A DNA stretch of 38,011 nucleotides, taken from positions 1-38,011 of the IMG/VR virus record IMGVR_UViG_3300020045_004774; one strand, written 5' to 3'. Source of the DNA: a virus (taxonomy: Duplodnaviria; Caudoviricetes). Below the pieces are notes generated by a model. That model worked only from the letters and a program-made list of their open reading frames with translations. It made no database searches and had not been told where the DNA came from. This document shows, piece after piece, positions 1 to 38,011 of the stretch (its first letter is position 1; the number at the start of each line of letters is the position of its first letter). A program made the position numbers and the translations under genes.

Positions 1-121
1 AAATAATTTTCTTGAAATTCTGCTTCTCTCATCTCTGCAAGATATTGTTTGTGCCAATTTTCGTTAGAAGATTTAAAATAATTTTCTTGAAATTCTGCTT
101 CTCTCATCTCTGCAAGATATT
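1..121. repeat. Terminal direct repeat (identical to 37891..38011); circular assembly overlap
   Basis: The first 121 nt match the last 121 nt exactly, and an ORF reads through the junction. Confidence 0.95.
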
Positions 122-150
122 GTTTGTGCCAATTTTCGTTAGAAGATTTA
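1..150. repeat. Perfect 75-bp tandem duplication (1..75, 76..150)
   Basis: Two identical 75-nt units; 75 nt is 25 codons, so the frame is kept. Confidence 0.95.
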
Positions 151-314
151 TATTGTTTATAAATTTTAGCTTTTGGCATTTCATCAATTTCTACGATTTC
201 AATAGTAGAAGTTTGGAACATTTTAATTTTACCTTTCACATCTTCCGTAATAGTGAACGCACCTCTTTCGCCTGTTACTTTGTAAGTGTTTCCGTTTTCA
301 ATAATTGCTTTCAT
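1..314 (-). CDS. Hypothetical protein spanning the contig junction (314->1, then 37890->37863; 113 aa) with a 25-aa tandem repeat
   Basis: Manual translation MKAIIENGNTYKV...KSSNENWHKQYLAEMREAEFQENYF x2...EIKRSTKF*; TATCTTTG promoter at 337..344. Confidence 0.8.
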   Translation of the reverse strand, partial: MKAIIENGNTYKVTGERGAFTITEDVKGKIKMFQTSTIEIVEIDEMPKAKIYKQYKSSNENWHKQYLAEMREAEFQENYFKSSNENWHKQYLAEMREAEFQENY

Positions 315-336
315 AATCTTTATCGTTTTGTTTCAA

Positions 337-367
337 CAAAGATACACACTTATTTTATATCTGCAAG
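337..367 (-). promoter_or_regulatory. Bacteroidota-type sigma70 promoter
   Basis: -7 element TATCTTTG at 337..344 and TTG-containing -33 element about 20 nt upstream. Confidence 0.7.
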
Positions 368-388
368 CAATTATTAAAATATTTTCAA

Positions 389-592
389 TTATTTTTTATA
401 CTTAGTCGCATCTTTGAAAGCAATTCCACCTGTAAGTACTGCTAAAATGATAATTACAGTCTTAATGTAGATGTTTTGAATTTCAATTAAATTCAGGATT
501 AAAACGCAAATAGTTCCAATTGCAGTCATTATTTGCCCTCGAATTTTGTTTTTACGTGGCGTCTTAGCTTTTATTTTTTCTAGTAAATTCAT
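389..592 (-). CDS. Putative holin (2 TM)
   Basis: Basic N-terminus (KAKTPRKNK), two hydrophobic helices, basic C-terminus; start moved to ATG at 592. Confidence 0.55.
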   Translation of the reverse strand: MNLLEKIKAKTPRKNKIRGQIMTAIGTICVLILNLIEIQNIYIKTVIIILAVLTGGIAFKDATKYKK

Positions 593-618
593 AATGTTAA
601 TTTTTATCAAACATAATT

Positions 619-691
619 AAAAAACCCCATCTAAAAAAATAAATGGGGCTAAACAACCTAAACGATTTGACTAATGATCGTTGCTAAGATA
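619..691 (-). ncRNA. Candidate small RNA: promoter, hairpin, intrinsic terminator
   Basis: TATCTTAG at 684..691; stem AACGAT/ATCGTT at 661..682; terminator GCCCCAT/ATGGGGT followed by a T-run. Confidence 0.45.
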
Positions 692-701
692 GTAAAAAAT
701 T

Positions 702-989
702 CTAAACTTTAACGTGTCTTTCAGATAATTCATTGATTGAACGTTCATGAAATTCTACCATTACTTCAAGTTTTTTAAGTACTAAAGAAGTTTGTTGATT
801 CGATTCTGTTAGTTTGTCAATAAGGCTTTCACTCTTATCATGTCGTGCCTTTAATTCAGCTTGCGAAGTTTTCCAAATGTAAAGCAATAAAGCTATTACC
901 ACTCCGAATACTGCAGAAACGATTGAAATTGGAATCCAATTATCGTTACTAGCTTGTTCTATTATCTTTCTGATTTCGTCAGTTTCCAT
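702..989 (-). CDS. Single-TM coiled-coil protein (holin/antiholin-like)
   Basis: One TM helix then a coiled coil; lies after the tail genes. Confidence 0.5.
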   Translation of the reverse strand: METDEIRKIIEQASNDNWIPISIVSAVFGVVIALLLYIWKTSQAELKARHDKSESLIDKLTESNQQTSLVLKKLEVMVEFHERSINELSERHVKV

Positions 990-1336
990 TGTTCAAATGT
1001 TATTGAGAATGCAAGTCCTATGATAAAAACGATTAGCATTTTAGCGAATACAAAACTATCTGATTTAGAATTTAGTACAATTTTAGGAATAAAGAAGTTT
1101 ATTAATTCGAAAATCAAACCGAAGATAAACCATCCACCGATTAAAAACGAAATCCTCATTATATGCTTATTTATTATTGGCACTAAAAAAGGGATTGAAA
1201 TCGCTAAAAACGAAAGCAACAAATACAAGATTGAATAATAGATGTTATCAAAATAAACACCATCTTTAAAAAGCGGTGGCACAAGGTTTAACATACACAT
1301 TAACAAAACAAGTATAGTTGCAATCTTACTATTCAT
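962..1336 (-). CDS. Multi-pass membrane protein (about 4 TM)
   Basis: Four hydrophobic stretches. Confidence 0.6.
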   Translation of the reverse strand: MNSKIATILVLLMCMLNLVPPLFKDGVYFDNIYYSILYLLLSFLAISIPFLVPIINKHIMRISFLIGGWFIFGLIFELINFFIPKIVLNSKSDSFVFAKMLIVFIIGLAFSITFEQWKLTKSER

Positions 1337-1347
1337 TTAAAATTTAA

Positions 1348-1518
1348 TTATCCTCTCGGTGGTTTCGAGGGGCGCATTAATGGACCCCCATCGTTTGCGC
1401 TAAGGTAATCAATTTTTATTTCTTGACTAATGTTTTCATCAATTTCTAAATCGACTGTTGCGATAATTGTGTCACCATTTTCATCTTGTACCGTTATTTT
1501 TCCTTCAAATTTTGCCAT
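1348..1518 (-). CDS. Small hypothetical protein (56 aa)
   Basis: Manual translation MAKFEGKITVQDENGDT...PSKPPRG*; fills the gap between genes. Confidence 0.65.
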   Translation of the reverse strand: MAKFEGKITVQDENGDTIIATVDLEIDENISQEIKIDYLSANDGGPLMRPSKPPRG

Positions 1519-1523
1519 GATAT

Positions 1524-1739
1524 TTATTTTATTTGATTTTTAATTAATTCGTTTTCAAATGTGTTTATTTCATCATATACAACATCATCAATTGTACATG
1601 ATTTGTCTAACAGAATTATTCCTTTATCTGTAAATGCAAATAGCTGAAATTCGCTCACTATTTCCGTTTTTAAATCGTCATTAAATTTATACTCGATACC
1701 ATCGAATTTAAACCCATTTTTTGTAGTTGCTATATTCAT
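1524..1739 (-). CDS. Hypothetical protein (tail region)
   Basis: ORF coupled to the upstream gene by an ATGA overlap. Confidence 0.65.
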   Translation of the reverse strand: MNIATTKNGFKFDGIEYKFNDDLKTEIVSEFQLFAFTDKGIILLDKSCTIDDVVYDEINTFENELIKNQIK

Positions 1740-2572
1740 TCGTGAATAGTTGTGTGTACAAATTGAACCTTTCCTGTGTCGCCTGTATTTGATGGTTGTA
1801 AAGCGAATAGTATATAATTATCAACCGTTTCGTCAAATGCAATAACGGTGTTCGCTCCTGTATTTACATAATCTGTAGGTACCGTTGCACCTCCATTCAT
1901 TACTGTCATTTGGTTGGCAGAAACGTCTACAAATATATTCCTTGACATTCCTGAAATGTAATTTGAAAATGTCATTGGGTTGTAAGTTGCGATAAGCGTT
2001 GCACCCGACAAGCTATTCGTTGTGTTTTTGTACACTTGGCACGCAAAAGTTCCCGCTGTTCCGCTAATACGTATCGCTCGTGCCTCGATTTTAATTACTG
2101 AATCTGCAACAATTTCATGCGCTGGGATTAGCAATGATGCGCTAATTGTAATCGCTGTTGTACCTGTTACGTTTGAGCCTTTAACAATAGGTAAACCTTT
2201 AATTCCTGCTTCGATGGTCGGTACGTAAATAAATCCATCCGTTCCAATTGTTGCTATGTTACCAGCATCTGAAGAAACGGATAAATCCGTGCAACAAATA
2301 TGCCCCGTCCATTGTTCGAGGTATAAATCTAAAACAGATTCTGAAGCCCAAGCTGTTCCTGTTGAATCAACTAAATCTGAAAAATTGAATACACCCAAAC
2401 GAACAATTGAATTTCCAACTGTTGTTAAGTTTGGTGTGTTCCAAAAGAACGAATAAATACCGTCTAATTTCTCCCATCTAACAAGGTTTCGCACTTGTCG
2501 AATAACGTCCTTACTTGTCGCTGTATCTTGAACAACTAAGTAATTTTGCGATCTATAAACCTTATAAGACAT
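1736..2572 (-). CDS. Putative tail fibre/virion structural protein
   Basis: T/S/G-rich, beta-type composition; distal end of the tail module. Confidence 0.55.
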   Translation of the reverse strand: MSYKVYRSQNYLVVQDTATSKDVIRQVRNLVRWEKLDGIYSFFWNTPNLTTVGNSIVRLGVFNFSDLVDSTGTAWASESVLDLYLEQWTGHICCTDLSVSSDAGNIATIGTDGFIYVPTIEAGIKGLPIVKGSNVTGTTAITISASLLIPAHEIVADSVIKIEARAIRISGTAGTFACQVYKNTTNSLSGATLIATYNPMTFSNYISGMSRNIFVDVSANQMTVMNGGATVPTDYVNTGANTVIAFDETVDNYILFALQPSNTGDTGKVQFVHTTIHE

Positions 2573-3422
2573 TGTACAATGATTTTGTTAATTTTCTTCT
2601 ATCGCCAAAGTTAGCATTTATTACAATATTACGACCATTTCCCGGGTAATCAAAATTTGAAACTTGGTTTAATGAAACGGGGAAATCGAGGTATTGGTAA
2701 GAATGATTAAAGATGTTATGGTCTGAAATAAAACAATCATCTTCATTTAATAAGTGCCAAAGTATTAAATCAGTAAAACAATTCCCTAGAGGATTAGATT
2801 TTAATTCATACGATTTAACGAACTCCCTAGCTGTTTTAACTACTTTTCTGCCTTTGTCAACTAAGTTATTTACCTCGCTGTTTGGTTGCATAAGTCCAAA
2901 CATTCCATCGAATCGAATTGTATCAACAAAATTTGAACCTGTATAATCAAACTCTTCTTCAATTGAATAACTAGAAAAATGTGAACGAATACGAACGCTA
3001 CCATCTAATAGATTAGTATTATATGGCATCAAATGAAAGTTACCAATCACATAACCGCCTGGAACACCTGAAATAGTGAACTCAACTTCTATTGTGTACA
3101 TTCCTGCACCATAGTTAGTTAAATAGTCCTTCCAATTAAACATAAAACCAACAGCTAAAGGTTCATTTGGAAATATCGCATCAGTTCCGTAATTAGTCAA
3201 ATAACCTGCAGTTCCACATTTTTTAATTTTGAACGTAACGATATCGCTGTTGTTATATCTCTGAATTTTACGCCCTGTAATATCATTTTTCCATGTATCA
3301 TTTGAACTTTCATCTGCAATTACGTTATAATCACAACAACATTCGATTAACCCCCTATCTTCATTAATAAGGGGTTTTGGCAATTTAATAACCTGTAAAT
3401 CTTCTTTTTTTCTATAATCCAT
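2562..3422 (-). CDS. Putative tail/baseplate structural protein
   Basis: Position in the tail module; overlaps its neighbours. Confidence 0.55.
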   Translation of the reverse strand: MDYRKKEDLQVIKLPKPLINEDRGLIECCCDYNVIADESSNDTWKNDITGRKIQRYNNSDIVTFKIKKCGTAGYLTNYGTDAIFPNEPLAVGFMFNWKDYLTNYGAGMYTIEVEFTISGVPGGYVIGNFHLMPYNTNLLDGSVRIRSHFSSYSIEEEFDYTGSNFVDTIRFDGMFGLMQPNSEVNNLVDKGRKVVKTAREFVKSYELKSNPLGNCFTDLILWHLLNEDDCFISDHNIFNHSYQYLDFPVSLNQVSNFDYPGNGRNIVINANFGDRRKLTKSLYNVL

Positions 3423-6400
3423 AGTAATTGATAATATTTTGTTCGATTGCTGTTCTTTCTGCTGTTTTGTCTTTTCTCCAATATATTAACTCTTGGAAAT
3501 TGTCGCCTGAAATGTAACTACCAAATTTAAACAACGAAGTAAAATTAACCGCTGTAACGTAAGGGTCAGCTTCTGTTGCGTAGCTTGTTCCATTCAAATA
3601 TGAAATTGAATCAGTTCCATCATTTTGAATTGATAATAATGTATGCGCTAAAGTTGGTTCAATTCCGTAATTAATAGCCATGTCATTAATCTTACTTCCA
3701 ATAGTTCCGTCACTAAAAACAAAACTTGAAACGTAATCACCAATATCACCATCACCCAACGCAACAACACCATTCAAGAGTGACTTTTCAAAAACCCAAG
3801 TTTGATAAACTAATCCTGTATTCAGAATGTTATAACTTAAATTGTAGAACGCATTATTGTCAAGTTTCAACGCTGGCAACCCATTACTTTCGACTAACAC
3901 ACCGCTTTCAACGATTAAACCCTGTTTGGTTGTGTTGTTTTGGTATGCGTTACAACTTGCACCTGCTTGGTCGTATATCTTCGTTACATATCCATTTCCA
4001 GCACCAACGAATGTTAATAGCGTTGCCGTGTCTAAATCTCCGTTGACGTGTGAAATGTCCATTTCTTCATCGTCCGAACTTCTGCGAACACGAATCAACG
4101 CACCATCATATACCGAATCATTTGATACCTTGCGAGCGATTGAATAGGCAAGTTCAGCATCTTTTTTGTATGTTATAATGTAACCTACCATTTCACGAGG
4201 TGAAGCATATACTCGATAAGACAATGATACTTTTTGAGCGTTAACAACATTCGTATCAATTACACATTCAGATGTTAAAGTTGTTCCTAAATTGGTAAGT
4301 TTGATTTTCGTTTCACCTGCTAACGGTTTAAATGGATTTGCGCCTGTTTGCTCTAAATCCAAAACACTCGAAGCAACCCAACGATTTCCACTTTCAAAAT
4401 CTTCAATTGTAAATTCAACCCATTCATCGGTAAAAGCATTAACCCAATCAAAATCAACTTTTATTTCATGGATTTCATTTGCGATTAAGTTTGTTGGATT
4501 ATTACCAAGTGAATCAGTAAGTAATAAAGTGGCTGTAACTTGTGGGTCATCTTCGTACGATCTAATTTTAAACTCAAAATGATTGAAGTCCTCAACACCG
4601 TTTTTAATCACAAATGTATCAATTGATGCGTACCAATCTCCATTTAAGTAATGTTGCCAATCTCTATTTAATCCGTTGTTAGGCTCGGATAAATTAAAAA
4701 ACGCATCATTCGCATTTGCAAGATTTTTCCAATAACGCCAATCGTTCAAAAATCCGTATTGAATTTGTACGCCGTATTGCGTTAAATCGTCCAACGCTGG
4801 ATTAAGTTGAATTTTAATTGCGTTTCTATCAGTTGTTAATGGTAGGTTAAAGTTTCTAGGTTGCGTTTGATTTAATTGATAAACCCCACCAATATAAGGC
4901 ACTCCAACAAACGAAAACAAGCTATTTTCTAAGGTGAAATATTCATCCGTTACATCGTTTCGCATTGTAATCGAAAGACGAATACCATCTAAAACCTCGT
5001 TTCTATTTAACATAATATTAGAAATGTATAGAACATCGTCCTCAGTTGTTGTGTTTGGCGTAACAATTGGAGTTATATCCATTCCTGCGTGGTCGTACAA
5101 TGTTTCATCAACTATGTGCGGATATTGCACTCCAATAGTTGGCGCATCGTAATTGTCATCGTTGAAACAAAGTAAATTTACTTCATCGTTCAAAGTTCCA
5201 CTTGTTGCATGGTTTGAAATTTTAACCCAAATAATCATATTTCTTTCTCCATCTGAAATATCAGAAAAGAAAGTGTAAGCACTTGCGTTTGGTTGTACTG
5301 TTCCACTAACCGTTAATGTGCCACCTGAATGAGTGAATTGTAAGTTTGTTAAATCGAATTGAACACCGTTAATATTTGAATATCCATCGTAAACAGTTAA
5401 ATCAGGTGTAACAGAATGTAAGAAATCAACGTCGGGCGCATTTACTAGTAAATTATCAAATGCACTTGTAAATTTGTTTTTGAATAGATTATCGTCAACA
5501 GGTCTAAAAGCTAAACCAATGTTGTACTTTGATGTTCCGTTTAATTGATTAGGAGCATTGAAAACAGCTACGAAATTACTTTCTGCTGAATAGTCCATTT
5601 TATCAATGGTATTGCCTAGCGAATCAGTCCATTGAATAGATTGGAATGAATAGTTGTTAGGCTGTCCATTGTAGTTTTCGTCAAAGAATCCTGTATTTGA
5701 TTGTGTTGCCCCTCCAATATCTGAAAGTATTCCGTTCGGATTTCCTGTTAATGAATAGGATTTACAATTAACGTAAGGCACTAAACAATTTGAAGCTGAA
5801 TAGATTGTGTTATTTTCAAAAATTCCCCATTGCAAGAACTTAAACGTTATCTTCCAGTTTGAATATGAATTGAAAGCATCACTTGTATCGGCTAAACGTT
5901 CAATTTCGGGTATTGTCATCATTCCGCCCGACTTATTACCGAGTTGAACCATTGTTTCAGTATCTCCAACAGTTGTCATGGTATTAGTTTCATTGTACAT
6001 GAATCTATTCATTTCACCATCAATGATTGAATTAGGTGAGGAAATACCGTTTTTTGTTAGGTTGAAAATAAAGTCTATTTGTTGCGGTAATTTAACGGCA
6101 TCCACAAACATTCCAGATAAATTATTTCCGTTTGGAAATTCTTCTCCTGCATTGTAACCACTTGGTAAAGCAGTATCTAAATGCAATTGATTTCCATTAA
6201 TATACGTAATTGTTCTTGTATACGTTATAATTGAAGTACTTATTGCGTAATTATAGAATGAAATTGTAATTGTATCTCCTGCAACAAATCCGTATTGACC
6301 CCATTGAACATTCTGAAACGTCAAGATATTACCCAACGAATTTATGGTTGCACTTGTTCCGCTACCAACATGATACGAGTTTCTTAATGTTATTTCGCAA

Positions 6401-6474
6401 TCAACCCATTCACCTGCATTTGCGTAAAGTGCGGGTAAACCGTTGTATTTTTCACTAGTTATTTTCAACCCCAT
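3412..6474 (-). CDS. Large tail protein with C-terminal ConA/LamG-like (arabinofuranosidase-B-like) domain
   Basis: 1020 aa, N/T/D-rich; C-terminal AYS..RKV...YDGALIRVRRSSD...GNGYVTKIYDQAG motif. Confidence 0.65.
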   Translation of the reverse strand: MGLKITSEKYNGLPALYANAGEWVDCEITLRNSYHVGSGTSATINSLGNILTFQNVQWGQYGFVAGDTITISFYNYAISTSIITYTRTITYINGNQLHLDTALPSGYNAGEEFPNGNNLSGMFVDAVKLPQQIDFIFNLTKNGISSPNSIIDGEMNRFMYNETNTMTTVGDTETMVQLGNKSGGMMTIPEIERLADTSDAFNSYSNWKITFKFLQWGIFENNTIYSASNCLVPYVNCKSYSLTGNPNGILSDIGGATQSNTGFFDENYNGQPNNYSFQSIQWTDSLGNTIDKMDYSAESNFVAVFNAPNQLNGTSKYNIGLAFRPVDDNLFKNKFTSAFDNLLVNAPDVDFLHSVTPDLTVYDGYSNINGVQFDLTNLQFTHSGGTLTVSGTVQPNASAYTFFSDISDGERNMIIWVKISNHATSGTLNDEVNLLCFNDDNYDAPTIGVQYPHIVDETLYDHAGMDITPIVTPNTTTEDDVLYISNIMLNRNEVLDGIRLSITMRNDVTDEYFTLENSLFSFVGVPYIGGVYQLNQTQPRNFNLPLTTDRNAIKIQLNPALDDLTQYGVQIQYGFLNDWRYWKNLANANDAFFNLSEPNNGLNRDWQHYLNGDWYASIDTFVIKNGVEDFNHFEFKIRSYEDDPQVTATLLLTDSLGNNPTNLIANEIHEIKVDFDWVNAFTDEWVEFTIEDFESGNRWVASSVLDLEQTGANPFKPLAGETKIKLTNLGTTLTSECVIDTNVVNAQKVSLSYRVYASPREMVGYIITYKKDAELAYSIARKVSNDSVYDGALIRVRRSSDDEEMDISHVNGDLDTATLLTFVGAGNGYVTKIYDQAGASCNAYQNNTTKQGLIVESGVLVESNGLPALKLDNNAFYNLSYNILNTGLVYQTWVFEKSLLNGVVALGDGDIGDYVSSFVFSDGTIGSKINDMAINYGIEPTLAHTLLSIQNDGTDSISYLNGTSYATEADPYVTAVNFTSLFKFGSYISGDNFQELIYWRKDKTAERTAIEQNIINYYGL

Positions 6475-6658
6475 TTGTCATGTTATTTAGTTTCTTCAAT
6501 TGCTCCATTTTTTCCTCAAATGTATTCCCCAAAGTTAACGAGTTTTTAGCTTCGTTAATCTGTTTTTTTTGTTCATCATTCATCATTGCCATAACTTCGG
6601 GCGTTAATAATGAATCCATCGCATTTTGAGCCTTTGTAATTATTTCTTCAATTGTCAT
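6455..6658 (-). CDS. Small hypothetical protein
   Basis: Coupled ORF in the tail operon. Confidence 0.6.
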   Translation of the reverse strand: MTIEEIITKAQNAMDSLLTPEVMAMMNDEQKKQINEAKNSLTLGNTFEEKMEQLKKLNNMTNGVENN

Positions 6659-8376
6659 AATGTTATCGTTTTTGTATTAAATGCTAAGTTGGATTTTTGC
6701 GCTAATTCAACTTTTGCTTGGTGCGCTCCATTTATCCACTCAAAGTTAAGAATTTCTAGTTCATTTCCATCTTCATCAAACATCACATTGTTTTCGTCTA
6801 ACGCTTCTAATTGAATCGGTGCAAATGGAATAGTGCTTTCTTCGATTGACTTGAAATTGTCTTTTACCTCGTTTATGTAATGAAATTTATTATACAAAGC
6901 ATCCACTCCAATATAATCAGTAAAGTTTTGCGGTTGTTTTCCTCCGATTGTATAAAGTAGTTTTGTATTACTAAAATGTTGTTGACTAATTTGTAAAACT
7001 CCAATACGCCCTGTAATTTTATCGCTTAAAGAACTATTTGCACCGAAAAAATCCGCTACACTATCCGCAAGCTCAGCAAATTCTAATAGTCTTTTTTCAA
7101 CGAAATTTAGATCATTCTTTCTGTAACCAAGCGAAAGATTTACATTGATATCTGCTAAGCCTTTAATTGAAACAATGTCGTTGTTTATAGTTGTGATTGG
7201 TTCAGTAGATTTTTCTACAATTTGACCGCTTATTTTGTCCATTGTATGTGAATCAGAAATGTCGTAATTATAGTGCAATAGATAACGTTTCCATGTTTCA
7301 CCAAAATTATACGTTCTTTGATTCTCACGTTTTGACTGAATGTTTAACGTGTTCTTGAAAGTCTTATTCGAAATTGTCCAATTATAATCTCGTCTTTCAA
7401 GCCTAACCGTATTACCATTGATAAAGATTTTGCCATTTATTGCTTTTCGTATTTCTTCAAGTAAACCGCCAACAGTTGAAACGGAATAATCCATTGCGGT
7501 TGGGTATGGTTTATTAAATTGACTAACCAAGTCGCCAATGTAATAATCGAATATTGATTTATTCAACTTCTGCAATGGAACAGGCAAGATTGTCATTCCT
7601 TGCAAACTATCTAAGGCTGTTGATTCAAATTGTTTACCCAAAAATGCGCTACCTTGCGCTAACAAGTCTTTTACTTTCATGGCGTTGAAATAACGAACTT
7701 TTGGCACAAATAATTCAATTAATTTTAACACGTTTGATGTTAATGCTAAAGCAACTGCAGTTGTGTAAATTGCTTGTGCTGCTATTTTTAAAACGAGTGC
7801 TATAATAGCGCCTGTTGGCATTGAAGGCGGCACTCCTGCATTTGGAGTTGATGCTTGAACAGTTGGAGCAGAAATAACAACTACTAAATCCCTAATCGCA
7901 CTAATTAACTCACGTGTCATTGTGTAGGTTGAAATCGAAAGCATCAGTAACAATTCAACTTGGTTATCTTTCACAATAATATAAGGCACTTTAAAGCCTC
8001 CTGTTATTCCTGTTTGTGAATTAATAGACTCCCAAGTTGTGTTATTTGCACGTTCGATAAACCAAGAAAATGAGTTACGTAAACGAATTTGACATTCCAT
8101 TTCCGAATCTGAGAACTTAGAAGCGTTGGTTAAATCAATGAAGCATTCAAATTGAAACGTTCCAATTTCAACAGTATAAGGCACGCCCTCGAATATTCCT
8201 ACCGAGTTATTGACGTGTTCCATTATCATTTTATACGCATCATTTGTAAGAATTAACGAATCGTAGTTAAGTTCGGATTGCTCTGCATTTCCTGTAAAAT
8301 CCCATTTAATACCCATGTTTTCCGCATTAACAGGGCGAATTTCAACCCCATTAATGTAATGTTTCATAAACTCCAT
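6655..8376 (-). CDS. Tail tip/hub-like structural protein
   Basis: 573 aa, directly downstream of the tape measure gene. Confidence 0.55.
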   Translation of the reverse strand: MEFMKHYINGVEIRPVNAENMGIKWDFTGNAEQSELNYDSLILTNDAYKMIMEHVNNSVGIFEGVPYTVEIGTFQFECFIDLTNASKFSDSEMECQIRLRNSFSWFIERANNTTWESINSQTGITGGFKVPYIIVKDNQVELLLMLSISTYTMTRELISAIRDLVVVISAPTVQASTPNAGVPPSMPTGAIIALVLKIAAQAIYTTAVALALTSNVLKLIELFVPKVRYFNAMKVKDLLAQGSAFLGKQFESTALDSLQGMTILPVPLQKLNKSIFDYYIGDLVSQFNKPYPTAMDYSVSTVGGLLEEIRKAINGKIFINGNTVRLERRDYNWTISNKTFKNTLNIQSKRENQRTYNFGETWKRYLLHYNYDISDSHTMDKISGQIVEKSTEPITTINNDIVSIKGLADINVNLSLGYRKNDLNFVEKRLLEFAELADSVADFFGANSSLSDKITGRIGVLQISQQHFSNTKLLYTIGGKQPQNFTDYIGVDALYNKFHYINEVKDNFKSIEESTIPFAPIQLEALDENNVMFDEDGNELEILNFEWINGAHQAKVELAQKSNLAFNTKTITL

Positions 8377-11315
8377 TATTTCACTTTGAATGCGTTTGTA
8401 GTTGTTTTGTTCCCTTGTGTTCTTCGCTCAATTATTTCCATTGCATTTTGAGTAATTAACCCTAACTCAATGTTAGTTTCAGGCTTGTTTATGATTGCTT
8501 TTTCAATTGCATCTAACTTACCTTGTAACGCTAATAAATCATAAGAATTACCCGCAATATCTTGTTTAATATTTAACTTTGATTGAATAGCAGCATTGAC
8601 AATTTCATCAGTTGTGTGAATACCTACTTTTTCAAGTAAGTTCATTTTTTCACCTGTTAAAATACCTTCATCCCCTGCAACACGAATGATTCTATTATCG
8701 GGGTCGCTACCTAAATCAACGTTTGGATTCATTTCATCCCGAACACGTTTTTTAGTACCTTTCTTAAATCCACTTAACAACTTTGCCGCACCTTTGATAA
8801 TTGCTAATTCAGCCATTGATTTACCTGTTGCTTGTATTGCTCCATCTCCTTTTTCAATCTTTGCTTCAATTAAGTTATACAACATCTTTAATTCATCGTA
8901 TCTACGTTGCTTATCAACTTCTTTTTGCTTCTCAATCGTTGCTTGTTTTTGCGCTTCAATGCTTGCTTTAATAGAATTTTGTGCATCAATATTACCTGCG
9001 TTTGCTTGTGCTTGCAAATTATCTTGTTGCTTTTTTTCGGCTTCGATTTCCTTGTCTAAAAGGGCTTCTTTTTCATTTGATATTCTTTTCATTTCGTCAA
9101 AAATACCATTCAAATAAGATTTACGAAGGTCTGCCATTTCTTTTAAATGCGCCTTTTCTTTGTCCTTTTCTTCTTTGTCTTTGCGCTCTTGTTCTTGCTT
9201 TGTTTTTTCGTTATGGTCTTTTAACGCATCTTCAATTTGTTTGTTAGCATCCAATTCAAGTTTTACCTCTTCTTTTAATATTTCCTCACGTTTTTTCCCA
9301 GCATTAATTAAAATAATTTCCTCTTCTAGTTTTAAATCGGCTGTTCTTTGTAATTGGTTTTCTTGGTGCTTTTTAATCTCTTCTTGATAGCTTGCTTCAA
9401 TTGCCACTTTGTCGCCACCTTCTGCAATTAATTTATCTCTATTTGCATTTATAGCATCTAGTTCCGCTTGTCCTTCAGCTTGGTATTTTTCACGAAGTTT
9501 ACGTAATTCAATTTCAGTTTCTTCATTAAGGTATTGAAGTCTTAACTGTTTTTTAGTTTCAAGCAAGTTCCAAAGTTCTTTATAGTCGTAATCATTCCCT
9601 TTGTTGATATTTTCGATTTGCTTTTCAAGTTCTTTCTGCATAGCATCGTCAACCGCTTGAATATTTATTTCAAGTTTTTTAGAATCTCGTTCTTCTAATA
9701 GTTCGTTTTGCTTTGTTAAATATTCATCAACTTTTTCAAGTTGTGTAGCTAATTCTTTAGTGTTGTTGCTCCATGTTTTTGTTTTCCCACCATAACCATC
9801 TAACTTTAAATCTAACTCAGGCTTTAATAAATAATCAATTGTTTTGTTTAAATTATCAATTTGTCTTTTTGCACTATCAACGTTTTCACTTAAAATAGTG
9901 AACTGTGATTTTTGACCTGTTACAGATTTAGTTCCCATAGCTTGATCCCAAGCGTCTGCCATTTTATCTCCTAATCCTGTTAAAGCTCCTTCTCCTTCAA
10001 ACGCAATATTCATCATATCTGTTTGCGTCTTACTTATATATCTCTTTAAATCCTCAACTCGTTTAATGTATTTTTTTGCTGTTTCTTGGTTAATGTCGTC
10101 TTGAATGCGTTTTCTTGCAAGTTTTATGTAATTATCTTGTTCTGCATTTACATTACGTAAAAACAACTCTTCATCTTTCAAGTTTTTTAGAGTAGTGCCG
10201 TATTTATCATTGATTGCTTTGATGTAATACTCACGTTCTTTACTGCCTGCATTTGTTGCTTTTAATGCTTTAATTGCTTCTTGAAAAATTCTAATTTCTG
10301 TTTCTCCTTTGTCATTTGTTTCCTCTTTTATTTTGATTAATTCCTTTTGCGTTTCCGAAAGTTCTTTTGTTCCTGCAATCATTTCCACTATTTTAGAGCC
10401 ATAAACAGTTAGTAAAGTAACTCCAATAGAAAGAAGTGTTGATACGCTAAAAATAGAGCCTGCAAGCTGTTTAAAAAGTGATTGTGTTGGCTTCCCACTA
10501 GCCGCTAATTCTTTGTTTGCGTTCTTTATTTTTGTAATTTCATCGAAGAACATTGGTAAGTTGTTCGATATTGCCATAAATCCTGTTTGAACGCTATTAG
10601 CAAACGCTGGCATTTCTCGTGCTAACTGTGATATTGAAACATTTAATCCATTGTAACCATTTGCATAATTACCAACGTTTCTTGTCCATTTATTCATGCC
10701 GCCATCCACCTTTCTTAGTGCTTGGTCGTATTTTAACGTGAGTGTTTGCAGTCTTAATAGTCTATTTTCTTCCTTTTCGGTTAGCTTTAAACCCATTTCT
10801 TTTTTGATAGCCAAATCTTGGTATCTGCTAGAAAGTGAATTTAAAGCCTGTTGAGTTTTAGCGTAATTTGTACTTAATTTAGCCGCTCTTTCAGCTTCTG
10901 TTTTAGCAATTGCTTCCGTTTGCTGAATTTCTTTATTATACTGAGCTTCCCTTTTTGCGTGTGCTTTCTCTTCAATTGCTTGACGTTTTTGTACTTCTTT
11001 GGTAAATTGTTCGTATGCTTTAGCTTGGTCTAATTCGGCTTTGCGTAATTTCTCAGAAGTGGCAATTTTATCCTTCTCAATTTTATTCGCTTGTTCGGTT
11101 ACATTATTAAGTTCTTGCGATACCTTAATAATATCTTCAATGCCTTTTTTATTGTTCGTTGTGGCACTATTTAAAGTAGTTTTATAAGTAGTTGAAAGCT
11201 GAACTATTTTAGTGTCCATTACCTCCAATACCTTAATCATTTGATTCGCTTCGTTGATTGCTTCATCAAATAATTTGCCTTCGAATATGTCTTTTTTACT
11301 ATAAGTCTTTGCCAT
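8376..11315 (-). CDS. Tail tape measure protein
   Basis: 979 aa, long coiled coil with a hydrophobic segment (AREMPAFA..GFMAISNNLP...LLSIGVTLLTVYG); position after the major tail gene. Confidence 0.85.
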   Translation of the reverse strand: MAKTYSKKDIFEGKLFDEAINEANQMIKVLEVMDTKIVQLSTTYKTTLNSATTNNKKGIEDIIKVSQELNNVTEQANKIEKDKIATSEKLRKAELDQAKAYEQFTKEVQKRQAIEEKAHAKREAQYNKEIQQTEAIAKTEAERAAKLSTNYAKTQQALNSLSSRYQDLAIKKEMGLKLTEKEENRLLRLQTLTLKYDQALRKVDGGMNKWTRNVGNYANGYNGLNVSISQLAREMPAFANSVQTGFMAISNNLPMFFDEITKIKNANKELAASGKPTQSLFKQLAGSIFSVSTLLSIGVTLLTVYGSKIVEMIAGTKELSETQKELIKIKEETNDKGETEIRIFQEAIKALKATNAGSKEREYYIKAINDKYGTTLKNLKDEELFLRNVNAEQDNYIKLARKRIQDDINQETAKKYIKRVEDLKRYISKTQTDMMNIAFEGEGALTGLGDKMADAWDQAMGTKSVTGQKSQFTILSENVDSAKRQIDNLNKTIDYLLKPELDLKLDGYGGKTKTWSNNTKELATQLEKVDEYLTKQNELLEERDSKKLEINIQAVDDAMQKELEKQIENINKGNDYDYKELWNLLETKKQLRLQYLNEETEIELRKLREKYQAEGQAELDAINANRDKLIAEGGDKVAIEASYQEEIKKHQENQLQRTADLKLEEEIILINAGKKREEILKEEVKLELDANKQIEDALKDHNEKTKQEQERKDKEEKDKEKAHLKEMADLRKSYLNGIFDEMKRISNEKEALLDKEIEAEKKQQDNLQAQANAGNIDAQNSIKASIEAQKQATIEKQKEVDKQRRYDELKMLYNLIEAKIEKGDGAIQATGKSMAELAIIKGAAKLLSGFKKGTKKRVRDEMNPNVDLGSDPDNRIIRVAGDEGILTGEKMNLLEKVGIHTTDEIVNAAIQSKLNIKQDIAGNSYDLLALQGKLDAIEKAIINKPETNIELGLITQNAMEIIERRTQGNKTTTNAFKVK

Positions 11316-11779
11316 TATTTTGAGTTTTGTTTTTTAAGTTTTTCAATTAGTTTAAAGTATTCGATTGTTTTTGTCGTTAAAGGGTCAATTCGATAACCTT
11401 GCATTTTACCAAGATGTTGCAGGATTTCGTACCTATCTGAAGCACCAAAAGAAAGTGTTTTTTCATAAGCTGTAATACGTGCTGAAATCTCACGAATCCC
11501 ATTCATTAAGAATCTGTTTCGTTTACCATCTTTAATTCCTTCGACAAATTCTAACTGTTTTAACGCTCTTGCTTTTAATAATTCAATGTACCGGACAAAA
11601 CTTTCATCTAATCCAATAAGATTAATAAAGTCATTGTATAATGTTTCCCACGCTTTTTTATCTTCTGCTTTAGTGCCAAATTCAACATTCAAACGCGTAA
11701 ATTCATAGTTACCGTCCGAACATTCAAACCAATTCTCTAAAGGCAGTTGTTTAATCGACTTGTAATAATTCTCTGACAT
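11315..11779 (-). CDS. Putative tail assembly chaperone
   Basis: Helical protein directly upstream of the tape measure gene. Confidence 0.45.
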   Translation of the reverse strand: MSENYYKSIKQLPLENWFECSDGNYEFTRLNVEFGTKAEDKKAWETLYNDFINLIGLDESFVRYIELLKARALKQLEFVEGIKDGKRNRFLMNGIREISARITAYEKTLSFGASDRYEILQHLGKMQGYRIDPLTTKTIEYFKLIEKLKKQNSK

Positions 11780-12197
11780 AATCTATAAATTTATCTTTTA
11801 ACATTTCTTTCACTATTGTTAAATTGTCGGGCGTTAATCCAATAATTCCATCCCCATACTTCTGAAACAAATTAGTATTATCTTTTTGACCGTTTGCATT
11901 GGTCGTAAAGAAGTCGTTTCCTACTTGAATCGCTAACGAGTTAATAAACGCACTTGTATCGTTTAATGTGTATGGCGTACCTGCTTTTTTACGTGAATCC
12001 AATTCTTCAGTTTTACGTGAATAAACACCTATAACATCGCCTTGGTCGTTAATCCCTTTTTTATCGAGCTGTTCAATAACGATTAATTTCCAAATTTCAT
12101 CCTCTAAATCTGCATCAAACGCCTTTATCCACGCATCAACTTCATTCAATTTCTGAAAGCGTTCAACAAATTCATAAAATGGAGTTCTATTTAACAT
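11751..12197 (-). CDS. Putative neck/tail completion protein
   Basis: YS..T....KK.G...TL.DT..F motif typical of virion morphogenesis proteins. Confidence 0.5.
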   Translation of the reverse strand: MLNRTPFYEFVERFQKLNEVDAWIKAFDADLEDEIWKLIVIEQLDKKGINDQGDVIGVYSRKTEELDSRKKAGTPYTLNDTSAFINSLAIQVGNDFFTTNANGQKDNTNLFQKYGDGIIGLTPDNLTIVKEMLKDKFIDYVRELLQVD

Positions 12198-12202
12198 AAT
12201 AT

Positions 12203-12210
12203 CAAAGGTA
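12203..12210 (-). promoter_or_regulatory. -7 promoter element TACCTTTG
   Basis: Matches TAnnTTTG, just downstream of a terminator and just upstream of the ATG at 12197. Confidence 0.45.
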
Positions 12211-12212
12211 AT

Positions 12213-12243
12213 AAAAAAACCCCCACCGTTTAAGTGAGGGTTA
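12213..12243 (-). terminator. Intrinsic terminator
   Basis: AACCCTCAC-loop-GTGGGGGTT followed by a T-run. Confidence 0.8.
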
Positions 12244-12247
12244 ATTT

Positions 12248-12403
12248 TTACTTTTTAGTGGTTTTTTTCTTGCCGACTTGCTTGTGAATTTCCTTTAAAA
12301 TCTCTATTCGAGTGTTCGGGAAATCTTCTTTCAGTTGGTCAAGTGTTTTACCTTGTACGGCTTCAATACTATATTCACCGTAGCCAACTTTTATAAAGCC
12401 CAT
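12248..12403 (-). CDS. Small hypothetical protein (51 aa) after the major tail gene
   Basis: Manual translation MGFIKVGYGEYSIEAVQGK...KKTTKK*. Confidence 0.65.
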   Translation of the reverse strand: MGFIKVGYGEYSIEAVQGKTLDQLKEDFPNTRIEILKEIHKQVGKKKTTKK

Positions 12404-12405
12404 GA

Positions 12406-13323
12406 TTAAGCAGGTTGAGCAAACATTACAGCACCTTCAAATCCTGAGTTGGTATTCAATTTTATCTCCACCTTGTCAGCTGTTGTTTGAGAAGGTAAAG
12501 TGAATAAATACTTAACATCAGGAGTTTCAACAACTGAAACTAAAGAAATAGACAAACCTGTTGTTTTATTTGTACATACAAAGTCAGCAGAAACTAACCC
12601 ATCAATGTTTTGCGCTTCAGGATTTCCAAAGCCGTAATCAGTTGATAAAGCATAAGCAACAGTTGTGTTTGTTCCGCCATCAGCAGGGGCATCAACCTGT
12701 GTAAAATTAACATCAATCAAACCTTTAATGTCGTTGTAAGTGATGCCTAATTGCGACCAAGGAACTAACCACAATTCACCAATGTTTGTTTCTTGTGAAT
12801 AATCAAAAGACAACATTAATTTACTTGGGTCGGCATCCGTAGCATCAGCATAAGTTGGCGCATACGCTTTAATTTTGATTGGAACTAAAACATCTACTTG
12901 TTTCAATCCAACAACCCCATCAGCGTTAAAGATGTACGTTGAATTTTGGTTACATTCACCATTTTTCAATTTTGCTACATAAGCAGGACTAACCTCCCAT
13001 TTTTCAGCCATGAATCGGTAAACAACATCACGAACTTTCACTTTACCACCAGCCGAATCAGTTGCGTATTGCTCCGCTTCATTCGGACGTGTTACGTTGC
13101 GTAGTTCTGTGATAGGGTAAACTCTTTGTGTTCTATCAGCATTAAAGAATAAATCACCAAAAGAGACAACCCCCGTTGTTAATGGAATACTATTCAAAGT
13201 TCCATCACTTTGAAATGTGGAAACAATTCCAAGCCCTAGAGCCTTTTTAATTTGTTGTACGCAATTTGGTAGTCCTGTATTACCATGAACATCACCACAA
13301 GTACAACCTACTACATTTGACAT
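12406..13323 (-). CDS. Major tail (tube) protein
   Basis: 305 aa; N-terminal C.C...NTGLPNC; position; terminator shortly downstream. Confidence 0.7.
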   Translation of the reverse strand: MSNVVGCTCGDVHGNTGLPNCVQQIKKALGLGIVSTFQSDGTLNSIPLTTGVVSFGDLFFNADRTQRVYPITELRNVTRPNEAEQYATDSAGGKVKVRDVVYRFMAEKWEVSPAYVAKLKNGECNQNSTYIFNADGVVGLKQVDVLVPIKIKAYAPTYADATDADPSKLMLSFDYSQETNIGELWLVPWSQLGITYNDIKGLIDVNFTQVDAPADGGTNTTVAYALSTDYGFGNPEAQNIDGLVSADFVCTNKTTGLSISLVSVVETPDVKYLFTLPSQTTADKVEIKLNTNSGFEGAVMFAQPA

Positions 13324-13341
13324 AATTTTATAGTTTTAAAT

Positions 13342-14037
13342 TTAACAATTACAATTTCCTTTCAGAATTTCCAAACTGAATGACATTGATAATCCTGAAA
13401 GTTGACTATCAATTATTTGTTTAATCATTCCGTTTGTGTTTTCACTCCCAAAAATGGAGTAATCACGTGTTTTGTACGACTCTAAGCGATTAAAGAACTT
13501 GACGTTACTATCTATTGCTCGCTGAATTTCTTTTGCCAGTTGTAGCATTGGAAATACATTTTTTTGGCGTAAATCTTCTGTTACATCATGCGATAAGTCA
13601 GCAGAACACAATATGAATAGCGTAATTTCAGCAGTTCTTTCAACGTCATTTTTCAAGCTAAATGTTTCATCAATTGGATTGAGCAGCCAAACAGCGGGTA
13701 ATTTATCCCTTTCATCGCTTGAAATCTGCGACCATTCAGAATTTAATGCTCTTGGTGTTCCTCTGTGATAAAATGGTATAGCGATGTTTAATATTGAATT
13801 TCTTTCAATTGGAGTTGTAGTTAAAATAACCACGTTTTCCCCATCGTTTGAAAAGATTTCAATTTCTGTGTCGCCAAAGAAAATAGAATCAAATAAACGC
13901 AAATACTTTTGATTGCAGAAAGTTAATGTTTGTTTACCATCCACAACTGCAGAAGCTGTTTTAACACGAATTTTTGTGTCAATCTTTGCGATTATCTCGT
14001 TTTCAACTATTTTATCAATATCCAACATCAGAACCAA
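13342..14037 (-). CDS. Tail terminator/completion protein
   Basis: Lies between connector and major tail genes; KLPAVWL motif. Confidence 0.5.
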   Translation of the reverse strand: MVLMLDIDKIVENEIIAKIDTKIRVKTASAVVDGKQTLTFCNQKYLRLFDSIFFGDTEIEIFSNDGENVVILTTTPIERNSILNIAIPFYHRGTPRALNSEWSQISSDERDKLPAVWLLNPIDETFSLKNDVERTAEITLFILCSADLSHDVTEDLRQKNVFPMLQLAKEIQRAIDSNVKFFNRLESYKTRDYSIFGSENTNGMIKQIIDSQLSGLSMSFSLEILKGNCNC

Positions 14038-14525
14038 TTCATTAATAATTTAGATTGTCCTTTAAACTCAGGATAAACATCTAAATTGTCGTTAATATAC
14101 GCTTGAATGGCTCTATACGTCTTTACCGCATCGTTATAACGCTTTTCGTTATTCGCTTTCAAAGAACTCGCACTTTTTGAGTTTTCGCTTTCGTTTTCTC
14201 TTTGTCCATCTAAAACAACTGCTACTGAATGAGTGGCGAACCATTCGAAATAAACAAAGCCTAAAAGCATTTCTTTAACACCTTTCGATTGCCAAATACG
14301 ATCGCAATCATCTTGGTAATTAAAAGGCTCAAACAACTTTTTATAAATAGGGTCTAAATCTTCAGCACCTTGCAAAACAATGTCTTTAAACTCAACTCCG
14401 AAAAGTTGCATTAAAGCTAAATCTTCAACACTATCAATGCACGCTTGAACATCTGCTTCATTATGCTTATTGATGTTGATTTTATATTGTCCGACTTTAT
14501 AGTCGTTTGGTGCTGTGATTGCCAT
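14028..14525 (-). CDS. Head-tail connector (adaptor) protein
   Basis: Helical 165-aa protein downstream of the capsid gene. Confidence 0.6.
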   Translation of the reverse strand: MAITAPNDYKVGQYKININKHNEADVQACIDSVEDLALMQLFGVEFKDIVLQGAEDLDPIYKKLFEPFNYQDDCDRIWQSKGVKEMLLGFVYFEWFATHSVAVVLDGQRENESENSKSASSLKANNEKRYNDAVKTYRAIQAYINDNLDVYPEFKGQSKLLMNWF

Positions 14526-14527
14526 AT

Positions 14528-14704
14528 TTATTCTTCAGTTTGTTTGTCTTCTTTTTTCGTTGCTTTCTTTGGCTTTCCGTCTGCATATTCAGCAGCACCC
14601 TTGTTAACCAAAATTTCTGCCATTTCAGAAGTTACTTCTCTTTCAACTCCTTTTTTGTGGAATGACTTACTTTTACCTGTTGATACAATTAGAACTTTTT
14701 CCAT
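14528..14704 (-). CDS. Small protein after the capsid gene (58 aa)
   Basis: Manual translation MEKVLIVSTGK...EVTSEMAEILVNKGAAEY...*. Confidence 0.65.
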   Translation of the reverse strand: MEKVLIVSTGKSKSFHKKGVEREVTSEMAEILVNKGAAEYADGKPKKATKKEDKQTEE

Positions 14705-14722
14705 TTTGTTTAGTTTTAAATT

Positions 14723-14749
14723 AAGCCCCTAATCAATCGAAAAGGGGCT
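14723..14749 (-). terminator. Stem-loop after the capsid gene (weak terminator or stabiliser)
   Basis: AGCCCCT/AGGGGCT stem with a poor T-tract. Confidence 0.5.
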
Positions 14750-14758
14750 GTAAATTAA

Positions 14759-16033
14759 TTAGATTTCAATCGCTGTTTTGATTGTAGCGATTTCGTCATA
14801 AATAAACGCTTGTTCGTCTAATTTCTTAACAAAAGCATGGAAACGAGATTCACCCAAAATAACGAATTGATTTTTGATAAAGTCATCATTTACCCATCCA
14901 ATTTTAACGTTATAACCTACATAGTTTGTAGTGTTGTATTTAGATAAATCGGCAACAAAGATATAACCAGCCGCAATATCTTCGTGTGGCATGATTGTAA
15001 CACCTCCAATAGTAACTTGGTTAAATAACGATGCACTTGGATATAACGGCTCACCATTTGTTGTTTTAGCCGAAACTAAATTAATAAAGAAGTCGTTAGG
15101 GTTAATCAATACGATATTTGCCATGTACGGCATTTCATCTGTAAAGTTATGTGTTGTATAGATGTCAGTAATACAAGCGTTTACAACGTCCATAAAATTA
15201 ACATTCGCAACAGAGTTAGCCAATGCACCAGCAGAGAATGCACGTCCGTAAGTAGTTGCACCTTTAGGATTTGGAGAAACTCCATCGCCATTTAAGATGC
15301 CTTTTTCACGTTTTAAATCGTGTTGTTGACGTAAGAAATCGTATGCAATTGCCTGTAATTGTGGAATATCTGTAACAGCTTCCTCAGTTAATTTCATCCA
15401 AGCCGCAACTTTCACAGGTGAAGCATAACGAGTTTCGAACTTCATATCAATTTGAGGTTTTGAACCTTTTTCTGCTACGAAATCAAAACCACCTTCTTTT
15501 GGCAATGTTTCAGTATATGCGTAACTTGCTTGTGTTGTTGGGATAGTTGTTACCATTGCGTTGATAACAGCACTACGCAAATTAGCACGGCTTGGTGGGG
15601 CAACTTGTACACCTTGCAATGCAGGAGCCGCAACAGGTAATGTAGCACTTGCAACTTCAACTGTTCCAACAGCTTTAGTTACGTCCATTTCAACAGCGCC
15701 ACCGCTTTTAAACGCTTGTTTGATTTTGTCAGCGTTTTCCTCAACAAATTTGTAAATCACTTCTTTAAACGATGTTACTTTGTTTGTGTCGCCTTCAGTC
15801 AATTTTTTCATTAAGATTGTAGCGTTTTCCAATTCCTTAATGATTGCATTTTGCTTGTTAGTCAATGCTTCAATTTCCGCTTTTGTTGCGTTGTTTTTGT
15901 TAGCTTCTTCGATAGCCTTATCAATTTCTTGTTTTCTTTGGTCGGCTTCGTGAGCGTTTTTTTGCGTTGTATAAGCTTCGTACTCAGTAGCACTCATTTT
16001 ATCAACTTCTTCTTGTGATTTGTAAGTAAACAT
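14759..16033 (-). CDS. Major capsid protein (HK97 fold, N-terminal delta domain)
   Basis: N-terminal coiled coil; FVAEKGSKP, KVAAWMKLTEE, ILNGDG...PKG, DDFIKNQFVILGESR. Confidence 0.92.
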   Translation of the reverse strand: MFTYKSQEEVDKMSATEYEAYTTQKNAHEADQRKQEIDKAIEEANKNNATKAEIEALTNKQNAIIKELENATILMKKLTEGDTNKVTSFKEVIYKFVEENADKIKQAFKSGGAVEMDVTKAVGTVEVASATLPVAAPALQGVQVAPPSRANLRSAVINAMVTTIPTTQASYAYTETLPKEGGFDFVAEKGSKPQIDMKFETRYASPVKVAAWMKLTEEAVTDIPQLQAIAYDFLRQQHDLKREKGILNGDGVSPNPKGATTYGRAFSAGALANSVANVNFMDVVNACITDIYTTHNFTDEMPYMANIVLINPNDFFINLVSAKTTNGEPLYPSASLFNQVTIGGVTIMPHEDIAAGYIFVADLSKYNTTNYVGYNVKIGWVNDDFIKNQFVILGESRFHAFVKKLDEQAFIYDEIATIKTAIEI

Positions 16034-16060
16034 TTTCTTTTAGTTTTTACTTGTTAATAA

Positions 16061-16897
16061 TTAAATTGTTCTTCTTCGTTTTTGAGTGTTTTCCAACGGC
16101 TCTTGTTTTGAAGTGCTCGAAGCGGCTTCAATATCTTTGTTAGCAGTATCTGAAATAACACCTGTCACATGATTACTTCCAAATAATACCAAACTACTTT
16201 CTTTTACATTTTTAGCTTCTTTGACAATAAAGAAATGTGAGATATACTCAAAATCGTTCTTGTTAGCTATTTTATTGATATAATCGTTATAATTCTTTTT
16301 TTCAGTTGCATCTTGTGGGTTTTCTGAATCCATTGCCAAGAGAATAGTAACGTATTGCATTCTAACTGAACACTCTAAAGAATCGCCACTTTCTAGCCAT
16401 TCTTTAACTGTTTTGTGTATAATTCTGTCTTTACGAACTTTATACACAAGTAATTCAGTTTCCCCCTTATAATCTTTTCCAATTACTGAAAATGGCACTT
16501 TAATTATAAGAATTTCAATGTGTTCTTTTTTAGCAACTACTTTATCAATGTCTAAATCATGGTCGCAAATCAAATAGTTTTTACCTTGAATTTGTTTTAC
16601 TGATTGATTCCAAACACCGTTATCATGCAAATCTTCATGTGAATCTAAAATCAAAGTTGAATTAACAGCGAAGTAGTAGTAATCACTATCAAAATTAATT
16701 GCTTTCTCAGTTTCTGCAAATTTTTGTAAATCCAAATTCTTTAACAAAACAGATTGACCTTTATCACAAGATTTTAGAATTACTGATTTTTTAGCGTCAA
16801 TAATGATTTCTTTATTTTTACGCAATTCATCAAACAACATTTCCTTAGTAGAAAATTCTTTATTTGGTATTGCGTGCGACTTAAATATTTCTCCCAT
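16061..16897 (-). CDS. Prohead maturation protease (HK97-like)
   Basis: DSH.D, DHD, CSVRMQY and KESSLVLFGSN motifs; directly upstream of the capsid gene. Confidence 0.75.
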   Translation of the reverse strand: MGEIFKSHAIPNKEFSTKEMLFDELRKNKEIIIDAKKSVILKSCDKGQSVLLKNLDLQKFAETEKAINFDSDYYYFAVNSTLILDSHEDLHDNGVWNQSVKQIQGKNYLICDHDLDIDKVVAKKEHIEILIIKVPFSVIGKDYKGETELLVYKVRKDRIIHKTVKEWLESGDSLECSVRMQYVTILLAMDSENPQDATEKKNYNDYINKIANKNDFEYISHFFIVKEAKNVKESSLVLFGSNHVTGVISDTANKDIEAASSTSKQEPLENTQKRRRTI

Positions 16898-16998
16898 TAT
16901 TTTAAAATTTCGTTTCCGCTGTTTTTATCCTTTAAACTTTTGATTAATTCATCTTTAGTTTTAGGCTTAATAACTTGTTTCTCTTGGTCTTTTTTCAT
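16897..16998 (-). CDS. Small basic protein (33 aa) coupled to the protease gene
   Basis: MKKDQEKQVIKPKTK...ILK*; TAATG stop/start overlap. Confidence 0.5.
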   Translation of the reverse strand: MKKDQEKQVIKPKTKDELIKSLKDKNSGNEILK

Positions 16999-17020
16999 GT
17001 TATGTTAAATAGACTTTTGA

Positions 17021-17057
17021 CAAATGTACAATATTATGTTAAATACAATTATATTTG
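17021..17057. promoter_or_regulatory. Divergent promoters for the head operon (-) and the portal (+)
   Basis: TACATTTG on minus at 17021..17028; TATATTTG on plus at 17050..17057. Confidence 0.65.
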
Positions 17058-17076
17058 TTGTAAAAAATTATATAAA

Positions 17077-18321
17077 ATGACAAATCCATTTTTTTCAATT
17101 ACCAATTTAGGTAATTCTTTTCGTGGCTTATTTCAAGGCACAGACCGATTTACAAGGGGGTTAAATATTGGTAATGATTATTATGACTTTGTTGGAAATT
17201 ACAATACGCCACAAGAAGTATATGAAACAATTTCTAACAATGAAATGAGATTGTTTAAAACTACTCCCGAAATCTATATCCCAATAATGAAGAAAGCAAC
17301 AATGTTTTCGAACGGTATTTTTCGGGTTAAAGATTATAAAACGAATGAAGTAATTGAAAACCACCCTTTGATTAAGGCACTCGAAAAACCTACGTTAACA
17401 ATGAATCGAAATGAATGGATGATTGCAAACTGCGTTAATCTCCATATCTACGGAAACAGTTACCTATACAAAAACCAACCTTCACCATTTACTAATCCTT
17501 TTAATGTGTTGTTCCCAATTTTACCTAATAGTGAAATGGTAATAAGCACAACAGGTAAAAGTTATAAAATGAGTACAAAGGATGAAATTATCAAAGGTTA
17601 CTCATTAAAAAACAATGGCGACAAATTTACGGTTGACGAAATAATCCACATGAAAGGATATAGCGAAGATGGTATTAAAGGAATGTCGGTACTTGAATCG
17701 CTTCAAATGCCTATTTCAAATGCTCGGGCTGGTTATGGCTTTAATAACGTCAATTTAGCTAAAAAAGGTGCTTTGGGTATTATTACGCCAAAAGGTGGCG
17801 ATGCAATTGGCGTTAGAAATCTTGATGAAGATGTACAAATTGATTTAGAAAGACAATTTACAGAAACGCATGGAATTTTTGACAATCAAACGCCTATTAA
17901 ATTCTCAAAACAACCTGTTGAATATCAAGATTTGAATTATCCGATTAAAGACCAAATGATATTTGAAACAATTAACCACACAATGCAAAAAGTAATTGAT
18001 GCAATTGGATTAAATGAAAATATCTTTTCTCGAGATAAACAAAGCACATTCACAAATATGAATGAAGGTCTTAAAATGGCTTACCAAGATTCAATTATTC
18101 CATTCGCTGAATTATTCTGTTTTGCTTTAAATGATTCGTTAGGGTTGTTTGATATGGGTATTTACATCGAACTTGACTATTCACATATTCCAGCATTGCA
18201 AGAAAACCAAAAAGACGTTGCGCAAAACGCTAAAATGAAAGCCGAAGCAATTCAAGGACTTGTTTCGTTGGGTTACACAACACAACAAGCTGAACAACTT
18301 TTAAATATTACACAAGAATAA
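17077..18321 (+). CDS. Portal protein (HK97 family), inverted relative to the rest of the genome
   Basis: HPLIKALEKP, NLHIYGNSY, DEIIHMK, GIKGMS.LE and AYQDSIIP motifs; start moved to ATG at 17077. Confidence 0.92.
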   Translation: MTNPFFSITNLGNSFRGLFQGTDRFTRGLNIGNDYYDFVGNYNTPQEVYETISNNEMRLFKTTPEIYIPIMKKATMFSNGIFRVKDYKTNEVIENHPLIKALEKPTLTMNRNEWMIANCVNLHIYGNSYLYKNQPSPFTNPFNVLFPILPNSEMVISTTGKSYKMSTKDEIIKGYSLKNNGDKFTVDEIIHMKGYSEDGIKGMSVLESLQMPISNARAGYGFNNVNLAKKGALGIITPKGGDAIGVRNLDEDVQIDLERQFTETHGIFDNQTPIKFSKQPVEYQDLNYPIKDQMIFETINHTMQKVIDAIGLNENIFSRDKQSTFTNMNEGLKMAYQDSIIPFAELFCFALNDSLGLFDMGIYIELDYSHIPALQENQKDVAQNAKMKAEAIQGLVSLGYTTQQAEQLLNITQE

Positions 18322-18343
18322 AAACGCAATAATTTGCCTTTTT

Positions 18344-18370
18344 AACCCACTTTAATCGGTGGGTTTTTTT
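18344..18370 (+). terminator. Intrinsic terminator for the portal gene
   Basis: AACCCAC-loop-GTGGGTT followed by a T-run, between convergent portal and terL. Confidence 0.8.
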
Positions 18371-18372
18371 GT

Positions 18373-20664
18373 TTACGACAATTTTATAACCCCAATTCGT
18401 TGTAAGTATAGTGCCACATATCTAACCGAATCTATACAATTATGAACCAATATACCATTTGCAAAATATTCATGAACATCTTCAACCATTAAATCATAAA
18501 CATCTTCAGTCCAAGTATCAATCACTTTTACATCCACAAGTTTTTCTTTTTGAATACTTGTTAACGATGAAAGTATTTCCGCATCGTGTACATTTTCTTT
18601 CAATGTCATCAAGTTTTTTATCTCGTCTATACTGAGCCTTGCATTTTCCACTACAAAATTTTGATTCGCCTTTATGTCTTGTTGTGTAATTGTTTCCGCA
18701 TTGTTGACATTTTTTATCTTCAAAAGGTCTATTAATCCAACATTTTCTACCATGTTCTTTATGCCATTCTCTACCTTCTTCGGACCTATGCCATTCTTTT
18801 GCGCTTTCAATTCCTTTTGCGTGAAAATCTTTAGCCCATTCTGGGTTATTCTTAAATCTCTTTTTTGCAGTGTGTCGCATATGAAGCGAGTTAAGGACCA
18901 AGTTGAGGTTTTCAATCCTATTGTCTGTGGGGTCATCGTTGACGTGGTGAATATCATATCCTTTTGGTATTTGTCCGTTGTAATGTTCCCAAACAGCTCT
19001 ATGAAGCCTTTTTGTACCCTTGCTAAAATACCTTTCGTCTTTGTATAAATAGTAGGTTTTTCCGTTAAATTCTTGTGTAGGAATAATACATTCCCCGCTT
19101 TTAAATTCTGAATTTGTACCCATTCGTTTTCCGTTTTAATTCTATGTGTTTCTGTTGAACACAAATATACGGTTTTTTTCGTATCGAATAGCATCGAGTA
19201 TTTATTTACTTGTTTCTTTCCGTTATGGAATTTATGAAGTACTTTTTTGTAACCTTTTGATGTTAGGACCATTTCGCCTGCTTCAATATCTTTTATTTGT
19301 TTTGGTCCATTAATCGTTTCAATTAATGTACTACCAATAAAACAGTGATTATCCTTGTCCTCAGGCTCTTCTAAAATAGTTCCATATCTATCAACTTTTC
19401 GAGAGTAATTTTCTTGTTCGTATGCGACATTCGTACTTGAACTTGTGTAATATACTTTCAAGTTCTCTAACAAATCAATACCATCAATAATACTTCCCCC
19501 TGGTTTACTCGCTGGTTCTGCGTAATCATATCCAATTCGTCTAAGTGCTGCAATTTTTCGCGGTCGGTTAGAATCGCAAATAATGGTAGATTTCTTTGAT
19601 ATTCCTAATCTATCGAAATACCATTTTACTAAACCTTCATCCATTGAATCTTCGTCCTGTTCACTTAGAATAATTCGTTCTTGTGCTTTGAGGTTTTCAC
19701 GAATCTTGTTTTCGCTTAAATAGTTTAATTCATGAATATACAAGCATCCATCTTGGTACTTAACTTCTGCAATTGCCCACGGGTCAACTTTACCCCAGTC
19801 ATTACCGATGTAAATAGGTGCTTTTATTTCTTGATATTCATGGTCGGGTATTTCCTTCCAACTAAAGATACGATTTGGTTTCTCAGATTTTTCACCTAAT
19901 CCGTACACTTGCCAATTGAACAATGAAGCTGAATTTTTATACTCATTATCTAAACATCGTAACGCTTCGTTAATTTGTCTTTTGGTAAAGTTTAACTTGT
20001 TTTCTATAAAATTATATTGTCTTACTTCATTTTCTTGAATAAGTCCATTTAAAACAATATCTGAATAACTTACAGGTTGGTAGCTTAGGATTTTACGCCT
20101 TGATTCTTCAGGGCAAAACGGATTATCTTTAAATGTAGAATCTATTACAATTGAGCGTGAATCTTTTATTAAATCCTCTACCCAATGGTCTTTTTTAGGG
20201 TTGTAATCAATGAAAATAAAATCTGCGGTTCGTTGGTCTATTTGGTTAAATGTTTCACGGCTTATCTTGTAAGGTTCGTTAGCCCACGCACAATCTTGTG
20301 TTAATCCATGTACCGTTTCTTCATCGTCTGTGCCATGAATTTCAACTGTTGAACCCGAATTATAAGAAAATATTGATTCTGTTTTATTGAAGTCTTGACC
20401 TACTTTGTAAAGTCTTTCACGCTTCAATGTTTTAATCATGTCATTTAGAACGGTTTTTTTGCAATCCGTTTTAGTATCTCGCCAAATAGTTAAACGCTTA
20501 TTCTCTTTTGATCGTGCATAAAGGTCGTAAAATTGTATTAATGAAATAGTTTTACTTGAACGTGAAGAACCACGATTAATAATATAGCGAAATTTGTTTT
20601 TACCATTTTCATCTACTTCATTAATCGCATTCCAAATCTTTTCGAATACAATTGTAACGTCCAT
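18373..20664 (-). CDS. terL: Terminase large subunit (PBSX/SPP1-like), intein-containing precursor; about 461 aa after splicing
   Basis: Walker A GSSRSSKT, Walker B CAWANE, DYNP, nuclease GNDWG..DP; DNH-CID-SVRY motif split by the intein. Confidence 0.95.
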   Translation of the reverse strand: MDVTIVFEKIWNAINEVDENGKNKFRYIINRGSSRSSKTISLIQFYDLYARSKENKRLTIWRDTKTDCKKTVLNDMIKTLKRERLYKVGQDFNKTESIFSYNSGSTVEIHGTDDEETVHGLTQDCAWANEPYKISRETFNQIDQRTADFIFIDYNPKKDHWVEDLIKDSRSIVIDSTFKDNPFCPEESRRKILSYQPVSYSDIVLNGLIQENEVRQYNFIENKLNFTKRQINEALRCLDNEYKNSASLFNWQVYGLGEKSEKPNRIFSWKEIPDHEYQEIKAPIYIGNDWGKVDPWAIAEVKYQDGCLYIHELNYLSENKIRENLKAQERIILSEQDEDSMDEGLVKWYFDRLGISKKSTIICDSNRPRKIAALRRIGYDYAEPASKPGGSIIDGIDLLENLKVYYTSSSTNVAYEQENYSRKVDRYGTILEEPEDKDNHCFIGSTLIETINGPKQIKDIEAGEMVLTSKGYKKVLHKFHNGKKQVNKYSMLFDTKKTVYLCSTETHRIKTENEWVQIQNLKAGNVLFLHKNLTEKPTIYTKTKGILARVQKGFIELFGNITTDKYQKDMIFTTSTMTPQTIGLKTSTWSLTRFICDTLQKRDLRITQNGLKIFTQKELKAQKNGIGPKKVENGIKNMVENVGLIDLLKIKNVNNAETITQQDIKANQNFVVENARLSIDEIKNLMTLKENVHDAEILSSLTSIQKEKLVDVKVIDTWTEDVYDLMVEDVHEYFANGILVHNCIDSVRYVALYLQRIGVIKLS
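18518..19123 (-). CDS. HNH homing endonuclease with C-terminal zinc ribbons, nested in the -1 frame inside the intein
   Basis: LHRAVWEHYNGQIPKGYDIHHVNDDPTDNRIENL (HNH_3-type); CQQC..CSGKC and CTRC..CGC. Confidence 0.9.
   Translation of the reverse strand: MGTNSEFKSGECIIPTQEFNGKTYYLYKDERYFSKGTKRLHRAVWEHYNGQIPKGYDIHHVNDDPTDNRIENLNLVLNSLHMRHTAKKRFKNNPEWAKDFHAKGIESAKEWHRSEEGREWHKEHGRKCWINRPFEDKKCQQCGNNYTTRHKGESKFCSGKCKAQYRRDKKLDDIERKCTRCGNTFIVNKYSKRKTCGCKSD
19162..19169 (-). promoter_or_regulatory. Candidate internal promoter (-7 TATATTTG) for the nested HNH gene
   Basis: Consensus match about 40 nt upstream of the ATG at 19123; weak -33 element. Confidence 0.45.
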
Positions 20665-20667
20665 ATT

Positions 20668-21129
20668 TTAATCTTCATCATCAATGTCGGTAGGTGGTAC
20701 TACTCGAACTTCAATTGTATTGCTCGGTAAATCTTTTCCGTTTGTTGTAACGTCAATTTTTTGATTATCTGCGTAACGTGAACTCATTTTGCCTAAAACC
20801 CATTTACGTGCATCAATTTGCAGTCTGTTACGTTGCACAATATTATGATTAATTTGCGGTTCGCCTGTATTTGGGTCAGTTGTTACGTCTTCGCCTTGTT
20901 TGTCTGCAATCTCTAAAATCTCTTCGAATATTCGGTCAGCACGCACTTCCCTCGCGCGCGTGTACGTGTCAAACAATTCTTTACTATTATTCAACTCTAA
21001 ATAAAAACTACCTCTTGGCATCCCTATTTTTTCACACGCTTTATTAAGTGGCAAAGACTCGTTTTCAATCAATGCCACTACTTCAAATGCAAGTTCTAAA
21101 TTGTTACCTTTTGGTGCTCCCATAATCAC
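20668..21129 (-). CDS. terS: Terminase small subunit (Sf6 gp1-like)
   Basis: GAPKGN, YTRARE.RAD..FEEILEIAD and RNRLQIDARKW motifs; upstream of terL. Confidence 0.88.
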   Translation of the reverse strand: MIMGAPKGNNLELAFEVVALIENESLPLNKACEKIGMPRGSFYLELNNSKELFDTYTRAREVRADRIFEEILEIADKQGEDVTTDPNTGEPQINHNIVQRNRLQIDARKWVLGKMSSRYADNQKIDVTTNGKDLPSNTIEVRVVPPTDIDDED

Positions 21130-21389
21130 TTTCTCGTTTGTCGATTAATAATAACAAAGATAGTCAAAATCTGAATTAAAACGAACAGCAAAACCCACCA
21201 TGAAAAAAAGTAGAATAGAACTAAATTAAGCCACACAAAAACAAGTGATACAATGTGTCGTTTCATCATTTCATTTTGAGTTACCCACATTTGCAGCGAT
21301 GGAAAACCAATCCAAAAAATAGGTAAATGAATAAAACGGCATTGAATGTAAATAATAAATCCAATTATTCCGAATATAAAGTTTTTCAT
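21126..21389 (-). CDS. Membrane protein
   Basis: Strongly hydrophobic 87 aa; coupled ORF. Confidence 0.55.
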   Translation of the reverse strand: MKNFIFGIIGFIIYIQCRFIHLPIFWIGFPSLQMWVTQNEMMKRHIVSLVFVWLNLVLFYFFSWWVLLFVLIQILTIFVIINRQTRK

Positions 21390-21688
21390 AGTTTTTTGTA
21401 TTTATGTCTGAATACGTTTGATGTGTAGATGTAATTCGTTGTATCTTGATTCATTGGCCTTAAAACAACGGAATTACTATCCGCTTGGTAAATATTCCAA
21501 ATAGTATCTTGTTCGACAATGAACTGAGTTGAAAAAATCTGATAGCCATATAATTCACGTAAATGATTTACATTGTAACGAGTATTCAGGCACATATATT
21601 TCTCATATTGTATAAAGTGAGGTATTGTAATTTTATGAGTAATACAACTCGAAATAATGACTACTAATATTAAAAGTGCTTTTTTCAT
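21386..21688 (-). CDS. Putative lipoprotein
   Basis: MKKALLILVVIISSC signal peptide and lipobox. Confidence 0.55.
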   Translation of the reverse strand: MKKALLILVVIISSCITHKITIPHFIQYEKYMCLNTRYNVNHLRELYGYQIFSTQFIVEQDTIWNIYQADSNSVVLRPMNQDTTNYIYTSNVFRHKYKKL

Positions 21689-21697
21689 AATGCTAAT

Positions 21698-21853
21698 TTA
21701 ATCAAATTCTTCGTTAACTTTTCTATTTAAAATTGATTCATCAGAAACATATACTTCTATTCCTTTTCTGTCGTTTAGTGAGTACCAAGCCCATTGATAT
21801 TTAATTGCTAATTTACCAATTTTTTCACGTACTAATTTAGAGCGCTTTCTCAT
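21698..21853 (-). CDS. Small hypothetical protein (51 aa)
   Basis: Manual translation MRKRSKLVREKIG...EEFD*. Confidence 0.45.
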   Translation of the reverse strand: MRKRSKLVREKIGKLAIKYQWAWYSLNDRKGIEVYVSDESILNRKVNEEFD

Positions 21854-22122
21854 CTATCAATATCGTTTAACATTTGTTCATAAACTAACCGCTTTTCAAT
21901 GCAAATATCAGGATTTTTGACCCAATCATTCTTAACAGTATCTGCAATAATTGGACATTCATATTCAACAACTTTAGTAGGTTGTGTTTTCGGTTCTTTG
22001 CATTGTTTAAAATAGATAGTCATAACTATTAAACCAACTACAACCAAATAGAATCCAAATTTAATTGCATCTAAAAACGTTGTGAAATACCATTGTTTGG
22101 CTTGTTCGTTTCGTGTGTTCAT
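21850..22122 (-). CDS. Single-TM hypothetical protein
   Basis: ORF with one TM helix. Confidence 0.6.
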   Translation of the reverse strand: MNTRNEQAKQWYFTTFLDAIKFGFYLVVVGLIVMTIYFKQCKEPKTQPTKVVEYECPIIADTVKNDWVKNPDICIEKRLVYEQMLNDIDR

Positions 22123-22125
22123 TGT

Positions 22126-22497
22126 TTAATTTTTACTATAACACAATTTGTTTTCCTCTCTAATAAGTAACGCTACTTCATAGGCTTCTTGAAATGATTC
22201 ATATTCTTGAAAGTGCCAAACTCTACATGAATCATAGTCTAAAGCATCTTGTTCGATTATTTCAATTAAATGGTTTAAATTCTCTGTTACAAATACTTCA
22301 ACATCGGACGAACCTTCTACAATTTCATCGTAAGTTAATAAGAATACTCTAGGTGTATATCCTTCTGTTTCGCTATATCTTTTTTCAAGGCTTTTAAACC
22401 AAACAATTAAATGTTCAAAGTTTTCAAAGTGAAATCCAACTGGCTTATTTGAACCTAATGCAAAATACTGCATACCGTAATGTCTAAATCTTTTCAT
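22126..22497 (-). CDS. Hypothetical protein
   Basis: ORF in a tightly packed operon. Confidence 0.65.
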   Translation of the reverse strand: MKRFRHYGMQYFALGSNKPVGFHFENFEHLIVWFKSLEKRYSETEGYTPRVFLLTYDEIVEGSSDVEVFVTENLNHLIEIIEQDALDYDSCRVWHFQEYESFQEAYEVALLIREENKLCYSKN

Positions 22498-22502
22498 GTT
22501 TT

Positions 22503-22700
22503 TTATCCTTTATATTTATCAATAAAATTACTAATTCTTTCAATCGTTTTCAATTCCAAATCCTTATTGAAATCATCTTGGTACACATACTTTCGAACCT
22601 TTGAATTTTGCGAGTAACCAACCTCTTTACAAATTGCTGAAATTGTCATACCTGTACGTTCTACAAAGTCCTTTACTTTTATTTGAAATGCTTGTTTCAT
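22503..22700 (-). CDS. Cro/XRE-like HTH protein
   Basis: GMTISAICKEVGYSQNSKVRKY...LKTIERI pattern. Confidence 0.65.
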   Translation of the reverse strand: MKQAFQIKVKDFVERTGMTISAICKEVGYSQNSKVRKYVYQDDFNKDLELKTIERISNFIDKYKG

Positions 22701-22701
22701 G

Positions 22702-22980
22702 TTATTTAATATTTTTAAGTGTATCTTTTGATTCTGCTAGTCTTACATAAATAGCTATTTTAACAGCTTGAAAAAATAACTTTCTTTTTATTTGCCACCA
22801 ATAAGATGAATTTAGAATCTCATTAACAACTATTAAAGCCATTCCACACGCTCTAATATTACTTTTTGCCATTCCATCAAGTGTATATTGTCTGCTTACT
22901 TCAAACGCTCTGTAATCAATATCACTACATTCTGTTATTAATTCATCCGCTCGATTGTATGGTGCTATTTTCTTTTTCAT
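22702..22980 (-). CDS. Hypothetical protein
   Basis: ORF in a tightly packed operon. Confidence 0.6.
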   Translation of the reverse strand: MKKKIAPYNRADELITECSDIDYRAFEVSRQYTLDGMAKSNIRACGMALIVVNEILNSSYWWQIKRKLFFQAVKIAIYVRLAESKDTLKNIK

Positions 22981-22981
22981 A

Positions 22982-23311
22982 TCACTTACTTTTTAAAATT
23001 TCAATTCGTTTATCGTACAAATCAACCTCACTTTGATATTGTGCGTATTCTAGCAACCATTCATTATGTTGTGCACGTTTCATTTTAAAATGCGCTTGGT
23101 TTCGTAAGTTGGTTAAATTGTCAAATGTTTGCTGTGTTTCGACTGCTTGCTTTAACTTGCTGAATGTTTCTAGGAATGCGTTATAGTTATCATTGCTATC
23201 TTTTTCATGAGTAATTGAATTAAATCTTTCTGAAAGTCTATTCTTAGTATTACACTTTTTAATATAGCCAAAAGCCGTTCTTGTCAGTTCTTCTATTTCT
23301 TGTTTTTTCAT
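22982..23311 (-). CDS. Hypothetical protein
   Basis: ORF in a tightly packed operon. Confidence 0.6.
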   Translation of the reverse strand: MKKQEIEELTRTAFGYIKKCNTKNRLSERFNSITHEKDSNDNYNAFLETFSKLKQAVETQQTFDNLTNLRNQAHFKMKRAQHNEWLLEYAQYQSEVDLYDKRIEILKSK

Positions 23312-23314
23312 AGC

Positions 23315-23554
23315 CTAATATGTTCCATCGTTTAAATTGCCTTTGAAAACATTGATTGTGTTAGCGTTAAAGTAAACAGCAAACATATCTCCATCTGTTT
23401 GACATTTTCCTAAATAAACTATTTTTACAATTTGTCTATCTTGCGGTACAATAGTAGCTTCACCCCATCCTTTAGGGTGAAAATAATGCGTAAACTCAAT
23501 ACCCTTACTTTCTTTCTGTGGTTCTTCACCGATAATAATTGCTTTTCTTTTCAT
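23315..23554 (-). CDS. Hypothetical protein
   Basis: ORF with an A-rich initiation region. Confidence 0.6.
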   Translation of the reverse strand: MKRKAIIIGEEPQKESKGIEFTHYFHPKGWGEATIVPQDRQIVKIVYLGKCQTDGDMFAVYFNANTINVFKGNLNDGTY

Positions 23555-23618
23555 AATCTTTTTGTTTTGTTCTGCTAATATAATAAGAATTTATTTATTG
23601 GCAATGGGTTTGTTTGAA

Positions 23619-23828
23619 TTAATCTTTTAAAATTTCAACTTCATTATCTTCTACGTGTCTATATCCATCGTTTATAGATAAAACTGATTGACTACCAAAA
23701 TAACAATACACATATATACCATTTTCATCTTTATATGCTTTTGTAGTTGAACCTATAAAATCTTTAGGATAACCTATGTATTTATTAAATGATATTATTT
23801 TAACGTTGAATGTTTCTTTATTACTCAT
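23619..23828 (-). CDS. Hypothetical protein
   Basis: Coupled ORF. Confidence 0.55.
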   Translation of the reverse strand: MSNKETFNVKIISFNKYIGYPKDFIGSTTKAYKDENGIYVYCYFGSQSVLSINDGYRHVEDNEVEILKD

Positions 23829-24037
23829 ATCTTAACATTTTCCTCATGATATTCTAATAATTTTACACACCTTTCAATCGTTCTTGGGTGTAATTCTAAT
23901 CCGCATATACCAACTAATATACTTCTTAGTTCTTTATTAAATTCTTGCTCAGTCATTTTAATTTTATTTTCGTGTTTAAAATAAATATCAAATTCTTTTT
24001 CTGCTCGTTTCTTACTTCTTTGTGATATTCTACCCAT
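23825..24037 (-). CDS. Hypothetical protein
   Basis: Coupled ORF. Confidence 0.55.
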   Translation of the reverse strand: MGRISQRSKKRAEKEFDIYFKHENKIKMTEQEFNKELRSILVGICGLELHPRTIERCVKLLEYHEENVKI

Positions 24038-24038
24038 G

Positions 24039-24209
24039 TTACCAATTATAATATATTAATAAAATGAAAGCTAGTATCAAAATTCCAAATACAAATGCTT
24101 TTACTATTGCTATTGTTTCTTTTTTGTCTTTTTTATAACTTTCTTTGACTGATGAGAATAACCATATAAGAATAATTATTAACGCTAAATATCTTCCATA
24201 ACCATCCAT
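24039..24209 (-). CDS. Small 2-TM membrane protein (56 aa)
   Basis: Manual translation MDGYGRYLALIIILIW...LLIYYNW*. Confidence 0.5.
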   Translation of the reverse strand: MDGYGRYLALIIILIWLFSSVKESYKKDKKETIAIVKAFVFGILILAFILLIYYNW

Positions 24210-24214
24210 AGCTA

Positions 24215-24880
24215 TTACTTTTTATACTTTTCTTCCAATCTTTTTAACTCAGCATCGACTTGCTCATCTAATAACTCAGCTTCAATCAATGCAATATCTA
24301 CCCATTCTTGAACTGTTTTGATATTCGGTTTAGCTTTCGTACCCAAATCAATTTCAGTTTCTCTAGTAACAACCTTATACCATAATGGGCATATATTATT
24401 CTCAGGACGATAAGAGCAAAAGATATTCTTTTCTAGCTTTTCATTAACTACGAAAGCATGAAGTACTTGGTGAATATTATCGCTAGGTATTTCATCTTGG
24501 CGAATTGTTTGAGTGTGCTTTTTACTAGCAGGTGCTTTAATCTCGCATTGTATTGTACCATCTTCGTTTAGTCCATCGGGGGATATAGCAAGTATTTTAA
24601 TTGAAGAGTTTTGAATTAAACCAACTTCTTTAAATGAAATAAATACTTCACGTCCTAATTCTTCTCTTGCGATACATTCAAGGTCAATACCTCTTTGCAT
24701 ATCGAATGAAACATAACTTTCTTCTTCATCATCAAAATCTTCTGTTAGCTGACTAATCAAATCATTTAATAATGTTTCGGACTTAACAAATAAACCTTTA
24801 GCATTACTACCTGTTATTTTTCCACGTCTAAGTTGAAACCACTCAACGCTCCTTTGTTCTATGTCTTTATGAACTGTCAT
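24215..24880 (-). CDS. YqaJ/lambda-exonuclease family recombination nuclease
   Basis: EQRSVEWFQLRRGKITGS, MQRG..LE, SPDGL and EIKAP motifs. Confidence 0.9.
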   Translation of the reverse strand: MTVHKDIEQRSVEWFQLRRGKITGSNAKGLFVKSETLLNDLISQLTEDFDDEEESYVSFDMQRGIDLECIAREELGREVFISFKEVGLIQNSSIKILAISPDGLNEDGTIQCEIKAPASKKHTQTIRQDEIPSDNIHQVLHAFVVNEKLEKNIFCSYRPENNICPLWYKVVTRETEIDLGTKAKPNIKTVQEWVDIALIEAELLDEQVDAELKRLEEKYKK

Positions 24881-24881
24881 A

Positions 24882-25397
24882 TTAAATATATTTTACTGTT
24901 GTTTTATTTTTTCTGTAACCGTTTAGCATATTGTTTAATGCCTTCGTTTTAATTCCTAAATCTTTTGCACAAGACTCGTTACCATACCAAATCTTTAATG
25001 TAACAGAACATTGAATTGGCTTAAGTTGTGCAATTGAAATTTTATTTCTTGATTCTTGGGTGTGTCTATAACCTAAAACATCTCGTCTATGTATTGCATT
25101 TTCTTTTGGTGTACACCATTCTAAGTTTTCAATTCGGTTATCATCTCTAATTCCATTTATATGATTAACATGTTCCTTATTTAAAGGATTGTCAATAAAC
25201 GTTAAACCAATTAATCTATGAACTCTAAAGTATTGTTTTGATGTGTTTTTTATTAATGTTAATTTTTTATAACCTCTCACATCACTAAATTTTAAGATAG
25301 TATTTTTACCTTGATAAATGGATTTAATTCTACCTAAACTACTTGCTTGATAATAACCTTCATAACCAGGAATATCTTTCCAAATTTCTTCTTGCAT
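24882..25397 (-). CDS. Free-standing NUMOD4-HNH homing endonuclease
   Basis: EIWKDIPGYEGYYQASSLGRIKS (NUMOD4); VHRL...VNHINGIRDDNRIENLEWCT (HNH); HTQESRNKIS (NUMOD3-like). Confidence 0.92.
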   Translation of the reverse strand: MQEEIWKDIPGYEGYYQASSLGRIKSIYQGKNTILKFSDVRGYKKLTLIKNTSKQYFRVHRLIGLTFIDNPLNKEHVNHINGIRDDNRIENLEWCTPKENAIHRRDVLGYRHTQESRNKISIAQLKPIQCSVTLKIWYGNESCAKDLGIKTKALNNMLNGYRKNKTTVKYI

Positions 25398-25403
25398 ATT
25401 TTT

Positions 25404-25502
25404 GCGTTTAAATAATGCGTTTAAAAAAGAATCGAGGAAACCGTAAACGCTTCGGCTTTCAAACGGCTAATTACTTCCGTTCTATCCTCGATTACAAATA
25501 TA
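25404..25502 (-). ncRNA. Candidate structured leader RNA (three-way junction) upstream of the HNH gene
   Basis: Promoter TATATTTG at 25495..25502; outer stem AATCGAGGA/TCCTCGATT; two inner hairpins; T-run; loop complementary to two downstream repeats. Confidence 0.6.
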
Positions 25503-25513
25503 GTAAAATTTTA

Positions 25514-25906
25514 TTACGCTTCAAACTCTTTTAAATATAAATCAATAACTCTTTTCGTCTTTTCTAAATCTTCTTTGAACTGTCCTTTTTTGCGACATCT
25601 TGTAATTCGTTTAATAATATCGAACTCCCAAGCATTCAACTCATGGTCTTGTGCAAACTTATAAAGACTTCCGTTTGTGTTGTTATAGTGTTGGTCTGTT
25701 TGTGGTGGTAAAGGAATATTCTTTAAGGTTAAATTATCTCCTTCTATTATTTCTATCTCTTCTTTGAAAAAGTATGATTCAACTCCAGCATCATTAATAA
25801 CTATATATCTATCGCTACAATCAATATTTAATACATCATAAACCTTTCCTATTGTCAGTTTATCTAATATAGCACCTTGTTTTAATTTTACAAACTTAAC
25901 TTTCAT
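25514..25906 (-). CDS. Hypothetical protein with C-terminal DUF3310/SaV-like domain
   Basis: QHY....IIKRITRCRKKGQFKEDLEK motif. Confidence 0.6.
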   Translation of the reverse strand: MKVKFVKLKQGAILDKLTIGKVYDVLNIDCSDRYIVINDAGVESYFFKEEIEIIEGDNLTLKNIPLPPQTDQHYNNTNGSLYKFAQDHELNAWEFDIIKRITRCRKKGQFKEDLEKTKRVIDLYLKEFEA

Positions 25907-26418
25907 AACCTTTCAATTTGTTCTTTAGTTAATACAAAATTCTCTTCTAATTCTTTGCGAGTATAGTTGTTATCTGCAATTGATTGTAATGCTTTGGCGA
26001 ATCGTTCTTCACTAATAGTTTTCTTTTCAACTACTACTGCTTGCTGTTTTACTTTAATACCTCCTACTATTTGACCCATCATTTTAACAGCTGGGTCAAA
26101 GTATAATTCAATCTGCATACCAACCCAATTAGCAATGTTTCTACTTTCGATTGGTGTTAATTGTTTTGTCTGCTTACATAGTGATGCAATAACTTTACGA
26201 TTACCTGAATTAACTACCATTGGTTTAATATCTTCAGCAAACTCTAAAAAGTAACCATCTGTTTTATTGCCCGATACATCAACACCTTTTGAATAGTAAG
26301 CATCTTTAATCGTTACTATACATTTACCTTTTTCTGCGATGATTGCTTCAACGTCTACACCTGCTATGTGTGTAGCTTTTCTGTACTTCATACAGTCTAC
26401 ATTGTGAATTTTATCCAT
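25903..26418 (-). CDS. Hypothetical protein (candidate ssDNA-binding/annealing partner of YqaJ)
   Basis: Beta-rich N-terminal part, helical C-terminal tail; same operon as the exonuclease. Confidence 0.5.
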   Translation of the reverse strand: MDKIHNVDCMKYRKATHIAGVDVEAIIAEKGKCIVTIKDAYYSKGVDVSGNKTDGYFLEFAEDIKPMVVNSGNRKVIASLCKQTKQLTPIESRNIANWVGMQIELYFDPAVKMMGQIVGGIKVKQQAVVVEKKTISEERFAKALQSIADNNYTRKELEENFVLTKEQIERL

Positions 26419-26445
26419 AATTATTTGTTTTTTGTTTATTAATCG

Positions 26446-26547
26446 TAGTCAGGACAGGATTCGAACCTGCAATGTGCCTTTCACATGGTTACCTTTGTCG
26501 AAAAAGGATCGGGTTCTCCGATGCGATACCATTCCGCTCACCTGACT
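26446..26547 (-). ncRNA. tRNA-like RNA lacking a canonical anticodon arm
   Basis: Acceptor stem AGTCAGG/CCTGACT, D-arm GCG-GAATGGTAT-CGC, T-arm GCAGG-TTCGAAT-CCTGT; three 5-bp hairpins in the middle; no CCA. Confidence 0.75.
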
Positions 26548-26555
26548 AATTAAAA

Positions 26556-26588
26556 CAAAGATAAGTATTTATTTTAATTAAATTGCAA
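26556..26588 (-). promoter_or_regulatory. Promoter for the tRNA-like RNA and recombination operon
   Basis: TATCTTTG at 26556..26563 with TTGC upstream. Confidence 0.7.
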
Positions 26589-26599
26589 TTGAAGTGAAA

Positions 26600-26782
26600 T
26601 TATTTTTCATCCCAAAAAGAATAATCCCATACTCCTGTTTTGTGATAGTTTTCAATCCATTCTATTAACCTTTTTCTTTTTGTTGGGTCGGATAATATTT
26701 TATAACCTTCATTAGATATTAGATTTTCATTTCCGTATATCCAAAATAAAAACTTCTCTATTAGTTTAATCATATTTTTCAT
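26600..26782 (-). CDS. Hypothetical protein
   Basis: Coupled ORF. Confidence 0.5.
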   Translation of the reverse strand: MKNMIKLIEKFLFWIYGNENLISNEGYKILSDPTKRKRLIEWIENYHKTGVWDYSFWDEK

Positions 26783-26952
26783 TCGCCTTCACAATCAATA
26801 TATTCATCTTTCAAAAATACATACCATTTATAATTACTAAGTAGTAAGTATGCGTTTTCGTCTTTAATAAACACCTCAACAACTTGATAAACATCTTCAT
26901 TTTGTAGTTGAATATAACAACCTTTTGCTTTTTTTACGCTTAATTTTTTCAT
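26779..26952 (-). CDS. Small hypothetical protein (57 aa)
   Basis: Manual translation MKKLSVKKAKGCY...DCEGE*. Confidence 0.5.
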   Translation of the reverse strand: MKKLSVKKAKGCYIQLQNEDVYQVVEVFIKDENAYLLLSNYKWYVFLKDEYIDCEGE

Positions 26953-26992
26953 AGCTTAATTTTTTGTTTAATCTTCATAATACTTACATTTT

Positions 26993-27244
26993 TTAATGTG
27001 CTAATAAAATTGATTTGTTTTTACAATTCTCAGATGAACACATATTACAAGTGAAAAAATTACCGCTACAAATACATTTATCTTTAAATCGAAGAACTCC
27101 ATTACTTTCTACTAAATCAATGTTTAATCTTCTTTTAACTTTTTCAATGCAGTTTTGAACCCTTGCAACTCGACAAAAACCTTTGCTTTTTATTTCGTCA
27201 ATTATAACGTTACAAGCGTTTAATTCAATATCAATTTGTTTCAT
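26993..27244 (-). CDS. Cys-rich hypothetical protein
   Basis: C-terminal CIC...CNMC...C. Confidence 0.55.
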   Translation of the reverse strand: MKQIDIELNACNVIIDEIKSKGFCRVARVQNCIEKVKRRLNIDLVESNGVLRFKDKCICSGNFFTCNMCSSENCKNKSILLAH

Positions 27245-27250
27245 GGCTAC

Positions 27251-27451
27251 TTAATTAATATAAATAACCATTCCTTCACCACCTTTTGTTGCTTTACCTA
27301 AAATTTTATTATTAGAATCTTTAGCGAAGAAAACATAACCAACACTTGCAACGTGTTTCTTTTCGATTTTTACAGTAGTTGGTAATAAGTTTAACAATTG
27401 TGTTTTTACTGTATTGTTAAAAGTTCTTTCTGTTGTTTTAATGAAGTTCAT
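27251..27451 (-). CDS. Hypothetical protein
   Basis: First gene after the promoter at 27478. Confidence 0.6.
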   Translation of the reverse strand: MNFIKTTERTFNNTVKTQLLNLLPTTVKIEKKHVASVGYVFFAKDSNNKILGKATKGGEGMVIYIN

Positions 27452-27477
27452 AATCTTTATTTTTCGTTTCTGTCTAA

Positions 27478-27508
27478 CAAAGATAAATATTTATCTTTTA
27501 TCTCCAAA
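27478..27508 (-). promoter_or_regulatory. Bacteroidota-type promoter
   Basis: -7 TATCTTTG at 27478..27485; -33 TTTG at 27505..27508. Confidence 0.75.
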
Positions 27509-27529
27509 CATTTATTGAATTATTTTTTT

Positions 27530-28150
27530 TCAAAATATTAATTCTGTTTGATTAATATTTAATTCAATTGATTTAAAATTCACTTTCTTGTATCGGTTCT
27601 TTGGTCGTATTTTAAACATCCAAATCTTTTTAGGTAAACCTGTTTTAATAATAGCTTCACCACTCTTAACTGCTTCTCTTAATTTATAAGAATAATCTCT
27701 ATCAATTGATAAACTTCTAGGGTGATAAGTTCTTCCATTCCACTCAACATATTTAGTTGGTGTTGTAAGTCCTTCTAATTCAAAATTTGAAGCCTTGTAA
27801 ATAGTTCCAATATGCCCTACTGTCATATCTGAATAAGACAATACAAAATCATAATCAGTATTTGAAGAAATGTATTTAATAATTTGTCCTAGAAAATAGC
27901 TTTCACTATTGCATGGCGCATTATCTAAACAAGCCATTCTGCGTATATCAATACAATTTTTGTACTTCTTGTCATGTCTTGGTTTACCTAATACACTACC
28001 GCCTACTAATTCATTATTCATAAACATAGCGAAACAAATACTAATACCACCACCCATTGAATCTTTTTTATAATGAAATTCTTTAAAAATATGCCGTATA
28101 TCTTTGAACTTACAAATCTTAATTTCACAAGTTTTTTTATCTAGTTTCAT
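27530..28150 (-). CDS. Mom-like (GNAT-fold) DNA modification protein
   Basis: FHY, ELVGG..LG, IRRMAC.D..P.NSESYFL and LSYSD...GH.GTIYKASNF motifs of the Mu Mom family. Confidence 0.8.
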   Translation of the reverse strand: MKLDKKTCEIKICKFKDIRHIFKEFHYKKDSMGGGISICFAMFMNNELVGGSVLGKPRHDKKYKNCIDIRRMACLDNAPCNSESYFLGQIIKYISSNTDYDFVLSYSDMTVGHIGTIYKASNFELEGLTTPTKYVEWNGRTYHPRSLSIDRDYSYKLREAVKSGEAIIKTGLPKKIWMFKIRPKNRYKKVNFKSIELNINQTELIF

Positions 28151-28596
28151 TGTTTATTAATTTTAATTAGTTGTTTTATTAATTGGTCGTTTTCCATTTC
28201 TAACTGCTGAATCTGAATTTGATATTTATCTTTAAACTCAATCAACTTCTTATTATAATCTTCTTCTAGTTGCTTTAAAGCATCATTCGAAACATGTTTA
28301 AGACTTTCTTTATTCATTGCTTCATCTTCACTTTCAAACTGCCTTAAACGTTCTTTAATTCGTTTATTTTCACCAATCAAAACACTACAATCAATTTCAG
28401 CTTTATACATAATCGAACGAAACTGTTTTATCAATGTCAAAACGTTGTAAACCTTATTAGAAAAGTTAACCGCTTTCTTTACGTTTAACGCATTATTATT
28501 TTGTTCGCAATACTTTAGACATAAATTAGTTAAAAATGCGTCAGAATCGTTTATTTTGCTATCAAATGACGTTTGCCAATACTCTACTTTCTCCAT
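28147..28596 (-). CDS. Coiled-coil hypothetical protein
   Basis: ORF downstream of the helicase gene. Confidence 0.6.
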   Translation of the reverse strand: MEKVEYWQTSFDSKINDSDAFLTNLCLKYCEQNNNALNVKKAVNFSNKVYNVLTLIKQFRSIMYKAEIDCSVLIGENKRIKERLRQFESEDEAMNKESLKHVSNDALKQLEEDYNKKLIEFKDKYQIQIQQLEMENDQLIKQLIKINKQ

Positions 28597-28607
28597 AATT
28601 TTAAAAT

Positions 28608-29645
28608 TTAAAAAGGTGTATCATCATTTTGCGGTGTTAAATCAAATTCATTATTCGGTTCAAGTGGTTTAAATTGGTGGTTAAACTCAATTTTTTTATG
28701 CGTTTCGGGTTTTGTATCATATTCGCCACGGTTAGCATAAATTTCACGACCCACAAAATCCTTCATGTAATAACGATATGCCGAAAGATTAAGATAAAAT
28801 TTGTACGTTCCATTCTTTGAAGTGCCTTTTGGTTTTGTCTTAGCAATCTTTACATGTACTTCATTATCTTCTGCAATTTCACCAGCTCCTGTTTCGAATC
28901 CTGCAGGTGGTCGCCAAAAAATGATCATTGACATACCTTTTCGAAACCAAGTTTGACCACCTGCTAAATCTCTTGCTGTTGGAAATGGGTAATAATACAA
29001 ATCAGTTCCTTTTGCCTTTTCTATTTTTTGATCTCGAACGTGTGTAATTATGCAATGATGTTTTTGATTTTGTTTTGCATGCTTTCTAACGACTCCAAGC
29101 ACTCGACTTAAATACAAATCCTCACGTCCTAAATCTTCAGGTTTAAAATCGCTTTTCAATTCATTCCAAGGGTCGGCTGTTGTTGTGTGAATCTGAATGT
29201 TATTTTCTTTTTCAAATTCATCAATCATATCGTAGAACTTTTGTGCACTCATTTCGCTTTGGTCGTCAAACACAAAGAAATGCTTTTCAATGAATTTTTC
29301 TGCTGTTAATTTTTCAGTTGCGTTCATTTGCCAAGTTCCTTTTATGTAAGGCTTACCAATAAATTTGTGCATCAACTCTGAATAAATATCAACATGTGAA
29401 CCTGTTTCAGGTGAATAAATAACATGCTTCCATCCATGCAAACAAGATAAGTTTATTAGAATCTCAAACCACCATTCAGATTTTCCTGAAGCGGGAGCAC
29501 CTGCTATGTAAGTTGTCGAACCAAGTTTAACCGTATAAGGAAATTGTTCCCAAGTCCAACCAACATCTTTACCAAGCTCGATTCCTACCGTATGCAAGTG
29601 TTCTAATTCTGTCTTTACTTCTGATAGTTTTTTAATCATGGTCAA
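28608..29645 (-). CDS. DnaB-like (SF4) replicative helicase
   Basis: Walker A GAPASGKS; YSPE, ADPWNEL, ITH, DLAGG and KIAKTK motifs. Confidence 0.85.
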   Translation of the reverse strand: MTMIKKLSEVKTELEHLHTVGIELGKDVGWTWEQFPYTVKLGSTTYIAGAPASGKSEWWFEILINLSCLHGWKHVIYSPETGSHVDIYSELMHKFIGKPYIKGTWQMNATEKLTAEKFIEKHFFVFDDQSEMSAQKFYDMIDEFEKENNIQIHTTTADPWNELKSDFKPEDLGREDLYLSRVLGVVRKHAKQNQKHHCIITHVRDQKIEKAKGTDLYYYPFPTARDLAGGQTWFRKGMSMIIFWRPPAGFETGAGEIAEDNEVHVKIAKTKPKGTSKNGTYKFYLNLSAYRYYMKDFVGREIYANRGEYDTKPETHKKIEFNHQFKPLEPNNEFDLTPQNDDTPF

Positions 29646-30390
29646 GAATTTTAGAAGCTGGTGTATAAGTGCTTGACTGATTTAAGTATCTATTGAAATT
29701 GTCTAATCTCAAAAAATGCGTTGGCGTTAAATTACCTGTTTCGTGAACCCATTGATTTTTGTACATGTTGTTAAAAGCAATTTCAAAATCTTTAAATTCA
29801 TAAGAAGCCCTTACTTCTTTAAAATTGTTTCTGTCGGGTTTTGATAATTTATTAAACCTACCTAGCTTACCTTTTCGCTTAAGCATCATTTCATTAAACC
29901 AAACTAAAAATGCTTTTACTTGTTCTTCAAAAGTTTGTTTCTTTTTATCTTCGACTTCAGTAGATAAATAATCTTCTTTTCTATTCTCTTCTCTTCTATT
30001 CTCTTCTGTATTACGTTCGTTATTCGGTTGTATTACGTTCGTATTACGTTCGTTATTCGTTGGTAATTCTTTTTCTTTACGTTTAGCCCATCTTTTTTCT
30101 ACTGATTCTCTAGCTTTTACGCTCTTTTCCATAGCACTTTCAAACTGTTCATCAAGAAAATAGATTTTAATGAATCCATCAACTTCTTTGATTATTCTTT
30201 TTGAAATAAGAATGTCGTAATGCTCCTTATCACATTCGATAATTGCATCTTCAATTGATACTTTCGTTTCATTTATCCAATACAAACAACATAATTCTAA
30301 AAACATTGATTTCGTTTCTGCATTGCATCGCTGAATTTTTCCCATCTTCCATTCCGAAATAGAGAATTTGAACCATTGTAACTTTTCCAT
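29632..30390 (-). CDS. Phage replication initiator protein
   Basis: N-terminal WFKF...W..G.I; K.RESVEKRW; low-complexity linker with iterons; C-terminal LTPTHFLRLDNFNRYLN; upstream of the helicase. Confidence 0.75.
   Translation of the reverse strand: MEKLQWFKFSISEWKMGKIQRCNAETKSMFLELCCLYWINETKVSIEDAIIECDKEHYDILISKRIIKEVDGFIKIYFLDEQFESAMEKSVKARESVEKRWAKRKEKELPTNNERNTNVIQPNNERNTEENRREENRKEDYLSTEVEDKKKQTFEEQVKAFLVWFNEMMLKRKGKLGRFNKLSKPDRNNFKEVRASYEFKDFEIAFNNMYKNQWVHETGNLTPTHFLRLDNFNRYLNQSSTYTPASKILDHD
29978..30059. repeat. Iteron-like repeats (probable origin of replication)
   Basis: GTATTACGTTC at 30008, 30030 and 30041 (two copies extend to GTATTACGTTCGTTATTCG), next to a CTATTCTCTT repeat tract. 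Confidence 0.65.
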
Positions 30391-30392
30391 AA

Positions 30393-30611
30393 TTAAAAAG
30401 GAACTCCAGTGATTAAAGCAATTTGTTTACGAAGTTCTTTAGATAGTTTAATAGCTGTTTCTTTGTCTAATGACACATACGTAAATGAACCACTAACATC
30501 GCATTTTACATTGATTGTAATTTCATCGAATTGATTGTGGAAACATTCTATATTTCTATCAATCGTGTTTGATTTTTCAGTTCCACAGAACAATAATTTG
30601 ACATTTGCCAT
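30393..30611 (-). CDS. Hypothetical protein
   Basis: Start moved to ATG at 30611 (MANVKLLFCG) because the longer start lies inside a terminator hairpin. Confidence 0.65.
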   Translation of the reverse strand: MANVKLLFCGTEKSNTIDRNIECFHNQFDEITINVKCDVSGSFTYVSLDKETAIKLSKELRKQIALITGVPF

Positions 30612-30653
30612 AATTTTATAAACGTTTTTTGGATAACGAGTAACCTTTAAAAT

Positions 30654-30756
30654 AAAAAACCCCTTCATTCCTTAGTGCTTCGACCTACTAATTCATGAAA
30701 GGGCATAACTAATACCTTAAAGTTCTATAATGTCGAAGCGAACCTTTACAAATATA
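30654..30756 (-). ncRNA. Candidate kissing-loop leader/attenuator upstream of the replication operon
   Basis: Promoter TATATTTG at 30749..30756; two hairpins whose loops GCTTCGAC and GTCGAAGC are complementary; second hairpin ends in a T-run. Confidence 0.6.
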
Positions 30757-30760
30757 ACAA

Positions 30761-31147
30761 TTATCTCAACACGTGCAACATATAATCGTCAATTATTTGT
30801 TTGCAATGTTCAAAACCAACTCCAAATGTAGCGTAATATCCTAGCTTGTTTAGTTCATCAATTGCCTTTTGTTGCCCTTCTAAATGTTCGTTTTTAAGTA
30901 AAGTGCCATCTTTACGAAACGGACTTTTAACTTTTAATTCAATCGCCAACCCATCGTAATAATAATTCGGAAATAATACAAGCAAATCAGGACATTTGAA
31001 TCCGTCCTTTTGAGTAGCTTTATTTCGTCCTGCTTGGCTTTTTGTTAACTTCAAACTTGTTCCTGTGCTAAGATATAACACATTCGGATATTGAGCGTTT
31101 AAATAAGCGCAAATTGATTTTTGTAGTGAAAATTCGGGATGGTTCAT
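30761..31147 (-). CDS. VRR-NUC-like PD-(D/E)xK nuclease
   Basis: E..LQ..IC.YL, G..CPDL, GLAIELK, Q...I..L...GY motifs. Confidence 0.8.
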   Translation of the reverse strand: MNHPEFSLQKSICAYLNAQYPNVLYLSTGTSLKLTKSQAGRNKATQKDGFKCPDLLVLFPNYYYDGLAIELKVKSPFRKDGTLLKNEHLEGQQKAIDELNKLGYYATFGVGFEHCKQIIDDYMLHVLR

Positions 31148-31473
31148 TAGTCGTGAATATTTCCGATTATTTCACTTTCTGCATGCCATGCGTACAATGG
31201 TGCAATATTGTCGACAAAACAAGTAAAAAAGCAACCGTCAATAAATTTAACGGTGAAACTGCCAAATTTACAATTTGCTTTATCACCTTCAAAAATCTTA
31301 TTACCGTTTTTATCTAATAACCCTGTAAATTGGCAAACTGTTTCTGTGTTAACGTTATATTCATAAGCATTTTTATTGCAAAAGATAAGTACTGGTTCTG
31401 CTGTTAGTAAATCTCCTTCAACCCATTCACCGTTATCAATTCTTTTTCCTTTAAATAATATTTCTCTTTTCAT
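31147..31473 (-). CDS. YopX family protein
   Basis: MKREILFKGKR...EWVEG, TVCQFTGLLDKNGNKIFEGD, EIIGNIHD. Confidence 0.9.
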   Translation of the reverse strand: MKREILFKGKRIDNGEWVEGDLLTAEPVLIFCNKNAYEYNVNTETVCQFTGLLDKNGNKIFEGDKANCKFGSFTVKFIDGCFFTCFVDNIAPLYAWHAESEIIGNIHD

Positions 31474-31487
31474 AATTATTTTTGTTT

Positions 31488-31772
31488 TTAATCGTTACTC
31501 AACACTAAAAAAGTTAATTGTTTATTATTATCTCTATAACCAATCGCATGAATGTACTTCTTTTTATCAATTTCGTTTTCAGAATAATGCAAAAAAGAAA
31601 CACTATCAAAATGCGCTATTGTTAAAGGTTGTTTTCTATTGATTTTGTCTCCTTGACAATATCCAACTACTTTTAATAGTTCGGGCTTTAAATCGCTTGG
31701 AAACGATACGAATGATTGACTTGGAATAGTTCTAAATCGTTCGTGTTTTGGTTGCGTGCGTTTTAGGGTCAT
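31488..31772 (-). CDS. Hypothetical protein
   Basis: Coupled ORF. Confidence 0.55.
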   Translation of the reverse strand: MTLKRTQPKHERFRTIPSQSFVSFPSDLKPELLKVVGYCQGDKINRKQPLTIAHFDSVSFLHYSENEIDKKKYIHAIGYRDNNKQLTFLVLSND

Positions 31773-32242
31773 GGTTCAAGCGTATTAATGTCAATTGCTA
31801 AACCGTTTGGAATAAGTCCGAATACGTCAAAGTGCCATTTAATTAAATTTTCAAAATCTCGATGAGGTATTCTTTGTAAATCTGCAAAGTCAAAAGGATA
31901 ATTTGATACATGTTGAATAGTTAATTGATATTCTACTTTGCTTGTAGGCACAAACTTTTCTCCGTTTACTTCAATCTCTTTTGTAAGGTCGGAAAGTGGG
32001 CGAAGGATTGGTTTTATTTCATCTAGTTCGATAAAACCAGCTCCCCAATTTTGTTTTTCTCCATAAACTTCAACTTCTATTTTGTCGCTGAAAATCATGT
32101 TAATTATTTTCATTGGCTTATACGCTTGATATGGATTTCCATATTCCGAACCTAAATTGAAAACTCCTTCTTCAGAAAGTATAAATTCTACACCATAAGG
32201 CAAATAAGGGGCAATGTGTTTAAGTGTTAATTTCATAATCAT
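31769..32242 (-). CDS. Conserved Bacteroidota-phage-type hypothetical protein
   Basis: LKHIAPYLPYG, KPILRPLSDLTKEI, WHFDVFGLI..GLAIDINTL; start moved to 32242. Confidence 0.7.
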   Translation of the reverse strand: MIMKLTLKHIAPYLPYGVEFILSEEGVFNLGSEYGNPYQAYKPMKIINMIFSDKIEVEVYGEKQNWGAGFIELDEIKPILRPLSDLTKEIEVNGEKFVPTSKVEYQLTIQHVSNYPFDFADLQRIPHRDFENLIKWHFDVFGLIPNGLAIDINTLEP

Positions 32243-32262
32243 ATTTTTTTGTTTGTGTAATA

Positions 32263-32634
32263 TTACATAATTAAAATTGATACGCAAATCTTAAATAGTA
32301 AATAATCTTCTTTTACTTGCTTATATTTCGAGCATAAAACACTATGTTTGTCATTTAGTTTTTTATACTTTTCATCTTGCTTTTCTTTAGCAATTTCAAG
32401 ACCTCTACGCTCGTATTCTTTTTGTTTTAATTCCTTAGATAAAAGCCTATCTTGTTCTAATTTTGGTAATTTGTGGTTAATTTCTTCAATAGAACTTAAA
32501 TGCCACGCTAAACAATTTTCACAAAGATAAGCCCTAACAGGTTTTAATTTTCGTTTGGAAGTTTTGTTAAGCTTACTGATGTATTGATTCGCATAGTTTT
32601 CATCTATAAATGAAACTTTTGTACATTTTTTCAT
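32263..32634 (-). CDS. Hypothetical protein with a C/H zinc-binding motif
   Basis: C.K..F...RAYLCENCLAWHLSS. Confidence 0.6.
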   Translation of the reverse strand: MKKCTKVSFIDENYANQYISKLNKTSKRKLKPVRAYLCENCLAWHLSSIEEINHKLPKLEQDRLLSKELKQKEYERRGLEIAKEKQDEKYKKLNDKHSVLCSKYKQVKEDYLLFKICVSILIM

Positions 32635-32648
32635 AATTATCTTTTATT

Positions 32649-32727
32649 AAAAAAGGGGAAAAACTAGCATTTAACCCCTATTTTTACCTAACCGTAAACA
32701 AAAAATAATTATGATACGGCTAAGATA
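32649..32727 (-). ncRNA. Candidate small RNA with an anti-start-codon loop
   Basis: TATCTTAG at 32720..32727; stem CCGTA/TACGG enclosing TCATAATTATTTTTTGTT; AGGGG/CCCCT hairpin followed by a T-run. Confidence 0.5.
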
Positions 32728-32734
32728 GGAAAAT

Positions 32735-33001
32735 TTAAGCTACTGTGTAAGCATTATCTTTTTTAGTTAATAAATCAATAACCATTTCGGGGGTTAAATC
32801 TAAAGAATGGCACGTTGAACAGTTGATTTTTTTGATATACAATTTCGGTTTATCTAATTCGCCAGCAGTTACTTCAATGACTATTTTTTTATTCACTTGC
32901 TTCGTTAAAACAAACCCGTAATAACCTGTTTGTTTAAATTCAACGTTATCATTCATGTCGATTCTCTTGAATCCTAAGTTGATGTAATTTTCGTAATTCA
33001 T
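32735..33001 (-). CDS. Hypothetical protein
   Basis: ORF with an A-rich initiation region. Confidence 0.6.
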   Translation of the reverse strand: MNYENYINLGFKRIDMNDNVEFKQTGYYGFVLTKQVNKKIVIEVTAGELDKPKLYIKKINCSTCHSLDLTPEMVIDLLTKKDNAYTVA

Positions 33002-33013
33002 AATATTTAATTT

Positions 33014-33418
33014 TTAAGCTACTTCCATCGTTTTTTTAAGTTCTTCTTGAAGTAATCGCATTTCAAAATAGTTGTTGCATGACATTACTTTTTGAAACAA
33101 ACTAGCTTCAAATTTAGCCTGTTCTTCAGCTTCTAAGTCAAATATTTGCAATTCTATTTTTGTTTTGATAGCTAAGAAATCTGGAAATTGTTTTGCATTT
33201 TGACTCATTTTAATGTACTTTTTTATTCCATTCATTACAGTTGCATGATTTTTACAAAATAAATTAGCAATTCTTTGATACGTCCAATGTGATTCTTTCC
33301 ATAAATGATAGTATAAAATTGATCGTGGATAAAGAAAATCATTTAACCTTGATTTAGTTGTTAAATCCATTTCTTGTACCAACATATTAACCGTGTCAAT
33401 ATTTAGTGTTTTCTTCAT
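33014..33418 (-). CDS. DnaA C-terminal (domain IV)-like HTH protein
   Basis: SR......PR.I.YY.L......T...IA.LF.KNHATVMNGIKK; start moved to 33418. Confidence 0.7.
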   Translation of the reverse strand: MKKTLNIDTVNMLVQEMDLTTKSRLNDFLYPRSILYYHLWKESHWTYQRIANLFCKNHATVMNGIKKYIKMSQNAKQFPDFLAIKTKIELQIFDLEAEEQAKFEASLFQKVMSCNNYFEMRLLQEELKKTMEVA

Positions 33419-33420
33419 TA

Positions 33421-33681
33421 TTACAGATTTACTAGCGACCATTTTATTTTTACCGTTACATACTTCTTACCTTTTATTCTTGAAGGTCTTTCATTTACTA
33501 CTTCCGTAATTAAATACTGACTTTCATGCACTTTATTATTTTCGCCAATAAGTATATTACCTACACATACATCAATATTTTCATTTATGTTAAATTTAAC
33601 AGTGTTATTAATGTTTCTTTTTTTAGGGTCTTGCTCCCAACTCATAAACGCAAATCCGTCTTTTCCTTCTTTATAATTCAT
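33421..33681 (-). CDS. Hypothetical protein
   Basis: ORF in the early region. Confidence 0.55.
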   Translation of the reverse strand: MNYKEGKDGFAFMSWEQDPKKRNINNTVKFNINENIDVCVGNILIGENNKVHESQYLITEVVNERPSRIKGKKYVTVKIKWSLVNL

Positions 33682-33731
33682 CTTATTTATTTTTTAAAGT
33701 GTTAAATCCATTTGGTGTTTCATTTCTTTGG

Positions 33732-33974
33732 TCATTTCGATTTTTTTAAAATTTCTTCTAGTTGTTGTAGGGTGATTTGGGTCTCGTCTGCTTGATAAGC
33801 AAGTCCCCAATCATTATCTATTGGAAAATATTGCAAAAAATTGTCTTCACTTTGTGTTAAACGAAAAAAATAATTATCAATTATTTCCCCATACTTCTCA
33901 AGCATCTTTCTTGCTTCTTCTAGTTGCGTTTCATCCTTAATAAACACGCAAACGTTTTCTTTTGTTAGTTTCAT
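33732..33974 (-). CDS. Hypothetical protein
   Basis: ORF in the early region. Confidence 0.6.
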   Translation of the reverse strand: MKLTKENVCVFIKDETQLEEARKMLEKYGEIIDNYFFRLTQSEDNFLQYFPIDNDWGLAYQADETQITLQQLEEILKKSK

Positions 33975-34077
33975 TATTTTTTTGCTTTAACCTTTAAAAC
34001 ATAAACCTTTCCTTTTCTTTTAACAACTACTCGTGTGTAATTATTATTAAGTCTTTTTATTATACTAAATTGCTCTT

Positions 34078-34242
34078 TCATCCTATCGCTTTTATCTGTT
34101 TAAAAATATGTTGTGCTTTTTCGTTGAATGTCATTCCTTCACCTTCATTAACTGTTGATTGAATTTTAATTTTAGGAATGTAAACGTTTTCTTTAGTTTG
34201 TGGCTTAGTGTCTTTGTTTAGCCAGTTTTTTAGTGCTTTCAT
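34078..34242 (-). CDS. Small hypothetical protein
   Basis: Manual translation MKALKNWLNKDTKPQT...KAIG*; coupled to its neighbours. Confidence 0.5.
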   Translation of the reverse strand: MKALKNWLNKDTKPQTKENVYIPKIKIQSTVNEGEGMTFNEKAQHIFKQIKAIG

Positions 34243-34439
34243 ATTTCTAATTGCTTTAAAAGTTCGTCGGACGCTAACACTGATAATTTAGCCATATAAG
34301 AAACATTGGCTTTATTTGGAACAATTCCTTCAGGGTTGTCATAAATAGACATTAAACCTTGCATTGCTAATCCAGCGAAGTGTATTTTTAAATATTCTAC
34401 ATACTCGTTTGCGGTTTCAAAATCTTTTCTACTTTTCAT
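34239..34439 (-). CDS. Hypothetical protein
   Basis: FAGLAMQGL...A...V..SD.LL..L motif common in small phage proteins. Confidence 0.65.
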   Translation of the reverse strand: MKSRKDFETANEYVEYLKIHFAGLAMQGLMSIYDNPEGIVPNKANVSYMAKLSVLASDELLKQLEI

Positions 34440-34449
34440 AATTATTGTT

Positions 34450-34719
34450 TTAAATGTGTTTTTGAATTTGATTTAATACTTTATTGTAAGCCTTTAAAAA
34501 TTCGTTTTCAGTTGTTTTCTTTTCGCTTAATGCAGAATCAACAGTTGAAAATGTAATTTGATTATGATGAAAATAATCTGATGAACTCATTAATGTAACT
34601 AGAATTACCGTCTTTTCATCAATTACTTTATACCAATGGCAACTACTTTTAGTATAATAAGGCAATTCAATTTTAACCTTTTTCGCCCTTACAACTGTAT
34701 TTTTTATTTCTATTTCCAT
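34450..34719 (-). CDS. Hypothetical protein
   Basis: ORF in the early region. Confidence 0.6.
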   Translation of the reverse strand: MEIEIKNTVVRAKKVKIELPYYTKSSCHWYKVIDEKTVILVTLMSSSDYFHHNQITFSTVDSALSEKKTTENEFLKAYNKVLNQIQKHI

Positions 34720-34722
34720 AAC

Positions 34723-35094
34723 TCAAATCTTTTCAATAGCTTCAATAAGCTGTTTAGTGAATAACTCTTTTTGTCTAATTGTAGCTTCTAGGCTTTCTTG
34801 TACTTTGTCAATTTCCTTTTGCTCATAAAGAAATGGTAAACCACTTTGATTAGTCCAATTCATGTCTTTAATCTTTTCGTTTAGCACTCTAATTGCATTT
34901 TCACATATTTCAATTTGCGCCACTAGAAAACTACACGAATCAATTAGCGGTTTAACTTCTTTGAATACAAACGGTTTTCTAGTCAGTTTAACGCATTCAT
35001 CAACTACGAAGCTACCAAGAATGCTTTTTGTCATTTTTTCGTTGTCAAATGCCATTTCTGCAATTGTACGAACGATTTGTTTTGATGTTGTCAT
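34723..35094 (-). CDS. Hypothetical protein
   Basis: ORF in the early region. Confidence 0.6.
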   Translation of the reverse strand: MTTSKQIVRTIAEMAFDNEKMTKSILGSFVVDECVKLTRKPFVFKEVKPLIDSCSFLVAQIEICENAIRVLNEKIKDMNWTNQSGLPFLYEQKEIDKVQESLEATIRQKELFTKQLIEAIEKI

Positions 35095-35098
35095 GATT

Positions 35099-35389
35099 TT
35101 ATTTGTTATTTATTAACTCAAGTAATTCTTTCCAACAATCGCGTGTTGCTTGTGCCTTATACGTATATCTTCTTTCGTTTACAGAATCATCTACATTTCT
35201 ACATTTATCTGCCATTTCTTCATATTTACACTGGTATTTTTTCCACTTATCAATCAATAAAATAATTTGTTCTTTTTTCCATTTAGCGCCATTAATAAAA
35301 TCATTTGCACTACCTACATAACCGTAAGGTATTGGAATATTTATATTACCGTATTTTGCAGCAGCTTCTTCAAGTGTTTCTTTATTCAT
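35099..35389 (-). CDS. Hypothetical protein
   Basis: ETLEEAA..Y...FINGAKW motif typical of Bacteroidota phage small proteins. Confidence 0.65.
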   Translation of the reverse strand: MNKETLEEAAAKYGNINIPIPYGYVGSANDFINGAKWKKEQIILLIDKWKKYQCKYEEMADKCRNVDDSVNERRYTYKAQATRDCWKELLELINNK

Positions 35390-35538
35390 ATCGTTAATTT
35401 TTTAATTGCTTCATTCAACTCTTTTAAACGCTTATCACGTTCTTTTTTAGCCTCAGGATATTCCTTACACTCCCAATTATTTAAAGCCTTTTCAATCAAT
35501 GCTTTTTCTTTCTCTAATACTTCGATTGCGTAGTTCAT
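35386..35538 (-). CDS. Small hypothetical protein
   Basis: Manual translation MNYAIEVLEKEK...KKLTI*; coupled on both sides. Confidence 0.55.
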   Translation of the reverse strand: MNYAIEVLEKEKALIEKALNNWECKEYPEAKKERDKRLKELNEAIKKLTI

Positions 35539-35777
35539 TGCTTGTTTTTATTTTTAAAAATGTAATTAGTGCCAATTCTTACTCCTAAAAAATATATACG
35601 ATTTATCTCGTCAGCTTCTTTTTCAAATGAACGTTTTTGATTAATCTTTTTTAAAAGTTTAATTTCTGATTTTAATTCCCTTTGCTCATGTATTAACTCT
35701 CTTAATTCATCTGATAATTCAAGATTTTGTTGTGTTAATTCATTGTATTTTTCTTTATAAAATTTAATATCACTCAT
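35535..35777 (-). CDS. Coiled-coil hypothetical protein
   Basis: Start moved to ATG at 35777 (MSDIKF). Confidence 0.55.
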   Translation of the reverse strand: MSDIKFYKEKYNELTQQNLELSDELRELIHEQRELKSEIKLLKKINQKRSFEKEADEINRIYFLGVRIGTNYIFKNKNKQ

Positions 35778-35784
35778 AATCTTA

Positions 35785-36069
35785 TTATTTAGCACAATAA
35801 ATATTTTTTTCTGTTTCAAACATTCCATCTTTAACAAGTAAATCAAAACCTAAAGATTCCATTTGTTTAATGAATCCTTTTACATTTTGAGAAACTTTAA
35901 CTTGCATTGCTTCTTGAGTGCTAGCATAAGCAAAAAAATCTTTTTTACTTTTAAATTGGAAAACTTTAGAGCAACCATTTGCAACTAAACCATTTTGTAC
36001 AAACACTTCAGATTCAATTACTGTTACAGTTTTGTTGAATGTTACGCTTATTGTTTTAATTGAGTTCAT
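35785..36069 (-). CDS. Hypothetical protein (first gene of the early operon)
   Basis: Directly downstream of the promoter at 36106. Confidence 0.65.
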   Translation of the reverse strand: MNSIKTISVTFNKTVTVIESEVFVQNGLVANGCSKVFQFKSKKDFFAYASTQEAMQVKVSQNVKGFIKQMESLGFDLLVKDGMFETEKNIYCAK

Positions 36070-36105
36070 ATCTTTTATTTTTTGTTTACTGCCTTATTGA
36101 CCTTA

Positions 36106-36136
36106 CAAAGATACGAACGTATTTTAATAAAACAAG
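36106..36136 (-). promoter_or_regulatory. Early-operon promoter
   Basis: -7 TATCTTTG at 36106..36113; CTTG about 20 nt upstream. Confidence 0.7.
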
Positions 36137-36211
36137 TTTATACACAATTTTTTTCACAATTATTTATGAAACTAAGTAGAAATACGTAGAAAGAACTAAG
36201 TATTTATACGT

Positions 36212-36245
36212 AAAAAAAGCCACTAACAAATCAATGTAGTGGCTT
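36212..36245 (-). terminator. Intrinsic terminator after the endolysin gene
   Basis: AAGCCACTA/TAGTGGCTT stem followed by a T-run. Confidence 0.8.
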
Positions 36246-36290
36246 GAAACTAGCGGAAATTAGAGGTAAACCGCTGTTTGTCTTTAATGT

Positions 36291-36734
36291 TTATATTCTT
36301 GTATAGACAGATTTACCGCCTTTTTTCTCCATCTTAAGTACTTCTTTTCGATTGCGTCCTTTTCGATAACTCACATGAATCCATGATTGACCACCATTTG
36401 CCAAAGGTTGCTCTTTGATAAGTTGATCGTATTCTAAATTTTCACGAATCCAATCAAACGTTTCTTTATCCTGAATATGTAAATCAGCCGCTTCACCAAG
36501 AATGTGTTGCGATGATTTAGCACCACCAACAGCTTTATTAACTAATGGTGAACGATAACCACAATTCAGCTTTAAAGGCTTTCCTGTGTATTCTCTAATT
36601 TTGTCTAACACATTTTCACACAAATCAATTGCCTTTTGTGTTTGTCCTGAATCCATAACATTTGAAATACTACGTTGAACCGCTGTATTAGAATGTTCGA
36701 ACTCTTCTTTTGTGAAATATCTACTTAGTTTCAT
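36291..36734 (-). CDS. Endolysin, peptidase M15 family
   Basis: LSRYFTKEEF, GYRS...N.AVGG...SQH..GEAAD, WIHVSY zinc-peptidase motifs. Confidence 0.9.
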   Translation of the reverse strand: MKLSRYFTKEEFEHSNTAVQRSISNVMDSGQTQKAIDLCENVLDKIREYTGKPLKLNCGYRSPLVNKAVGGAKSSQHILGEAADLHIQDKETFDWIRENLEYDQLIKEQPLANGGQSWIHVSYRKGRNRKEVLKMEKKGGKSVYTRI

Positions 36735-36748
36735 CTTTCTATTTTTAA

Positions 36749-36937
36749 TCACATTTGATTGTTATAAAAAACGTGCGTATCTTCACAACCTCTATTATAT
36801 CCCTCGTTCCATTTTTCGTTTAAAGACAATTTTCTAACATCAAACAAAATGTATAACTCATCTGATAAGTCTTTAATACTCATGTTTCCTTCTTCCCATC
36901 TATCAAGTAATTCTTCGATTTTTTTATTTTTCTTCAT
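36749..36937 (-). CDS. Hypothetical protein
   Basis: Coupled ORF between the spanin-like gene and the endolysin. Confidence 0.5.
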   Translation of the reverse strand: MKKNKKIEELLDRWEEGNMSIKDLSDELYILFDVRKLSLNEKWNEGYNRGCEDTHVFYNNQM

Positions 36938-37521
36938 GATATTCTATTTTTAATCACATAAAATAAACTCGCTATAAGCCCTCTAAGATAAGCACCTAAA
37001 ACGAAAGCAACAACTAACAGCACCCAATGATACCATTTGAAATTTACTTCTTGTATTCTTATTTGCTTGGTCTTATGAATAATCTCTTTAATCGCTTGTT
37101 TTGAGTCGATTCTATGCACTTTCTTTTGAATCTTGGCTAATCGTATCACTTTGTTTAGTGAATCAATTGTAAAGGCGTTTTTTTCTTTGAGTGTTTTTAG
37201 TGCGTATTTTAATGAATCTTCTTTTGATTTTCTTTCGTTGCGTACTTCGTAACGTGTTTTTGGTTTGTCCGGACAATCAATTTTTACAGAATCAATTACT
37301 GTTATGTATTCAGTCTTACCGTTTACAATTACCGAATCAATACGTTCAGTGTAAATGTATTCGGGATTTATTTTTCCACCATGCTTGATAAACTTGTTAT
37401 AGCCTTTTTGCGATTGTTTAGCATCACTACATGAAGAAATCGACATTAATACTGCAATTGATACCGCAAATCCAATTAAAACGGTAATCCATTGGTATAT
37501 GAGTTGTTTGTTTGGTTTCAT
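36934..37521 (-). CDS. Putative unimolecular spanin
   Basis: N-terminal hydrophobic signal ending in ISSC (lipobox) plus a C-terminal TM helix; next to the endolysin. Confidence 0.6.
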   Translation of the reverse strand: MKPNKQLIYQWITVLIGFAVSIAVLMSISSCSDAKQSQKGYNKFIKHGGKINPEYIYTERIDSVIVNGKTEYITVIDSVKIDCPDKPKTRYEVRNERKSKEDSLKYALKTLKEKNAFTIDSLNKVIRLAKIQKKVHRIDSKQAIKEIIHKTKQIRIQEVNFKWYHWVLLVVAFVLGAYLRGLIASLFYVIKNRIS

Positions 37522-37543
37522 AATCTCTAATTTTTCGTTTAGG

Positions 37544-37551
37544 CAAATATA
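37544..37551 (-). promoter_or_regulatory. -7 promoter element TATATTTG upstream of the spanin/endolysin genes
   Basis: Consensus match in the intergenic gap. Confidence 0.55.
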
Positions 37552-37553
37552 AA

Positions 37554-37664
37554 CTATTTTTTGCCTTGTTTCAATGTTTGTTTAATTAACTCCCTTAATT
37601 CTTCTAATCGTTCTTTTGGAACACGCATATAAAGAACAGCGTTATCCAGCTTTTTTCTTCCCAT
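37554..37664 (-). CDS. Small ribbon-helix-helix-like DNA-binding protein (36 aa)
   Basis: Manual translation MGRKKLDNAVLYMRVPKERLEELRELIKQTLKQGKK*. Confidence 0.5.
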   Translation of the reverse strand: MGRKKLDNAVLYMRVPKERLEELRELIKQTLKQGKK

Positions 37665-37665
37665 C

Positions 37666-37857
37666 TTAACAGATTGTAAAGTTTAATGAATTTACATCAA
37701 TACTCGATTTCAATACTCTTTGCTTTTTTAATTCAGATAGTTCGTTAAATGGCTTGTTCCATGCGTTTAAATCTGAATCATTACTTATCCATCTGTCACC
37801 AAATGATTTTTTTTGCATCCCTGTAAGAGAGTTCCATAATTTAATTTGTGCTTTCAT
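37666..37857 (-). CDS. Hypothetical protein
   Basis: ORF in a small promoter-driven cluster. Confidence 0.55.
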   Translation of the reverse strand: MKAQIKLWNSLTGMQKKSFGDRWISNDSDLNAWNKPFNELSELKKQRVLKSSIDVNSLNFTIC

Positions 37858-37890
37858 AATTTTTAAAATTTAGTTGAACGTTTGATTTCG

Positions 37891-38011
37891 AAATAATTTT
37901 CTTGAAATTCTGCTTCTCTCATCTCTGCAAGATATTGTTTGTGCCAATTTTCGTTAGAAGATTTAAAATAATTTTCTTGAAATTCTGCTTCTCTCATCTC
38001 TGCAAGATATT
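37891..38011. repeat. Terminal direct repeat (copy of 1..121)
   Basis: Exact identity. Confidence 0.95.

What the first reader, a model, noticed from the sequence alone, without database searches (positions are those of the whole stretch)
18439..19344. Dual-coding intein: a complete HNH homing endonuclease gene overprinted in an alternative reading frame inside the TerL intein
Seen in sequence: TerL residues 441-742 form an intein with intact blocks A (CFIGSTLIET), B (STETH), F (VYDLMVEDVHEYFANG) and G (VHN/C). The roughly 190 aa between the splicing halves show no LAGLIDADG or HNH motif in the intein frame and read like an off-frame K/T/I/N-rich linker. The same DNA, same strand, -1 frame (18518..19123) encodes a 201-aa protein with a clear HNH motif (LHRAVW...IHHVNDDPTDNRIENL), a helical linker and two Cys-rich zinc ribbons. 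This ORF starts just after block B and stops just before block F, where an intein endonuclease domain normally sits. Both frames stay stop-free for about 200 codons in very AT-rich DNA. Established: mobile inteins normally carry the endonuclease in frame as part of the excised protein. Inference: here splicing and homing are encoded as two separate proteins on overlapping frames, so the nuclease is made as a free protein and standard annotation would miss it. I do not know of this architecture being characterised, but I could not search the literature.
Basis: partly seen in the sequence, partly recalled or inferred. Interest (0 to 1): 0.95.

Follow-up and report, generated by a model that had tools for sequence, protein, structure and literature searches.

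The report
Terminase intein with out-of-frame HNH gene
A phage DNA-packaging gene carries a predicted self-splicing protein insert (intein) whose middle also encodes, one base out of step, an intact DNA-cutting enzyme gene that likely has its own promoter and likely spreads the insert; the layout is real and common in phages, but this kind of layout is already in print.

Summary
Confirmed. TerL (18373-20664, minus strand) holds a 302-aa intein, and the -1 frame encodes a 201-aa HNH_3 protein. It is no assembly error: of 124 non-redundant relatives of this HNH, 85 are nested at -1 in a contiguous intein and none is in frame. Selection acts on the HNH frame (dN/dS 0.26), not on the intein linker (0.98). 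The HNH ATG is built from the conserved intein Trp codon (47 of 47 close relatives). A Bacteroidota-type promoter motif lies upstream (26 of 47; 3.1 expected), so the nuclease is likely a separately transcribed gene. Near-identical phages lack the intein exactly, as homing predicts. The architecture is not new: a brucellaphage TerL intein with an out-of-frame HNH was reported in 2015, and other out-of-frame intein endonucleases in 2025-2026. This scan already holds 20 findings matching these words on other DNA. What differs here is the site (TerL nuclease motif), the HNH subfamily, the embedded start signals, and split-intein and free-standing forms of the same HNH. Splicing, expression and cleavage are untested.

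The parts
18373..20664 (-). terL, terminase large subunit precursor, 763 aa
   Evidence: Pfam Terminase_3 E 4e-7 (above cut-off), Terminase_3C E 2.5e-5 (just under cut-off)
18439..19344 (-). 302-aa intein, Cys1...His-Asn, followed by Cys+1; inserted in the D-N-H|C-I-D motif at the end of the nuclease domain
   Evidence: invariant C1, T64, H67, W75, D284, H291, N296, N302 in 44 relatives; exact 906-nt-shorter allele in related phages
19075..19344 (-). N-terminal Hint region (residues 1-90)
   Evidence: AF2 pLDDT 93-98, beta-rich; Foldseek hits to inteins, best E 8e-7; dN/dS 0.34 for Cys1 to block B
18556..19074 (-). intein linker (residues 91-263), the off-frame reading of the HNH gene
   Evidence: AF2 block pLDDT 34-75; intein-frame dN/dS 0.98 over the overlap
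18439..18555 (-). C-terminal Hint region (residues 264-302)
   Evidence: AF2 pLDDT about 87-98; dN/dS 0.09 for the part after the HNH stop
18518..19123 (-). nested HNH endonuclease gene, 201 aa, -1 frame
   Evidence: phrog_15471 E 1.6e-34; dN/dS 0.26, 0.17 over codons 15-125
18878..19009 (-). HNH_3 catalytic motif (H41, H59, H60, N68, N72, H81)
   Evidence: H41, N68, N72, H81 kept in 86 of 86 nested relatives, H59 and H60 in 85 of 86; model matches I-HmuI Z 7.6, rmsd 2.6 over 70 aa
18641..18709 (-). first Cys4 zinc ribbon (C139, C142, C157, C161), predicted DNA-binding module
   Evidence: three Cys in 86 of 86, fourth in 83 of 86 nested relatives
18530..18592 (-). second Cys-rich ribbon (C178, C181, C196, C198), optional in the family
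   Evidence: present in 43 of 86 nested relatives
19121..19123 (-). HNH start codon, made of the last base of intein Glu74 and the first two of Trp75
   Evidence: sequence; A at that position in 47 of 47 clade members
19162..19169 (-). TATATTTG, Bacteroidota -7 promoter-like element inside the intein coding sequence, 46 nt before the HNH ATG; predicted transcript start about 19157
   Evidence: consensus and T-12 spacing from PMC6847099
19099..19105 (-). T-TTA-AAA heptamer, possible -1 slippery site (rival reading)
   Evidence: sequence; such a site in 10 of 47 clade members vs 75 of 771 background windows
18421..18438 (-). first 18 nt of the C-extein incl. Cys+1; differs sharply from near-identical empty alleles (possible co-converted patch)
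   Evidence: 9 of 18 mismatches vs L208 against 36 of 387 upstream; replaced patch in X1 and X3 contigs
20668..21129 (-). terminase small subunit
   Evidence: phrog_1482 E 1.8e-22

Best explanation
The terL gene contains an intein-coding insert whose middle also encodes an intact, selected HNH nuclease in the -1 frame; the intein is predicted to splice out of TerL, and the nuclease is likely made as a separate protein from its own promoter and start codon inside the intein and likely drives homing. Steps: (1) shown: both frames are open and all splicing and HNH residues are present. (2) Inferred: ribosomes on the terS-terL message make the 763-aa precursor, the Hint halves fold around a junk linker and splice, restoring the D-N-H-C-I-D motif. 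(3) Inferred: host RNA polymerase (likely Bacteroidota) starts at about 19157 from TATATTTG and gives a 34-nt A-rich leader and the 201-aa HNH. (4) Inferred: in co-infection the HNH nicks intein-less terL alleles near the site, and repair copies the insert plus a few flanking codons, bringing the Cys+1 that most empty alleles lack. (5) Inferred origin: a free-standing, terL-targeting HNH gene landed in a mini-intein at the same site; the -1 frame prevails because it needs the fewest stop codons removed.
For: Selection: 8 non-overlapping pairs, dN/dS 0.26 in the HNH frame vs 0.98 in the intein frame; reversed in the first 14 codons (1.25 vs 0.29). Start codon: A before the Trp codon in 47 of 47 clade members (37 are GGA; mean expectation from codon use 0.39) vs 5 of 14 outside the clade. 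Promoter motif TAnnTTTG in the 60 nt before block-B His: 26 of 47 vs 3.1 expected given the amino acids (max 11 in 100,000 simulations), 18 of 815 background windows and 3 of 38 other nested members. Non-clade members instead show sigma70-like sites in 11 of 35 vs 6 of 576 background. Mobility: 47 of the 48 closest TerL loci show no intein at the site, including one 98% identical in the last 120 extein residues, while TerLs of median 29% identity carry inteins of median 50% identity; IntN and HNH identities co-vary (rho 0.62), extein and HNH do not (0.12). Contigs in runs X1 and X3, about 95% identical in the flank, join across exactly 906 nt. Same HNH family stands free, mostly right beside terL, or between split-intein halves at the same motif. 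Free and split copies have 0-12 stops in the -1 frame vs 1-46 in the +1 frame. Folds.
Against: No RNA, protein, splicing or cleavage data. Counts over 47 relatives are not independent (shared ancestry), and the clade was defined after viewing. TAnnTTTG occurs 35 times on the minus strand of the window, so the single copy means little alone; 21 of 47 lack the exact motif; no clear -33 element. The window's -3 base is C, not the favoured A. The sigma70 pattern was written after seeing the sequences. The host is inferred, not known; one clade member lies in an archaeal bin (L129). The I-HmuI match is modest (Z 7.6; HMM E 0.034; Foldseek E 0.31). The window does have an in-register slippery heptamer. 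The tree is a quick, unrooted one, so the order of events is not established. Three of the 48 TerL loci were not parsed at the site.
Confidence: 0.8

Rival explanations
1. The HNH is made by -1 ribosomal frameshifting from the intein frame, as a TerL-IntN-HNH fusion, not from its own start.
For: In-register T-TTA-AAA at 19099-19105, downstream of the last HNH-frame stop; such sites in 10 of 47 clade members vs 75 of 771 background windows.
Against: 37 of 47 have no such site; the ATG is kept in 47 of 47 at a position silent for the intein; promoter motif enrichment; N-L-K codons explain the heptamer.
Confidence: 0.07
2. The HNH is a packaging co-factor of the terminase (as described for HK97 gp74-like HNH proteins, recalled; suggested for brucellaphages in PMC4422536), kept by benefit to the phage, not by homing.
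For: The family nearly always lies in or beside terL; purifying selection.
Against: 47 of the 48 closest TerL loci have no relative of this HNH within the fetched 1.8-kb flanks; patchy, extein-independent distribution; fold closest to homing endonuclease I-HmuI.
Confidence: 0.06
3. The HNH frame is a silent relic in this phage; the intein behaves as a mini-intein with a long linker.
For: No expression data; some relatives are broken (phiCD119 L043, L144, L177, L197).
Against: All catalytic and Cys residues intact; window vs its nearest relative L001 dN/dS 0.37 in the HNH frame vs 0.91 in the intein frame; promoter motif and ATG intact.
Confidence: 0.06
4. Two compensating assembly indels hide an ordinary in-frame HNH intein.
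For: No raw reads of this genome were available; one small run (X8) shows single-base losses.
Against: 85 independent clusters share the -1 nesting and 0 of 124 are in frame; strains in X4 and X7 (92-94% identical) cover most of the intein without indels; two 151-nt contigs match at 100%; three of the X8 losses sit in T6 runs.
Confidence: 0.01

Closest known systems
Brucellaphage Tb/Pr (Perisivirus) terL intein with nested out-of-frame HNH ORF8 (NC_019446; PMC4422536)
   Same: TerL host, contiguous intein, same-strand HNH gene with zinc ribbons nested out of frame; untested at the bench in the passages read.
   Different: Site in the ATPase domain (GNRAD|C) rather than the nuclease motif; +1 rather than -1 frame; zinc ribbons N-terminal and HNH C-terminal, the reverse order; only weak similarity (BLASTP E 0.016, profile E 3e-9).
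Actinobacteriophage non-canonical inteins (10.1101/2025.01.02.630785)
   Same: Endonuclease in a separate frame (endonuclease VII-like, frame 3), unstructured in-frame linker, TerL among the hosts of non-canonical forms, same invasion model.
   Different: Their HNH cases are in frame; their out-of-frame ones are endoVII-like, antisense LAGLIDADG or VSR-like; no internal promoter or start analysis in the sections read.
Cyanobacterial dnaX intein (10.64898/2026.09.14.751524; Gorbalenya 1998 as cited there)
   Same: Overlapping same-strand ORF, low dN/dS in the nuclease frame and high in the intein frame, patchy distribution.
   Different: LAGLIDADG nuclease, bacterial chromosomal host gene.
ShiLan element in mycobacteriophage methylases (PMC11855218)
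   Same: Hidden out-of-frame HNH in a stop-free insertion.
   Different: No splicing domain.
Fractured genes (Dassa et al. 2009, PMC2677866)
   Same: About 14 clusters of this HNH family sit between split-intein halves at the same TerL motif, overlapping the IntC start.
   Different: The window's intein is contiguous; Dassa's nucleases were GIY-YIG or Vsr-like.
I-HmuI-type phage HNH homing endonucleases (PDB 1u3e)
   Same: N-terminal beta domain plus HNH_3 core (Z 7.6, rmsd 2.6, 70 aa).
   Different: C-terminal helices plus Cys4 ribbons with no clear solved match; I-HmuI is intron-encoded (recalled).

Membership tests
Class 1 intein | Cys/Ser at position 1, block B TxxH, block F Asp, terminal His-Asn, Cys/Ser/Thr at +1 | tested here: met
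   C1, T64xxH67, D284, H301-N302, C+1; +1 is C or S in 85 of 85 nested relatives
Class 1 intein | Hint fold | tested here: met
   AF2 model and Foldseek hits to inteins, 37 at E<=0.001
Class 1 intein | In-frame insertion with exact empty alleles | tested here: met
   906-nt-shorter alleles
Class 1 intein | Protein splicing occurs | not testable with these tools
   needs expression
Canonical bifunctional intein (in-frame endonuclease) | Endonuclease domain in the intein's frame | tested here: not met
   none by Pfam; 0 of 124 clusters in frame
Non-canonical intein with out-of-frame endonuclease | Complete endonuclease ORF in another frame between the splicing blocks, intein frame open | tested here: met
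Non-canonical intein with out-of-frame endonuclease | Purifying selection in the nuclease frame, relaxed in the intein frame | tested here: met
   0.26 vs 0.98
Non-canonical intein with out-of-frame endonuclease | Patchy distribution independent of the extein | tested here: met
   (identity comparisons; no formal tree incongruence test)
HNH homing endonuclease (I-HmuI-like, HNH_3) | His-Asn-His beta-beta-alpha-metal core | tested here: met
HNH homing endonuclease (I-HmuI-like, HNH_3) | Cuts the element-free allele, spares its own | not testable with these tools
   needs biochemistry
Brucellaphage ORF8-type element | Same insertion site and HNH domain order | tested here: not met
   ATPase-domain site, reversed domain order, +1 frame
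Fractured gene (split intein) | IntN and IntC in separate ORFs | tested here: not met
   one contiguous ORF in the window; met by some relatives
Terminase accessory HNH (gp74-like) | Present in all phages using that terminase | tested here: not met
   no relative near terL in 47 of 48 closest TerL loci, within 1.8-kb flanks

The most novel reading that the evidence does not exclude
A single HNH lineage targets the conserved D/N-H-x-x-D motif of phage TerL and rides several vehicles at that site (contiguous intein out of frame, split intein, free-standing gene, possibly a group I intron). In the nested form it has rewired the intein's own splicing-domain codons into a host-matched promoter and start codon, a third layer of code, so that homing is regulated apart from terL, and it imports the +1 nucleophile by co-conversion. 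No paper found in my nine searches describes that embedded control or this series.
Probability: 0.5. Interest if true: 0.6.

Novelty: new variant of a known kind. Interest (0 to 1): 0.4.

Why it matters
Out-of-frame intein endonucleases are described as rare and, in the papers read, none has been shown to be expressed or to cut. This family is large (503 viral contig matches in one scan), hidden under 'terminase' annotations, and comes with a precise testable prediction for how the nuclease is made (promoter, start codon). Long 'degenerate' intein linkers may often hide live nucleases. The series from free-standing gene to split and contiguous intein bears on how inteins acquire endonucleases. 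Cultured phage TJE1 carries an intact copy.

Tried and rejected
No RNA holder was listed among sequencing runs; this says nothing about expression. No listed run held half of the words, so raw-read confirmation of this genome was not possible; X5 and X6 give the same two 151-nt contigs and may be one data set. Foldseek on the HNH model gave no match at E<=0.001. Rfam gave no hit in the window and none for the suspected intron in phage EauM-23, so that intron rests on recalled group I motifs and a downstream exon-like reading only. A protein search with the linker alone found one full-length precursor. The 123-aa antisense ORF 18674-19048 has no Pfam match and the antisense frames are not open in relatives: rejected as a gene. 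The careful tree did not finish; the quick tree was not used to claim direction, and no one-clade test was run. The Shine-Dalgarno count in non-clade members (19 of 35) is biased because starts were picked by that score; not used as evidence. L013 was dropped from the upstream analyses (motif not parsed); two short HNH rows were left out of the tree. Searches that found nothing; one search gave two unrelated papers. bioRxiv supplements could not be seen and may list out-of-frame HNH inteins.

Full report
Observation. The window is a complete 38-kb virus record with direct terminal repeats. On the minus strand terS (20668-21129) is followed by terL (18373-20664, 763 aa), with a 302-aa intein at residues 441-742 and a 201-aa ORF (18518-19123) in the -1 frame. 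Pfam gives HNH_3 for the ORF (E 7e-16) and only terminase and Hint families for the long frame at E below 0.001. AlphaFold models agree: the intein has confident beta-rich ends (residues 1-90, about 264-302) around a low-confidence middle and matches solved inteins; the HNH model has mean pLDDT 91 and its best solved match is I-HmuI (Z 7.6, rmsd 2.6 over 70 residues; weak by sequence). Both frames being open is not chance: synonymous resampling leaves the intein frame stop-free in 0.035% of 20,000 trials and the HNH frame in none.

Family. Scans with the intein, the HNH and an HNH alignment and a phage-record search (12 of its 22 hits fetched) gave 205 loci including the window. One search matched 503 viral stretches but kept only the best 80, so the sample leans towards close relatives. 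At 95% protein identity they form 124 clusters: 85 nested at -1 in a contiguous intein, 1 nested at +1, 16 with IntN and IntC in separate ORFs, 16 without an intein, 6 partial, and none in frame. At least 2 of the 16 split ones (L144, L177) look like damaged nested copies. The inteins inspected sit at the same D/N-H|C-x-D motif at the end of TerL. In the records of phages TJE1, phiCDHM19, Highwayman and LS06-2018-MD07 the nested gene is unannotated. In PAE1, Shemara and BP10 the same HNH is a separately annotated gene next to the terminase genes. In CL2 it lies between split-intein halves. An indel artefact is excluded by this conservation and by related strains without indels; run X8 shows five small losses, three single bases in T6 runs and two that sum to one codon.

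Selection. For 8 non-overlapping pairs (at least 70% nucleotide identity, from 47 clade members) dN/dS is 0.26 in the HNH frame, 0.98 in the intein frame over the same DNA, 0.34 for IntN, 0.09 for the IntC tail and 0.11 for the extein. In the first 14 HNH codons the pattern flips (1.25 vs 0.29), so that stretch is intein sequence borrowed as the nuclease's N-terminus. Catalytic residues are kept in 85-86 of 86 nested copies. The preference for -1 has a simple cause: free and split copies carry 0-12 stops in that frame but 1-46 in the +1 frame.

How the nuclease is likely made. In 47 relatives with Trp eight codons after block-B His, the base before the Trp codon is A in all 47, forming the ATG; 37 are GGA codons, and codon use predicts A in about 39%; outside the clade it is A in 5 of 14. 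The Bacteroidota -7 element TAnnTTTG (consensus from PMC6847099, passages) lies within 60 nt upstream of that His in 26 of 47, in two registers, against 3.1 expected from the same amino acids, 18 of 815 background windows and 3 of 38 other nested members, two of which are from Bacteroidota genomes. The window has TATATTTG 46 nt before the ATG; the same motif precedes 6 of the other 37 starts listed, and the leaders are A-rich without evident Shine-Dalgarno sequences, so the host is likely Bacteroidota (inference). Other nested members show sigma70-like sites (11 of 35 vs 6 of 576; post hoc pattern). These counts are not phylogenetically independent, and the motif is common in this AT-rich genome (61 copies). 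A slippery heptamer is present in the window but in only 10 of 47 relatives.

Mobility. Of the 48 loci closest to the window's TerL nuclease domain, 47 show no intein and no nearby relative of this HNH; three were not parsed at the site; the +1 residue is mostly Leu or Thr. L208 is 98% identical over the last 120 extein residues yet empty, while 44 intein-bearing relatives have median identity 29% in the extein, 50% in IntN and 53% in HNH; IntN and HNH co-vary (rho 0.62), extein and HNH do not (0.12). Contigs from runs X1 and X3 join across exactly the intein length with Gln at +1. Against L208 the first 18 nt after the site differ at 9 positions, compared with 36 of 387 upstream. This fits recent homing with co-conversion of the flank (inference); loss in many lineages or selection for nuclease resistance could give similar patterns. 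A quick unrooted tree intermingles nested, split and free forms, with one well-supported group of only split and free copies mostly from Bacillota; it does not give the order of events.

What is known. PMC4422536 (passages) reports an intein-encoded HNH gene out of frame in brucellaphage terL, and NC_019446 annotates it; its site, frame and domain order differ from ours. The preprint 10.1101/2025.01.02.630785 (passages and sections 8 and 15) describes out-of-frame and antisense intein endonucleases and the invasion model. The preprint 10.64898/2026.09.14.751524 (whole text) shows the same dN/dS contrast for the dnaX intein. PMC11855218 (abstract, part of results, discussion) covers a hidden HNH without a splicing domain; PMC2677866 (passages) covers fractured genes; PMC11878797 (passages) shows introns in phage terL. 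Gorbalenya 1998 and Kala 2014 were not seen. Nine searches found no paper on this nuclease-domain family or on promoters embedded in an intein; subscription journals and preprint supplements were out of reach. Earlier notes of this scan report the same layout on other DNA (20 findings match the search words, 8 shown).

Verdict. Real, selected and probably active; it works like, and belongs to, the non-canonical inteins with an out-of-frame endonuclease. It is a new variant by site, nuclease subfamily and embedded expression signals, not a new kind. Interest 0.4.

Noticed in passing
L049:2225-3140 (Exiguobacterium phage vB_EauM-23, MH844558): Annotated terL stops just before the conserved Asp; group I intron-like motifs (recalled) flank this family's HNH gene, and a D-A-T-R-Y exon-like reading follows. 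Possible unannotated intron 5 nt from the intein site; Rfam gave no hit.
   Followed up: partly
L050 (Lactobacillus phage CL2, NC_028835) 506-2771: Annotated terL ends in an IntN half; an unannotated IntC plus TerL tail overlaps the end of the HNH gene: a fractured terminase in a cultured phage.
   Followed up: partly
L043 (phiCD119) vs L042 (phiCDHM19): Near-identical element; the phiCD119 copy is broken by frameshifts and annotated as two genes.
   Followed up: partly
split-intein relatives, 16 clusters: IntC always lies in the same frame relative to the HNH as in the nested -1 form, while IntN uses all three frames; no clear ribosome-binding site for IntC was evident.
   Followed up: partly
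window 17077-18321 (+): The putative portal gene (named from position and from relatives, not scanned) lies on the opposite strand, convergent with terL, with its own TATATTTG 27 nt upstream and a hairpin flanked by T runs at about 18340-18369 between the two genes.
   Followed up: no
L001:3295-5341: The two halves of the putative portal gene match the window in opposite orientations; rearrangement or mis-assembly.
   Followed up: no
window 24882-25397 (-): A second, free-standing HNH gene of another family (phrog_59, E 2e-41).
   Followed up: no
window 27530-28150 (-): Mom-like DNA modification protein (phrog_1384).
   Followed up: no
L034/L035 terL: A second intein near the Walker A motif with a long low-complexity linker that may hide another out-of-frame ORF.
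   Followed up: no
L039 (Brevundimonas phage Poludnitsa) 2459-3031: Free-standing HNH of this family between terL and portal is unannotated.
   Followed up: no
L030:5427-5522: GP20-a RNA match.
   Followed up: no
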